From positions 32,001 to 96,000 of the forward strand of contig CAVXEP010000019.1 of assembly GCA_963760795.1 (NCBI GenBank): a stretch of DNA of 64,000 nucleotides, given 5' to 3'. Origin of the DNA: an uncultured delta proteobacterium (GTDB taxonomy: Bacteria; Desulfobacterota; Binatia; UBA9968). Both the position numbers and the translations under genes were made by a program. The notes under the pieces were generated by a model. The model saw nothing but the letters and a program-made list of their open reading frames with translations. It did no database searches and was not told the origin of the DNA. The first letter of the stretch is position 1, and each line of letters starts with the position of its first letter. Shown here piece by piece: positions 1 through 64,000 of the stretch.

Positions 1-1487
1 ACCACGACGTCAGCAAACATTCCCTCTTTGAGAAAGCCGCGATGATCGAGGCCGAGATTGGCTGCGGGCAGACCTGTTAGGCGCCGGATCGCTTCTTGAA
101 GCGAAATTACTTTTTCCTCGCGCACATACTTGCCAAGGAGCCTGGCGAAGTTGCCGTATGATCGAGGGTGAGTTTCGGATTTTAAGAAAACCCCTTCGGG
201 TGCGAGGGACGGTCCATCGGAACCGAAAGACACCCAGGGTTGGCGTAGAATCGTTTTGACGTTTTCCTCATTCATCAAAAAAAACACAGCCGTAATCCGG
301 GAGCGATCCTCCCGGACCAGATTCAAGACCGTTTCGACCTCGTCCTCTCCACGCATGGCTGCAACTTCTGACAATGTTTTGCCGGTCAGTGGCCGCAACT
401 TCTCCGACCTAAAGCTGATAAGAATTGTCCGGGGAATAGGACCCTGCGCGCGCATTTCCTTAATAATCCGACTACGGGTGACGGGATCTTGAAGCCTTTT
501 GTAGAGCGCCGGGTTGCCGCCGCTATGCGCCCATGCAGGTATGCGCGAGCTCAATCCGGTCGCACTGGCAGTGTACATGTACATGTTGGCTGTGATCTTT
601 AGCCCTTCTTGACGGGCATTCTCGATCCGAGCGATCACTCCGTCGATTCTGTCCCAGTTCCTTTCACCTGCCGTTTTCAAGTGGTAAATCTCGGCCGGCA
701 ATCCGGCCTCGCGGCTGATCCGGATCAATTCCTCCACTGCCTGCAGCACTCGTTGCGCTTCACTTCGAAGGTGCGAGATGTATTTTCCTTGGTACTTCGC
801 CGCGACTTTACATAGCTCGATCAGTTCCTCGGTTCGGGCATAGGTCCCAGGCGCGTAGATGAGAGCAGAGCCGATGCCAAGCGCGCCGTCCTCCATTTCG
901 CGGCGCACAAGCGCCCGCATTTGTTCCAACTGCTCGGGCGTGGGTTGTGTATCTTCCTGCCCAAGCACGTGGTCGCGGATCGTTGCAGCGCCGATGAAAG
1001 AGGCTACGTTCGGAGAGATCCCGCGCTTTTCGAGGTAAGTGAGATATTCGGCGAGCGTTGTCCAAGAAATATCGTACTTGAAATCCCTTTGAGCGGCGAT
1101 AGCCCGGCGTTTCATCGCTTCATTGAGCGGGCCCATAGAGGTTCCCTCGCCGAAGATTTCGGTGGTCACGCCCTGACGGATATCGCCCTGTGAGCGGCCG
1201 TCGACAATCAACGAGACCACCGACCAAGAAAGCATGTTGATGAATCCCGGCGCGACGGCGAACCCTCGCGCATCGATGACATTCAGCGCGTCATCTCGTT
1301 CGAGCTTGCCAAGGGCGACGATACGGTCGCCTTTGATGCCCACGTCGGCTTGGATTGGAGCCGCGCCAGTGCCGTCGTAAACGGTGCCGTCTTTGATGAG
1401 AACGTCAAACTTATCCTGTTTCGCCTGGGACCATAGCAGTGCGGGAACGATCAGCGAAAACACTAGCAGGGTAGCGACTCTTTTCAT
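1..1487 (-). CDS. N-acyl-D-amino-acid deacylase / D-aminoacylase family amidohydrolase, 3' end runs off the window
   Basis: Hand translation from ATG at 1487: MKRVATLLVFSLIVPALLWSQ (signal peptide), FDVLIKDGTVYDGTG, DVGIKGDRI, APGFINMLSW, QGVTTEIFGEG; window edge reads SLQEAIRRLTGLPAANLGLDHRGFLKEGMFADVVV. Not in the ORF track, probably because the stop lies outside the window. Confidence 0.88.
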   Translation of the reverse strand, partial: MKRVATLLVFSLIVPALLWSQAKQDKFDVLIKDGTVYDGTGAAPIQADVGIKGDRIVALGKLERDDALNVIDARGFAVAPGFINMLSWSVVSLIVDGRSQGDIRQGVTTEIFGEGTSMGPLNEAMKRRAIAAQRDFKYDISWTTLAEYLTYLEKRGISPNVASFIGAATIRDHVLGQEDTQPTPEQLEQMRALVRREMEDGALGIGSALIYAPGTYARTEELIELCKVAAKYQGKYISHLRSEAQRVLQAVEELIRISREAGLPAEIYHLKTAGERNWDRIDGVIARIENARQEGLKITANMYMYTASATGLSSRIPAWAHSGGNPALYKRLQDPVTRSRIIKEMRAQGPIPRTILISFRSEKLRPLTGKTLSEVAAMRGEDEVETVLNLVREDRSRITAVFFLMNEENVKTILRQPWVSFGSDGPSLAPEGVFLKSETHPRSYGNFARLLGKYVREEKVISLQEAIRRLTGLPAANLGLDHRGFLKEGMFADVV

Positions 1488-1514
1488 AAAAGAACTTTGA
1501 TCAACATCCGTGCA

Positions 1515-1803
1515 TCATACTCCCTCGTAATGTTCGACCGTGGGAAACGGCTCGTAGAAATGGTGCAGAAAGTGTTTCCATTCCTGATACTCGGCTGAGT
1601 TGCGAAAGCCTTCGGTGTGATCTTCGAGCCGTCGCCAGTGAACCAGTAGCAGGTTCTTGTTGTTAATTTCAATGCAGCGATGGAGTTCGTGAGAAATATA
1701 ACCCGGCATACCAGAGATGATGCTTCTTACTTGGGCGAACGCTTGTTCAAACTGCACCGATTTCCCCCGGCCGAACATTTAGAATGGCAGCTTCTAAGAT
1801 CCT
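1515..1803 (-). pseudogene. Antibiotic biosynthesis monooxygenase (ABM) family protein, start codon lost and frameshifted
   Basis: ILEAAILNVRPG then a frame change near 1765-1770 to KSVQFEQAF...GYISHELHRCIE...HTEGFRNSAEYQEWKHFLHHFYEPFPTVEHY; the expected ATG reads AGG at 1803. Confidence 0.75.
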
Positions 1804-1821
1804 TGACGGTCGCCTCGCTTG

Positions 1822-2337
1822 CTAGTGCTGATCGCTGATTGATTTGTCAGGAAACCACGCCATCGCAATATCGTCGATGAAGTTGCCGTCAGGCAGCTGT
1901 ATTCGTTTCTTGAACCGGCCTTCTTCGACAAACCCAAGCTTGGTATACAGATGAATCGCGCGCGCATTGCTAGCGCGAACTAGCAATTCAATCTTTTGCA
2001 CCTTGGGTGTCAGCCGCGCCCAGACCATCAAGTCATGCATCAGCATTTCGCCGATGCCCTGCCCAAGAAAACCTGGATGGACGACGACCGTCAGTCGAAA
2101 TACATGAGCGATCGCTTCGAGTGGCAGCGGTTCCAAGAGCGCATGGCCAACAACTTGATCATCCTTCTCCGCGACAATATAACGGCCGGCGGTGTCGAGT
2201 TCAGCGATCTTTTGGTCAAAAGCAGCGAGATTCAATTCGTGCGGGCGCGACACCAGCAGGCCTGGAGTCGCCGCGGTTTGCTGCTCCGCGGCGACAAGGC
2301 TCCTGGCATCGTTGCTTGTAGCGTTCCGTATCCTCAT
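1822..2337 (-). CDS. GNAT family N-acetyltransferase
   Basis: VHPGFLGQGIG acetyl-CoA motif A; NARAIHLYTKLGF motif B. Confidence 0.9.
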   Translation of the reverse strand: MRIRNATSNDARSLVAAEQQTAATPGLLVSRPHELNLAAFDQKIAELDTAGRYIVAEKDDQVVGHALLEPLPLEAIAHVFRLTVVVHPGFLGQGIGEMLMHDLMVWARLTPKVQKIELLVRASNARAIHLYTKLGFVEEGRFKKRIQLPDGNFIDDIAMAWFPDKSISDQH

Positions 2338-2365
2338 GAGTCAAACCCGATCCTATGTTTGGTAA

Positions 2366-3088
2366 CTATTTTGCCCGCGCTTTACACACGAAGTACAACC
2401 GTTCCGACCGATCCGATGGCCGCGCGCCTTCGGGGTCGAACACTTTGATTTCGGTGAAATAGGCTCGCAAGGAAGTCAAAATACGCTGCATCGGAAACGC
2501 GGTCTCTTCGATGGTCTCGGCGATCAGTTTATAGTCATCGCGTCTGCGATGCTCAAAGATTTTCACGTCCCATGCGAATACTCCTCCGCGCCCGCCGTTC
2601 ACTTTGATGAGCACTAGATCCCGGCCGAACTGTTTAACCCATGGCGCACCATCGACGAGGCGTTGCAGCTTGCCCGTGGTATTCACATCACAAACAAAAA
2701 CTCCGCCGGCATTGAGATGTCGGGCAACGCAACGAAAGGTTTTCTTCCAGTCGGAAAATCGCTGCAGGTGATTGATCGAGTCGAAGGCACAGACGATGGC
2801 GTCGAACCGGCGGTCGAAGTGAAAGCTCGTCATGTCCTGCCGGAAAAGGCGGATATGCGGCAGCCTCGCGCGCGCGATCGCGAGCATGGGCCGAGAGCGA
2901 TCGAGGCCGGTGACATCGTAGGATTCGGACAGGCGGCCCAATATGCCGCCGGTGCCGCAAGCGATTTCCAACAGCGTCTGCGCGCGCGGATGGTGATGCT
3001 CGATGAGATCGTGAATGAAGTTCGCCGCATCCGCTCGATCGCCCATGACCTGGTCGTAGAACCTTGAGAATCTGTCGTAGGGTGTCAT
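2366..3088 (-). CDS. Class I SAM-dependent methyltransferase
   Basis: LLEIACGTG motif I, GLDRS, QDM, FDAIVC. Confidence 0.9.
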   Translation of the reverse strand: MTPYDRFSRFYDQVMGDRADAANFIHDLIEHHHPRAQTLLEIACGTGGILGRLSESYDVTGLDRSRPMLAIARARLPHIRLFRQDMTSFHFDRRFDAIVCAFDSINHLQRFSDWKKTFRCVARHLNAGGVFVCDVNTTGKLQRLVDGAPWVKQFGRDLVLIKVNGGRGGVFAWDVKIFEHRRRDDYKLIAETIEETAFPMQRILTSLRAYFTEIKVFDPEGARPSDRSERLYFVCKARAK

Positions 3089-3240
3089 CAGTTACCGTCT
3101 TACTTTGAGCACAGCGTGTTCGCGTCAAGATGGAATCTTTTCCACGATCCGAAAGGTTTTTCGTCGATGGTGAATTCAAGCGCGGCGCGGCAAAAATAGT
3201 TGAGGCTGGCGCACTGCCGGACTCAGATGGTGCGCGACCG

Positions 3241-4128
3241 TTACTTGCGCTGTGCGAGAATCTTCAGGGCAGCTTTTTTGACTTTCATGTCCCGGTCATC
3301 CAGCAGAGCTTCTATCTCCCTTGGAAATCCTTGCATCGCGGCCTGCGCTGCATCCTCGGCTAATCTTTTAATCGCCAAGCCGCGAATCCTCGGGTCCGTA
3401 TCCTTAAGAAGCTTTCGGTAGACTTCGATGTGGTCTCGCGTCTCGGCTAACAGGCCGAAACAAGCGAGCGCATCGAAGCGCATGGCGGGTTCATCATGTT
3501 CCAAGCATTTCAGATAGACCTTGATGACGTCCTGCCGTTTCGCAGCGAAGCGCCAGAGGTTGAGCAGGATGGCGTGCTTTTGTTCCGAACCACCGTGCTC
3601 CAGCCGTTCTAGCAGAAGCGGCAGGATGCGATCGTCCCTGAGATTGCACAGCGCATTCACCGCCGTTTGCCGAACTTGCTCGTCGCTGTCATAGAGCCGC
3701 TCGATCAGGGGAATCCCCGCCTCAACGTTTCCCTTCCATCCCAACGCGAAGGTTGCGTGGAGTCTCAGATCGCGATCCGCGCTTGCGATGTCGTTGAGGA
3801 GCTTGTCGATCAGCGATCGAGCATCTTTCAACAACGGACCCATGACGCTTATCTGGATCGCGGCGTGCTGGCGAATTTCTTCGTCTTCCGCGCTGTCGGT
3901 CATGATTTCATACAACGGCCCAATGCATTGTTCATTGGCAAAGGTGCCGAGCACGAATAGTATTTCTCTTTTAAGCTCCCGGTCGGCGTGCTTGAGGGCT
4001 CTTAAGAGCAAAGGAATCGCCTGATCGCGCTCGTCAACGAACAGGTCGACGGATGCAACATAATTCTGAGCTTTCTCAAGAATCCGTTGTTTCGACTCGA
4101 ATTCGATTACGCGGGTGGTTTTTTTCAT
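3241..4128 (-). CDS. HEAT/PBS-lyase-like repeat protein
   Basis: Repeated units such as PLIERLYDSDEQVRQTAVNAL, LLKDTDPRIRGLAIKRL, LLDDRDMKVKKAALKIL. Confidence 0.85.
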   Translation of the reverse strand: MKKTTRVIEFESKQRILEKAQNYVASVDLFVDERDQAIPLLLRALKHADRELKREILFVLGTFANEQCIGPLYEIMTDSAEDEEIRQHAAIQISVMGPLLKDARSLIDKLLNDIASADRDLRLHATFALGWKGNVEAGIPLIERLYDSDEQVRQTAVNALCNLRDDRILPLLLERLEHGGSEQKHAILLNLWRFAAKRQDVIKVYLKCLEHDEPAMRFDALACFGLLAETRDHIEVYRKLLKDTDPRIRGLAIKRLAEDAAQAAMQGFPREIEALLDDRDMKVKKAALKILAQRK

Positions 4129-4158
4129 AAAATCGGGATCGCGAGGATGTAAGATTTT

Positions 4159-4681
4159 TCACGCATCGTGAATTCCCGTTCCAAGCTTTGGAACGACATG
4201 CCGCCCAACAATTATCAGATCGCGCTCCACGCCGTCCAGCTCGGCGACGCGCGGCAAAACGCCCCAGCGGTGAAAGCCGAATTTCTCGAATAGCCGCAGG
4301 CTCGCGTCGTTGTGGGCGAAGATGAAACCGAGGAGAGTTTTCAACCCCAAGTCGCGGCGCCTGCACGACCGCTTGAGAGAGCAGCGCGTTGCCGATTCCT
4401 TTGCGCTGCCAGTTCGGAGCGATGTAAACGCTCAACTCAGCGGTCGCATGATAGGCAGGGCGGCCATAGAACGATTGAAAGCTGAGCCAGCCGGCGATGA
4501 TATCGTTTTGCACCGCGACCCAAAGCGGCCGCGCGTTCGGATTGTGTTCATGGAACCAGTCACGCCGGCTTGCGACGGTTACCGGTTGGGTATCGGCCGT
4601 GGCCGCCCGTCCTGGAATGGACGCATTGTAAATTGCGACAATGGCCGGAAGATCAGCTACTATGGCATCTCGAATCGTCAT
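4159..4681 (-). CDS. GNAT phosphinothricin/methionine-sulfoximine acetyltransferase-like protein (YncA/Pat family), frameshifted near 4350
   Basis: IRDAIVADLPAIVAIYN...YGRPAYHATAELSVYI...RKGIG in one frame; GLKTLLGFIFAHNDASLRLFEKFGF in the other. Confidence 0.85.
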
Positions 4682-4692
4682 GCTACTTGGCT

Positions 4693-5392
4693 TTACAATC
4701 TCAGCTCGATGCCGAAAATACCCAACACTTCAGACAACGTCGAAATACTTTTGCCTTGCCACTCACGCGCTTCTCGGCGGATTTCCCTGTGCGATTCCGC
4801 TGTCTTGATCAGCACCGGCTGCATGCCGACTTGCGCGGCGGCGGTTAGCTCGTAGTTTTCACCATCGGCGACATACAGGCATTCTGTCAGGTCCAACGCC
4901 AAGGCGTTCGCAGGCGAGATGATAGATTTCCCGAGCCGGTTTCTTGATCCGTTCGCGGCTGGAGAAGACTGTCGAATCGAAAAGTTCAGCGAATTCGGTT
5001 TCCGGCCAGACGATGGGGATTTCGATGGAGCAATTGCTGAGCAAGCCGATTTTGAAACCGTTGATTTTTAGTTGTGCGAGGGTTGTGACGGCGTCAGGTC
5101 GTGGCGTCAGCGCCCGTCGGGTAAGTTGCAGGCGGGTTTCAACCGCCCGAGCCATTTGCTCGTCTGTCACCGACGCGCCGATGATATCGCAGACATACTC
5201 GATGCTCGCCTCGACGGTTTGAAACTCGCCCAGACTCCGCCGGTCGGTCAGTTGTCGCCAGTGCTGCATGAAGGGATCGTAGGGTAGACCGAGCGCCGCG
5301 GGGAACTCTGCATGGTTCGAACCGGCGGACGCCGCGGCGAAGTCGTCGACGATGGTCCCGAATAGGTCGAAGATGACCGCTTGAAACTTCAT
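4693..5392 (-). CDS. HAD-superfamily hydrolase, frameshifted near 4895
   Basis: FDLFGT motif I, LLSN motif II, KKPAREIY motif III, then CLYVADGENYEL in the next frame. Confidence 0.85.
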
Positions 5393-5950
5393 TTAACGAA
5401 CCTTTGCGTACACAAAACAGTCTCTTGGCTCGGCTGAGACGTTCGGATGAACGATATATCGCCTAAGAATACCTTCGCGCTGCATGCCGACTTTTTCCAG
5501 CACCCGTGCCGATGCCTTGTTCTCCACATCGCATACCGCCCAAACACGATAAATGGTTGCGAGCCGGATCGCCCAATCGACAATTGCCGTCGCCGCTTCC
5601 GTGACATATCCACGGCCCCAGAAGGCGCGTCCGAGGACATAACCGATGTCGGCTGCGTGTTCACGCGCACGGCAGCCGATCATTCCGATGGCGCGATCGT
5701 CCCCAGGTAGCGTGAGTACCCATGAATACTCTTCACCGGAATCCCATCTGGAGAGCCGCGACTGCAAGAATGGGGCAACCTCGTTTTGATCGTTGTAGGG
5801 GAGCCAGGTCACATACCGCGTCACCTCTGGATCGCTGGCATAGTTGGCGAATATGTCTCCCGCATCGGACATGCGGGGTCGCCGAAGTATCAGACGTTCT
5901 GTCTCGAATACTCCGGGCGGAGCAATTGAACGAGTTTGTTCCATGAGCAA
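5393..5950 (-). CDS. RimJ/RimL-type GNAT acetyltransferase
   Basis: ETERLILRR, IGYVLGRAFWGRGY, NKASARVLEKVGM. Confidence 0.9.
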   Translation of the reverse strand: MLMEQTRSIAPPGVFETERLILRRPRMSDAGDIFANYASDPEVTRYVTWLPYNDQNEVAPFLQSRLSRWDSGEEYSWVLTLPGDDRAIGMIGCRAREHAADIGYVLGRAFWGRGYVTEAATAIVDWAIRLATIYRVWAVCDVENKASARVLEKVGMQREGILRRYIVHPNVSAEPRDCFVYAKVR

Positions 5951-6034
5951 TTTTCCAATGACTATTACCGCCCTACACGTTCAAGCGGCAAGTCGAACTC
6001 GCGGTGGGTCGTGAAGTCGGCCTCTGCTCCACCC

Positions 6035-7228
6035 TCAAAAAACATCCATGGTCGGAAATTTAGCTTCGCCATTTATACAGTCCCACAGATACACGGCAAG
6101 GCCGACGTCGCCTGTCCAGAGCGAGTAGCGGCGGTGTCCGTACTCCCTGGCGTGCCGCTCGCTCTGCTCGATGGCGTGCATCGCGAATGCACGCGCGCGC
6201 TCCAGCCACTTTGCGTCGCCGGTCCTGCGATAGAGTTTTAGAAAGGCGTAGCCATTGCCGGCGGTGCCGTGACACAGGTTCGGGCCTTTTGTCAGTGGCC
6301 CCGCTCTCCATATGAGTTCGCCACCTTTTACCAATAATCGATCGAATACCTCGTCCGCACCGGACGGGAGGTCGGCAAGACAGGTGATCATGCCGGGCGC
6401 GCCGTGACAATGTTGAACGAGATTACCCGTACCGCCCAAGCCCGCAGGCCAATTGGCGTAGACAGCGTCGGCCTTCGCGCTACGTTCAAGAGTTTCCTTA
6501 GCCCGTGACTCGACGAGTGACAGGGTTTGTGAGTCGAGATATTTGCGACCCTTGAGGATTGCGAAAACATTTGCCGCAAAACCATGCACAGCGCCAAGGT
6601 AAATACTCGACCGTCCATACAGGTCCTGAGTCCAGACGTAGCAGTTGTGCTCCTCGTTCTTTTCCAGTTCGCTTATGAGCTGTCCAACATTTCGCAGGTA
6701 GACTTCCTTCCAGCGCTCATCGCCAGTTGACTCGAGCATAAAAAGCGCAGCCAACATGGTTCCAGGCGCGCCCCACATGAGTTCCCGCGCCGGGTTCGTC
6801 ATGTTTGCCTCGACGGCTTGAAAGATTTGGTCAGCCAGAGCATCGCTCGGAGAGAGGCGCCATTGCACCAGTAATATTCCGACATCACCCATAAGGTACG
6901 AATTTGTCTGCGGGCCACGGAGCTTCATATCGGCGCGATTTTTCGCAGCCAGATCGACGAGCGAGTTCGCATAGTCGAGCTTCATCGCCGTCGCGCCAAC
7001 GACGTTTAGATAATCCAGCGCCCATATGACTCCCGCCGCGCCGAAATAGAGCATCCGAAAAGGCTCGGTCGGTGTGTCAGTGAATTTGTCGAGAGGATGA
7101 ATCGGCCAAAGTTTTTGCGGATCGAAGCGCCCATGAGTATCTCGGACGATCCGATCGATGGCTTCAAGCGCCAATTCCTGGTTCCATTCTGCCTCGATGA
7201 GCGGTTCGTGTCTTGCTTCTTCGTACAT
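6035..7228 (-). CDS. Lanthionine synthetase C-like (LanC/LanCL) protein
   Basis: Repeated GxxG helical motifs; GAVHG, QHCHGAPG and NLCHGTAGNG carry the LanC acid His and the Zn ligands; C-terminal SLWTGDVG...FPTMD. Confidence 0.88.
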   Translation of the reverse strand: MYEEARHEPLIEAEWNQELALEAIDRIVRDTHGRFDPQKLWPIHPLDKFTDTPTEPFRMLYFGAAGVIWALDYLNVVGATAMKLDYANSLVDLAAKNRADMKLRGPQTNSYLMGDVGILLVQWRLSPSDALADQIFQAVEANMTNPARELMWGAPGTMLAALFMLESTGDERWKEVYLRNVGQLISELEKNEEHNCYVWTQDLYGRSSIYLGAVHGFAANVFAILKGRKYLDSQTLSLVESRAKETLERSAKADAVYANWPAGLGGTGNLVQHCHGAPGMITCLADLPSGADEVFDRLLVKGGELIWRAGPLTKGPNLCHGTAGNGYAFLKLYRRTGDAKWLERARAFAMHAIEQSERHAREYGHRRYSLWTGDVGLAVYLWDCINGEAKFPTMDVF

Positions 7229-7332
7229 GAGAATGCCTCGATATCAGCGTGCGGTGTCGTGCAAAAGGCCGTCCTGCTCGGTCTTGTTGGGATCGAGGAC
7301 GGTTAGTCTCATGAAGCGCTCAGTCTACCCAG

Positions 7333-8193
7333 TTAGCTTGTGGTGCCAACGGCAATCCTAGACAGGCAAAAGGTGTCGCCATGGAACCAGCAGCCATCAC
7401 TCGCCTTATGCTTGTCTCGGCGCAGTGACTGGACCGACTTCTCGTCGTCTCGCTTGAATGCTGCCGTCAATTTCTTATTCAAGGCTGCGTCACGAGCGCC
7501 GGCGCAAGGAAAAATGCCGACGCGAGAGACGAACGAGGCAGCGAACCCTGCGGGTTCACGCGTGATCTTGACTATTGCTCCTTCAGTGCCACCTTCCTCG
7601 CCGGTAACCGTTAGCGGAAGTATGAGTCGTCCGTCAGGCCGCAACGAGTCCAGCCAGATTGAGCGCGGATGCGTAGCCCCGGCATTAACCAGTATCGCAT
7701 CGCAGGGTCCAGGGTCTTCTTCGCCGCCGTCGCCCTCGATGATTTTGACCTGCGTCAGATAGCGCAGATTACTCTGTGCCCGTCGAGCGAGTTCGGAGTC
7801 GATCTCCATCGCAGTAACCTGTCCGGTCGGACCGACAATGTCGGCCATGACCGCGCTGTAGTAACCAGGGCCGCAACCGATGTGGACTACATGATCTGCT
7901 GCCTTTAGTTTCAATTGATCTATTAAAAAAGCAAGAAAGCTGGGGTGTCCGTTGTTAAGATGCTGCTCCGCATCAATGACGACCAGCAGATTATGATACA
8001 GGTGTTTCGGATCAGCATCCGTGGTGGTCCAAACGGACTCTAGTCCGGGACTGAATACCTGCCAGGGTCCTGGGCCGAGGAAATGTTCGCGGGGAACTTT
8101 GGCGAATGCCCGCACCAGCGCTGCCGATTGGAGATTGGACACCGCACGCAGCTCTTCGGCGTAGTAGTGACGTATTTCGTCTAGGTCACCCAT
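7333..8193 (-). CDS. Protein-L-isoaspartate O-methyltransferase (PIMT)-like methyltransferase
   Basis: AFAKVPREHFLGPGPW, VVHIGCGPGYYSA, GDG, DAILVNAGATHP, WLDSLRPDGRLILP. Confidence 0.85.
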   Translation of the reverse strand: MGDLDEIRHYYAEELRAVSNLQSAALVRAFAKVPREHFLGPGPWQVFSPGLESVWTTTDADPKHLYHNLLVVIDAEQHLNNGHPSFLAFLIDQLKLKAADHVVHIGCGPGYYSAVMADIVGPTGQVTAMEIDSELARRAQSNLRYLTQVKIIEGDGGEEDPGPCDAILVNAGATHPRSIWLDSLRPDGRLILPLTVTGEEGGTEGAIVKITREPAGFAASFVSRVGIFPCAGARDAALNKKLTAAFKRDDEKSVQSLRRDKHKASDGCWFHGDTFCLSRIAVGTTS

Positions 8194-8231
8194 TGCCCAC
8201 CCTTTCCTTTGGCTAAGAGTTTGGTCTTTCG

Positions 8232-8300
8232 TTACTCAAATATCCAATCCTGCACATCGCACACCGGTCGGTAGCCGATCTTCTGGTAGATGATTGCGAT
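8232..8300 (-). pseudogene. C-terminal remnant of a GNAT (FR47-like) acetyltransferase
   Basis: Hand translation IYQKIGYRPVCDVQDWIFE* resembles the motif-B C-terminus of GNATs; no matching upstream portion. Confidence 0.55.
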
Positions 8301-8459
8301 TATTTGCGCACAGATTAACACGGTCGGCATTGTGCTCTCGCCATTCCCGTGCAGAACGGAACTCCATGACCTCAGCCCCTTCCGGATTCAGGTTCGCGCC
8401 GGCGATTGCCAGCTTGCCCGGAATGACGGACAAATAGGATAACGAATGGCGTGCGCGGT

Positions 8460-10386
8460 TTACAGATTCTCGATCTCGACCGGTTCCACCGGCTCCGCCA
8501 ACTCGAAGCCAAACACTTTCGAGTAGAAATAGAGCTCGGCTTCCAACACGCGTCTGATGTTTTCCGCTTTGCGGAAGCCGTGCTGCTCGCCTTCGAAGGT
8601 CAGATAGGCCACCGGGAGTTTCTTGGCGCGCACGGCTTCGACCATTTTCTCGGCTTGATTGGGCGGGACGACTTTGTCTTCCAGGCCTTGGAAGATGATC
8701 ATGGAACAATTTAACTTTTCGGTGAAGTGGATCGGCGAGCGGGCGACGTAGAGATCGCGCCGTTCGGGGTAGGGGCCGATCAGTCGATCGAGGTAGCGCG
8801 ACTCGAATTTATGGGTGTCTTTGGCCAGCGCTTCCAAGTCGCAGATGCCGTAGTGGCTGGCACCGGCTTTGAAAACGTCGCGGAAGGTGAGGGCGCACAG
8901 TGTCGTGTAACCGCCGGCGCTGCCGCCACGAATCGCCAGGCGGTTACCATCGACTTCGCCGCGCTCTGCCAGATAGCGCGCGCCGTTGGCGCAGTCGTCG
9001 ACATCGACGATACCCCATTTGCCGTTCAATCTTTCACGATAGGCGCGGCCGTAACCGGAGCTGCCGCCGTAATTGACATCGAGCACGGCGACGCCGCGGC
9101 TGGTCCAGTATTGGATCGAATATTTTAGCGAGCCTGAGCTCGACGAGGTCGGTCCGCCGTGGCTCATGACCAACAGCGGCGGCTTTTCATTCGCCGGCGG
9201 GGTGTAGTCGCGGTTCTTCGGCGGGTAGAAATAACCATGCGCCGTCAGGCCCTGTTCGGTTGGGAATTCGACGGCGCGCGCTGCGGAGAGATAGCCGGCG
9301 TCGACGCCTGTCTGGCGTGATCTGCGCAGCACTTCGAGTTTATCGGCCGACAGATCCAAGGCGACGACGGCGCTCGTCTCCATCGCCGACGCGCCGATGA
9401 AAACCACGCGGTCGGCGGCGACGCGAACTTGGGAAATCGCCGAATAGGGAAGTTCGATGGCGCGCAGGGTTTTCGTCTCCGGTGTCGAGCGCGGCGAGAT
9501 AGTCAATGCCGTCCCTGGTGTAGCTACAGACAATTTGTCGTTCGGATGCGAAGCCATAGAGCGAGCCGCCGAATGCCCATTGCGGCTGGCCGAACTCCGC
9601 TGCCATGGGGCACAGCGCTTCAACTTGGTTGTCGCGCCAGCGGTAAAGATTCCACCAGCCGGTGCGGTCAGAAATAAAATGCAGCACGCCTTCTGGGGAC
9701 CACTGGGGCTGGTAAATGGATTCGTTAGCGCCACCGGCAAGGAGGTGGCGCTCGCCCACCGATCCGTCACCGTTTAGCTGGGCGAGCCAAAGTTCAGTGC
9801 CATCCCACGGCATGTTGGGATGATTCCAACTGAGCCAGGCCAGCTGTGAACCGTCTGGACTCAAACGCGGCGACGAATAGAAGTCATTCCCTGATAGCAC
9901 GACGGCGCCGCCGTCGTCGCTGTCGAGATCGAGGGCGACGACAGTATTGACCGCTTCGCCCGAGCCCGTGTGGTCCTCGCGGACGGTGTAAAAAAGATTT
10001 CTCCGCCGATCGAATTGTCCGTCGGCGAAACGTCGCGCTGCGCTGGAAGTTAGCGGTCGCGGTTGCGCGTCAACGGGCTGGAGGTAAAGCCGTTGATCGG
10101 TGAAATTCGAGAAGACAATAGTTCGATCGGCGACCGCATAATCGCCGCCGCCATACTCGTGTACGCGGGTGCGGGCGTTGAATCCCGCTGGCGTGACATC
10201 GGTGATTTCTCCGTTTGCCGCGCGCCGCACGATAACTTTGCGCCCGCCTTCTTGCGCGCGCCGCTCGATCCAATAGATGTCCTGGCCGTCGATGCGGATT
10301 TGTTCGAGGCCGATTTCACCGCCGCCAATCAAATCGGCTGTGATTGGCGACTTCCACGAGCCGTAAGGGGAGATGATTGGACTCAT
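8460..10386 (-). CDS. S9 family (prolyl oligopeptidase / acylaminoacyl peptidase-like) serine peptidase, frameshifted near 9465
   Basis: N-terminal [11 protein letters not shown]; HGGPT, GGSAGG nucleophile, QGLEDKVVP (Asp), EQHGF (His). Confidence 0.92.
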
Positions 10387-10422
10387 AAAATGGTTCGTTT
10401 CATTTATTCTAGCAATTTTGTA

Positions 10423-12213
10423 CTACTTTTGTGTTTCCGCTTGTTGGTGTTTTGCCAGCCACGAGTTCATTTTAGTCTCCAACCGGTCCAACGGCATTGC
10501 GCCGTCTCTGAGCAATTCGTCATGGAAGTCGCGGATGTCGAATTTGTCGCCAAGAGTTTGCTGCGCCTTGGCGCGGAGCTCGGAGATCTTGAGCTGGCCG
10601 ATCTTGTAAGCGAGGGCTTGGCCCGGCCAGACGATATAGCGATCGATTTCAGCGGCCACTTCCAGTTCTTGCTTCACGGTGTTTTCCACCATGAAATCGA
10701 TGGCTTTCTGCCGGTCCCAACGCAGATGGTGCATGCCCGTGTCGACCACTAACCGGCTGGCACGCCAGATTTCGTACATGAGCTGGCCAAACTTCGAGTA
10801 GGGATCGTCGTACAAGCCCATCTCATCGCCAAGCGATTCGGCGTAGAGTCCCCATCCTTCGATGAACGCGGTGTAGCCGCCGTAACGGCGAAAGTTGGGG
10901 ATGCCTTGCTGCTCCATGGCTAGAGCGATCTGCAGGTGATGTCCGGGCACGCCCTCGTGCAGCGATAGCGCCATCATTTCGTACTTCGGTCTGATCTCCG
11001 GTTTGAAAGTATTGATGCTGAATATGCCGGCACGGGAGCCGTCGGCGGCCGGACCGCGGTAGAGCCCGACCGGGCTATCGGGTGCGATGTTTGCCGGCAC
11101 CGGCTCGATGCCGTATGGCATGCGCGGCAGGACGCGAAAAACTTTTACCAGTAACGGATCGATGCGCCGGCTCAAGGCGCGGTATGCTTCGAGTAACTCG
11201 TTTTCACTTGTGAAATAAAATTTTGCATCGTTGCGCAGAAACTTGGCAAACTCGGCGAACGAACCCTTGAACCCTAATTTGTCGATGATCGCCTGCATCT
11301 CCCGGCGGATGCGTTTGACCTCTTCTAAACCGATTTCGTGAATCCTCTGGGGCGCGAGATCGGTGCTGGTGTTGGTGCGCGCGGCGTGGGCGTACATCGC
11401 CGCGCCGCTGGGGAACTGCCAGATGCCGACTCGATCCGGCGCTGCTGGCAGATAGTCGTTGACGATGAAGAATTTGAGCTTGCGATAAGCTGGAACCACG
11501 GCAGTGGCGATGGCATCCTCGGCAGCCTGGGTGAGCCTCGCTCGGTCCGCTGGGGTTATCGACGACGAGAATTTCGTGAAGGGTGTGTAGAGCGGGCTCG
11601 CTTTCGGATCCCTAACGATATGATGATCGATCTGCGCTGGCACTCGCTGCAAGACGATCTGCGGATGAATGATACCTTCCTTGAGCCCCAGACGTAAAAG
11701 GGCGATGGTCTGGTCGACAAGTGTGGGCAGCGCTCTTAGTCTGGCGATCCAGTCGTCATAGTCCTTCAGGGTTTGGAAACGCAGAACGTTGACGAGCTGA
11801 TTGACCGTGTGCACGCCGCCCAACTGATTGAGCGGCAGCAGATACCAGCGATATTGAAACTCTTGGACGTCGTCTTCGTAATCCTTTTTGAACAGGTCGT
11901 AGTTCAGTTGATCTACCGGCGTGAGTGCGTCGCGATCGATCTTCGTCAGTTTGGCCAGCGTCGTGATATCGTGATCATGCCGTTTGAATATCGCGTCTAG
12001 GCCGATATCGCTCCAGCGGTCGTTCCAACGCCGGTCGCCCAAGCCGGATGCCCAGGTCGGATGTTGCTCCATCCGGTAGTCCCAGTCCTCGGCGAAGAGC
12101 GCGTGCAGGGCCTTGGCCGGGTCGTTCGCGGGCGGCACTTGCGCCAAAGCGCTCGACTGAAGCAACAACAGCAACAGCACTGCGCGTAAGGTATATCCGA
12201 TTCCCCGCAACAT
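10423..12213 (-). CDS. DUF885 family secreted protein (putative metallopeptidase)
   Basis: Signal peptide; HEGVPGHHLQ, EGWGLYAE, LVVDTGMH, PGQALAYKIG. Confidence 0.9.
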   Translation of the reverse strand: MLRGIGYTLRAVLLLLLLQSSALAQVPPANDPAKALHALFAEDWDYRMEQHPTWASGLGDRRWNDRWSDIGLDAIFKRHDHDITTLAKLTKIDRDALTPVDQLNYDLFKKDYEDDVQEFQYRWYLLPLNQLGGVHTVNQLVNVLRFQTLKDYDDWIARLRALPTLVDQTIALLRLGLKEGIIHPQIVLQRVPAQIDHHIVRDPKASPLYTPFTKFSSSITPADRARLTQAAEDAIATAVVPAYRKLKFFIVNDYLPAAPDRVGIWQFPSGAAMYAHAARTNTSTDLAPQRIHEIGLEEVKRIRREMQAIIDKLGFKGSFAEFAKFLRNDAKFYFTSENELLEAYRALSRRIDPLLVKVFRVLPRMPYGIEPVPANIAPDSPVGLYRGPAADGSRAGIFSINTFKPEIRPKYEMMALSLHEGVPGHHLQIALAMEQQGIPNFRRYGGYTAFIEGWGLYAESLGDEMGLYDDPYSKFGQLMYEIWRASRLVVDTGMHHLRWDRQKAIDFMVENTVKQELEVAAEIDRYIVWPGQALAYKIGQLKISELRAKAQQTLGDKFDIRDFHDELLRDGAMPLDRLETKMNSWLAKHQQAETQK

Positions 12214-12248
12214 TAGGTGCGACTCACTCGACTGGGTTTTTTCAGAAG

Positions 12249-13379
12249 CTAACCAATTCTTAGTAGCCTCCGCGCGTTGCCATGCAGCATCGCTTCGCGT
12301 TCGGCGCTGGTGCATTCCATCTTCTGTATTTTCTCCGCGGCCCACCAGTCGCCGAGATCGAAGGGATAGTCGGTGCCGACCATGATGTGATCGGCGCCGA
12401 CCATGCGCTTTAAGTATTCAACGGTCTCGACGCGATAGACGAGGTTGTCGAAGTAGAGATTTTTCAGATATTTGCTCGGTGGCAACTTCGCTGGGATCGC
12501 GGATGAGCCGGAACCGCCGGTCTTGCCCTGGTCCAAACGGCCCAGGTGATACGGGATATAGCCGCCGCCGTGGAGTAAGCCGAGTTTCAGATTGGGAAAG
12601 CGGTCGAAGACGCCGCTGTACATCATGTAGGCGACCGACAACGTCGTGTCCGCCGGATTGCCGCAGATGTTACGCAGGCTGTAAGGGTCCATTTTGTCGG
12701 CGCCGGCGACCCATTCCGGATGCATGATCATGAGCACGTCGAGCTCTTCGGCTTTTTTCCAGAAAGGATCGAAGCTCTTGTCGTCGAAATACTTGCCGAC
12801 GACGTTGGAGGCGATGGTGACGCCGGACATCTTGAGATTGACGATGGCGTGCTCCAACACTTTGGCCGCGCGCGGCGGATCCTGCAACGGCACGGTGGCG
12901 ATGCCGGCAAAGCGGTCGGGGTGCTTCTTGACCAAATTCATGATCGCTTCGTTGTAGATATTCGACCAGCTCTCGCCGGGCGCGCCGTCGAGCTCGTAGC
13001 CGACCGACGCGGTGTGCACCTCGACCATGGCGATGCCGACATTGCCTTGGGTCATGGCGTTGAGACGATTGGGCACTTCAGCCATCCGTGGATCGGGGGC
13101 AAACGCCCGGCCTTTGGGGAATTGAATGCGATAGGGATTATCTTTGGCTTGCTTGGGCGGAAAATGCTCGATGCCGCCTAAAGCTTTGCCATGTTTCTTG
13201 ATCTCGTCGATGAGTTCCGGCGCGAAGTAATGGTGGTGGATGTCGATGGCGTGGCTCGCGCTAGGACTGGTCGTTGCTGTCGTGGCGCAACCCGCGAGCA
13301 GGCCCGATGATACGACTGCGCTCTTGCCGGCCAGCGTGAGAAAGTCACGTCGAGTCATGTTGTGCCGGTGATCGGACAT
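12249..13379 (-). CDS. Amidohydrolase_2 (ACMSD-like) protein with a Tat lipoprotein signal
   Basis: TRRDFL twin-arginine motif, LLAGC lipobox; DIHHH, MHP, HGGG, GTDYPF. Confidence 0.85.
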   Translation of the reverse strand: MSDHRHNMTRRDFLTLAGKSAVVSSGLLAGCATTATTSPSASHAIDIHHHYFAPELIDEIKKHGKALGGIEHFPPKQAKDNPYRIQFPKGRAFAPDPRMAEVPNRLNAMTQGNVGIAMVEVHTASVGYELDGAPGESWSNIYNEAIMNLVKKHPDRFAGIATVPLQDPPRAAKVLEHAIVNLKMSGVTIASNVVGKYFDDKSFDPFWKKAEELDVLMIMHPEWVAGADKMDPYSLRNICGNPADTTLSVAYMMYSGVFDRFPNLKLGLLHGGGYIPYHLGRLDQGKTGGSGSSAIPAKLPPSKYLKNLYFDNLVYRVETVEYLKRMVGADHIMVGTDYPFDLGDWWAAEKIQKMECTSAEREAMLHGNARRLLRIG

Positions 13380-13384
13380 TTTGG

Positions 13385-14195
13385 CTACTCCTGCTTAATG
13401 AAATCGCGAATCGCTTTGTGCGCCGCTGCCGGGTTGGTTGCTAGGTAATGATGTCCTTCACCAGGAAGCACGACTAGCTTGGCGTTGGGGATCGCCTTCG
13501 CCAACTGGTGCGCCGCCGCCCAATGCGTTTTATCGGTAGCGCCGTGATTCTCGTCGTCGCCGACAAAGACCAGTGTCGGTGTTGTGATTTCCTTCAAGCG
13601 GTCGGTGTGGTCATGGGTCTGGCGCGCCAGGACGAAGTGGAGGTAATTTTCCAGCGGCGCGATGCCGGACATTCTCACTTGGAGAAACTTTTCGATCAGC
13701 TCGGGATTCTTGGCGACGAACTCTTTGGTCCAGCCGGTTTCGATGGTGTGGTCGCGGATGTATTTTTCAAATCCATCGCGCACCATGTCGCGGCACATTG
13801 CCAATGGGATGCCGTGGGCGCCGGGGTGGGCAGAGCCGCTGGAGGCGAGGATCAGTTTCTTGACCTAGATACGGATAGTCGAGGGTAAGCAGCTGCGCGA
13901 CCACGCCGCCCATGGAGTGGCCGCAGACGACGGCTTTCTCAACTTTCAAGTGGTTGAGAATTGCCGCGGCATCATCGGTGAACATTTTGATTGTGTAGTT
14001 TTGGATATTCTTGCTCGACTTGCCGGTGCCGCGGTAGTCGAACAGGATAACTTTGTGATCGCGGGAAAACTCCCGCACCTGGTGAAACTTCCAGGCTTGA
14101 TGATCGAGACCGGTGACGCTGCAAAAAAGCCACGCCGGGCCGTCGCCGTGGGTTTCGTAATAGATCTCGCTACCGTCGCGATTGAGAAATGGCAT
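13385..14195 (-). CDS. Alpha/beta hydrolase, frameshifted near 13865
   Basis: DYRGTGKS, GHSMGG nucleophile elbow; PTLVFVGDD and GHH in the second frame. Confidence 0.88.
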
Positions 14196-14354
14196 GAGGG
14201 TCTCCCTTGTCGCTGAATTCGCTCGCGACTATAGCGCTATTGCTTTGCGGCGAGCAACTGGAAACGCACAGAGACAGAGCGGGGAACTGACCGCGGTGGT
14301 CTGAGATTATCGAACTAGTGTCGTGGCCGGGGAATCTTGATAGGGGACTGAGAT

Positions 14355-15005
14355 CTATTCGCCGACGCTGACAACGCGGTAGCCGGCGGCGGCCATGGCG
14401 GGAATGAAGCCTTTGGGCAATCTGCCGGCGAAACGGAAAATCGACATGTCGCGGCGGCGCAGGCGGTTTTCATGGAACGACATCAGACTTAGGATTTCCA
14501 CCCCGTTAAGGCGGCAGAAGTCGAGCACCGTCGGTACCGGGCTATCCTCGAAATCCGACTCGATAAAGATGCGTGTGCCACCGCTCTTGGCGGCGGTCAT
14601 GCCGATGAATGCTTCGAAAAGGTCGGATTGGGTGATGATGCCGACGATCTGGTTGTCTTGTAGCACGGGGAGGCAGCCGATTCGGTTGCTGCGCAGCAAT
14701 CGAGCGGCTTCTTCGATTGGGCAATCCGGTAAGACTGTAATAACCTTCTTGGTCATCACGCTGGACACCGGTTTCGGGACGGAGTCTTCAGTGACTTCCA
14801 CGGAGAAGGGATTCAGATCGTTGGGAAAACCGCGGGCGATATCGAATTTGGCGACCACGCCGACCATCCGCCTACCGGTCCGTGTCGGCTCGCAAACCGG
14901 AAAGTGACGAACCTTGCGGCGGCTCATTTCCAGGGCAACCGCGGAAATAGTCTCCTCCGGAGCCACAGTGTCCGGATTGGGCGTCATCCATTTCTCGACG
15001 AACAT
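14355..15005 (-). CDS. CBS-domain protein (AcuB-like)
   Basis: MTPNPDTV and VMTKKVITV...IGCLPV...VGIITQSD CBS pair plus a C-terminal ACT-like region. Confidence 0.85.
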   Translation of the reverse strand: MFVEKWMTPNPDTVAPEETISAVALEMSRRKVRHFPVCEPTRTGRRMVGVVAKFDIARGFPNDLNPFSVEVTEDSVPKPVSSVMTKKVITVLPDCPIEEAARLLRSNRIGCLPVLQDNQIVGIITQSDLFEAFIGMTAAKSGGTRIFIESDFEDSPVPTVLDFCRLNGVEILSLMSFHENRLRRRDMSIFRFAGRLPKGFIPAMAAAGYRVVSVGE

Positions 15006-15153
15006 GGTTAGGTTTCAGTGGTCAGGGAGAAATCAGCTAATATGAATTAATTCGGCAAATTGCCCGGTATCTTTAGCGGCTTATTTGCAGCGCGGCGGCG
15101 GGCTGGTGTAAGAGGGACAGGGACAGAGATAAAGAAGGGACAGGGGAGGCGAG

Positions 15154-16053
15154 ATGGCGATTAGAATAGGAACTTCGGAGCTCGGCGGGACATTTTATAC
15201 CCAAGGGCAGGCGATCGCGGAGCTTTTTAACCGCGGCCGTGGGGCGGGTGATCAGTGCGTCGTCGAGACCAGCGACGCGAGTATTCACAATGCCAATCAG
15301 CTCGACGCTGGCACTCTCGAGTTTGGCTTCATGGCGTCCAACTGGATCGGCCGCGCCAAAGATGCCACGGCGCCGTTTAGGAAAAATATCGCCATCCGCA
15401 TGGTGGCGCCGGCCAATGCCGGGCCCATGTGTTTTGTCCGCCTCGCCAACGCGCCGATAGCTTCTGTCGCCGATTTCGCCGGCAAACGGGTGGCCATCGG
15501 CACCAAAGGCAGCGGCATGGAACAGCATGTTCACACGATCTTCAAAGTGCTGGGAATTTCATTCGACAGTTTCACGCCGGTGCACATGGGTTTCGCCGAG
15601 GGCGCCGCCGCGCTTATTGCCGGCCAGATCGACGTGCAGTTTCATCCGCCGATTCCCAACGCAGTGCTTACCGATTTGAGCCAGCGCGCCGATATACGGG
15701 TGATCCCCTACGCGGCCGCGCAGCGCGACAAGCTGTTTGCCGCGGTGCCGTTCTACCGTCCGGTCACAGTGGAGAAAAACGCCTTTCGCGGCGTGGTCGA
15801 AGATGTCATTCAGGTGGGTGTCGTCAACGTCATCGTCAGCCATGAAAGCGTCGCTGAGAGCGCAGTCTACGCCATGGCGAAAACCATCGCCGATAATTTA
15901 GACAAGCTGCCGCAAATGAATCCGCTATTCAAAGGGCTAAAAGATCTCTTTGAGCCGCTGCGCACCAAAGGCGCCGCCGCCTTCGAGTTCGGCGGCGTGC
16001 CGCTGCATCCTGGCGCGGTCCGAGCTTACAAAGATGCGGGCTGGATAAGATAG
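15154..16053 (+). CDS. TAXI-family TRAP solute receptor
   Basis: IGTSELGGTFY, GKRVAIGTKGSG, VPLHPGAVRAYKD. Confidence 0.88.
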   Translation: MAIRIGTSELGGTFYTQGQAIAELFNRGRGAGDQCVVETSDASIHNANQLDAGTLEFGFMASNWIGRAKDATAPFRKNIAIRMVAPANAGPMCFVRLANAPIASVADFAGKRVAIGTKGSGMEQHVHTIFKVLGISFDSFTPVHMGFAEGAAALIAGQIDVQFHPPIPNAVLTDLSQRADIRVIPYAAAQRDKLFAAVPFYRPVTVEKNAFRGVVEDVIQVGVVNVIVSHESVAESAVYAMAKTIADNLDKLPQMNPLFKGLKDLFEPLRTKGAAAFEFGGVPLHPGAVRAYKDAGWIR

Positions 16054-16160
16054 GAGTATTGGCCGCCAAGAACGCAAAAAAGTCCTGCAAGGTGCGGTGC
16101 ATGAAATGAACCGCATCGTTGGTGCAAGATTCGACATCGCGACGATCCGGAGTGTCGAGT

Positions 16161-16193
16161 GCGGGAGAGATTTCTCGCTGCGCTCGACATGAC
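16161..16193. repeat. REP-like palindrome
   Basis: tgtcgagtgcgggaga...tctcgctgcgctcgaca stem between convergent genes. Confidence 0.5.
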
Positions 16194-16273
16194 AGCTGCC
16201 GTTGCCGTCATCCTGGACGAAGCCAGGAACTTTCCCAAGCGAAACCGCCACGCCACCGGCGGCTTGAATTTCT

Positions 16274-17255
16274 TTACGGAGTCCAGCCGCTCTGGGTGAC
16301 TTCGGTCTGCGCCCGACGCATGTAGGAAAAATCAAAAATTTCTTCTGGTGGAATCTCGCGCGTCACGCCGGTCAAACGTTTGCTGCGGTCGATGACGATG
16401 CGCTGCAGGCGTTCGGGGACCGTGCCATCGCGGGCGATGGTTTTCATATGTTCATCGTAGACGCGCGCGGTCATCTCGCGATCCTTCTGCCGGGTAAATT
16501 CCATAATCGCCGCGATGCCTTCCTGGCGGTTGGCGAGGTAGATGCGCTGGCCCTTAACCGTCGCGCGCATGAAACGGCGAATCATGTCGCCCTGGCGTGC
16601 CAGGCGATCGTCGGTGGCGACGATCGACGCTTGGATGTCCTCTAAATGTTCGGCGGTGCGCAGCAGAGTCGTGTAGCCCGCGTCCTGCGCCATGAAGCTG
16701 GCCGGCGGACTGAGCGGCGTGGCGTCGATGGTGCCCGCGCGCAGCGCGGTAAACCGGGTGCTGGTGGCGCCCACCGGCACAAAAGTCACGTCTTTTTCCA
16801 GCTGCAGTCCGAATTTGGGCAGCAACTCCTTCATCCAGCCATATTCCAAGCTGCCGACGGTCGAGCCACCCATACGTTTACCGCGCAGTTCAGCAACGCT
16901 CTTGATGCTCGGCTGCGCCGCCAGGATGCCCGGCGGTTTGTCGTTGAACACCATTAAGATTTTCAACTTGGCGCCTTGCACCGCGGCAGTCGGATTGCTC
17001 GCCGAGCCGAGCTCGACGCTGTTGCCGATCAGCGCGCGCGTGCTCGTGAGCCCCGCCATGAGAATGATTTCGACGGTCAGGCCTTCTTCGGCGTAGTAAC
17101 CGCGCTTCTGCGCAATAGGCATCGAAATATAGGACGCGGAAAAATTTGAGATCGCGACCCGGACCTTTTCCTGGGCGGCGAGCCGGTTGGCCGAGAATTG
17201 GTATTGCGAATAGCAGAGCCAATGAAAAAATCATTTTTCGCCGTATCATAGTCAT
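16274..17255 (-). CDS. SsuA/THI5-like ABC substrate-binding protein, frameshifted near 17185
   Basis: Signal peptide; IAQKRGYYAEEGLTVE, ELRGKRMG, ALRAGTIDA. Confidence 0.85.
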
Positions 17256-17281
17256 ATCCTCGTCATGATGGTTCGCCAGCG

Positions 17282-17921
17282 TTAAAGCTTGGGAATTTTC
17301 AACGTCTTGCTGATCATCGTACAACCGTTGGCGAAAAACAGCAGGGCGAACGGATGCAAGTCGAGGCCGGCGATGGCGATTGTCCCGAAGAGCCAATGCT
17401 CACCGGTGCGTCCAAAGTAAAAGCACAGGGCCAAAATGGCGACCAGCAACAGGCTCGATGGGATCGGCGTGCCTTCGAAGTATTTCACTTTACCGCTGTC
17501 GTCGCTCAATTGACTCGCGGTGACGTTATAGCGCGCCAACCGGCTGATGCCGCAGGCGACGAAGAAAATCAGAATAATAATATCGAGGCCGCCGCGCAGG
17601 CCCAAGCCGATAGCCCAGCGCTGCCGGCGCGACGCCGAAGCTGACGATGTCGGCGAGAGAGTCCAACTCCTGGCCGAAGGGCGAGTGCTCGCCGCGCCGG
17701 CGCGCCACTTTGCCATCGGCGATGTCGAGCAATAGGGCGACGAGCACTAGGGCGAGCGACAGGTAGACGCGCCAGTCTTCCGCGGTGACCAAGTAGCTCA
17801 TCATCGCCAAGACAGCGGCCATGCCGGCGCCGCCGTTGGCCAGGGTGATCAGATCGGCGGCGCGATAATCGCGCAGCATGGAAAAGTGGACGCGCTTTTT
17901 CTCAGGTTTCCGGCGAGCCAT
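17282..17921 (-). CDS. pssA: CDP-diacylglycerol--serine O-phosphatidyltransferase (CDP-alcohol phosphatidyltransferase), frameshifted near 17620
   Basis: DIADGKVAR...GQELDSLADIVSFGVAP motif; RLARYN and YFEGTPIP in the second frame. Confidence 0.85.
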
Positions 17922-18067
17922 TGGTGTTCTTGATCCGTGCCGATGCGGCACGCTAGCATAGCCGCCGCAGAAGAGTCCAATGAGCTGGCCATGAATTGCA
18001 TTGACAGGCCGCGGCGGCGCTGCTTAGATGCGCCCAGCGTCATTCGCAGCCAAATGGGGAAAGAATT

Positions 18068-18133
18068 TTCACCACGAAGATCACGAAGTTCGGAGATTGG
18101 GTCATTGGAACCTTTCGTCATCTTGGTGGTGAA
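18068..18133. repeat. REP-like palindrome (CACCACGAAG family)
   Basis: ttcaccacgaagatcacgaag...ctttcgtcatcttggtggtgaa imperfect inverted repeat. Confidence 0.7.
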
Positions 18134-18177
18134 ACCGTCTTCACAGCAAACTCGGAAGAAGCTTACTTGGAGGGAAT

Positions 18178-18828
18178 ATGACACCGACTCAAGGCCGGCC
18201 CGCCGATCGTTGGCCGATCACGACGAACAATGTCGCGCTCATCCTCGTCGACATGCAAAATATCTGGGTGCACCCGCGCGGTGCGCGCTACCTGCCGTCG
18301 TCCGAAGATATCGTGCCGAAGATTCAACAACTGCTGCGCTTCTGCCACGCCAGCAAAGTGCCGGTGATCTATCTGCACACCACCAAGCGGCGCGACCTCG
18401 CCGATGTCGGTATCTTCGCCGACATCAAGCCGCAAACCCATGACGCCGACGACGAATGGAGCAACTTCGAAGGCACGCCGGGAGCGGAAATTTACGAGCC
18501 GGTGAAGCCGACGGTGGACGATATCTTGGTCAAGAAGTTTCGCTATAGCGGCTTTTACGGCACCCAGTTGGAAAATCTCCTGCGTGCCATGGGGCGCGAC
18601 ACGATTGCCATCACCGGTGTGGCGACCAACGTCTGCTGCGACAGCACGGCGCGGGACGGCGCCATGCGCGATTTCAAAGTGTTGTTTCTGTCGGACTGTA
18701 ACGCTTCCTTCTCGCAAGCCGAGCAGGAGGCGACGCTCAGTAACTTCGACAAGCACTTCGGCGTGGTGATGGATTCGCAGACGCTGCTGGGGAAGTTGAG
18801 CGGGGAAAAGGTTGGAGTAATGGAGTAA
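18178..18828 (+). CDS. Isochorismatase-family cysteine hydrolase
   Basis: LVDMQN, KFRYSGF, GVATNVCCDSTARD. Confidence 0.92.
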   Translation: MTPTQGRPADRWPITTNNVALILVDMQNIWVHPRGARYLPSSEDIVPKIQQLLRFCHASKVPVIYLHTTKRRDLADVGIFADIKPQTHDADDEWSNFEGTPGAEIYEPVKPTVDDILVKKFRYSGFYGTQLENLLRAMGRDTIAITGVATNVCCDSTARDGAMRDFKVLFLSDCNASFSQAEQEATLSNFDKHFGVVMDSQTLLGKLSGEKVGVME

Positions 18829-18878
18829 TGGAGTGTTGGAATGCTGGGTTCCGGACGATCCAGCACTCCATTATTCCA
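18813..18878. repeat. TGGAGTAA-type repeat palindrome
   Basis: tggagtaatggagtaatggagtgttgga...tccagcactccattattcca; related copy at 60026-60115. Confidence 0.6.
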
Positions 18879-18908
18879 GTTTATGCAATTGTGATCCGGA
18901 GGTTGATT

Positions 18909-19967
18909 GTGAAACGGATTCTATCGATCGTTTTCGCTATAACCACTGGCTTGCTCATGGCGCGCTACGGGTATTCAGGGCAAGCCGGTTTCGACGAGAA
19001 ATCGGTGGCGAATTTTTACCGCGGCAAGACCGTTACTATCGTCGTCGGTCATTCGCCGGGAGGCGGATTCGACCGTTACGCCCGGGCGATCGCGCGCCAT
19101 CTCGGCAAATATATCCCCGGCAATCCGGCGATCCTGGTGAACAACATGGTCGGCGCCGGAACCATGGTGTCGGCCAATTACACTTACAATCAAGCGCCGC
19201 GGGACGGCACTGTGGTCAACAGTTTCGACGGCGGCATTTGGCCTTCGCAGCTCTACGGCGCCTCGGCGGCGCAATTCGATCTGACCAAGTTCAACTACAT
19301 CGGCGCGCCGGATATTTTCAAATACATCATGGTGGTAACCAAGAAGTCGGGCATTACCAGGATGGAAGACTTTATGTCGGGAGCCAAAGAGGTGGTGGTC
19401 GGCGCCGTGCCCAATACCAGCATTCAGCACTCGGCGACCTTTCTCAAGGAAGTGCTGGGCGCCAAATTGAAGTTGGTGACGGGCTTCAAAGGCACCGCGG
19501 AGATCCGCCTGGCGATGCAGTCGGGGGAAGTGAACAGCGTGATCACCGGCTGGGAGACTTTGAGCGTGTCCAACTTCAAAGACTTCGAGAGCGGCGAGTG
19601 GTTGATTCTATCCCAGTGGGTCGACGAGCCGCTGACCGATTTGCCGCAGAAAAACGTGCCGTCGATCTATCAATACGCGCGCAACGACGAGGAGCGCCAG
19701 TTGCTCAAGTTGGGATTGGTCAAGCCCAATAGCTACGCCCGTCCCTACGCGATGCCGCCGGGCGTGCCGCTCGACCGCGTGCGCGCCGTGGAAGCGGCAT
19801 TTTTGAAAAGTTTAAAAGATCCGGAGTTTGTCACCGAAGCCGAGAAAACCCGCATGACCGTGAGCCCGATCGCCGGCAGCGATCTGCAAAAGATGTTCGC
19901 CGAAGGATTGTCCATGTCCGCCGCGCTCAAAGCCAAGCTCAAGCCGATCCTCTTGCCCAAGAGTTAA
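18909..19967 (+). CDS. Bug/TctC tripartite tricarboxylate transporter substrate-binding protein
   Basis: FYRGKTVTIVVGHSPGGGFD, NMVGAG, APRDGT, GFKGTAE, PPGVP; GTG start at 18909 after GGAGG. Confidence 0.9.
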   Translation: MKRILSIVFAITTGLLMARYGYSGQAGFDEKSVANFYRGKTVTIVVGHSPGGGFDRYARAIARHLGKYIPGNPAILVNNMVGAGTMVSANYTYNQAPRDGTVVNSFDGGIWPSQLYGASAAQFDLTKFNYIGAPDIFKYIMVVTKKSGITRMEDFMSGAKEVVVGAVPNTSIQHSATFLKEVLGAKLKLVTGFKGTAEIRLAMQSGEVNSVITGWETLSVSNFKDFESGEWLILSQWVDEPLTDLPQKNVPSIYQYARNDEERQLLKLGLVKPNSYARPYAMPPGVPLDRVRAVEAAFLKSLKDPEFVTEAEKTRMTVSPIAGSDLQKMFAEGLSMSAALKAKLKPILLPKS

Positions 19968-20000
19968 TGAGGATAGAATAAAGAAACGGAGAAGCGGGAT

Positions 20001-20193
20001 TTGGCCGCACCCTTCGACGGTGCTCAGGGCGATCGGGACGAAAAGTTCGCAAAAAAGATATCGGAATATCTCCCGCCACGGCGCAAAGGCGCCAAGGCTT
20101 GCGTCACGGTGCAGAAATGAAAGAGGGCAACCACTGGGGGTTGCCCCGACAATTCCGATTTCCTTTTTTGCGAACTTTGCGTTCTTTGCGGCC
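20001..20193. repeat. Nested REP-like cluster
   Basis: ggccgca...tgcggcc outer inverted repeat enclosing other hairpins; 20001-20040 matches 28014-28053 at 39/40 nt. Confidence 0.7.
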
Positions 20194-20206
20194 AATCCCT
20201 CCGGTC

Positions 20207-21838
20207 CTATTCCTGCGGGAATAACTGGTAGAACTTCTGCGCCGCTTCGGCGCTGCCGCAGATATACACGGAATCGTTGGTTTTAAATCTAAACTCAGCG
20301 CCAAATTCCACCAGCAACTCTTCGCCGCGCTCCACCGCGACCACGGTGCAGCCGGTTTTTTCCCGCAGGTCGTGTTGTTTCGGATGGAAATTCTCCAGGC
20401 GCCGGGTCGAAACTTTGACGACTCGCAGCTCGGGGTCCACCGCGATAGATTCCTTGCCGAGCAGCCGCAAGGCGAGCAGTTGTCCGGACACCTGGCTGAT
20501 CGACAGGGCGAAGTCGGCGCCGGCGGCATAAATTCTTTCGACGTTCTCGGCGCTGTTGACGCGGGCGATGACCGGCACGTCGGGCGCCAAGTCTTTGATG
20601 ATAACCGTACTGAAAAGTGTTGGGGCGTCGGCGCTCAGCGCGAGAATCACCGCTTGGACATTGTCCAGGCCCGCTTGTTTGAGAATCTGCGTGTCGAGCA
20701 CGTTGCCGACGAGATTGACGCCGGGGCCGGGCCGGCTATCGATGATGAAAGTCTCCTCGCCGCAGTCGGTGAGCAGCTCGGCGACTTTGCGGCCGACTTC
20801 GCCGCCGCCGGCGATCAGAAACGGCCCGTGGCGGCGCAGCTGGCGCGCGCCGGCGCACAGGTTCATGAAATTGCGGATGCTGTCGTCATTGCCGACCAAG
20901 ACGAGGATGCCGCCGGCTTCGAGGCGCATGTTCGGCGTCGGCGGTGCGATCAGTTTGCCGCCGACCCATTGGCCGATCACGGTAACGCCGGCGTGCTGGC
21001 CGAGTTCGGCCTCGGCCAGCGTCTTGCCGGCGAGGGGGCTATCGCGGGTGATGCGCGCTTCGGCAACTTGCAGCTTGTGGCCGAGGTGTTGAATGCCCGC
21101 CACCGTCGGGCTGACCTTCTGGCTGGCGCGCGCCGCTAACGCCGCGCCGAGCACATGGCGCGGCGTATAGGCGCTGCTGGCGCCGGCAAGGATGATCGGT
21201 TGGCGATGGAATGGGTCTTCGACCAGGGCGAGGATCTCGCCGTTGAAGCCAAGTTGCCGCGCCGCCAAGATCGTCGCGGCGTTGCGGTCGTCGCTGCTAT
21301 TCACAATCAGCGCGCGGGCCGCGCCGAGATTGGCTTTCCCGAGCACGCCTTCGTCGAGATTGCCGTAAATGACTTGATGTCCTTGTTCGAGCAAATGGCG
21401 CGCATCGTCTTCGTCTTCGTCGATGATCACAGTGGGAATATTGGTTTGCTTCAGCTCGGTAATCAGCGTGGCCACCGCCGGACCGTAGTCGAAGATCACC
21501 ACGTGATTCTTGGCGTTGGCCGATTCCTTCGGCAGCTTGGTTTCGAACCGTTCTTCGAGGAACGGAATCAGATAAATTGGAAAAACCAGGAAGAGCAGCA
21601 TCACCCCGATGAACTGGGCAATGACGACGTAGATGACCATCAACGGATGCTGCCAGGAAATATCGCCGCCATAACCGGTGGTCGATGCCGTGCCGGCGGC
21701 CCATTGCAGCGCCTGCCAGAACCCTCTCGGCTTGTTCTCGAGAAAATACATGCCGAGCATGTAGAGCAGCGACATGACCAGCAGCAGTAAAATGAGCGAG
21801 CCGAGCAGGATGATAAAACGATTATAGGAGCGTGGCAT
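20207..21838 (-). CDS. Potassium channel with duplicated RCK (TrkA_N/TrkA_C) domains
   Basis: Two TM helices around a TTGYG filter; NHVVIFDYG and IAGGGEVG Rossmann motifs; two TrkA_C-like segments. Confidence 0.9.
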   Translation of the reverse strand: MPRSYNRFIILLGSLILLLLVMSLLYMLGMYFLENKPRGFWQALQWAAGTASTTGYGGDISWQHPLMVIYVVIAQFIGVMLLFLVFPIYLIPFLEERFETKLPKESANAKNHVVIFDYGPAVATLITELKQTNIPTVIIDEDEDDARHLLEQGHQVIYGNLDEGVLGKANLGAARALIVNSSDDRNAATILAARQLGFNGEILALVEDPFHRQPIILAGASSAYTPRHVLGAALAARASQKVSPTVAGIQHLGHKLQVAEARITRDSPLAGKTLAEAELGQHAGVTVIGQWVGGKLIAPPTPNMRLEAGGILVLVGNDDSIRNFMNLCAGARQLRRHGPFLIAGGGEVGRKVAELLTDCGEETFIIDSRPGPGVNLVGNVLDTQILKQAGLDNVQAVILALSADAPTLFSTVIIKDLAPDVPVIARVNSAENVERIYAAGADFALSISQVSGQLLALRLLGKESIAVDPELRVVKVSTRRLENFHPKQHDLREKTGCTVVAVERGEELLVEFGAEFRFKTNDSVYICGSAEAAQKFYQLFPQE

Positions 21839-22036
21839 TACCGCCGGCTCCCAGCGTCGCGCGGTGGAACGGTTAGTTGCTGGTGATTGTAAAGGCTGGT
21901 GCGATCGATTCAGTGTTGCAGTTCTCTATGGCCATGCGTAAACCGTAGCCTTGCTTAGCATGGCACCGCGGGAATCTTCAACAAACTTTCGCACAAACCG
22001 CCGGTTTTGACGCTACGGCGATGGAAGTTAAGACTG

Positions 22037-22717
22037 CTACTTGAAGGTCTTGACCGACCAGCTGCCGGACTGATTGGCGCCGGTCCATAAGCCATTGATC
22101 GCTTCCTTGGCGGCCATCTCGAACATGTCGGAAAAGCGCAGCGTGCGCGAACCCGGCAGCTCAGCGGACCAACTGCCATTGAAATCGCCGCCACGGCCTT
22201 CGAGCGCGGCGCGCCAAGTGCCGTTCCAGCCGGTGCGATGCATCTGCGCCGACCAGTTGCCGCGCAGCGCGGTTGCGCCGCCGGCATCGCGCAATGTCCA
22301 AAAGCCGCGTGCTGCGCCACCCGTCGAACTCGGATCGACGGTATAACTGCCGCCGAAAGCTTTGCCGTCTTCGGTGACCGCGCCCCAATTGGACGACGCC
22401 GATTCTTTCTCCTTGAAAGAGTCCTTGACTTGACTGCTGACCATGACGTCCAGCGCGCGCACCCAACCGATCTGGCCTTGCTTGGTGCGCACCATGTACC
22501 AGATTTCCTGGCCAACGCTTTCCGCCATCGGCGTCAGCGCCTCGCCTTTTTGCAATCGCAGGATTGGCTCGGTCTCCAGATCCTGCTGCGCATAAAGCGG
22601 TGTGCCCGATTCTCGCGCCGTGAGCGCGGCGGGGGATTCGGCGCCGGGAAGGTTGTTTGAGGATGTTAGGAAGAGAAGAAAGCCAAGTAAGGCAACGTAG
22701 GTTGACGAAACGAACAT
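22037..22717 (-). CDS. Secreted protein with an SH3-like N-terminal domain
   Basis: Signal peptide; WYMVRTKQGQIGWV SH3b-like motif; C-terminal GxW repeats. Confidence 0.65.
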   Translation of the reverse strand: MFVSSTYVALLGFLLFLTSSNNLPGAESPAALTARESGTPLYAQQDLETEPILRLQKGEALTPMAESVGQEIWYMVRTKQGQIGWVRALDVMVSSQVKDSFKEKESASSNWGAVTEDGKAFGGSYTVDPSSTGGAARGFWTLRDAGGATALRGNWSAQMHRTGWNGTWRAALEGRGGDFNGSWSAELPGSRTLRFSDMFEMAAKEAINGLWTGANQSGSWSVKTFK

Positions 22718-23149
22718 TCATAGACAAATTCTCCGTGGATACCGACCGACGTTCAGCGGACGTACCGTCCGCTGAAGACATTCTACATGATTATCTGTTT
22801 AGCCGTCACTCCCAGGATTTATCCGATGAGTCTTACGATTAATCCTGGGGTATCTGCCCGCCACAACTCGTGAGCAAAATCCTCAACCTAGGGGGTCGTT
22901 GCTCACTATTTGGGGTTTAAGTTTTAAATCTGAATCCGAGTTCTACCAACTCATCTGCCCCGATTCTCAAGGCGTGTTTCTTACAGCAATGTCTTCTAAG
23001 TTCCTTCAATTTAAAAGAACAAGAATCCCGATAGTGACCTGACTTGTTCTCCGGGTTCACTCTCGTATATCGTATATAGGTCAAGTTAGGATGTCGCCAC
23101 ACACTATGGTTTGAATAGAATTCTCGTGAGTGAGTCTAGGAGAAGCAGT

Positions 23150-25117
23150 ATGAAGTTACCGCTGGAGCAAGAAGTTATGCGGGCCAAGTGTGTTCATCCA
23201 TACGGAGAGTTTATCGAGTTTCCCGCAGAGGATGTCGAGACGTCGATTCCTGAACGGTTTGAGAAGATTGTACGGATGTACCCCGATCGATTGGCAGTGA
23301 AGGTGGGTGAGCGCGCACTAACCTACTTTGAGTTGAACAAAGTGGCAAACCAAATCGCTCGTTCGATTCTGGCGAGGCGAGGGCAAGGCAGCGAACCGAT
23401 AGCGCTCCTCTTTGAGCATGGGATCGAAGTCGTTGCTGCGATTCTAGGAGTGCTGAAGGCCGGCAAATTTTATGTTGCTATGGATATTGACAGTCCCAGA
23501 GAACGGGTCACGCGCGTTATAAAAGATTCGGGGATTCACCTGATCGTTACAAACAGCCAAGATCGAACTCTAAGGCAATCCATCAACGGCGGAATCGCCG
23601 GGTTGCTAACGACCGACGAATTCGATGTCTCCACGAGGGATTCGGAAAACTTGGGCATCGCAATCGCATCGAGTGATGTCTCGGGGATTGTCTACACTTC
23701 AGGTACAACAGGTGAACCCAAGGGTGCTATTGAGACCCATGGATACCGGCTCCATGTTTCACGGGGTCACACCAATTTGGTTCATATTTGTCCGGAAGAT
23801 AGATTGAGCCTTGTACATTCCATTAGCTTTGGATCTGGCCTAATACAAGTATTTCGTTCGTTACTCAATGGAGCATCTCTCTTTCCTTTCGATCTGAAAT
23901 CGCGCGGTATTGATCAGTTTACAAAATGGGTGAATCAGGAAAAGATCTCGATAGCTCATTTACCGACAAGCGCTATTCGCCGTCTCGCCGACTCGCCTGA
24001 ATCGAAAGCGCGGCTTAAAAGTCTCCGAGTGATCCATCTATCCGGGTCGCCCATAACAGAGTATGACTTCGACGTGTATAAAGAATATTTTCCTGCAAGT
24101 GCGTTCCTTGCGATTACGATGGGTGCCACCGGCGGTGGCACGATCTGTTCGTGTATACTGGATAATACTTTTATTTTTCCGACGGAAGGAACGCCACTCG
24201 GTTTTCCCGTAGAAGGGATCGAAGTTTTCATAATCGACGAACACGGGAAAGGGGTAGGGCTAAATCAAGACGGAGAGATTGCAGCAAGAAACCGTTTTCT
24301 CGGAGCCGGCTATTGGGGACAGCCAGAACTTTCCAAAGCCCACTTTGTATCCAACCGTAGTGGTAACGAGGAACCGATTTATCTGACCGGAGACCTGGGC
24401 CGTAGAAGGCCCGATGGCTTACTAATATATCTCGGACGTAAGGATCTGATGGTAAAGATTCGCGGTTTCCGAGTTGAGTTGGGCGAAATCGAAAGCACGT
24501 TGCTCAAACATCCGGAGGTGAGAGCAGCGGGAGTCAGAGCTTGGGATCAAGAATCGGGAGAGAAATATTTAGCGGCGTACGTAGTTCCTAGAACACATAC
24601 AAGACCGACGGTGGATGAGTTGCGCGAGTTCTTGAAGCAGACTCTTCCTGACTACATGATTCCGTCAGCGTTCGTCTTCGTGGACGATCTTCCTTTGACA
24701 AACGGCAAGCTGGACCGAACGGCTTTGCCGAAACCAGGTAACGAACGACCTGAGATGAAGACGCAGTATGCAATCGCTCGCGGCGAAGTCGAGCAGACCT
24801 TGGTAGGCATCTGGGAACAAGTGCTTGACGTTCGTCCAATCGGAATTCATGACAACTTTTTCGACCTAGGCGGTCATTCACTTGCAGCCACCCGAGTTGT
24901 CTCTTCGGTCATCAGCCGATTTCAGTTAGAGATACCGCTTCAATCTTTGTTTCAATCCCCCACGGTGGCGGAGATGGCTGTCATCATCACGCAGAACCAA
25001 ACGAGGCGGGCAGGCGACGCCGAGCTAGCGGGGATGTTTCGCGAGGTGGAGGCGATGACGGAGGAAGAAGCGCAGCGGTATGTGGACGAAATTAATTTGA
25101 CAGTCTCGAAGAAGTAG
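23150..25117 (+). CDS. Standalone NRPS-like adenylation-PCP didomain protein
   Basis: YTSGTTGEPKG (A3), YLTGDLG (A7), GRKDLMVKIRGFRVELGEIE (A8), NGKLDR (A10), DNFFDLGGHSL (PCP Ser); no C or TE domain. Confidence 0.9.
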   Translation: MKLPLEQEVMRAKCVHPYGEFIEFPAEDVETSIPERFEKIVRMYPDRLAVKVGERALTYFELNKVANQIARSILARRGQGSEPIALLFEHGIEVVAAILGVLKAGKFYVAMDIDSPRERVTRVIKDSGIHLIVTNSQDRTLRQSINGGIAGLLTTDEFDVSTRDSENLGIAIASSDVSGIVYTSGTTGEPKGAIETHGYRLHVSRGHTNLVHICPEDRLSLVHSISFGSGLIQVFRSLLNGASLFPFDLKSRGIDQFTKWVNQEKISIAHLPTSAIRRLADSPESKARLKSLRVIHLSGSPITEYDFDVYKEYFPASAFLAITMGATGGGTICSCILDNTFIFPTEGTPLGFPVEGIEVFIIDEHGKGVGLNQDGEIAARNRFLGAGYWGQPELSKAHFVSNRSGNEEPIYLTGDLGRRRPDGLLIYLGRKDLMVKIRGFRVELGEIESTLLKHPEVRAAGVRAWDQESGEKYLAAYVVPRTHTRPTVDELREFLKQTLPDYMIPSAFVFVDDLPLTNGKLDRTALPKPGNERPEMKTQYAIARGEVEQTLVGIWEQVLDVRPIGIHDNFFDLGGHSLAATRVVSSVISRFQLEIPLQSLFQSPTVAEMAVIITQNQTRRAGDAELAGMFREVEAMTEEEAQRYVDEINLTVSKK

Positions 25118-25849
25118 CTTGCGGTCTTTAGCCATTTGTCCGTGTACGATCTTCCTAGAAAATCGATTTAAAGTATCGCCGCAGTTAAAGTCGGACCGGT
25201 ATCGGTGATCGGGCGATGTCCTCCATCCGCAGGCCAGTATTGAACTGATTGTACAGGGTGTATCCTTAATGCGAGTGTAAGGTGTCGCGACAATAGCAAT
25301 GAGAGTCGGGCGTATTCAGGATAAAAGCCGTTGGACTAAGGTGTTGGGTGAAGCAGCGACGGTTGGCTATGGGGATTGGAACCCTGGCAGGGAATCAAAC
25401 CAACATCGCCGTGGTGGTGATCATATGATGAACGGGGGCGCATTCGGTAGTCGGGTCGGCGTCATGTATTGTCCAGAGGTGTCATGCAAGACCCGGCCCT
25501 CGTCGGCTCCAAAGAGACGCTCTAGGAGGTAATCGATGCGTCCTCAGTTCATTCGGTCACGACGCCTTCCCGTAGGTGGCGGTCGGTGGTAGGTGGTGAG
25601 TTTGTATTGCCACGACGGGTGACTGCGAGACCGGCCCCGAGTCAAGAAATTCGATTGACGTGGACAAGGCCACCAGCAGTGTCGGGCAGTGATCGAAAAT
25701 GAGACGCCATGCCCGGCCTCTAGTCCACCGCGAAAACAGTTTTAGTACTCTTCTCCTTGTGGCATACCCACTGCGGGTCCACGGAACAGCCGTGGATATC
25801 AGCCGGCTCTTCAACGTCCTAGCCGCCAAAGTCAGACGGGAGCTATGAG

Positions 25850-26599
25850 ATGAAAACCTACGTTCAGTGGGCCATCGGTTCCCTGTACCTTACGCTCGCT
25901 GCCTTTTGTAGCGCTGCCGGGTTCACGCCTGTTCCGTTCAACTGCAGCATGGCGCAAGGTTCTCTAGTTACGAATCTAGACCAACGAATAGAAGTCTCGG
26001 CTACAGGGTTTTCGGTCCTCCCTCCGCGAGGCGAAAATTGGTGCGTCAAATCCCTGGCCTCGTAAGGGCTCAGTTTCTTGAAAGCCCCGGTGACCGTGGC
26101 AGTTTTCGGACAGCCGTCATCGCCAGATGAGCTTTTCCCAGTGGCACTACAAGCGATTCGATTCACGGGCCTCGCAGTGGGCCTTCCAGACTTTGGTTTC
26201 AATATCGAATCACCGGAGCAAGTGAAATTCGCAGTTGACGAAATGATAAGCATGCATGTCTTCTCTCAATTTGTCGGAGGGATTAGTTCTGCCGAGCGTC
26301 GTTACCAGCTGTTAGAGTCACATTCGCAGGTAGACGGGTCCTTTGGTGCAAGCTGCGTCCGGTTTGACGCGAAAGTGGAAGCGCGAGGCATGCACCAAGC
26401 CCCCTCCGGCTTTGTCATGATACTAAACTTCTCCAACAATTTAATATGTGCCTACCCACAACCCGCGTCTTCTAAGCGCGGTTTGCTATGGATCAGCTTT
26501 GTGGAGACTTACCAAGAGGGCGCGCAGTCAGCTGCCGATACGGTGAGGCGGGAAGTCGAGCCATTTTTGCGGAGTCTGCAATTTATCACCTCTCGTTAA
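25850..26599 (+). pseudogene. Secreted hypothetical protein interrupted by an in-frame TAA at 26063-26065
   Basis: ORFs 25850-26065 and 26078-26599 share a frame; N-terminal signal-peptide-like segment. Confidence 0.55.
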
Positions 26600-26644
26600 C
26601 ACTGCGGGAAGCAATCGCCATCAGTAACTCAAGATGAAAGCTTT

Positions 26645-26674
26645 GTAGGTCGGGTTAGCGCAGCGTAACCCGAC
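26645..26674 (+). repeat. GTAG-type REP
   Basis: gtag-gtcgggttagcgcagcgtaacccgac hairpin between convergent genes. Confidence 0.75.
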
Positions 26675-26862
26675 CCCTCCAAATTGTCGGAATTTCTTTC
26701 CCATGGCGGAATTTCACTCTCCTACCTCGTCGACGGCAGCGCGACCACGAAACGTGTCTGGCTGAACCCCGGGGGGATGCTCAGTGTGAACTGGATCGAT
26801 AACGCGAGCAGAAACAGTCGCGCGTTCATGGCATTCTCCGTACGGCGTCTGGCGATGCGGCT

Positions 26863-27909
26863 TTATCTTTTACTGACCGCCACGGGTTTCTTCGGCACAT
26901 TCTTTTCCACCCAGGCTAATATCCAGTCGGCGACTTGGAGATTGTTTAGATCCATCATCATCATGTGGGTGTTGCCGCGTATCCCTTGTTCATAGGTGCC
27001 CAGGAACGTCGATTTGCCGCTGGCGGTGTTGATGGCGGCGACGGTTTTGCGGCAGTGTTCTTCACCGTTCCACTCGTGATCGCCGGCGACCACAAGCATC
27101 GGCACTTTGGCGATGATTTTGATTTGTTCCGGATCCAGATCGCAGCCGGTTCGGCCTTCGACGTTGACAAAGCCTTTGACCAAGTCGGGGCGCGCGACGG
27201 CGGTCAGCGCGCCGTAGACGCCGGACTGGGAGTGGACCATCAAGATCGACGGGCCGATTTTTTCCATTAGCACGATGAGCGCGTCAACGGTCTTGCGCGG
27301 CGGCTGCGGCAGTGTCGCTTCGGTGTTGGGCACGAGCTGGGCCATGTATTGGTCTAGATAGTCCTTGGGAAACTTCGAATCGGGCCACCATTCATCGGCC
27401 TTGGGGCCGAAGCGAAAGATCGACCAGGCGCGCTCGTAGGTGAACTGCACGATGCCGCCTTTGGGTATCAGCTTGGCGTCGCCTTTGGTTTCGGCGTTGT
27501 TGATCGGCGCGGTGTTCCAGCCGGAGCGGGCGCGGCCGACCTGATCGACGATGTAAACGGAATAACCCTTGCGCAGGAAATGCTGCTTCCAGCCGTCGCG
27601 GCCGTCGGGCGTGGTGTCGTAGGTTTTGCCGGTGTGGCCCGAGCCATGCACCATGATCACCGGCCAAGCGCCGGTTTTTGGTTTCTGCGGGATGGCGTAT
27701 TCGACGTACATTTGGTTGACGACGATGCGCCCGCCGGGATTGTCGCCGCCGGGGTTGTCGGTCTGGAACACTTCGCCGTTGACGAAGAAGCTGCCGGCTT
27801 CTGTGAGCACCGGCGGCGGCGCCGCAGCGACGTTGGACGAGGCGAACAAGACCGACGCAACCGACTTCGCACGAGAATGTTTCTTGCGCGTAGCTAGTTT
27901 TTTTTTCAT
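26863..27909 (-). CDS. Alpha/beta-fold hydrolase (esterase-like)
   Basis: MVHGSG, TTPDGRDGW, VDQVGRARS, VHSQSG nucleophile, GNTHMMM. Confidence 0.85.
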   Translation of the reverse strand: MKKKLATRKKHSRAKSVASVLFASSNVAAAPPPVLTEAGSFFVNGEVFQTDNPGGDNPGGRIVVNQMYVEYAIPQKPKTGAWPVIMVHGSGHTGKTYDTTPDGRDGWKQHFLRKGYSVYIVDQVGRARSGWNTAPINNAETKGDAKLIPKGGIVQFTYERAWSIFRFGPKADEWWPDSKFPKDYLDQYMAQLVPNTEATLPQPPRKTVDALIVLMEKIGPSILMVHSQSGVYGALTAVARPDLVKGFVNVEGRTGCDLDPEQIKIIAKVPMLVVAGDHEWNGEEHCRKTVAAINTASGKSTFLGTYEQGIRGNTHMMMMDLNNLQVADWILAWVEKNVPKKPVAVSKR

Positions 27910-28013
27910 GACTGGTTCTCCGCTAACGAAAGCCTGGCAAAGCCATAGCGCATCGCCCAGCGGTGAACAAGGCGATTGTCAACGCAAGAATTGGCAAGAT
28001 CGGTTTCGGCAGG

Positions 28014-28110
28014 TTGGCCGCACGCTTCGACGGTGCTCAGGGCGATCGGGACGCATAGGACCCAAAGAAAGAACAGAGAAATGTCGGGGCGGGTTCGAAA
28101 CCCGCCCTCA
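28014..28110. repeat. REP-like cluster
   Basis: 40-nt unit shared with 20001-20040, plus a gggcgggttcgaaacccgccc hairpin. Confidence 0.7.
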
Positions 28111-28267
28111 ACCGATGCACCGGTGTGGGTTATAAGGGAAGATTTGCGCGGACCAGGCAAATCTTCAATGATCGTATTACGAAGCGCACGAAGTTATCTG
28201 GGCAAGGCGTGCCTTGCCCTTCTGATCGAACCCTTCGCGTCCGTCGCGATCTTCGCGTTGCGGTCGT

Positions 28268-28513
28268 TTACGCGTGAGCGTGGGCGTCGACTCGCCGGTG
28301 CGCCACAGCGTGTTCTTTTTCTTCCAACGCGAGCATGGCGAAGTTGGCGGCGATCAGTGCGCCGATGCACAGGCCGGCAGCCAAGCCGAATATCACTGAG
28401 ACAAGTATCTCCGGAAAGCTGCCTGCGGCCAGAGCGTCCGAAGCGGCGATCCAGGTGATCGGCAATGCGAACAGCCCGCCGACGATGATGCCCTGAATAA
28501 GATGCCGGTTCAT
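28268..28513 (-). CDS. Small two-TM membrane hypothetical protein
   Basis: 81-aa ORF with a GGAGG RBS, two hydrophobic helices and a His-rich tail. Confidence 0.65.
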   Translation of the reverse strand: MNRHLIQGIIVGGLFALPITWIAASDALAAGSFPEILVSVIFGLAAGLCIGALIAANFAMLALEEKEHAVAHRRVDAHAHA

Positions 28514-28552
28514 AGATAACCTCCGATTAAAAGTTTCTTGCATCGGCTATTC

Positions 28553-28569
28553 TGCAACAGCGATGCCAA
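28553..28569 (-). promoter_or_regulatory. Sigma-54 (-24/-12) promoter
   Basis: Minus strand reads TTGGCATCGCTGTTGCA, with GG and GC 10 nt apart, about 40 nt upstream of the ATG at 28513; AT-rich tract further upstream. Confidence 0.65.
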
Positions 28570-28764
28570 ACTCCTCGGCGGTGAAACTAACGAAATTAAA
28601 CAAGATTGTGGCGGGTCGTTCTCATTAGAAAGAACTGCAACGTGGCTATTTCTAAATTTTAAGAATGGGTGATATTTTGAGAAAACCGCCGGGATGAAGT
28701 CGGCCGGTTACCATAATCGTCCGTCTAACATAAATGATTAACCCGGTAGCAATCAGCGCCGTTC

Positions 28765-29241
28765 ATGAATAACCCGGAATCAATCGTCGGCGTGGAAGAA
28801 TTGCGGCTAGCCAGCCTGCGGAAGATCCTCCTAGGGATTTTGGCGTTTGGGATGATCGGCACTGTGACGGAACTGATCTTGCTCAAGCATCGCGAGGATA
28901 TTTATCAGTGGATACCGTTGGTGCTGCTTGGGGTTGGTTTACCCGTGCTGGCTTGGCAAGGTGTGCGCGGTGGCGTGCTCTGTCTTCGGCTGCTTCGCTG
29001 GTTGATGTGCGGCTTTGTTGCCGCCGGCATTGCCGGTGTCTATTTTCACTTTCAAGGCAGCGCCGAGTTTAAACTGGAATCGCAACCTAATCTGGCTGGT
29101 ATGGCGCTTTTTTGGGCGGCGATCGGCGCCAAGGCGCCGCCGCTGCTGGCGCCGGGCTCGATGGTGCAGTTGGGTCTCTTGGGTCTGGCGTATACTTATA
29201 AACATCCGGCACTCAAACGTTCGCAGCGCAAAGGAGAATAA
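28765..29241 (+). CDS. Four-TM membrane protein of unknown function
   Basis: Hydrophobic helices; ELILLKH, GVYFH and PPLLAPG motifs. Confidence 0.75.
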   Translation: MNNPESIVGVEELRLASLRKILLGILAFGMIGTVTELILLKHREDIYQWIPLVLLGVGLPVLAWQGVRGGVLCLRLLRWLMCGFVAAGIAGVYFHFQGSAEFKLESQPNLAGMALFWAAIGAKAPPLLAPGSMVQLGLLGLAYTYKHPALKRSQRKGE

Positions 29242-29242
29242 G

Positions 29243-29887
29243 ATGTTGCAGTCGAAAAAGTTTTTCTTCGGGTTGGTTAGTTTTCTTGCGCTCGCTGTCG
29301 GCGCGATGGATTTTAGCCACGGTCAAGTTGGCCAATCGCAACTGGTCAATCCCGACCTGGCCAGCGAGAAAGAATTGCTCGCCCTGCCGCATATGAACGC
29401 TGCGGTCGTCAAGAGCATTCTCGAACAGCGGCCGTTTCTTAAAATGGCCGATCTCCACGCGCTGCTGTCGAAAACATTGAGCAATGCGCAATTGGCCGAT
29501 CTGTACGGCAAGATGTTTGTCCAGATCAATGTGAACACCGCGAGCGACGAAGAAATACTGTTGATCCCCGGCGCCGGCAGCCGCATGACGCGCGAGTTGC
29601 GCGATAAGCGTCCCTACAAAACCCTGGCGCAGTTCCGTAACGAGATCGGCAAAAGTGCCGATCCGAAAGAGGTGGCGCGTTTGGAACAGTATGTTTTCGT
29701 GCCGATCAATCTTAACAGCGCCAGCGATGACGACATTCTGTCGGTTCCCGGCGCCGGTAAGCGCATGGTGCGAGAGTTCAAAGAATACCGCCCCTGGACT
29801 ACCTTCGAACAGTTCCGCAAAGAGATCGGCAAGTACGTCGACAAGAAAGAAGTGGCGCGGCTGGAAAAGTACGTCACGCTCAATTGA
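29243..29887 (+). CDS. Secreted ComEA-like helix-hairpin-helix repeat protein
   Basis: Signal peptide; three units VNPDLASEKELLALP / INVNTASDEEILLIPGAG / INLNSASDDDILSVPGAG. Confidence 0.8.
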   Translation: MLQSKKFFFGLVSFLALAVGAMDFSHGQVGQSQLVNPDLASEKELLALPHMNAAVVKSILEQRPFLKMADLHALLSKTLSNAQLADLYGKMFVQINVNTASDEEILLIPGAGSRMTRELRDKRPYKTLAQFRNEIGKSADPKEVARLEQYVFVPINLNSASDDDILSVPGAGKRMVREFKEYRPWTTFEQFRKEIGKYVDKKEVARLEKYVTLN

Positions 29888-29912
29888 CATTTTCTACTAC
29901 TACAAACGAAGA

Positions 29913-30285
29913 TGGATGCCGGTTTTCACCGGCGTGACGGCGGGAGGCGTAGTGAGAGCGATGGTAGCGATGAGTGAAATTTCGGCGTGCAACGAATAAG
30001 CATGTTTGCACCACAGAGGTCACAGAGAACACAGAGGGGTTAGAAATAAATTTTCTCTGTGGTCGCGGTGTGCTCTGTGGCGAATTATCTTCGGTGTTTT
30101 CAGACGAGATCCCTCACATCCGTTCGGGATGACAGCCACGACAGCAGCCCGTTGTCAAATCGAGCGAAGCGAGAAATTTTTGCGGTTCCGCGCGTACCCA
30201 TCCGTCATTCCGGCGCAGGCCGGAATCCAGGTTTAGCGAGCGAAACGAAGCCGAAGATGGATGCCGGTTTTCACCGGCATGACGG
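29913..30285. repeat. Cluster of REP-like palindromes
   Basis: gaagatggatgccggttttcaccggc twice; caccacagag...ctctgtggcg; gtcattccggcgcaggccggaatc. Confidence 0.7.
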
Positions 30286-30470
30286 ACAGTGAACGCGGGA
30301 CGAGTGTCACCGCTGGCGCATTAGCCAAGGCGACACGCGCGGCCTTGGGTTAATTCTCCTACTCATTCGGTTACCTCTCGAAGCTCGACCGCTGCTATTC
30401 TATGTCAAGATTTGCCGGCTGATACGCCGGCGCATCGTCAGTTCAATGGCGACGGACGTGGAGGTGGGTC

Positions 30471-30701
30471 ATGTGGTTGTTCGGCTTGATCATCGGCGCA
30501 ATCATTGGCGCGATCGGCGGTGTGGGCGGCGTCGTGCTGGGGGCGATGGCCGGTGCGGGCGCCGGTTGGGCGCTGTCGCAAAAGTTGCGCGGGCCAGGAA
30601 TCGAGCGGGTGGAGACGCTCGAGTCGGCCGTACGGCTGCTCCAGCAGCGGGTTAGTTTTCTCGAGAGCGAACAGCGCACCACGGCGCGGCAAATCCAGTA
30701 A
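30471..30701 (+). CDS. Small membrane protein, possibly a truncated DUF2339-like N-terminus
   Basis: Gly-rich TM hairpin followed by a coiled coil; GGAGG RBS. Confidence 0.45.
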   Translation: MWLFGLIIGAIIGAIGGVGGVVLGAMAGAGAGWALSQKLRGPGIERVETLESAVRLLQQRVSFLESEQRTTARQIQ

Positions 30702-30846
30702 CAAGTTTGCATGGCGCGTTGGACGCTCCCCGCGTGCGTGATACTGTCGAGCTTTGGCTTTAGGACTTCGAGACCCCTCGTCGCTTTCGGCCGATTCGCA
30801 ATCGTTCCAATAGACAGCTTGACCTGACCGAATAGCAGTTTCGCCG

Positions 30847-32130
30847 ATGATGGATGAACCGGATTCAACACTTGCCAATGAAAAACTCGCTTGGCCGATT
30901 GCACTTTTAGTTCAGCTGCGCGCCTTCGAAGCGCTCCGCCATCGCGATTACCGTTTGCTCTGGTACGGTCAGGTTTTTGGTTCCATGGGCACCTGGATGG
31001 ACCAGGTGACGCGCGGCTGGCTGATTTACGAGCTGACCGACTCGGCGCTGCAGCTCGGCTTGGTGCGCGGTATCCAGGCGATTCCATTTTTATTATTGTC
31101 GCCCATCGCCGGTAGCGCTGCGGACCGTTATCCGCGCAAATTTCAAGTGGTGGGCGCGCAGTTCGCCAGCGGTTTCCTCTATGCGGTGACGGCGGCGCTG
31201 GTGCTTGGCGGTTTGATTCGCCCTTGGCATGTCTATGTGACGGCGTTTTTGATGGCCTGCGTGCAGGTGTTCTTACAACCCTCGCGCTCGGCGATGATCT
31301 CCGATTTCGTCCCACAAAAAACGTTAACCAGCGCGATCGGTTTGAATGCCATGGTGTTCAATACGGCGCGCAGTACCGGACCAGCGCTTGCGGGATTATT
31401 GATTTCTCATTTCAGCACCGGGATTTCCTATGCGGTGCAAGCGCTGTTTATGATTCTCGCTACAGTTTGGACCACGCAGTTAAGCAAGGTGGCGCCGGGC
31501 GCACCGAGCAGCCATGGCGGTCATCAGGAGTCCTTCGGCGAGAGCATCATCGAAGGCTGGAAATTCAGCTGGCGCACTCCGGAAGTACGCACCGGCATTC
31601 TGATCGTGATTGTCGCCGCTTTGTTCATGATTCCATTCAGCACCCTGTTGCCGGTCTTTGCCCGCGATTTGCTTCAGGTTGGAGCGCGCGGGCAGGGCTT
31701 GCTGCTCACGGCCATGGGGATCGGCGCTTTATGCAGCTCGATCTTGATCGCTTCGGTGGGCGACCGATTGCCGCGCGGCCTATTGATGCTTGGAGGTGTC
31801 GCGCTTTACGGCGTGCTGGTGGTGATCTTTTCTCTGTGCCATTGGTTTCCGTTATCGATGGGGTTGATGGCAATCATCGGTTTATGCCATGTCAGTTCCC
31901 ATGCATTGGTGCAGACCGTCATTCAAACCTATTCGCCGCCGGAGTTTCGCGGCCGGGCCATCGCGATTTTCCACATGACCCAGGTATTGTTGCTGGTCGG
32001 CGGCATGCTCGTCGGCGCGCTTTCCGAGGTGCTCGGCGCGCCTTGGGCGGCATCGTCCATGGCCATCGCCGGCACGCTGTGTATGGTGGCGATCTTCGTG
32101 ACGGTGCCGCGGGCGCGCGACATTCGTTAG
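30847..32130 (+). CDS. MFS transporter (DHA3/MFS_3-like), paralog 1
   Basis: ALRHRDYRLLW, GSAADRYPRK motif A, about 12 TM helices. Confidence 0.9.
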   Translation: MMDEPDSTLANEKLAWPIALLVQLRAFEALRHRDYRLLWYGQVFGSMGTWMDQVTRGWLIYELTDSALQLGLVRGIQAIPFLLLSPIAGSAADRYPRKFQVVGAQFASGFLYAVTAALVLGGLIRPWHVYVTAFLMACVQVFLQPSRSAMISDFVPQKTLTSAIGLNAMVFNTARSTGPALAGLLISHFSTGISYAVQALFMILATVWTTQLSKVAPGAPSSHGGHQESFGESIIEGWKFSWRTPEVRTGILIVIVAALFMIPFSTLLPVFARDLLQVGARGQGLLLTAMGIGALCSSILIASVGDRLPRGLLMLGGVALYGVLVVIFSLCHWFPLSMGLMAIIGLCHVSSHALVQTVIQTYSPPEFRGRAIAIFHMTQVLLLVGGMLVGALSEVLGAPWAASSMAIAGTLCMVAIFVTVPRARDIR

Positions 32131-32180
32131 CCAGCCGTTGCCGTCAATCGGCGTGGCGGCGCGATCGAGCGGGCGAGTGA

Positions 32181-32267
32181 TGGGCGGTGCCTTTGATGAG
32201 TCTCGCCGGCATGGTTTTGCTGATCGGGATGTATCTGACCCTTGTGCAGGCGAGGCTGCTTCAGTGA
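32181..32267 (+). pseudogene. C-terminal remnant of a fourth MFS paralog
   Basis: WAVPLMSLAGMVLLIGMYLTLVQARLLQ* aligns by eye with WAAALMSIAGTLSMLALYLFSPQARHIR* of the next gene. Confidence 0.65.
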
Positions 32268-32338
32268 CTAGCGATTGAGTGGCTAGTGAGTTGTCCGCCT
32301 TGCGATAATTTGCGCGCCGGAGTTTTCGTCAATTTACC

Positions 32339-33584
32339 ATGTGGTTTAACTGGCTTGTCCAATTCAAAATCTTCGAAGCGCTGCGCCATCCGCAATACCG
32401 CTTGTTGTGGATCAGCCATGTGTTCTCGGCGATGGGCACCTGGATGGATCAGGTGTCGCGCGGCTGGCTGATCTACGAGCTGACCAATTCTTCGTTTCAG
32501 TTGGGGCTGGTGCGCGGCGTGCAAGCGCTGCCGATCTTGCTGCTATCGCCGATTGCCGGCAGCACCGCCGACCGCTACTCGCGCAAGTCGCAGGTGATGG
32601 TGGCGTTGGTGGCGGACGCGTTTTTCTATGGACTTCTTGGCCGTGCTGATCTTTACCGGCTCGGTGCAACCCTGGCATGTTTATGCCAGCGCGGTCTGCA
32701 TGGCTTCGGTGTGGACGTTTCAGCAGCCGTCACGGGCGGCGATGGTGTCCGACTCCGTGCCGTCGGAATCCCTGACCAATGCTATCGGCCTCAACGCGAT
32801 GATGTTTAATGTCGCGCGCATTACCGGTCCGGCGGTGGCGGGTCTAATCATCGCCGGCTGGAGCAGCGGCGGCGCCTATACGGTTCAGGCGCTGTTTTAC
32901 ATTTTGGCGGCGATCTGGAACGTCAAGTTGCGCGACGATCGGCATGGGTCCTCCAGCGCCCATGGCCACGCCGAGCATGACGATGGGTTTTTTCAAAGCA
33001 TTGTCGAAGGCTGGAAGTTCAGTTGGCAAAACGTCGAGGTTCGCACCGGGCTGCTGGTGGTGATCTGGGCGTCTTTGTTTATCATTCCGTTCAATACGCT
33101 GTTGCCGGTGTTCGCGCGCGACTTGCTTGGCGTCGGCGCCAAAGGGCAAGGAATGCTGCTCACCTCTATGGGCGCCGGCGCGCTCGCCAGCTCGGTGCTG
33201 ATCGCGACTTTTGGCGACCGCATGCCGCGCGGCCGGCTGATGATCGGCGGCGTCGGCGTGTACGGGCTGTTGGTCGCGGTCTTCGCCATGTCGACCTGGT
33301 TTCCGCTGTCGATGGTGCTGATGGCGGTTATGGGGCTGTTCCATGTGGCGTCCCACGCGCTCGTGCAGACGGTCATTCAGGCCTATTCGCCGCCTGAGTT
33401 TCGCGGTCGCACCATGGCGCTGTTTCACCAGACCCATGTGATCTTGATGGCCGGCGGCTTGATCATCGGCGCTCTGGCGTCGGCCATCGGCGCGCAATGG
33501 GCCGCTGCGCTGATGAGCATCGCCGGCACGCTGTCCATGCTCGCGCTCTATCTGTTCAGCCCGCAGGCGCGGCACATTCGTTAG
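32339..33584 (+). CDS. MFS transporter paralog 2, frameshifted near 32630
   Basis: Same motifs as paralog 1, split over ORFs 32339-32809 and 32628-33584. Confidence 0.88.
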
Positions 33585-33842
33585 CCAATCCCGCTATCTC
33601 ATTGAACCCGAAATCCTAAAGTTGCATCTAAGGCATAACCGCCGCGCTCTGATAGCTCCGCTGTTTTTGCGCGAAATATCGCTTCGTGGCTTTTCTCCAC
33701 GGTCAAAATGCCGCTGTTGCGCCGTCAACTTTTCGACGGCGGCGGACCTGTGGCGCGGGTGAACTTAATTGCCGAGATCAGTTTACCGCGGGGGTTAAAG
33801 TTATCGCCGTGCGCACCGATTGAGTTTGTGAGAACGGGGAAG

Positions 33843-34439
33843 ATGGAAATGCAAAACAGTATAGTCAAGACACGGCGGAGCCTGGGAGATGTCGACGGCG
33901 GCGCGGATTTCGATTACTCACGGATCCTCCGCGTGGTTGGCCAGGAGCTCGAAGCCAAGGGGATATCCACTTGCTGTCTATGGGTGGAAGCGAACCGTGT
34001 CGATGTCATCGGTCTGTGCACCAGCAGCGCCAACGGTGTTGTTGAGGCGGGGTTTTGGCAGCGTCTCAAATCGAAAAACGGCGCTGCGGGCTATACAACC
34101 ATTAAGTTGGGCTATTCCATCGAGGGGTTGATGCGGTTCGACGAACTTAACCAAGCTAAACGGACGCTCGCTTCGCCCCGTGCCGATTTTCTCAAGCTCT
34201 CCGAGCAACTGCGCACCGTCGGCGCCATTGTCGATCGCCGCGGCGGCCAATTGATCCGACTAGACCGCACGGCTTACGACGGCATGATTTCGTCTTTCAC
34301 CGTGCAGTATAAAATGGCCACCGGCGCGTTGGTAACCGAAGAATTTAGCGCTCAGAGTCTTTACGATTTTTCGGTGCAGATCTTCATGATGGAAAAGCGC
34401 CGGTCGGGCAACAGTCCAGAGGTCTCGCAGGCAGCTTAG
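33843..34439 (+). CDS. Hypothetical protein with an internal duplication
   Basis: DYSRILRVVGQELEAKG versus KLSEQLRTVGAIVDRRG. Confidence 0.65.
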   Translation: MEMQNSIVKTRRSLGDVDGGADFDYSRILRVVGQELEAKGISTCCLWVEANRVDVIGLCTSSANGVVEAGFWQRLKSKNGAAGYTTIKLGYSIEGLMRFDELNQAKRTLASPRADFLKLSEQLRTVGAIVDRRGGQLIRLDRTAYDGMISSFTVQYKMATGALVTEEFSAQSLYDFSVQIFMMEKRRSGNSPEVSQAA

Positions 34440-34686
34440 TAGCTTGCGCGTTCGTTAGTTTTCCCGCTATCCCAAATCTCTCGCCCGTGCCGAGGCCCTC
34501 ATTGCCTTCAATTCTCAAGCGCCGCTGGACGCGCTCATTTCGCTCGTGCTATAGCCAAAACATCATGCGTTTTCGTCAGTCATTCGGGAGTCGGTCCTGA
34601 GCTCCGTTCCAGGCGATAAGGAAAGCCTTCGCGATTCACTCGATGCCGAGGCCGCGGGTTCCGCGGCGCAACCCAAGCGGGAGCCG

Positions 34687-35925
34687 TTGGCTTGGTTATA
34701 CCGACATCGTGCCGCCGAAATTCTGCGCTATCGCGATTTCCGCTTATTGTGGTTCGGCCATGTGTTCGGTTCCATGTCGTTCTGGATGGACCAGGTGACG
34801 CGCGGCTGGCTGATCTATGAACTGACCGATTCCACCGTGCAGTTGGGCATGATCCGCGGCGTCCAGGCGATCCCGATACTATTTCTCTCGCCGATTGCCG
34901 GCAGTGTTGCCGATCGTTACTCGCGCAAGAAGCAAATCCTCATTACTCAGATCGCTGATGGCGCGATGTTGGCGGTGCTGGCGCTGTTGATTCTTTACGG
35001 TGCGGTCGAGCCTTGGCATGTCTACGTCTCCGCGTTTGGCATGGCGGTGGTGCAAACCTTTCACCAGCCGGCGCGGACGGCGATCATGACCGATACCGTG
35101 CCGGCGAGCCATTTGACCAACGCCATCGGCCTCAACTCGATGATCTTCAATGTCGCGCGCAGCCTGGGCCCGGCACTGGCCGGCGTTTTGATCTCTTGGA
35201 GCGGCACGGGCGGCGCCTACACCGTCCAGGCGATTTTTTATTTACTCGCGACTTTTTGGACTCTACGTTTGAGCGATATCGACGCCGGCGCCGCCCGCAC
35301 CGGCGGCCATGACGCACATCGGTTTTCCTTAGGCAGCAGTATCGTCGAGGGTTGGAAGTTCAGTTGGCAAAATGAAAACGTCCGCACCGCGCTATTGATC
35401 GCCATGCTGGCGGCGTTCTTTATCGTGCCGTTCACGACGCTCCTACCGGTGTTTGCCCGCGATATTCTACAAGTCGGCGCCTCCGGCCAAGGCTTGCTGC
35501 TGACGGCGATGGGTGTCGGCGCGCTTGGCAGCGCCGTGATGATCACCGGCTTCGGCGATCGCATGCCGCGCGGCAAAATCATGCTAGGCGGCGCGGCGGT
35601 TTATGGACTCGGCGCCGCCGTCTTCGCATTTTCGCCGTGGTTTCAGCTGGCGATGTTCTTGATGATTATTATCGGCTTAGCCAATGTCTGTACCCACGCG
35701 CTGGTGCAGACGGTGATCCAAACCTATTCGCCGCCGCAATTCCGCGGCCGCACCATCGCGCTGTTTCATATGAGCCAGGTGGTGATGACCGTCGGCAGCA
35801 TGTTCATCGGATCCCTCGCCGCGCTTTCCGGCACGCAGTGGGCGGTGGTGCTGATGGGCAGCGCCGGCGCGTTGGCGATGCTGGTAATTCATATTCTATT
35901 GCCGCGCGCCTGGCATATTCGCTAA
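34687..35925 (+). CDS. MFS transporter paralog 3
   Basis: LRYRDFRLLW, WMDQVTRGWLIYELT, GSVADRYSRK. Confidence 0.9.
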   Translation: MAWLYRHRAAEILRYRDFRLLWFGHVFGSMSFWMDQVTRGWLIYELTDSTVQLGMIRGVQAIPILFLSPIAGSVADRYSRKKQILITQIADGAMLAVLALLILYGAVEPWHVYVSAFGMAVVQTFHQPARTAIMTDTVPASHLTNAIGLNSMIFNVARSLGPALAGVLISWSGTGGAYTVQAIFYLLATFWTLRLSDIDAGAARTGGHDAHRFSLGSSIVEGWKFSWQNENVRTALLIAMLAAFFIVPFTTLLPVFARDILQVGASGQGLLLTAMGVGALGSAVMITGFGDRMPRGKIMLGGAAVYGLGAAVFAFSPWFQLAMFLMIIIGLANVCTHALVQTVIQTYSPPQFRGRTIALFHMSQVVMTVGSMFIGSLAALSGTQWAVVLMGSAGALAMLVIHILLPRAWHIR

Positions 35926-35946
35926 TACGCAATCGAGGATAGACTC

Positions 35947-36948
35947 TTGGAATATCGAGGATTGAAAGACAAGGATTCGCTCCAGATCGAGACGCCATTG
36001 GAACCCGAGCTGCCGATCTGTGATGCCCATCATCACCTCTGGGAGCGGCCGCCGCACGGCTATTTGCTCGACGATTTACTTTTGGACTTGCGCGCTGGCC
36101 ACAACATAGTTTCGACGGTCGCGATCGAGTGCCACTACGGCTATCGGAAAAGCGGCCCCGAGGAGCTGCAGCCGGTCGGCGAAGTCGAGTTTCTCGAAGC
36201 GGTGGCCCAGCAAGTCGCCGCGAATCCCGCAATCACAAGCCGCATCGCGGCAGCCATTGTCGGCCATGCTAACCTCACACTTGGCGACGCAGTGGCGCCA
36301 GTGCTCGAAGCCCATTTGACGGCGAGCTCGCAGCGCTTCCGCGGCATCCGCCACTCGACGACTTGGGACGCCAGCGACGCGTTGCGCAGCGAGGCGGCGC
36401 GAGGATTGCTCGCCGACGATGGTTTCCGCCGCGGCTTCGCCTGGCTGGAAAAACTTGGCTTGAGTTTCGACGCTTGGGTCTATCATCCGCAGTTGCTGGA
36501 AGTGGCGCAATTGGCGCGGCGTTTTCCCGGCGTCACGATTATTCTCAATCACATCGGGGCGCCGCTGGGTGTCGGTCCCTACGCCGGCAAACGCGATGAG
36601 GTGTTTCAGGAATGGAGCCAAGGGATCGCCACGATCGCCGCTTGTCCCAATGTCGCGGTTAAACTGGGCGGCGTCGGTTCGCTTAGGTCGGGCTACGATT
36701 GGCATGAGCGCGCGGTCAAGCCGTCATCGCAAGAGTTGGCGCAAGTCTTAAAACCTTATTTCGACCACTGCATCGAGCGATTCGGCGTTGAGCGCTGCAT
36801 GTTCGAGAGCAACTTTCCTGTGGAGAAGTCATCCAACGGCTATGTCAATCTTTGGAACGCATTCAAGAAAATCACCCGGCACTACTCCATCAGCGAACGC
36901 GCCGCGTTGTTTCACGACACGGCGGCGCGGCTTTATCGCATCGGTTGA
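35947..36948 (+). CDS. Amidohydrolase_2 family protein (lactonase-like)
   Basis: CDAHHHLW, FRGIRH, LNHIGAP, MFESNFPV. Confidence 0.9.
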   Translation: MEYRGLKDKDSLQIETPLEPELPICDAHHHLWERPPHGYLLDDLLLDLRAGHNIVSTVAIECHYGYRKSGPEELQPVGEVEFLEAVAQQVAANPAITSRIAAAIVGHANLTLGDAVAPVLEAHLTASSQRFRGIRHSTTWDASDALRSEAARGLLADDGFRRGFAWLEKLGLSFDAWVYHPQLLEVAQLARRFPGVTIILNHIGAPLGVGPYAGKRDEVFQEWSQGIATIAACPNVAVKLGGVGSLRSGYDWHERAVKPSSQELAQVLKPYFDHCIERFGVERCMFESNFPVEKSSNGYVNLWNAFKKITRHYSISERAALFHDTAARLYRIG

Positions 36949-36962
36949 AATCTGCCGCGTGC

Positions 36963-38042
36963 TTATTTTAGTTTCGGCAGGATTTCATTACCCCACAGGT
37001 CGATCGCTTCGGGAACATCCGGCCCGAGCGGCACGCCGATGGCGATCTCGCTGAAGCCATGGCGCGCTGCCAGGGAAAATAGTTCGCGAAATCGATCAAT
37101 GCACTCGTCTGGCGTGCCGGCGATGATCAGACGATCGACCGCGTCGTCGGGCGTGAGCGCTGCGGCGTCGTCGACGCCGCGATTTTCCGCGTAGGCATGG
37201 CGCACCGCCTGAATCGCCTTGGGGTCGATGCCTTTTGCCACCAGCGCGTCATCGGGCCATCCCGACACGATATGGGAGACAAAGCGTTTGGCATGTTGGC
37301 GGGCGGCTTGGCGGTCGCGCGATATCGAAGCGTTGAGCAGCATGGTTTTGCGCAGCGGCTCAGCAGCTCCGGATTGCGCGCGCGCGTCGTTGAGCCGCGC
37401 CAGTGAAGCTTCCATGTCGGCGATGCCGTAAAGGGTTTGTAAAATCACTCCGTCGAAATGGCGCGCGACTAAATCGAGCACGGCGGGTTTGAGCAGGCTT
37501 GGCCCGTAATAGAGGTGGATCGGCGCCGGAGTTTTGAAACGTAGCGCGTAATGTTCCGAGTTGAGATGAAAATAATCGGCCAGGGTCGGAATGTCCTTCC
37601 GGTGAAGCGTGTCACCGGCAAACAAGCTGCGCAACGCGACCGCTAGTTCCGCCATGATCGTCAACGGTTTGGTGCGCACCACATGGCGGGTCAGGATCGA
37701 GCGCGACCCCGGACCCAAGCCAAGTGAAATTTCCTTGCCGTTGGCGAGCTCGGACATGGTGGCAAACGCCATCGCCACGTCGATTGGATTGCGAAAGTAG
37801 GGCACTGTCACAGCGGTGCCGAGCTTCACCGGTAAGCTTGCCAGGATAGCCGCGGAGCTGGCGAGGACGCTGCGATATTCTAAATTGTCATTCGTCCATA
37901 CTCGGGTGAAGCCAAATGGCCCCATGGTTTTCAACGCGCGCTCCGCCAGGCCGATGAGTTCCGGCAGGGTGTAGCGGTTGAGCACGTGGAGCGGATAATG
38001 AATGCCGATCTCGCCAGTGAAAGTTACTGGTTGGTAAGCCAT
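36963..38042 (-). CDS. LLM-class (luciferase-like/Mer) flavin- or F420-dependent oxidoreductase
   Basis: KLGTAVTVPYFRNP, LGLGPG, IAGTPDEC. Confidence 0.85.
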   Translation of the reverse strand: MAYQPVTFTGEIGIHYPLHVLNRYTLPELIGLAERALKTMGPFGFTRVWTNDNLEYRSVLASSAAILASLPVKLGTAVTVPYFRNPIDVAMAFATMSELANGKEISLGLGPGSRSILTRHVVRTKPLTIMAELAVALRSLFAGDTLHRKDIPTLADYFHLNSEHYALRFKTPAPIHLYYGPSLLKPAVLDLVARHFDGVILQTLYGIADMEASLARLNDARAQSGAAEPLRKTMLLNASISRDRQAARQHAKRFVSHIVSGWPDDALVAKGIDPKAIQAVRHAYAENRGVDDAAALTPDDAVDRLIIAGTPDECIDRFRELFSLAARHGFSEIAIGVPLGPDVPEAIDLWGNEILPKLK

Positions 38043-38163
38043 TGGATCGGGTTAGCACGGTCGCGCCGCGCAAGTCAAAGCAATTACTGACGCGGCGGCT
38101 TGCACCCGAGGTGGTTTTCGATTACCGGTGGGACGTAATTTCAATCCAATCGAGGAATTGGTC

Positions 38164-39147
38164 ATGAGTAAATCCGAAGTACAAAGCGGCGTAGTGAACT
38201 GTCTCGGCGCGCCGTGGCCGGAGGATCTGTCGGCGGCGTTTATCGATCAATTGCACGGCCAAGGCGTTACACTGGTCGGCTGCACTGGCAATCTCACTTG
38301 GGATGACACGCTGGAGAGCATCGAGAACTTCGAGGTCGTTAAGACTATTGTGCGCGAGCATCCGCACGCCTACATCCTGCGTCGTGCGGCGGATATCGAT
38401 TGTCCCGAGCATCGCGGCAAAGTCGGTGTGTTGCTCGGCCTGCAAAATCCCAAGGCGCTGAGCGATAGCTTGGGATTGCTCGACGCTTTCTTCGACCTAG
38501 GTTTGCGCTGTCTGTCCTTGGCGTTCAGCGAAAATAGCTACTACGGCTGCGGCCATGCCAGCGAAGTCGATACTGGTCTCACGTCGCTCGGCCGCCAGGC
38601 GATCAAACGCATGAATCGGCTTGGCATCGTCATCGATCTGTCTCATTCCGGTGACCGCACCGCCCTGGAAGCGCTTGACCTCTCGGAGCAGCCAGTGATC
38701 TTCAGCCACTCGACCAGCCGGACGTTGTTCAACCGGCCGCGCAGCGCCCCCGATCCGCTGATCGTCGCGGCGGCCAAGAAGGGCGGGGTGATCTGCCAGG
38801 ATGTGCGCGCCAACACCAGCGTCGCGGAATATGTCGATTGGGTCGACTACTGCGTCAAGCTCGCCGGCATCGATCACATCGGCGTGGCGGCGCAGGACGA
38901 TTTTCACCGTTCTTACAAAGACACCAAGCGCATCGCGCCCTATCTGCCCTCCTACGCTGCGGAACTCAAGAAACGCGATTGGCGCGACGACCGCGTCGTG
39001 CGGCGCGGCGGCATCGGCGCCAAACTACTCGATCGAGAAAATTTGCCGGCGGAATTCAAACGGCGCAATTATTCCGACGAGGCGATCGAAAAAATTCTCG
39101 GCGGCAATCTAATGCGGGTAATGCGCGAGGTGTTGCCGAGGAATTGA
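38164..39147 (+). CDS. Membrane dipeptidase (M19)-like protein
   Basis: GLTSLGRQAIKRMNRLGIVIDLSH, PVIFSHS, GIDHIGV, KILGGNLMRV. Confidence 0.85.
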   Translation: MSKSEVQSGVVNCLGAPWPEDLSAAFIDQLHGQGVTLVGCTGNLTWDDTLESIENFEVVKTIVREHPHAYILRRAADIDCPEHRGKVGVLLGLQNPKALSDSLGLLDAFFDLGLRCLSLAFSENSYYGCGHASEVDTGLTSLGRQAIKRMNRLGIVIDLSHSGDRTALEALDLSEQPVIFSHSTSRTLFNRPRSAPDPLIVAAAKKGGVICQDVRANTSVAEYVDWVDYCVKLAGIDHIGVAAQDDFHRSYKDTKRIAPYLPSYAAELKKRDWRDDRVVRRGGIGAKLLDRENLPAEFKRRNYSDEAIEKILGGNLMRVMREVLPRN

Positions 39148-39388
39148 TGGTTCAAAGGTAACCCCACGGCTTCGGCCGGATCGTTCCTATCAATTGCGAC
39201 CGAAGGGACTCACGGTAGATTTGGCTCAAACGCATTAGACGTGGCAAGTCTTGCGTACCGTCACAAGCAAATCCCCCTTCATCCCCCTTTTCCAAAGGGG
39301 GAATCGATGATTGCGGCCGGTAGCTGCTGCAGCGCCATGTTCTGAGAACAGGATTGGCGCATGATTAGGCTTGCCGGAGATATCCGAC

Positions 39389-40669
39389 TCATTCTCTCCG
39401 AAGATTCGCCCAGGGTCTGATCAATAAAGACGTCATGGCGGAAGAGAGCAGCAACGATCCGGCCATCGCCCAGAAAACCAAGGCATAGCTTTGCGTGCGG
39501 TCGTAGACATAGCCGGCGAGGACCGGGCCGAGCACCGCGCCCCAGGTGTAGAAAAGATTCATATTGCCGCGGATGGCGCCGAAGGATTTCCGGCCGAAGA
39601 AATCGCCCACCGAAGCCCAAAAAACCGGAATCGAAGCGTCGAGCACCGAATAGAACGCGGTGAAAAACCACAGCGCCCAGAGCGAGCTGCTCCACAGCAT
39701 CGGCAAGACCGCGACAAATCCCAAGAGCAAACAAAACGTCACCAGCTTCGGCTTATTGACGAAGTCGGCGATCCAGCCGAGCAAGAAGTGAATCGGCAAG
39801 TTTATGATCGCGAAGCCGGCCAACAGCACCGAGGCTTCGGTCTGACTCATGCCTTTCCACACCATCATCGGAATGAAATGGGTCGTGACGGTGGTGAAAG
39901 CCGCCGAGCGCGCGGTCATGGATAGAATCAGATTCCAGAAGATCGGCGAGCGAAAGGCTTGGCGCGCGCTGACCTCCGGTTCGTTGACAGCGTTGTTTGT
40001 CGACTGCGCGCCGCTCTTGTCGCCTTGGGGGTTTTCCAATGGTCCGCCGTCGGGAGCCATACCGACGCTTTCCGGCGAGCGGCGAATCGCCAGCGATAAC
40101 GGAACGCCACCGGCGATGAACAAGCCGCCGGCAACCAGCGCGGCCCAGCGCCAACCGAAATTTTGCACGGCGACGGCGAGCAGCGGCGTGATGAGGGCGC
40201 CACCGATGGGCACGGCAGCGCTGACCACGGTCATGGCGCGGGCGCGCAGCTTGATGAACCAACTGTTGGCGACCACAGTGGGCGCGTGCACGAAGCCGGC
40301 GTTAAACGCCAGTGAGATGACGCCAAGATAGACGATCAAAAACGTTGTGTAGCTGTGGACGAAGGCAAAAAGCATATAGCCGATGCCGGCGAACAGAGTG
40401 GCGGCGAGCATGAGCGGCTTCGGCCCGTAGCGATCGAGCAGGTAGCCGACGATGGGCGCGGTGAGGGAGCCTTCGGCGCGCGCCAGAGAAAACGCCAGCG
40501 AGGTCGAAGCGCGGGTCAGGCCGAGGTCCTGGGTGACCGGCAGGAAAAATACCGTGAAGCCATATTGATGCAACCCGCCGCCGAGTATGCGCAGCGCCGA
40601 GACCACGCCGATCATACGCCAGCCGTAGTAGAGTCCGGAGATGCGTTTGCGGATGTCGGAGCTGCTCAC
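39389..40669 (-). CDS. MFS transporter (monocarboxylate/OFA-like)
   Basis: YYGW start, GYLLDRYGPK motif A, WFIKLRARA. Confidence 0.9.
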   Translation of the reverse strand: MSSSDIRKRISGLYYGWRMIGVVSALRILGGGLHQYGFTVFFLPVTQDLGLTRASTSLAFSLARAEGSLTAPIVGYLLDRYGPKPLMLAATLFAGIGYMLFAFVHSYTTFLIVYLGVISLAFNAGFVHAPTVVANSWFIKLRARAMTVVSAAVPIGGALITPLLAVAVQNFGWRWAALVAGGLFIAGGVPLSLAIRRSPESVGMAPDGGPLENPQGDKSGAQSTNNAVNEPEVSARQAFRSPIFWNLILSMTARSAAFTTVTTHFIPMMVWKGMSQTEASVLLAGFAIINLPIHFLLGWIADFVNKPKLVTFCLLLGFVAVLPMLWSSSLWALWFFTAFYSVLDASIPVFWASVGDFFGRKSFGAIRGNMNLFYTWGAVLGPVLAGYVYDRTQSYALVFWAMAGSLLLSSAMTSLLIRPWANLRRE

Positions 40670-40783
40670 GGTTGCGCCAATGCTCGATGCCTTCGGTGTC
40701 GGTGATACAGCGATTCTATCGGAGCTGCCAGCGGCGAACGGCTGGTGGGATTTCGATTATTTTCAACAGCGGCCGGATACGGT

Positions 40784-41179
40784 TTACTTGCTGGCGCCGA
40801 CCCAGCCGGCGTTGGAAACATCGATCACTTGGTCATCAATCACGACGCACTTGACTTCGAAATAGGACTGCGGCTTGGACGGATCGTCGTGATTGACTTC
40901 GTTGCGTTGATTGAGCGGTTTGCCGCCGAGGGCGCGAATTTTTTCCACAGCGGCGTCGACATCGTCGACTTGAAAGCCGACGTGGTCGACGCCCAACTTC
41001 ATGGTCTCGCCCTCGACCACGCCGCGCATGTTGAGGATCGCGATGTTGAGATAGCCGTCGGTGAGATAGATGCCGCTCTGGCCGACGCCGACCTGTTCGA
41101 GGCCGAAGGCTTCTTTGTAGAAGGCTGCGGTTTTCTCGATGTCGTGGGTTCTGATCGCGATATGTTTGATTTTGGCCAT
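40784..41179 (-). CDS. VOC/glyoxalase family protein
   Basis: IKHIAIRT, YLTDG, DHVGFQVDD. Confidence 0.9.
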   Translation of the reverse strand: MAKIKHIAIRTHDIEKTAAFYKEAFGLEQVGVGQSGIYLTDGYLNIAILNMRGVVEGETMKLGVDHVGFQVDDVDAAVEKIRALGGKPLNQRNEVNHDDPSKPQSYFEVKCVVIDDQVIDVSNAGWVGASK

Positions 41180-41324
41180 AAATTTGTCCTCTGGATTCGT
41201 CTACCATGGGGTGGTAGCCGACCGCAACGCACGACAGCTCCTGGTAGCCGCGGCCAATCTGGGGCTAGCCGGATTGACGGCGCCAACGTCGATCTGATAT
41301 CGACGCGTCAACAGAGAGAGTCCG

Positions 41325-42354
41325 ATGTTATTCTTAAATCGCAGCCGTCATCGCAGTCAGATCGGCGCGTTGCCGCTCGTTCTGATCTTTATCGTGTCAT
41401 TGCCGGTGCTCGGTCTCGCCCAGCTCGGCGGCAAACCGGAGAAGAGCAATTTCACGCTGTCATACACCCAAGCGAGCGGCGCGTTCACCGCTCTGGGTGG
41501 CGCAGGAAGCGGGACTGTTCAAGAAACATGGCCTCGATGCGACTTTAAAAATTCTCAACTCACAGGTCGCACATCAGGCACTGCTGGCCGGCGAGCTTGA
41601 TGTGATTTCCACCGGTCCGGAGTTGGTCAACGCGCGCTTACAAGGCGTGCCGGCGAAATACATCGGCGGCACGCTACAACGCTTTGTCTTTCAACTATGG
41701 GGCGGCAAAGGGGTTAAGTCGCTTGCCGACCTCAAGGGCAAAACCATTGCGGCGACGACGCCCAAAACATCGACGGAAATCGCTACTCGCGAAGCGCTCA
41801 AGAAGACCGCGGTGATTTCGGAAAAGGACGTGAACTTCATCTACCTGCAAACCATTCCAGCGATCCTTACCGCGGTGATCAACGGTAACACCGCCGCCGG
41901 GACCTTGTCGGCGCCGAACACGTTGAAGGCGCGCGACGCAGGACTGAGTCTGCTGATCGATATCGCCCAGGCTAATGTGCCGGGATTTCATCTCGCCTAT
42001 GGCACCACGGAGAAGACGATCAAAGCGTATCCCAATGCGCTCTACGCTTTTCTCAAAGCTACTGCCGAAGCCACCGTCTTGGCCAAGCAAAATCCGGTGT
42101 TGGCAAAAAAAGCGATCGCCAAATACACCGACAGCGACGATGTAAAAATAATCGACGGCACGTACGAACAATTCTCACTCTACTGGGATGCGGTCCTTGC
42201 CGTGCGCGGCGAGCCGATCCAGGGTCAGCTGAGTTATCTCGACGAAAAGGAGTTTCCTCGCGCCAAAGACCCGCGCCCCGCCGATTTTTTTGATAACTCC
42301 TTCGCCGACCAATTGAAAAACTCCGGCTTCTTGCAGTCTCTCGGGATAAAGTAG
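41325..42354 (+). CDS. SsuA/THI5-like ABC substrate-binding protein, frameshifted near 41490
   Basis: Signal peptide, then WVAQEAGLFKKHGLD and DLKGKTIA. Confidence 0.85.
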
Positions 42355-42466
42355 CCGGCGAGCGGCGTTGGCTATCCCTCCGCTTGGCCGGCGGCGCGGT
42401 TCTTTAGAGCCGTTCCATTTCCCTGCGTCGGCTGCAGCAGTTCGATATCCGGCTGCCCCGGTCCGG

Positions 42467-43345
42467 TTAGTGCGACACGTCCAGCATGTTGCCTTCCGGA
42501 TCGCAAAGCTGGTGCTCACCGTAGCGGCAAGATTGCAGTAAGCCAAGCACGACGGCGTATTCGGCTTCCAAATTGGGCGACTTGGGCGCCAGCCATTCGG
42601 GATCGGCTTTCGCGAGAATCTCCAGATCGCTTTTCAAAGCCGCGACGTTCTCGACGTGGAAACCGATATGGTCGAGGCCGGGGCCTTTGTGCTCGGTACC
42701 GAGATAATCTTGAATCTTCCACGGTGCGAAGACCAAATTAACCGTACCATCGGTGAGATAAAAGTTGGGATCTTCCAGGGCCTTGTCTTGGTATTCGAAC
42801 TGATAAATGTCGACGTAGAACTGCGCGAGCTTTTCCGGATGGAGCGAGCGCATGGTGATATGTTTGATCCAACGCTCTTGCTTGCGCTCGCCGTCGAGCC
42901 AGACGCCTTTGACGTTGGTCTTGCCGGGCTGCATCAGATCGAAAATATTGCCTTCCGGGTCGTGGGTACTGTAGTCGGCAAAGGGGCGGTTTGACGGCCG
43001 CTTGACGACGCCGACTTCGGGGTACTTGTTTTTGATGCGATCGAAGGTGGCGTCGAGCTCGTCGACCTGAATGCCGAAATGATCGAGGCCGCCTTTGTAG
43101 CCGGGGCGGCGCCGATTAAAGGCTACGCCGATGTTGCCGTCGCTGGCGATCACCGTGCGATCGAACGGCGCGGCGACGCGCTTGGACGCCAATATCGGAT
43201 AGCCGAAGGAGCGCCCTTGCTCGGTTTCCAAGGACGGTGTCGCTTCCGAAGCCGCTTTGCGCAGATCGAACAGGCACTCGTAAAACTTAAACATCCGCGG
43301 TGCGTTCTGGCTCATGATGGCGACATGTTTGATTCTCGATGACAT
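42467..43345 (-). CDS. Two-domain VOC family protein
   Basis: Duplicated IKH...DHFGI/DHIGF...DPEGN motifs. Confidence 0.9.
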   Translation of the reverse strand: MSSRIKHVAIMSQNAPRMFKFYECLFDLRKAASEATPSLETEQGRSFGYPILASKRVAAPFDRTVIASDGNIGVAFNRRRPGYKGGLDHFGIQVDELDATFDRIKNKYPEVGVVKRPSNRPFADYSTHDPEGNIFDLMQPGKTNVKGVWLDGERKQERWIKHITMRSLHPEKLAQFYVDIYQFEYQDKALEDPNFYLTDGTVNLVFAPWKIQDYLGTEHKGPGLDHIGFHVENVAALKSDLEILAKADPEWLAPKSPNLEAEYAVVLGLLQSCRYGEHQLCDPEGNMLDVSH

Positions 43346-43373
43346 GATACTGGCCTCCTGAATGAAGATGGTT

Positions 43374-44420
43374 TTATTTGCGGAGAAATTCGCTTTCGAG
43401 TTTTCTAAAAAAACCTTCGCGGTCGAGCTCGTCCAGAATGGTCTCGTCGACGAAACGGTTTAAGTCCGTATCGATCTTAGCCCGCCCGGGTTCACGCTGG
43501 ATGATTTCAATCACATCCTGAACGCCGCGCCGGCCTATTCGCGGGGGAAACGAAAAGACGTTGTAATAGCCGTCGTAGGCGTCTTCGGCGAGTTTGCTGT
43601 TGATGCGCAAGCGTTTGGCCGTGAGGGCGACGATTTTGTCTTTCAACTGGGGTTGGTAACGCAAGCGATAGAGCGCTTCACTGATGCCTTGGAAAAACCG
43701 CTTGGCGTTGTCGCGCTTTCTTTCCAAGAAAGTACGCTCGGTGATAAACGCGCGATCTGGGAATTCCTTCACGATCTCGCCGAGATCGGCGAGGATGTTG
43801 TGCCCCCGTTGCAGTGCGATCGCGGCATTGCTGTAGGGAACCACGGTGCCATCGATGCCGCCAGCGATCTCCAGCGCGGTGAGCCGCGTCATGCTGTCGC
43901 CGGCCGGGACTATCTTGACCGACTCGGGCGGCAGCCCCCAGGATTTGAGCGCCATCAGGATGCTGAACTCGTTGGCGCCGCCGAAATTGACCACGCCGAG
44001 CTTCTTGCCCCGCAGGTCGGCAGGTTTTTGGATTTCCTTGCGCGTGACGAATTTATAGAGGTTGCGATTGAGGAAAGCGCCGGTAACGACCACGTTGGCA
44101 CCGGCCAGATTGGCGCGGATCGGAGCCATCGCGGCTACATTGGCCGAGTCGAGGCTGCGGCCGACTAGCGCTTGCATCAAGCGCGAACCGCCGCTGATCA
44201 CGACGAGATCGACATCAAGGCCATATTTTTCGAAGATACCAAGATCCTTGGCGACAAACAGCGGCAGTTCCTGTGGGCTGGTGCCACCTGCGCCGGCATG
44301 GATGTGGCGTTCGAGGGCTGCAACATCGGCGGTGCTAGCGGCGATGAAAAGCAAAAACGCGAGCACGACAGTGGGCGGAAACATAGACGCGTTTATAGTC
44401 TGGGGTTTAGGGAGATGCAA
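43374..44420 (-). CDS. SsuA/THI5-like ABC substrate-binding protein
   Basis: VAKDLGIFEKYGLDV, DLRGKKLG. Confidence 0.88.
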   Translation of the reverse strand: MHLPKPQTINASMFPPTVVLAFLLFIAASTADVAALERHIHAGAGGTSPQELPLFVAKDLGIFEKYGLDVDLVVISGGSRLMQALVGRSLDSANVAAMAPIRANLAGANVVVTGAFLNRNLYKFVTRKEIQKPADLRGKKLGVVNFGGANEFSILMALKSWGLPPESVKIVPAGDSMTRLTALEIAGGIDGTVVPYSNAAIALQRGHNILADLGEIVKEFPDRAFITERTFLERKRDNAKRFFQGISEALYRLRYQPQLKDKIVALTAKRLRINSKLAEDAYDGYYNVFSFPPRIGRRGVQDVIEIIQREPGRAKIDTDLNRFVDETILDELDREGFFRKLESEFLRK

Positions 44421-44469
44421 TCAGCCACCCGAAGTTGACCGATGGATTCTTGTTCACCACGAAGTGCAC

Positions 44470-45970
44470 AGCGCGGCTACGCCGCAACCAAAGTGACAGA
44501 ATAGTGTCTATCATGTAAATGGGAGTGATGGCTAAGACTCTCGACGGTTCGAGGAACGAAGGTGCGCAACGTTTCGTACAACGCCATCACGCCGATGTCA
44601 TCGGGGTTTTGGAAGGCTGGGATCGGCTGCGGCTGCAAGGGACGCTGCGCAGTCTCTATCATCCCTCGGTGATGGATTATTATCTGAAGCAATGTGGTGT
44701 TTTGTGGAAGGACTTTAAGACCTTTGTGACGGGCCTGACCGATCGGGTGAAGCAGTCTGCTGCGGCGTTGGCCATCGAGCATCGCCGTCCGATGATTTAT
44801 TTGCCATCGAGCCGCACTAGCAAGGAGGACACTGCCCGCCAGATTCAAGAGCGGGACAAGGTAGAGAGCGGGCTGATCGCGGTGTTCAGTTGCGTGGAGC
44901 CGTGCCGTCGATGGATAGCGCGAGGCAACCGGGCCACCCAGAAGTTGGAGCTGCGCTTGGAGTGGGGTAAATGCACACACCTTTACTTTTACTGGCTCCA
45001 TGAACAGCTGGGTTTTCTGCATTTTCGGCTTCAGACATGGTTCCCGTTTCTGATTCAGGTCTGTCTCAACGGACGGGAGTGGCTGGGGCGTCAGATGGAC
45101 GCTGCCGGGATTGCGTATCGGCGTGAGGACAACTGTTTCCCATGGATTGACGATATCGCTGGCGCCCAAGCGTTGATGGCCGAGCAGCTGCGCACGCGCT
45201 GGTCGAGCGTGCTCGACCCGCTGGTGCAAACAATGCCATCCGCTTAGCGCCGAGATCACCCGGCCCATCGAGCGCGACTACTACTGGACGGCTGCCGAGA
45301 GCGAATACGCCACCGACGTAATGTTTGGCGAGCGTGGAGCGCTGGAGCGGATTTATCCATCGTTGGTGCATCATGCGGTGATGAGCTTTGGCAGCGAACA
45401 GGTGCTGCGCTTTTTGGGGCATTCGGGCCGGTCTCCGGTTCAGGGCGAAGTTAAAACTGATCGGCGACGGCGTGTCGAGGGCGTGAGGATTAAGCACTGG
45501 GTCAATCAGAACTCGGTGAAGTGCTACGACAAGGGCAGCATTTTGCGTGTAGAGGCGACGATCAACCAACCCAAAGAGTTCCGAGTCTGGCGCGGGCCGG
45601 AGAATAAGCCTGAGGGTAAGAAGCAATGGCGCCCGCTGCGGCGTAGCGTGGCTGATCTGCATCGGCGTGCGCAGGTCAGCCGGGGTACCACCGACCGCTA
45701 TCTCACCGCGCTGGCCGCGGTGCATGTCCGTACTGCGCTGGCACAACAAGCGGCGACCGTATGCCGGCCTGTTGTGCGGCGTGATCGACGGCGCTACCGT
45801 GCGCTCAATCCGCTGGGGGACGCCGACGCTCAACTCTTGGCCATCGTCAACCGGGGCGAGTTTGCGCTCAACGGGTTTCGCAATCGCGATCTGCGTGCTC
45901 GTCTCTACGACGCCACCGAGGACCGAGAACAACAACGCCGGCAGATGACCGCGGTGGGACGGCGGCTCAC
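44470..45970 (+). mobile_element. Truncated IS-like element encoding a putative Rep-like (tyrosine) transposase
   Basis: Inserted in a REP-like palindrome with CAC at both junctions; terminal gcggc-tac-gccgc hairpin at 44473-44485; no terminal inverted repeats seen. Confidence 0.65.
44519..45970 (+). pseudogene. Putative transposase/Rep-like protein, frameshifted near 45230 and 3'-truncated
   Basis: GVLEGWDRLRLQGTLR, KCTHLYFYW, LQTWFPF, YYWTAAESEYATDVMF, KCYDKGSILRVEATIN, GFRNRDLR; the ORF runs into REP sequence after GRRL. Confidence 0.7.
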
Positions 45971-46042
45971 GAAGGTTTCAGATAATTATTATTCCGACCC
46001 TCGTGCTCTTCGTGCTTTCGCGGTAAATACCGACCGGCGATT

Positions 46043-46615
46043 TTACGTCGCTGCTTTGGCGGTCTTGGCAATGAACTTCAGGGCCACGCCGTTGTTGCAC
46101 CAGCGTTGGCCGGTCGGCTTGGGGCCGTCGTCGAAGATGTGGCCGTGATGGCCGCCGCAGCGTATACAGTGGTATTCGGTGCGCGGCAGGATCAGCTTAT
46201 AGTCGGTGGTCTTGCCGAAGGCGCCGGGGATGGTGGTGAAAAAGCTTGGCCAGCCGGTGCCGCTTTCGTATTTCATCTCCGAGCTGAACAGCGGCAAGTT
46301 GCAGCCGGCGCAGGCGAAGATGCCGGGCCGTTTTTCGCCGTTGAGCGGGCTCGAGCCAGGGGGCTCCGTGCCTTCTTCGCGCAGAATGTTAAACTGCTCG
46401 GCGGTCAAGCGCTTGCGCCACTCTTCTTTTGAAAGTTTTAACGGCTCGGTGGGCAGCGGCACTTTAACGCCGTCGGCGAGCAGCGTCTGCCAATTTTTTT
46501 GCAGCGCGTCAACGCTTTTTATCGGCGCAGCTGTCGCGGCGGTGGCAGCGCGGCTTTGCCAAATTGTCGAGAATCCAGCGGCCAGCATCCCTAAGCATAG
46601 CTTACGTCGCGTCAT
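46043..46615 (-). CDS. msrB: Peptide-methionine (R)-S-oxide reductase with a Tat-like signal
   Basis: GTEPP, CAGC, KYESGTGWPSF, CIRCGGHHGHIFDDGP, RWCNNG; MTRRKLCL start. Confidence 0.95.
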   Translation of the reverse strand: MTRRKLCLGMLAAGFSTIWQSRAATAATAAPIKSVDALQKNWQTLLADGVKVPLPTEPLKLSKEEWRKRLTAEQFNILREEGTEPPGSSPLNGEKRPGIFACAGCNLPLFSSEMKYESGTGWPSFFTTIPGAFGKTTDYKLILPRTEYHCIRCGGHHGHIFDDGPKPTGQRWCNNGVALKFIAKTAKAAT

Positions 46616-46839
46616 AGTTAATCTCCTCCATCGGCTAGCGCGATAACGCCGTTCGGCGGCGAATAGTTCCCAAGGTGGCACCCATTTGGCACCGAGTCGG
46701 CTTGTATTAAAACAGTAGGATCTCAATGACAAGGGCACATCGACTCGGATGGCGCCGCTCAGCGGGTCAACGCAGGCGGGCGGTAAACGGGGCATGTAAG
46801 CAGCGAATACAAGCGTCGATCAAAGCTTATGTCAAATGG

Positions 46840-47229
46840 TCACAGCACATGGAGAGCTTGAAGCTTGCTCATGATCTCCGCAGTGAGCTCAATGAACTCG
46901 GACAGACGCGCGGGATCGCAAGCGAATCCGGCGACCTTGGCTGAACCCAGGGCTAATGATCTAATCAGCTCAGTATCTGGCGGCAGCACTTTCGATCGGC
47001 CATCATTGAAGCGAAGTCTGATAGCCTTCATCAATTCCAGGTTGGCTTCGATGTTCGATCGTGCCGCGCGATAATAGTCTTGGCTGGCTGGATCTTCTGC
47101 GTTGTTTTCCTGTGCCAGCAGTTTCTCGCGGCAAAGCGACAGGGCATCGGACACGATAAAATGCGCCGCCGAGTAATTGTTGATCTCATCGCTAGAGAGG
47201 TCGCTTTTAGTTCTTGCTTGAGTGCTCAC
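46840..47229 (-). CDS. Hypothetical helical protein
   Basis: 129-aa ORF, GTG start with a GAGG RBS, no recognised motif. Confidence 0.5.
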   Translation of the reverse strand: MSTQARTKSDLSSDEINNYSAAHFIVSDALSLCREKLLAQENNAEDPASQDYYRAARSNIEANLELMKAIRLRFNDGRSKVLPPDTELIRSLALGSAKVAGFACDPARLSEFIELTAEIMSKLQALHVL

Positions 47230-47576
47230 GTTGGATCCTCGAAAACCAATCTACACGTCGGCGCCCAGTTGCGGGTTACCGCGGAATAGTCAGCGTTTTC
47301 GTTTTGTCCTACGCTACGCAAACAGTTTGCCACTCATGCTGACCCACGGAAAATTGCCGCCAGGAGTGGTAAGCTGCTGAAACACAAGGCGCTCTTCGCC
47401 GAACACTGGCTCATCAGGATCACTTCAGCGGATCTTTCGGATGGCTCATAAGCAACCGCTGTTACCAACTGTAAACTTAGTTGTTCGCTTAATAGTTGTT
47501 GGAGCAGAGGGGATTGGCCGTGATTGCCGCAGCGGTGTCCTGGCTCCGACCATTTTGACCGTGAAATTCGACGGCC

Positions 47577-48617
47577 TTACCAGGGTTTTCCCGGAACTTC
47601 ACCACCCCAGAGATCTTTGAGAAAACCGCTTTTCGCCAAATTTTCGGCGAAACTGTTGTCGTAGGTTTCACTCGGTTTGCGGTGCACTTGGGCACCGGCC
47701 TGACGGGCGGACTCGATGGTATCGGCGACCCGGGATGCGGGAATGGTGACGCGGCGATTGACCAGCTGTTTGGCGTAGGCATCGTAGGCCGCTTGCAGCG
47801 ATTCGGCATCCTTGATCGCCAAGACTTTTCCCACCGAGGCTTTGGCACGTTCCGGGTTCTTTTCGACGAAATGAACCGCTTCCGCCATGGCGGCGACGAA
47901 TTTCTGCACGACCTCGGGCCGTTCTTTAAGGATTCGATTGCTGGTGAACAGGCTGCTGTAAATCGCCGGCAAATTGAGATTGTCGAGTTGATAGATGACG
48001 TTGAGGCCATCGCGCCGGGCGCGCGCGTCGAGGGGTGGCGTGACCATGGTCGCGTGCCCCAAGTCTTGCAGCAAGGCGTTGTACACCTCAGTTTGGCCGG
48101 CGCCGCCGATATGGCGAATGTTCAAGTCGTTGGCGCTGAAGTTGAGCCGCTTCATCAAGACGCGGATCAGCGTGTCCGGCGTGCCGCCGGGGCGGGTGGC
48201 GATAAAAATCTTGCCCTTCAGATCTTCGACGCGGCGGATGTCTTTGCGCGCGATTATCACCCAGGGTAGGCCGACCAAGGGCGAGGCGATCATCTTGGCT
48301 TCGGCGCCGGCGGCCAGGCTCGGAATGATCGCATCGGCAGTGCAGTAGAGGAACTGGAGTTCATTGGCGGACAGCGCCGCCACTGAAACACCGGCACCAC
48401 GGATCAACAGGAACTCGACTTTGAGACCGTACTTCTCGAATAGCCGGTTGTCGACGGCGGTGTAAAGATGCATGAAGCCACCGCTGATCGCACAGGTGGC
48501 GACGCGAATCGATGTCGGAGTTTCACCGGTCTTGGCCAGGTAGGGATTGGCCGCGTGCAGCACAGAGGATGAGCAGAGCAGGAACACGAGAGCGATTAAT
48601 TTGCCGGTGTAATTCAT
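47577..48617 (-). CDS. SsuA/THI5-like ABC substrate-binding protein
   Basis: Signal peptide; LFEKYGLKVE, EDLKGK. Confidence 0.88.
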   Translation of the reverse strand: MNYTGKLIALVFLLCSSSVLHAANPYLAKTGETPTSIRVATCAISGGFMHLYTAVDNRLFEKYGLKVEFLLIRGAGVSVAALSANELQFLYCTADAIIPSLAAGAEAKMIASPLVGLPWVIIARKDIRRVEDLKGKIFIATRPGGTPDTLIRVLMKRLNFSANDLNIRHIGGAGQTEVYNALLQDLGHATMVTPPLDARARRDGLNVIYQLDNLNLPAIYSSLFTSNRILKERPEVVQKFVAAMAEAVHFVEKNPERAKASVGKVLAIKDAESLQAAYDAYAKQLVNRRVTIPASRVADTIESARQAGAQVHRKPSETYDNSFAENLAKSGFLKDLWGGEVPGKPW

Positions 48618-49000
48618 GTGGAATCTCCCGAGTGGTAGCAGGACGCGAAACGGCGAACACGCTTGATCTCAACAACCTAGCATGAACTACGAAAGGATCG
48701 CACTTTTGCGGCAAACTTAGACTGGGTATTGTTGTGATGTCGATTTGGCGCGTTAACGCGGAATCGTCTTTCATCAAGCGGTCGAGGTGATTTTCGCTGA
48801 ATATCTTTTCCGGCTTCGCTAAGATGTGATCGTTAGATAATAAGGAACGACGGAACATACGCATTTTCTAGGCGCACACCGAGATATCGTTGTGATAGAG
48901 AGCGATCACAATTAAGACTGTTCAAGGTTCAATCGTTCAAAGTTCAAGGTTTCCGCACTCGGAACAAGTCTCAGATGGTTCAGCCTAGGAGAGGACGCAG

Positions 49001-49984
49001 TTACTTGCCGAGTGTTGCTAGCGCTTTAGTGTAAAAGCGTTCGTCGACATATTTTTCGGCTTTGGTTTCGCCGGGTTTCATCAGGCCGGCGACTTCGCGC
49101 AGTTCTATAACCGTGCGGATGCCCGCCATGTCGATCCGGCTGCGCGCTGTCAGGCCCATGGTTGGGCTTAGCGTGCTGGCGTACATGGCCTCGGCGCGCG
49201 CTTTGTTGCCCTTGGTTTCGCCGAGCAACAGCTGCACCGCTTCGTCTTTGTTTTTCTTGTCCTGCAGCCAATCGGTGGCGCGGATCATGGCGCGGTTGAA
49301 GCGCACGACCAGCTCTTCGTTAGCGTTGGCCCAGACCCGCCGGGTGGCACCCAGGCCGCGGGCGTAATTTTTGACGTAATCTTCCGAGCGCGCCAGGATC
49401 TTGAAGCCGCGTTTGGCGATGTCTTCGTCCGGCATGCTCATCATCGCGCCGGCGGCGTCGCCCCGGCTCATGGCGTCGGCGCGGGCGCCGGTGTTGCCGA
49501 AGGACTTTATCTGGTAGTCCTTCTTCCACTCCAGGCCATGCTTTTTGAGGATGGCGATAGCGACCACCGCATAGCCCGTGGTGACCGCGTCGGCGGCCAG
49601 CAGTTTACCCTTGAGATCGGCGAAATCGTTGATGCCCGGTGCGACCACCAGTTTTTGATCGACGCCCTGGCTGCCGCCGAGGAAGATCACGAAGTCGTTT
49701 TTCTGCGGGTCTTCGCCCTGGCCTTCGGCCCAAGCGATGACGTTGTCTGCGTTGTTCAAGATCATGTCATAGTTGCCCTTGATCAAGTTGCGCAGCAAGG
49801 TCGGCGAGTCGGTGACCGTGCTGATCTCGACGGCGATATTTTCCTGCTTGAGAAAGCCTTTTTCGACCGCCGTGATGATCGCGGCGTCACGGTTGAATAA
49901 ACCGATTTTGATCGAGTCTTGCGCCATAAGTTCGTTCGGCAGCAGCGCTATCGCGGCTGCCAACACTCCCTTCAATAGTTTCAT
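49001..49984 (-). CDS. SsuA/THI5-like ABC substrate-binding protein
   Basis: Signal peptide; AVEKGFLKQENIAV, DLKGK. Confidence 0.85.
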   Translation of the reverse strand: MKLLKGVLAAAIALLPNELMAQDSIKIGLFNRDAAIITAVEKGFLKQENIAVEISTVTDSPTLLRNLIKGNYDMILNNADNVIAWAEGQGEDPQKNDFVIFLGGSQGVDQKLVVAPGINDFADLKGKLLAADAVTTGYAVVAIAILKKHGLEWKKDYQIKSFGNTGARADAMSRGDAAGAMMSMPDEDIAKRGFKILARSEDYVKNYARGLGATRRVWANANEELVVRFNRAMIRATDWLQDKKNKDEAVQLLLGETKGNKARAEAMYASTLSPTMGLTARSRIDMAGIRTVIELREVAGLMKPGETKAEKYVDERFYTKALATLGK

Positions 49985-50469
49985 TCGAAGATCCTCCGCA
50001 GGCATTTATCCAATTCCCGTCCGTGCTTGTCAATATGCGCGATGCCAATCCGTGAATCGTCCAGGCGCTAACGGCGCTGGAAAAGCTTGCCGCAACTCTA
50101 CGACGGCGATTGTTCAGAATTGACTGGGTTCGCTAGCACAACGACTGGTCCGCGCTGGGGCGCTCGGCGACGGTGGGAACCATGACCGGGTTTAACGTCT
50201 GCCTTCAAATATGCCGCGACTGGTGGAGCTCGCGGTCGATCGCTTCGGTGGCGCGGCAGGCTTGGTCGAGAATTTCTTCTTCGTGCTTTACTTGATACCA
50301 GCGACGATCCGGCTACGGGCGGTGTCGGACTCGGTGCGGCGTTATTTTATCGCGGATAAACAGGTTGTGAGGATCATCGATACGATGCCACCGCCGATGC
50401 CGCGTTAGCGCACACCGGCAAGCCGCTTAGCCAGCTCACCATGAGTAATCGTTCCAGGGGCGCACGATG

Positions 50470-51501
50470 CTACAGCGACAGCTTCTCCCAATCGGCGCTC
50501 GAAGCATCGCGGGCGATGGCCAAGCCGCCGTCGCAACCGGCGAACACCGGATCTTTGACTACCGTCGCGCGACCCCCGCCGAGCTCGATCAGGGATTTCT
50601 GGATCGCGTCAGTCAGTCCGGCGATCAGCGAGGAGCCGCCGGCGAGAATGACGTTGTTGCGGACTTTGTCTTGGAAGTCAGGCTCGACTTTCGACAGGAT
50701 ATCTTGCAGGGTCTCGCAGATCGGCGGCAGGATGCTTTCGCAGGCGGTGCGCATTTCGTGAGTGATATCGAGTTCGCTGGCTTTGCCTTTGACCGGTGCG
50801 CTGACGACGACGCGGTCTTTAGGTTCACCGACAAAGCTCCATTGCTCCTTCCACTGGCGGATCATGTGCACGGAAAACTGCGCGTCGGGATGGCGTTCGC
50901 GGACCAGTTTTTCTAACTGTTCGTCGATGGAGTCGCCGGCGGCGGACAGAGTGCGCTGGTCGTCTTCGGTGGGATAACGCCCCTGCATGACACAAAAGTC
51001 GGCGGTGCCGGCGCCGATGTCGATCACCAAGGCGTGCAGCAACGCTTCCAGGCCGTAAGCGACGGCGAAGGGTTCAGAGACCAGCATGACGCTGTCGGCG
51101 ATGCCTTCCATGGTGTTGCGCAGATTTTGCCGGCTCACTCGGAAGGCCTCCGCCGGCACGCCGACCACCGCGCGCACTTTCGATTTGTTTTTACCTTTTT
51201 GCTTGATGCCGGCGAGGTTGATCAGATGTTTGAGAATCTCCTGCACCGCCTCTTGGTCTTTCTCCGAGCCTTCCTTCATGATGCCCCGTTCGAGCGGGCG
51301 GCGCAGATCGAGCATGGAGCGGTTATCGAGCGCCTCGCGGCCGATCAAGATGGCTTTTTTGATGATCTTGCGCGCCACCATATCCAGCGGCCAACCGACA
51401 TAGCTGTCGATCACATGGCGCTCGCCGTTTGACGCGGAGATCGAGCTGCGCGAGGTGCCAAGATCGATGCCGACGCAGAGGGGTTCATTGCTTTCTTCCA
51501 T
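50470..51501 (-). CDS. MamK-like actin-family ATPase
   Basis: GIDLGTS (phosphate 1), AVVGVPA, VSEPFAVAYG, IDIGAGTAD (phosphate 2), KEQWSFVG, ILAGGSS (adenosine), KDPVFAGCDG; spacing and C-terminus resemble MamK more than MreB. Confidence 0.85.
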   Translation of the reverse strand: MEESNEPLCVGIDLGTSRSSISASNGERHVIDSYVGWPLDMVARKIIKKAILIGREALDNRSMLDLRRPLERGIMKEGSEKDQEAVQEILKHLINLAGIKQKGKNKSKVRAVVGVPAEAFRVSRQNLRNTMEGIADSVMLVSEPFAVAYGLEALLHALVIDIGAGTADFCVMQGRYPTEDDQRTLSAAGDSIDEQLEKLVRERHPDAQFSVHMIRQWKEQWSFVGEPKDRVVVSAPVKGKASELDITHEMRTACESILPPICETLQDILSKVEPDFQDKVRNNVILAGGSSLIAGLTDAIQKSLIELGGGRATVVKDPVFAGCDGGLAIARDASSADWEKLSL

Positions 51502-51504
51502 GAC

Positions 51505-52500
51505 CTAATTGCCTTTCCTCACGGGGAGGTTGAAATTGCGTGCGTAGTTCTTGATGCCCTGGAGCAGGGCAAGGGCGATATTTTCGCGATAATCTTCTTT
51601 TGTCAACAACTTAACCTCTTCGTCGTTGGACAGCGCCGAGATCTCGACCAGAATGGCAGGCATCTGGGTGCCGATGAGGACGACAAAGGGGGCGGTCTTG
51701 ACGCCGCGGTTCTCCAGCCACGGATTGACCGGCTTCAGTGAATGATGGAGCTGGGCTTGGATGTGTTTGGCAAAGGTTCTGGATTCATCGTGGCGTGCGT
51801 CGACGTAAATTTTTTCCAGGATCTTTTTATAGTCCGACAGCGAGTAGCCTGAGTCTTTGTTTTCGATGCTTGCCAGCCTGAGGGTCGCCGGGTCATCGGT
51901 GGGGCCGACGTAATAGGTTTCCAGGACGCGAAGAGATTTCGGTTCCAGCGAATTCACATGGATCGAGATAAACAGATCGCCGTTGTTTTCATTGGCGAAG
52001 GCCACCCGCTTGTCGAGTGGCACCGACTGGTCGGTTTCACGCGTGAGCAGGACATCGTAGGGGCCGTTTTCCATGAGCCGGCGCAGGCGCAGCGCCACGT
52101 CTAAGGTAATTTCTTTTTCCATGACGCCCGATCGCGAGATCGCGCCGGACTCGCCGCCATGGCCGGGATCGATGATGATTCTCTTGATCGACAGCGGCAC
52201 GGCTCTTTTGTCTAGCGGTCGGGGTGAATTTAGCGCCCCGGCGGACTCCGGGGTTTGCGCGATATTGGCGGCGGAAACGGTCCCGGCTGCTTCGTTGGGC
52301 GAAGTGTTGGCGGTGGAAACGACCTGTGAGGGGATCGCCAGATAAGCGACACCGAGCATGGCGATGCAGGCTGATAGCCAATAGCGAAAGGATAGCCTGT
52401 GCTTGGCGCGATATTTAGTTCTAACCCCCTGGACGATGTCGACGTTATCCTGGACCACGCCGCGCAGGAGCTTCGCCTTGGTATTATAGATGTCCGCCAT
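51505..52500 (-). CDS. Membrane-anchored N-acetylmuramoyl-L-alanine amidase (Amidase_3)
   Basis: IDPGHGG, EKEITL, FISIHVN, AILVEI Zn/catalytic motifs; one N-terminal TM helix after a ~38-aa tail; no AMIN domain seen. Confidence 0.92.
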   Translation of the reverse strand: MADIYNTKAKLLRGVVQDNVDIVQGVRTKYRAKHRLSFRYWLSACIAMLGVAYLAIPSQVVSTANTSPNEAAGTVSAANIAQTPESAGALNSPRPLDKRAVPLSIKRIIIDPGHGGESGAISRSGVMEKEITLDVALRLRRLMENGPYDVLLTRETDQSVPLDKRVAFANENNGDLFISIHVNSLEPKSLRVLETYYVGPTDDPATLRLASIENKDSGYSLSDYKKILEKIYVDARHDESRTFAKHIQAQLHHSLKPVNPWLENRGVKTAPFVVLIGTQMPAILVEISALSNDEEVKLLTKEDYRENIALALLQGIKNYARNFNLPVRKGN

Positions 52501-52649
52501 GAATAAAATTGGCTAGAAATGATTCCCGAATTGAAAGATAACTATCGATCACATACTAACACATCAGCTGGATTTGTGCGGCATGGACGTGGTTTTCCTC
52601 AGTTAAAGTTAGCCGGTTCTTAGCGCCGGCCAAAATGGAGGATTGAGCA

Positions 52650-53621
52650 ATGGCATTGCTCTTGAGCGAGAAAGACTTAGCTTCTTTGTACTGTCAACCG
52701 TCGAATATGGACGCGCTCTTGCCGCTCATCGAAACCTCAATGGGCGATTTTAATAGTAATGCGGTCGCCGGACAAGCGCGGGTTGAAACTAGTTTGATCG
52801 ACCGCCAGAAAAAATATCGCATTATGACCGCCGCCGTGCCGGGGGCGGGACAGGGCATGCGCATCAGCGCGCTGTTCCGCGGCGCCAAGGACGGCTATTT
52901 CATCGTCCTGTTCGACGGCGAGAGCGGCGACTTGCTGGCCCTGGTGGCGGGACGCGGGTTGAATGTCTGGCGCACCGGCGCGCCGGCGGGTGTCGCGGGC
53001 AAATACCTGGCGCCCAAAGGCACGGATACGTTGGGTCTGATCGGCAGCGGCCGCCAAGCGCGCGGCCAGATCGTCGCCATCGCCCGGGCGCTGCCAGGAA
53101 TAGGGAAGGTAAAAGTTTTCAGCTCGACCAAGGAACACCGCGAGTCGTTCGCCAGGTCGATGAGCGATTTTCTAAACATCGATGTCGAAGCCGTCGACTC
53201 AGCCAAGAGCGCCGTGGAAAACCAACCGATGGTCAGCCTGGCGACCAGTTCGCGCTCGCCAGTGATCGAACCGGGCTGGATCAAACCGGGCGCGCTGATC
53301 GTTTCCATCACCAGTGGGCAACTGCCGCGGCAGACGGTGGCGAACTCGCGCGTCATCGTGTCTTGGAAAGAAGAATTGCTCGGCGGCGAAGCGCCACGCC
53401 AGCCCTACATGGCGATGATTGGTGATGGCAGTTGGTCGGCGGCGAAAATCGCCGGGGAATTGGGCGATGTCATCCTGGGAGAAATCCCTGGCCGCGCGGG
53501 TGAAAACGAGACCGTCGTCTTCGAGTCGGTCGGCATGGCGATTTGGGATACCGTGGCGGCGGCCTGGGCGTACCGCTGGGCGGTGGCGCAGGGTGTCGGT
53601 ACGAAATTTTCGTTGGAATAG
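52650..53621 (+). CDS. Ornithine cyclodeaminase/mu-crystallin family protein
   Basis: WRTGA, GLIGSGRQA, VFESVGMAIWD. Confidence 0.9.
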   Translation: MALLLSEKDLASLYCQPSNMDALLPLIETSMGDFNSNAVAGQARVETSLIDRQKKYRIMTAAVPGAGQGMRISALFRGAKDGYFIVLFDGESGDLLALVAGRGLNVWRTGAPAGVAGKYLAPKGTDTLGLIGSGRQARGQIVAIARALPGIGKVKVFSSTKEHRESFARSMSDFLNIDVEAVDSAKSAVENQPMVSLATSSRSPVIEPGWIKPGALIVSITSGQLPRQTVANSRVIVSWKEELLGGEAPRQPYMAMIGDGSWSAAKIAGELGDVILGEIPGRAGENETVVFESVGMAIWDTVAAAWAYRWAVAQGVGTKFSLE

Positions 53622-53635
53622 TTTGGGACAAATCG

Positions 53636-53696
53636 TAAGGAGTCAGGAGTAAGGGTAGGGTCTCCGACCCCTTACTCCTTACTCTTCACTCCTTAC
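53636..53696. repeat. Palindromic repeat, probable bidirectional terminator
   Basis: gtaaggagtcaggagtaaggg...cccttactccttactc between convergent genes. Confidence 0.55.
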
Positions 53697-55064
53697 TTCT
53701 TCGAAGTCGGCAAGAAATCTTCCAGTCTGATCTTCCGCATTACTTCGTCGGGCACGCGCAGTTCCGGCGCAAAACCGGTGAGCGGTTTGGTCGCATCGAG
53801 GCCCATCTTGGCGTTGACGCCGCCGGGGCCGGCGGAGGGATCGAGCTCGCTGCCCTGGGCGTTGGCGATGACGACCAAATCTTTGTCGGCTTGAAAACGG
53901 TTCGACACCGCCCAGAGCACTTGTTCTTCATCGAAGACATCGATGTCATCGTCGACGATGACGACATGTTTGAGCAGCATGTCGGCGGCGAAGGCGGCGC
54001 AGATGGCGTTTTTCGCCTGGCCGGGGCCGCGCTTGGCAATTGAAATATAGGCGTGAAAGCGGCAGTTGCCCGACACCGGCATGCTGACGTTTTTCACCGT
54101 CGGCACGGTCTGGCGCACGGCGCGGATGAGGGCCGCTTCGCGCGGCACCGCGCCCATGAGCTTATGCTCGGTGTAGCCGGCGTGGACGTCTTGGAAAATA
54201 TAGTTCCTGCGGTGGGTGATCGCGGTCACTTCGATCACCGGGCGTTCGTCCTTCGACACCGCGTGGCCGGTGAACTCGCCGAAGGGGCCTTCCTCGCGCC
54301 TGACGTTGGGCAAGATCTTGCCTTCGATGATCAGCTCCGCGTCGGCGGGCACGAGCACGGGTACGGTCTTGGCTTTCACGACACGCAACGGTTCGTTCAT
54401 CATGCCGCCGATGACCGCGTATTCGTCATCCGTCGACGGCGTGAACGCTTGGGCGCCGAGAGAAAACAGCGGGTGGACGCCGACGACGATGGCGATGGGC
54501 AGCGCTTGGTTGCGCTGCTCCATCTTGTTGTGCAGCGTCCAAAGATGACGGCCGATAGCCATGAAGATGCGCAGCTCGCGCTTGCCCGCCATCATCAGCC
54601 GGTTGTAGCTGGTGTTACGCACGCCGCTGTCGGGATCGGCCGCGACGACGATGCCGGCGGTGACATAGGGCGCGGCGTTGACATCGTAGTGAGTGAGCAG
54701 CGGCACATTGGCCAAATCAATATCATCGCCAAGCTTGACGACTTCCTGCACCGGCGCGTTTGCTAACTTCCACCGGCGCCATCGGTTTGCCCTGGCGCTC
54801 GGTGAATTTTGCCGCCAATTGTTCCGGCTGACACTCCAGCGCCAGCGCCATCAGCTTGCGGCTCGCCTGGGCGTTGATCACCACCGGCGCATCGCCGCCG
54901 TCGACCTTTTCGCAGTAGAGCAGCGGAAAGCGTTTGGCTTTTTCCAATTGCGTCAGCAAAGCCGTGATCTCGTAGCGCGGCGATATGGATTTTCCCACCC
55001 GGGCGACTTCTTCGGGATATTTGGCTTCCAATTCGGCGATGAAACTGCGCAGGTCTTTGGGCAT
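53693..55064 (-). CDS. UbiD-family prFMN-dependent decarboxylase, frameshifted near 54760
   Basis: MPKDLRSFI; EGPFGEFTG, VDDDIDV, KMGLDAT. Confidence 0.92.
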
Positions 55065-55218
55065 TGGCGGCGCTATCCTTATTCGATGGTTTCGGCTCGG
55101 CTGACTATTAATTAGCAGGCCTGGCATGTCAAATAGGGGTACTCAACGTCTGCAGGTTTGCGCTATATTGAGCCGCGAATGACAGTGCATTTTTTGCCGG
55201 CGCGAAAGTCGAGGACAA

Positions 55219-55605
55219 ATGGCTATCCGCATCGTCCGTCTCGGCAGTGATAGATCTCCCAATGAAGGACCGCGTATCGGCACCGTGCGCCGTCCACCGC
55301 GCGGCGTGCCCAAGTCCAAGTTCTCGTCGGGCAATTGGTACGATGTTTGGTTGCCGAATCTGTCGCCCGCGCCGGCGACGGTGAGACTTGCATTGAGCGC
55401 TGAAAACGAGGGCCAGTGGGTGGCCTTCGTAAAGCGCTATCGCAATGAAATGGCTAAGGCAGAGAATAGCAGAGTGATTGATTTGCTCGCGGTGCTGTCA
55501 CAGCAGACGAACTTTTCAGTTGGCTGCTACTGTGAAGATGAAGCGCGCTGCCATCGGTCGGTGCTGCGTCAGCTGCTCACTGATCGAGGGGCCAAAGTAA
55601 TATGA
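55219..55605 (+). CDS. DUF488 family protein
   Basis: TVRRPPRGV, LSP, GCYCEDEARCHRSVL. Confidence 0.85.
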   Translation: MAIRIVRLGSDRSPNEGPRIGTVRRPPRGVPKSKFSSGNWYDVWLPNLSPAPATVRLALSAENEGQWVAFVKRYRNEMAKAENSRVIDLLAVLSQQTNFSVGCYCEDEARCHRSVLRQLLTDRGAKVI

Positions 55606-55626
55606 GTCTCTAAGGAGGGAATCGTC

Positions 55627-56223
55627 ATGAAACATTTGCCTGTTTTTGCATTGGCCCTGCTGATTTTCGGCTTGCCAATCTTGGGCTGCGTTCAGCAGGC
55701 TGGGGATCAATCTGACTCTGGTTGGATCACACTGCTCGACGGCAGCAATTTGGATCACTGGACGACGGTCGGTAAGGCCAATTGGCGGGTGGTGGACGGC
55801 GTCGTGCAAGCCGATCAGGGCAATGGTCACTTGGTATCGAAGAACTCGTATAGTGATTTTCAAATCCGAGCGGAGTTTTGGGTCGATACGCCGGCCAATA
55901 GCGGCATTTTCATTCGCTGTGCCGATCCGCAAAAGATCGGCACGGCGACCTGCTACGAAGTGAACATCAACGACGATCGTCCCGAGGCCGACTACAGCAC
56001 TGGGGCCATCGTCGGCGTCGCCAAGGTGTCGCCGCCCATACCCAAGGCGGGGGGGCGCTGGAACACTATGGAAATTACCGCCAGAGGTCCGCAGATGACT
56101 GTCGTGCTAAACGGCGTTCGCACCGCAGAGGGGCGGGATGCCAAGTTTGCCAGCGGACGGATCACAATCCAGTACACTCGTGGCCTGGTGAAGTTCCGCA
56201 AGCTGCAAATCCGGCCGCTATGA
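55627..56223 (+). CDS. DUF1080 (3-keto-disaccharide hydrolase-like) lipoprotein
   Basis: ILGC lipobox; GWITLLDG, NSGIFIR, YEVNI, WNTMEI, VKFRKLQI. Confidence 0.88.
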   Translation: MKHLPVFALALLIFGLPILGCVQQAGDQSDSGWITLLDGSNLDHWTTVGKANWRVVDGVVQADQGNGHLVSKNSYSDFQIRAEFWVDTPANSGIFIRCADPQKIGTATCYEVNINDDRPEADYSTGAIVGVAKVSPPIPKAGGRWNTMEITARGPQMTVVLNGVRTAEGRDAKFASGRITIQYTRGLVKFRKLQIRPL

Positions 56224-56293
56224 ATCGGCTGGTCTCAGTTTCTTCGGTGGCCCGGCTTGTGGGTCTACGCGCCGATAAATAATGAGGTAATCG

Positions 56294-57203
56294 ATGGCCG
56301 ATGTTTTTATCAGCTACGCCAGTGAAGATCGCGAGCGCGCGGCCAAACTGGCAAACGCGCTGGGCGAGCGCGGTTGGTCGGTGTGGTGGGATCGCAAGAT
56401 TGTCGCCGGCCAGGCTTTCGATCAGGTGATTGAGCGTGAGTTGGAAACTGCCAAGAGTGTGGTCGTCCTATGGTCGATCCATTCGGTTGAATCCGAGTGG
56501 GTCAAGAACGAAGCGTCGGCCGCGTCGGAGCGCCGTGTCCTGGTGCCGGCGTTGATCGATAGCGTGAAGCTGCCGTTGGAGTTTCGCCGCAAGCAAACCG
56601 CCGATCTGATCGGTTGGGACGGTGATTTATCACACGGTGGCTATCACGCCTTGTGTGAAGGCATCGCGGCCACAATGGGCAGTGCCGCACCGCGTCTAAC
56701 GACATTACCTAAAGAATCGAAGTCAAACGGGAAGCCTTCGTGGTTATGGCCTGCGATTGTCGGTGTCGTGATCGTCGTAGGTCTTTTCGCCTTTGCTCTG
56801 CGGTCATGGCAAAACTCGCCGCCGGGATCTCAAATCGATGGCTCCGAGACAGGCAAGCGTTCAGAGAGCAAATCGACCGAGGGCATAAAGCCGGTTGAAC
56901 AAGTCGGTGAGCTGGCCGATCTTGTCGTTGGCAATTATCATGGTGAGGTGATTGCAGATTCCAAGGGCAGTAGCCGAAGCGATATTGCGGTTACGGTTGC
57001 GAAAATAGACCGATTGAAAGTGCGTGTCGCCTCGGACTATCAGCGAATTGGTACGCGTTGAGATCACACTCACTCGCACCGGCAACCAGATCCTAAATGC
57101 TGACGGCGATACGCCATTCGTGGTCGATCTCGATCGCAATCCGCCGACTCTTGTCCTCAACCCACGAAACGAGATCGCGTACAGCGGAAACAAGCAGAAG
57201 TGA
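56294..57203 (+). CDS. TIR-domain (TIR_2) membrane protein, frameshifted near 57055
   Basis: DVFISYASED, WWDRKI, SEWVKNE; one TM helix; continues as VEITLTRTGNQ...YSGNKQK* to 57203. Confidence 0.85.
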
Positions 57204-57266
57204 GTGATTGCGGCGATGGGAATTGAGAAGGCGTCGCGAAGCCACGCCGAAGACTAGGCCCAGTCT

Positions 57267-57398
57267 GTCGTTCTCGGCGAAGCAGGCGACGGTGCCTTGC
57301 TTGGCGCAGTGACGCTGGAAACTCTCGGTTTCATGCTCAATCCGTTGACGCGCGAAATCTTGCCGATGCGCATGGCGTTGTCTCGTATGCGGCGGTGA
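57267..57398 (+). pseudogene. C-terminal remnant of a clan AA (retropepsin-like) aspartyl protease
   Basis: VVLGEAGDGALLGAVTLETLGFMLNPLTREI. Confidence 0.6.
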
Positions 57399-57416
57399 TG
57401 GCAGCAAGAAGTGCAC

Positions 57417-57445
57417 TGGGTATCGCTGCGCTCAACCCATCCTAC
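57417..57445 (-). repeat. GTAG-type REP
   Basis: Minus strand gtaggatgggttgagcgcagcgataccca. Confidence 0.7.
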
Positions 57446-57551
57446 GAAACTGCGAAGTGCTGAAAGTACGATAGTGCACGGATAGCGCTCGCCTCGGACC
57501 CGTGGTCTTCAGGTTAAGAGTGAGTTGTTACCGTTGCCGAATGTTCAATAG

Positions 57552-57648
57552 GAATGGCCGCAAAGAACGCAAAGGGAATCATGGATTCGTAGGGGCGGGT
57601 TTTAAACCCGCCCTCTTTTTGCGCCCTTTGCGTTCTTTGCGGCCATTC
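57552..57648. repeat. Nested REP: perfect 25-bp inverted repeat enclosing a GTAG REP
   Basis: gaatggccgcaaagaacgcaaaggg / ccctttgcgttctttgcggccattc around gtaggggcgggttttaaacccgccc. Confidence 0.8.
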
Positions 57649-58721
57649 TAATCTTGAATCCCGTACAGCCGACGCGGGTTGTCGTCGAGGATTTTTTTCT
57701 TTACCGGGTCGGTGACTTCGCTATTCGCGCGAAAAATATCAATAGCGTCTACTTCACTCGACGCGTCGGTGTGGCCGTAGTCGGTGCCGATGACGAGGTT
57801 GTCTTCGCCGGCGTAGCGCAGGACGAAGTCGAAGTCGTCGTTGGTCTCGGTGGTGACGTAAATATTGAAATCCTTGAACGGCAGTTTGGGGAAGCCTTTG
57901 CTGCCGCTCCGGCGGGTCGCTTCTTTGACCACCCAGGGCACCCATTGAGCTGACGCTTCGACAAAGCTCCAGCGCAGCTTGGGAAATGTTTTTGGCAGAT
58001 CGCTCATCATCACCGACAAGCAAGTGATCACCGTCGGCACGCGGAACTGGGCGAAGCCGCCCATCTTGTCGTAGCGCGGTTTGAACTGATCCATCAGCGC
58101 CGGGCTGCCGTTGGCGATGTGTACCGCGATGGCGAGATCGAGGCGGATCGCCTCTTCGTAGATCGGATAAAAATAGGGATCGACGAGATGGCGGTCGTTT
58201 TCGAAGGGCCGCAGGCTGACGGCCACCGCGCCATGTTCTTTAGCGAAGCGCATCTGCTGCACCGCTTCGCTGAGCGTCATCGCCGGAACGACGCAGGAGT
58301 AACGCAGGCGGTTCCTGCCGGCTTTCCACATGTCCGCCATCCAGCGGTTCCATGAGCCGCATAAAGCGATCTCGGCATCAGGTTTGTCGGCGACGCGGGC
58401 GATCCACATGGTGTTGAACAGCACCTGGACGTCGATGCCGAGCCTGTCCATGTGGGCCAAACGCAGCTCGACGTCGCGCAGTTCGCGGGCGCCGGCGGCG
58501 GTATTCAATTCCCGGCCGGTTTCTTTGGATAGCGCAATCAGTTCTTGCTCGGTCAGTGTCGGTGGTCGAAAGCCCACCGATTTACCTTCGCAAAACCAAT
58601 ACTGCATGTTGGGATTGTCCGCGGAGCTGAAAAGTTGCGGGCGAAATTTTTTATCCGAGCCATCCATGTAGCTCCAGGTTTGCTCAGTCTCGACCACATG
58701 GGCATCGGCATCGACGATCAT
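57648..58721 (-). CDS. Amidohydrolase_2 family protein
   Basis: DADAHVVE, AVH, GTDYGHTD. Confidence 0.9.
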   Translation of the reverse strand: MIVDADAHVVETEQTWSYMDGSDKKFRPQLFSSADNPNMQYWFCEGKSVGFRPPTLTEQELIALSKETGRELNTAAGARELRDVELRLAHMDRLGIDVQVLFNTMWIARVADKPDAEIALCGSWNRWMADMWKAGRNRLRYSCVVPAMTLSEAVQQMRFAKEHGAVAVSLRPFENDRHLVDPYFYPIYEEAIRLDLAIAVHIANGSPALMDQFKPRYDKMGGFAQFRVPTVITCLSVMMSDLPKTFPKLRWSFVEASAQWVPWVVKEATRRSGSKGFPKLPFKDFNIYVTTETNDDFDFVLRYAGEDNLVIGTDYGHTDASSEVDAIDIFRANSEVTDPVKKKILDDNPRRLYGIQD

Positions 58722-58984
58722 GATTAGCTCCTATCCGGGTATCAATTCGAGATCATACTACTACGGAGACCACATGGATCAATACGCCCCGCGCCGGTCC
58801 ACCTCAAAGCGCGATTGCCGAATGACCAGCGATGTCACCGCCAAGCACTTCGGCGTGCGACAAGAAGAACCAGCAGCATTAGGATCGGGGAGAATTTTTT
58901 CATTGTAACTCCTCCATCTGATTGGGTTGACCGGCCGGGCTTAAGTCATCGCCACGCTCGAACCGCCGACAATATGCTGATCAT

Positions 58985-60001
58985 CTACTTGAGAATTTCC
59001 GTCAACTTGGGGATCAGCGCTTTGTCGAGGGCGAATAGTTCGCGGATGTTGCGGTCGAGGGTTGCACCGTCGAGCGGATTCAAATCGAGTTTCGCCCGTT
59101 TCAACTCGGCGCCGAACTCGGGATCGCGCATGGTGTCCATGAAGGCTTTGCGCAACATCTCGACCCGCGCTTTCGGCGTGCCCGGGGTGACGACGTAGGG
59201 ACGAGCGGTGGCGCCGAAGTTGTTGATCACGCCTTGCACCAATTTTTTCGCCATGTCCGTTTTGGCGTAGTCGATGACTAGCGGGACGTTGGGTAAATCG
59301 GCATGGCGCTTGCCGGCGGCTTGCAGCAAAACTACGGCGTCGCCGTTCTGAGTTTCCTGCGGCCATGTGGAAACCATCGACTCCCAGGCGTTGGCGACGC
59401 CGTCGACTTCGCCGCTGTTGAATGCCAAGCGGATCACCGAGCTGCCTTTGTAGCCGGAAACCACTTGGAGCGGCAGGTTGAGCGCTTCCTTGGCGATCTT
59501 CGGGATCGATTCGTTGGCCGAGCCGGGGCCGGTGCTGCCGAATTTCACCGGCGTCGGATGGGCGAGCCACTGCTCGACGCTTTTCAACCCGGTGCGCTTG
59601 TGGACGATGAGCAGTTGGGTGTCCTGCGCCGGCGCGCCAATGTATTCGAACTTTCTGCCGTCGAACTCGATGCCCGGTTTGCCGATCAGTTGATCGACGA
59701 ACATGGTGCCGATGGGCGTCGCCATGGTCAGACCGTCGGGCTTGGCGACTTTGTAGACATGGTTGACGCCGATGAGCCCGCCGGCGCCGGTCATGTTGTC
59801 GACGACGAACACCGGATTGCCGGGAATGTATTTGCCCATGTGCCGGCCCATGATGCGTGAATAGATATCGTAGCCGCCGCCGGCGGCGAACGGCACGATG
59901 ACGCGCACGGTCTTGCCTTTGAAGAACTGGTCTTGGGCGAGGACGGAAACGGCGCTGCACAGAACCGCGGCCAGGGTGAACGATGTCAGCTTAAGTTTCA
60001 T
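58985..60001 (-). CDS. Bug/TctC substrate-binding protein
   Basis: FFKGKTVRVIVPFAAGGGYD, NMTGAGG, KPDGLT, GYKG. Confidence 0.9.
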   Translation of the reverse strand: MKLKLTSFTLAAVLCSAVSVLAQDQFFKGKTVRVIVPFAAGGGYDIYSRIMGRHMGKYIPGNPVFVVDNMTGAGGLIGVNHVYKVAKPDGLTMATPIGTMFVDQLIGKPGIEFDGRKFEYIGAPAQDTQLLIVHKRTGLKSVEQWLAHPTPVKFGSTGPGSANESIPKIAKEALNLPLQVVSGYKGSSVIRLAFNSGEVDGVANAWESMVSTWPQETQNGDAVVLLQAAGKRHADLPNVPLVIDYAKTDMAKKLVQGVINNFGATARPYVVTPGTPKARVEMLRKAFMDTMRDPEFGAELKRAKLDLNPLDGATLDRNIRELFALDKALIPKLTEILK

Positions 60002-60025
60002 TAGGCTCCTTGATGACGGTCAATC

Positions 60026-60115
60026 GGAGTGATGGAGTATGCGAATAACATATGCGATTGAACCGTCGAACCTCTGAACTCTTGGACCCGGTACTCCATC
60101 ACTCCAGTACTCCAG
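60026..60115. repeat. TGGAGTA-type repeat palindrome
   Basis: ggagtgatggagta...tactccatcactcc. Confidence 0.6.
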
Positions 60116-60121
60116 TTTCTT

Positions 60122-61082
60122 CTACGGCAAAAAGCTCAGATCGGTCAGCTGCTGCGGCGTGTAGTTTTTCGCCCGCGGGTCGTCGAGCATGGCGGCGTCG
60201 ATGACCAGCTGGGTGCCTTTCATCGTCGGCCGGCCATCGTCGGGCAGCGCCTTGACGTTGCTCAGATAGCCGGTCTCGATGGCTTCGCGGTCGGCGAGTT
60301 TTTGTAACTGCATGCTTTTCTTTACAGCTTCTTCTTTGTGGGTCTTGAAGTAGCGGATCGATTCCACGTAGGCGCGCATGAAGCGGCGCAGCATCTCCGG
60401 TTGCGTCTTGATGGTGTCGTCGCGGGCGATGATGGCGATGTGGGTATAGTCGATTTCCTTTTCGAGAAAATTGACCAGCACGTTATAGCCCAACTTTCGC
60501 GCCACCACGGCTTGCTCGATATTGAATAGCGTTGCATCCACCGTTCTGGTTTTGAGCGCGAGCAGCCGGCTTTCCGGCGCGCCGGTTTGCACGATGGTGA
60601 TGTCGCTCTTGGGGTTCAGGCCAAACTCCTGCGCCGCCAGCCGGGCGATGAAGTCGGTGTTGCTGCCGAAGCGGGTGATGCCGATTTTTTTGCCTTTGAG
60701 TTGGGCGCCGGTTTTGATTTCGGGTTGGGCACAGCAGCGCGAATGGGATGCGGTTGTTCATGCCGCCGATGATTTTCAATTGCGCGCCGTTGATCACCGC
60801 CGAGAGCATCGGCGTGGCGCCGCCCATTAACAGATCCAAGCTCTTGCCGATCAGCGCCTGGATCGTCGTCGAGCCGCCGACGATAAAGATCGGCTCGACG
60901 TTGAAGCCATGCTTGACGAAGATGCCGGCGTCTTTGCCGACATAAAAGGGAATCTCGCTGGAAAAGCCGTTGTGGGCGATGCGGATGGTGGTAAGTTCGC
61001 TGGCGGCTTGCGCCGGCATGGGACATGTTAACGCGCTCAGCAACAGTGAGATCGCGGCAAGGGCGGCGGTTTGAATAAACAT
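60122..61082 (-). CDS. SsuA/THI5-like ABC substrate-binding protein, frameshifted near 60735
   Basis: VGKDAGIFVKHGFNV; second frame LKGKKIGITRFGS...FMRAYVE. Confidence 0.85.
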
Positions 61083-61213
61083 ATTCCTCGCTCTCCTTAG
61101 ATCCAGCGCTGACATTAACTGATCTCCGCCTCACTCATCAACCGTTAGCCGTTGGGTTCCCGGCTGATTCCTTATTGACAGAAAAACCCATTAACCATAG
61201 ATTCCCCAGCATC

Positions 61214-62082
61214 ATGGCACGGGAAGAAAAGTCCTTGGTTCTCGGCGCCGAAGTCGGGGCGGTGGCGGACGAGCATCGGCGGCAACTCCGCGCCGGGCGC
61301 GGCGCAAAGAACATGGCGCTTCGTGGACCTTTCTTTTGCGCGGCGGGTCGATCCTGGCGATGATCGCCATCTGGTGGATCTTGACATTTTTCTTTCCGCC
61401 GAGTTTGATTCCGCTGCCGTCGGCGACTTTCTCCGAAGTGATTTCGATCGTTAGTACCGGCCAATTCTTTTCTGAGATGGGCGCAACCTTGCGCCGTGTC
61501 GGTGTCGGATTCGGCATCGCCATGATTGTCGCCATTCCCCTCGGCATCCTCATGGGCACAGTGAAGAACCTGGAAAGCTTCTTCGAGCCGCCGGTGATTC
61601 TCGGACTGACCATGCCGGGGTTGGTTTGGGCGGTGATGTCGATCATGTTTTTCGGCCTGTCGGAAACCAGCGCCTACGCCGCCGTGTCGGTGACGATCAT
61701 GCCCATGCTCGCCATCAGTTTATGGCAAGGCACCAAGTCCATCGACAAAGATTTGATCGACATGAGCACGGCGTTTCACGCGAGCGCTTGGTCGAAGATC
61801 GTCGATGTCATCTTGCCGCAGTTGATCTCGCATATCCTCGCGGCGATCCGTTACGGTTTGGGGTTGGCGTGGAAAGTGGTGGTGGTCGTCGAGATGTTCG
61901 GTTTTAGCAACGGCGTCGGTTACCAAGTCGTGCGCGGTTTCAACGTCTTTTCGATGAAGCAGGTGCTCGCCTGGGCGATTACCTTTTTGATCGTCATGAT
62001 CGTCATCGAGTTTGGCGTCATCGGCTGGCTCGAAGGCAGAGTGACACGCTGGCGGCCACGCATTGAGGCGTGGCGGCGGTAG
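61214..62082 (+). CDS. SsuC/TauC-type ABC permease, frameshifted near 61335
   Basis: TLRRVGVGF, EAA-like loop IDKDLIDMSTAF, AWKVVVVVEMFG. Confidence 0.88.
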
Positions 62083-62090
62083 GAAGAAAT

Positions 62091-62220
62091 GTTCCAGTCG
62101 TTCAAACAGTTCAAGCCGTTCCAATCGGTTACGGAGGAAGCTTCGGAAGCGGTTATCGGTGGGAACCTCCGGGTCGGTTTGAACGGCTTGAACGGAACGC
62201 AGTGATTGAACGGTTTGAAC
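62091..62220. repeat. GTTCAA-type repeat palindrome inside the ABC operon
   Basis: gttcaaacagttcaagccgttc...gaacggcttgaac...ttgaacggtttgaac. Confidence 0.65.
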
Positions 62221-62230
62221 GAGCAACCCA

Positions 62231-64000: not shown

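Follow-up and report, generated by a model that had tools for sequence, protein, structure and literature searches.

A truncated IS-like element inside a REP palindrome, and a plausible Rep_trans-type nuclease as its transposase

The window analysed here, the whole stretch of 64,000 nucleotides from an uncultured delta proteobacterium, contains two minus-strand genes, for an NMT1/THI5-like substrate-binding protein (43374-44420; Pfam PF09084, E = 3e-22) and for MsrB (SelR domain; 46043-46795; PF01641, E = 3e-41), and between them a REP palindrome that is split by a copy of an IS-like element, 3'-truncated and frameshifted, on the plus strand (44470-45970). The left part of the palindrome, TTCACCACGAAGTGCAC at 44453-44469, is followed from 44470 by AGCGCGGCTACGCCGCAACCAAAG; at the right junction, ...GGACGGCGGCTCAC|GAAGGTTTCAGATAATTATTATTCCGACCCTCGTGCTCTTCGTGCTTTCGCGGTAAA, the break falls between 45970 and 45971, and the remaining left arm, the loop and the right arm of the REP occupy 45971-46027, both parts being read on the plus strand. 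The left part belongs to the same heptad family as an uninterrupted REP at 18068-18133, used for comparison, and excision of 44470-45970 restores a palindrome of that type. Insertion into a REP had been proposed from this rejoining, and an empty-site contig from a public soil metagenome (run X2; n = 1; 1481 nt, depth 6.5) bears it out. The contig aligns to 44300-44466 and then to 45968-46400, with 2 mismatches in 167 letters and 5 in 433, and omits exactly 1501 bases, which defines 44470-45970 as a discrete 1501-bp insertion. CAC stands at both junctions, as had been noted before, so the position of the element boundaries is ambiguous by up to 3 nt, and the joint of the empty-site contig likewise slides by three letters (CAC). 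The empty REP looked for in relatives was found in a same-genus genome (G013; neighbouring gene 87% identical), where it lies unbroken at the equivalent place.

The single gene of the element is broken in this copy. Its first part (44528-45247, plus strand, within an ORF at 44519-45247) starts with M-A-K-T as in homologues and runs to a premature stop at 45247 that results from a frameshift, one extra base in the A-run gtgcaaacaatg at 45226-45231 by comparison with intact relatives; contigs of related copies from runs X1, X2 and X12 each omit one base at 45226-45229. The second part, in another frame (45232-45969, plus strand, open from 45177), encodes E259xAxD263 and KxY333DK..LR340xE342 and ends abruptly in QMTAVGRRL. 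Over 97% of the query, the product of the first part matches the 527-aa protein P0001 at 90% identity. Homologues measure 525-527 aa and the match of the window copy to them ends at about residue 478 of 527, in agreement with an earlier observation that the right end falls within the ORF; this copy lacks ~49 codons at the 3' end of the gene together with the usual right end. Contigs with full-length copies run on beyond 45969, encoding RLLRAHGLIA. Both copies in this genome are broken, and 44470-45970 is a dead copy of an IS-like element of ~1.7 kb whose end within the ORF is a truncation peculiar to this one copy.

Intact elements of ~1.7 kb carry one gene for a protein of ~526 aa, and the family proved very large. 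A word-indexed protein search returned 1679 proteins at E <= 1e-3; those listed are almost all 525-528 aa long, have no Pfam domain and come from contigs mostly of 1.6-4 kb. Among representative clusters (50% identity), 8703 matched at E <= 1e-3, 4528 at 1e-10 and 1236 at 1e-30, and in species genomes 354 of 458 candidate stretches, from many phyla, were confirmed as family members. Five genomes are multicopy, with copies 98.6-100% identical over 1.70-1.85 kb that have equal boundaries and differing flanks; G018, from the window's own genus, has three intact copies. Short MITE derivatives also exist that consist only of the two ends, matching on left and right those of the full element. Near-identical copies at different loci, an empty site and non-autonomous derivatives with common ends are generic marks of insertion sequences and MITEs, and the first-pass annotation was right to suspect a real, poorly described family of mobile elements. 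Searches of Pfam, NCBIfam, PHROGs and PADLOC gave no family match beyond weak winged-helix matches, and the ESM Atlas gave only "hypothetical protein" clusters, with no usable named match for residues 13-400. Profile searches of PDB sequences brought up nothing but chitinase noise or MarR at E > 0.05. No paper on this family, or on any Rep_trans- or TBP-fold transposase, was found in the open-access literature searched. In NCBI a homologue from Paraburkholderia carries the label ArsR family regulator.

The left end of the family is fixed as AGC-GCGGC-loop-GCCGC-AACCAAA, the order at the junction being flank CAC and then AGCGCGGC...AACCAAA. In the window the motif reads AGC-GCGGC-TAC-GCCGC-AACCAAA (44470-44492, plus strand); it precedes the gene in 59 of 80 loci, which represent many phyla, and an alignment of 45 left ends has 14 invariant columns. 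The hairpin recognised earlier within it (GCGGC-TAC-GCCGC, 44473-44485) pairs 44473-44477 with 44481-44485 in a 5-bp stem around the loop 44478-44480, at a predicted -5.8 kcal/mol. This energy is ordinary beside shuffled sequences (z = -0.34; 73 of 200 shuffles fold equally well or better), and the hairpin carries weight because it is conserved, not because of its folding energy. The left untranslated part spans only ~55-130 nt in most loci, leaving no long non-coding region, and Rfam gave no match at E <= 1 for six loci. At the other side, intact relatives end in ...TAGTAGTAC, fixed ~35-45 nt past the stop codon. TAGTA or TAGTT lies close to the right end in 39 of 54 loci (counted by hand from printed rows), the remainder having mostly TAGCAATAC-like variants; the regular expression for right ends misses some MITE ends that are visible by eye. 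RNAalifold predicted no consensus hairpin or other structure at the right end. Terminal inverted repeats were not found in the element, as had been stated, and intact copies have no consistent target duplication.

These ends bear on how the window copy lost its own. The first-pass annotation had taken the end within the ORF as a product of the mechanism, in an element with one fixed hairpin end, variable distal ends and one-ended insertions; rolling-circle copying from the hairpin would then have stopped early at a CAC-like pseudo-terminator. The 1501-bp unit is indeed a clean indel with an intact left end, a right border exactly at the REP target position and CAC at both joints, and the Rep_trans-like predicted fold described below would make rolling-circle chemistry possible. 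However, intact relatives and MITEs keep the fixed right end, and all 15 near-identical copies compared (including L104, which lacks its left flank) share one right end within each of the five genomes. Truncated copies elsewhere (L046, L051, L055, L109) end in unrelated ways, full-length relatives read ...GGCTCA-G... at the truncation point, with only CA in common with the REP, and a deletion anchored at the right end produces the same picture. Variable right ends as a property of the element are thus unlikely. Since the loss ends exactly at the boundary of element and REP, it points to an event made by the enzyme, either a wrong internal cleavage during transposition or such a right-end-anchored deletion.

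The target has the features by which REPs are defined, being a short imperfect palindrome, intergenic and of high copy number. Counted on both strands, the genome has 247 copies of CACCACGAAG, with ~12.6 expected, and 38 of 41 own-genome matches fall on the REP part at 45968-46030. When the left-end motif was searched throughout the own genome and its flanks tabulated, the strict pattern gave 20 matches (a relaxed pattern gave 135, mostly noise in GC-rich coding DNA, and was set aside). A CACGAAG-type heptad stands just upstream on the same strand in 9 of the 20 and its complement in none, the background for strict heptads being 0.6%. The supposed preference for REPs was borne out, with a C-N-Y trinucleotide, often CAC, adjoining the element; insertion is orientation-specific and occurs inside CACGAAG-type (CAC|GRAK) heptads of host REP palindromes. 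The further idea that CAC is duplicated, or serves as a termination site, finds no support in the intact copies, which have CCC/TAC or CTT/ACA at their two junctions, with no repeat. A 3-bp CAC target duplication was rejected because the trinucleotides differ between the two joints. REP-like heptads adjoin the element in other phyla as well, and those beside it in unrelated phyla (CACGAAG, CACAGAG, CGCAAAG and CACGGAT) may have co-evolved with the enzyme family, or even have been spread by it.

The nature of the enzyme was approached through its predicted structure. An AlphaFold2 model built with 25 close sequences reached a pLDDT of 49.6, as against 92.9 (pTM 0.81) with 103 sequences, and the latter was predicted to form a TBP-like saddle followed by a C-terminal winged helix. 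Foldseek against the PDB gave nothing at E <= 1e-3; the Rep_trans structure 4cij (chains A-D) took ranks 2-5 at E values of 9e-3 to 2e-2, 4cwe was at rank 28, and Rep_trans matches overall lay at E ~1e-2 to 1e-1. TM-scores to 4cij were low (0.25), and a VIA structural search listed TBP, with 4cij absent from its best 50 matches. BFVD gave two matches at E <= 1e-3 and several at probabilities of 0.96-0.99, with giant-virus TBPs also present; among the matches was the inovirus Rep_trans initiator A0A345MNV4 (probability 0.99), which is named as an inovirus protein with a Rep_trans domain (PMC13107129). The closest nuclease matches of the model are Rep_trans rolling-circle initiators. In proteins of that superfamily the catalytic Tyr and conserved RxYxK, RxE and RxDxAxD motifs are distributed over different strands of the sheet, two Asp and one Glu bind the metal, and TBP is the sole structural neighbour (PMC4797284); the motif order is given as N' (D), I (RxD), II (T/SxY/ExG), III (YxKxxE) and IV (W/LxRxE) (PMC5714925).

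Residues D32, E259, D263, K331, Y333, K335, R340 and E342 are invariant or nearly so in the 103 sequences, Y333, R340 and E342 being invariant. The string YDK...LRVE, to which attention had been drawn earlier, corresponds to Y333, D334, K335, R340 and E342. In the predicted model Y333 lies on a beta-strand (328-334) and not on a helix, as the nucleophilic Tyr of Rep_trans proteins does, R340 and E342 lie on a second strand (338-345), and the extended TBP-like beta-sheet characteristic of the superfamily is present. The motifs, ordered by eye in alignment A3 as D32, E259xA261xD263, KxY333xK335 and L/V-L-R340xE342, follow Rep_trans motifs N', I, III and IV; the family shows no evident motif II or motif I Arg, and no Glu stands at +5 after YxK. 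Pfam Rep_trans (PF02486) matched neither the window ORFs (E <= 0.1) nor proteins P0001, P0020 and P0070 (E <= 10). By hhalign, a 4-sequence Rep_trans alignment gave a probability of 1.8% (E = 0.027, 146 co-linear columns; not significant) and a 36-sequence alignment 0.8%, with a spurious C-terminal match; the catalytic cores alone scored 22.3 (P = 0.024) over motifs III-IV only, a score that 3 of 40 column shuffles reach. The earlier suggestion of a Rep_trans-like enzyme finds support in fold and motif order only, not in a Pfam match or a significant profile-profile score. The observation that the protein lacks DDE and HUH signatures held, Pfam finding neither domain and no DDE family, and no RNase H fold appeared among the listed structural matches, which are dominated by TBP and winged-helix proteins. 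With these results the Rep_trans reading is plausible, the protein being, on its predicted structure and conserved residues, a probable TBP-fold tyrosine nuclease of the Rep_trans kind joined to a C-terminal winged-helix DNA-binding domain.

Could the 526-aa protein instead be a DNA-binding regulator or accessory factor, with the element mobilised by another enzyme, of the host or otherwise, for example a REP-associated Y1 transposase? The ArsR label of the Paraburkholderia homologue, three Y1_Tnp matches in the genome and the lack of a significant sequence link to Rep_trans would fit such a role. Yet the protein is the only gene of an element that is multicopy across many phyla, its invariant Tyr, Arg, Lys and acidic residues alternate on strands in the manner of an active site, and no exact CACCACGAAG lies within ~1.5 kb of the three Y1_Tnp loci. 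Moreover, the copies have their ends in common but not their REP flanks, and the element therefore moves independently of the REP. A purely regulatory or accessory protein is accordingly improbable, and the nuclease assignment is retained.

Two further explanations fare worse. It is very unlikely that the element is what remains of a rolling-circle plasmid or filamentous-phage replicon that once integrated, even though the TBP-fold tyrosine nucleases known so far act as replication initiators or relaxases (PMC4797284, PMC5714925, PMC13107129), for it is just 1.7 kb long with a single gene, occurs as several ~99% identical chromosomal copies in single genomes, has MITEs, lacks a PHROG match, and is matched by only 11 plasmid records at <32% identity and by none of 15 pattern matches confirmed as relatives in 2.9 million viral contigs. 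Equally hard to credit is an assembly artefact at the repeated CAC/REP sequence, giving rise to the right junction or to the entire occupied form: the occupied form does rest on the assembly alone, as no contig among those listed from four runs bridges either occupied junction and contigs entering from the gene side continue into full-length copies, but repeats are where short-read contigs would be expected to end, the left junction is the canonical one of the family, the piece is embedded in a 341-kb contig with its own frameshift and sequence differences, and a chimera would have had to hit the exact target position.

As a transposable element the family resembles several known systems in part. 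With Rep_trans and MOB_T proteins (pT181 RepC/RepD, the Rep of inoviruses and CTX-phi, and the relaxases of Tn916 and ICESt3) it shares a predicted TBP-like catalytic sheet, a conserved beta-strand Tyr in the motif K/RxYxK with RxE after it, a strand bearing the acidic (D/E)xAxD and, near the N-terminus, an Asp (all in the same order), a separate DNA-binding domain and a hairpin in the DNA site. It differs from them in having no detectable sequence homology, in its size (~526 aa, with large saddle insertions), in a DNA-binding domain that is a C-terminal MarR/ArsR-like winged helix, and in its carrier, a chromosomal element of 1.7 kb that is multicopy and has MITEs, rather than a plasmid, phage or ICE. 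The available part of a review of Rep_trans proteins gives no role in transposition (PMC5714925). Rep-Arvir (DUF7845, PF25227) likewise combines a TBP-fold domain at the N-terminus with a winged helix behind it and was recognised by structure searches only, which here too mixed TBP with inovirus Rep_trans matches, but is an archaeal replication initiator of viruses and plasmids, whereas the present family is bacterial and IS-like (PMC13107129). PF25227 gave no Pfam match for the family at E <= 10.

Among insertion sequences, IS200/IS605 (Y1 HUH TnpA) is similar in lacking both terminal inverted repeats and target duplication, in its subterminal left-end hairpin (recognition of which by the present enzyme is proposed), in orientation-specific insertion just 3' of a short motif, in a right end that closes with a similar short motif (TAC versus CAC) and in its link to REP-like hairpins. 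Here, however, there is no Y1_Tnp domain (PF01797) or HUH motif, the invariant columns contain no pair of conserved His, the protein exceeds TnpA more than threefold in size, and a right-end hairpin is not supported. IS91/ISCR elements (Y2 HUH, rolling circle) also have a single gene for ~500 aa, dissimilar ends, no target duplication and insertion beside a short specific sequence. A missed terminator in IS91 yields one-ended products; the ends of the present family, in contrast, are constant in all multicopy sets examined, and its protein lacks Y2_Tnp (PF04986), the zinc-binding domain and the HUH motif. IS110/IS1111 (DEDD, with bridge or seeker RNA), several members of which insert in REPs, shares the absence of terminal inverted repeats, high target specificity and a conserved non-coding left region, but the family has neither a DEDD_Tnp_IS110 nor a Transposase_20 domain in Pfam, no Rfam match and no long non-coding region. 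RAYT/REPIN systems are likewise associated with abundant REP palindromes; here the REP is target rather than cargo, and the protein is not a Y1 transposase.

A mechanism may be sketched on this basis, in which Y333, on its beta-strand, is the putative nucleophile, D32, E259/D263 and E342 are putative metal ligands and K331, K335 and R340 putative helper residues. The enzyme would recognise the left-end hairpin on the top strand and nick at the junction, becoming linked to the 5' phosphate; the element strand might then be released or copied to the right end, by rolling-circle or peel-and-paste movement as in IS91 or IS200/IS605, and would finally be joined into a single-stranded REP. The reading as a whole, a dead copy of an IS-like element moved in either of these ways by a TBP-fold nuclease of the Rep_trans kind, is held to be somewhat more probable than its alternatives taken together. 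The stronger proposal, that this is the first IS family to use a TBP-fold tyrosine nuclease of the Rep_trans superfamily as transposase, specialised on REP hairpins as single-stranded targets, is evenly balanced.

Were this correct, a further class of prokaryotic transposase would stand beside DDE, DEDD, HUH, the tyrosine and serine recombinases and Cas1, and Rep_trans-type chemistry, known to date from plasmid and phage replication and from conjugation, would extend to transposition, in parallel to the HUH enzymes of IS91, IS200/IS605 and Helitrons. Thousands of clusters now carried as "hypothetical protein" or "ArsR regulator" would become a recognisable transposase class if the enzyme assignment is true, and genome annotation and the detection of insertion sequences in soil MAGs would be improved. 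A compact enzyme with a 20-nt hairpin site and insertion in one orientation into a short motif of structured DNA may, if confirmed, be of interest as a tool, and the element offers a new approach to the use of REPs as landing pads. Bacterial phyla of soil and freshwater carry the family in abundance, and most of its members lie on contigs of 1.7-2 kb that break assemblies. A right end directly abutting a left end was seen at L064 only; a second candidate, L108, was rejected, its second part not being a hairpin left end.

In the window, 1501 bases split a repetitive extragenic palindrome (REP). On one side the palindrome is bordered by the start of the minus-strand gene for an NMT1-type binding protein (43374-44420), on the other by msrB (46043-46795), likewise on the minus strand. 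The left flank terminates in ...TTCACCACGAAGTGCAC, the insert opens at 44470 with AGCGCGGCTACGCCGCAACCAAAG and closes at 45970 with ...GGACGGCGGCTCAC, and the REP then continues as GAAGGTTTC...CTCGTGCTCTTCGTGCTTTCGCGGTAAA; the palindrome at 18068-18133, with which the first-pass annotation compared the rejoined halves, is as described there. The REP belongs to a genuine family: the 10-mer CACCACGAAG is present in 247 copies in the 6.58-Mb source genome versus about 12.6 expected, and 38 of 41 matches to the region in this genome fall on the REP part only. Contigs from four public soil-metagenome runs were aligned to window 44300-46400. One from run X2 (1481 nt, depth 6.5) covers 44300-44466 and then 45968-46400, omitting the 1501 bases, with three letters (CAC) assignable to either side of the joint and 2 of 167 and 5 of 433 flank letters differing from the window. 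The insert is a discrete unit, and in this contig the empty site that had been predicted was found. The REP at the matching position of the same-genus genome G013 is likewise unbroken; this genome is 87% identical to the window across the binding-protein gene, and its DNA past the REP differs. Adjoining that empty REP, on the reverse strand of the G013 locus at about 1230-1440, is a different repeat (..CGTCATACCCGCGAAAGCGGCTATCCAGGCT..), also present in the source genome near C20:56919. Among the contigs listed from the four runs, none bridges an occupied junction; those from inside the gene extend beyond 45969 into sequence encoding ...RLLRAHGLIA, and so lead into full-length copies located elsewhere in the sampled DNA.

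The element behaves like an insertion sequence. Five genomes carry copies with 98.6-100% identity whose limits coincide across 1.70-1.85 kb and whose flanks are unrelated. The left limit carries the motif C-N-N-AGC-GCGGC(C)-loop of 3-6 nt-(G)GCCGC-AACCAAA, whose conservation extends far beyond that of the protein. Of 80 loci, 59 have it upstream of the gene, and a part of the other 21 have little or no upstream DNA; 14 columns are invariant in an alignment of 45 left ends. This hairpin is marked by conservation rather than energy, its stability being not unusual (z = -0.34). On the right, the element extends about 35-45 nt past the stop codon and terminates in ...TAGTAGTAC; TAGTA or TAGTT was counted there in 39 of 54 loci listed, most others being TAGCAATAC-like, and structure prediction gave no consensus hairpin at this end. 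As the first-pass annotation had stated, no terminal inverted repeats were found. Intact copies carry unlike trinucleotides at their two joints (CCC/TAC, CAC/TAC, CTT/ACA), and therefore show no duplication of the target. Inside the window gene, over LRRSVAD codons at 45637-45654, an 18-nt stretch matches the left-end hairpin region in inverted orientation at 83%; no such match was seen in L047, an intact element, and chance is the probable cause.

The target is the REP heptad in a single orientation, with the cut position within C-A-C resolved to 2-3 nt. A same-strand C/T-A/G-CGAAG heptad lies no more than 28 nt upstream of 9 of the 20 left-end motifs in the source genome and its complement upstream of 0 of 20, against a background of 0.6% for strict heptads within 25 nt, which bears out the REP preference proposed earlier. 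The heptad continues in the right flank (GAAGG...). In other phyla the flanks are the host's own heptad repeats (CACAGAG, CGCAAAG, CACGGAT, CACAGAT), resumed past the right end.

Non-autonomous derivatives exist as well. Four of the 20 occurrences of the strict left-end motif in the source genome were judged by eye to be complete MITEs (short derivatives keeping both ends) of about 165-300 bp; MITE-like elements are located, for example, at C25:94820, C15:136858, C20:219065 and C7:69566, and the right ends (...TAATA/...TCATA/...TATTA/...TAGTAC) directly abut CGAAG of the REP. A shorter form runs from hairpin to AAATGGGAAAGAG to REP (C7:111840, C18:124771, C34:67256). At locus L064 a MITE of about 155 bp (4117-4271; left end plus right-end copy) follows a full-length element head to tail, an arrangement pointing to the right end (..TAC) as a possible target in its own right. 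On contigs C3, C4 and C5 of the source genome an unrelated repeat family (TGTCCATGAGCTTACGCTCG... and TGAATCATGATCTCACGCACG...) stands directly 3' of CACCACGAAG, and thus seems to be a second element using the same REPs as landing sites. Three Y1_Tnp (PF01797) matches in this genome (C9:1600-1926, C25:48409-48738, C25:43983-44156) could be REP-associated transposases; no exact CACCACGAAG occurs within about 1.5 kb of them.

An ORF at 44519-45247 and a frame open from 45177 jointly match 525-527-aa proteins, with 90% identity between the 527-aa homologue P0001 and the first part of the window gene, and the frame switch is located in an A-run near 45226-45231. Related contigs from soil runs X1, X2 and X12 are each one base shorter at this run, so the window copy has a 1-base insertion. 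Its protein match reaches only to residue 478 or so of the 527. It has thus lost the last 49 or so codons, among them most of those for the winged helix, together with the normal non-coding right end. The second copy in the source genome (C15:3150-4578, about 69% nucleotide identity to the window copy), within a CACAAAG-type repeat, keeps its C-terminus and both ends and has several frameshifts and one stop; as both copies are broken, this 89%-complete genome holds no intact one. For the mid-gene right end, cleavage of a wrong internal site during transposition, as proposed in the first-pass annotation, and a deletion anchored at the right end both fit, and in favor of either enzyme-made route the right border falls exactly on the target position. 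Such coincidence would rarely be expected from random deletion. Full-length relatives read ...GGCTCA then G at the break point, so only CA is common to the REP, and the variable ends earlier envisaged were not seen in the family sets examined. Another copy, on G003:C10, has lost both termini and retains residues 139-485; its 3' break lies 7 residues from that of the window copy and abuts a different repeat.

Domain libraries returned no match naming the family protein. A confident AlphaFold2 model (pLDDT 92.9, pTM 0.81) was obtained with 103 diverse sequences; a model from 25 close sequences failed. Foldseek against the PDB gave no matches at E <= 1e-3; ranks 2-5 were four chains of 4cij, the Rep_trans initiator RepSTK1 (E 9e-3 to 2e-2, TM about 0.25), and rank 28 was 4cwe. 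Among predicted viral structures two matches pass 1e-3 and several have probability 0.96-0.99, including Inoviridae proteins, giant-virus TBPs and A0A345MNV4, described as an inovirus Rep_trans initiator (PMC13107129). The predicted TBP-like domain plus winged helix is a layout in common with Rep-Arvir, an archaeal family discovered by structure alone (PMC13107129), and both are recognised by structure only. Residues D32, E259, D263, K331, Y333, K335, R340 and E342 are invariant or more than 90% conserved in the 103 sequences, A261 is invariant among the 25 close ones, and E-x-A-x-D, K-x-Y-x-K and R-x-E lie on successive predicted strands. The order is that of Rep_trans proteins, for which metal ligands are described as E214, D142 and D46 (PMC4797284) and a motif order is given as N' D, I, II, III, IV (PMC5714925); motif II is not evident in the family. 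With hhalign, 4 Rep_trans sequences gave a probability of 1.8%, co-linear across 146 columns, and 36 gave 0.8%; catalytic cores alone aligned in motifs III-IV only (score 22.3, P = 0.024), a score matched by 3 of 40 column-shuffled controls. Homology to Rep_trans has no support from sequence statistics. The Rep_trans idea of the first-pass annotation is favored by the 4cij and inovirus structure matches and the motif order, and disfavored by those statistics and by the want of an evident motif II. Given these two points the enzyme class is an inference, and we lean modestly towards its being of the Rep_trans kind.

The fixed ends, orientation, target, MITEs and empty site are observed; we infer the remaining mechanism. 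The left-end hairpin on the top strand would be bound by the winged helix and saddle, and Y333 would nick at the junction, the enzyme remaining linked to the 5' phosphate. The element strand may then be displaced or copied as far as ...TAGTAGTAC, freed by a second cleavage and joining, and inserted into a REP heptad that is exposed in single-stranded form; the donor may be restored, in the manner of IS200/IS605, or retained, in that of IS91. We rate the family as putative tyrosine-nuclease, hairpin-guided, REP-targeting IS elements. The open-access full texts searched gave no description of the family, nor of a Rep_trans- or TBP-fold transposase, and a review of Rep_trans proteins gives plasmid, phage and ICE roles only (PMC5714925); there is a fair chance that the family is a new transposase class.

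The family has many members and lacks annotation. By word-indexed search, 1679 proteins reach E <= 1e-3; among the relatives listed, nearly all are 525-528-aa 'hypothetical proteins' lacking Pfam domains, mostly on 1.6-4 kb contigs. Searching 1.84 billion representatives with a profile yielded 8703 clusters at E <= 1e-3, 4528 at 1e-10 and 1236 at 1e-30. Of 458 candidate stretches in contigs from one genome per species, 354 were confirmed, with record titles naming Deltaproteobacteria/Binatia, Verrucomicrobia, Acidobacteria, Planctomycetes, Nitrospirae, Gemmatimonadetes, Spirochaetia and others, of which short contigs may be mis-binned. Matches occur in 6 of 31 genomes of the window's genus, one of them (G018) with three intact copies. 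No relatives were confirmed in 2.9 million viral contigs, and plasmid records gave only 11 matches, all with less than 32% identity; the top one carries the annotation ArsR family regulator. A 31%-identical homologue so annotated, on Paraburkholderia phytofirmans plasmid pOLGA1 (252808-254322), sits between two cytochrome c genes and retains the upstream hairpin followed by AACCAAA.
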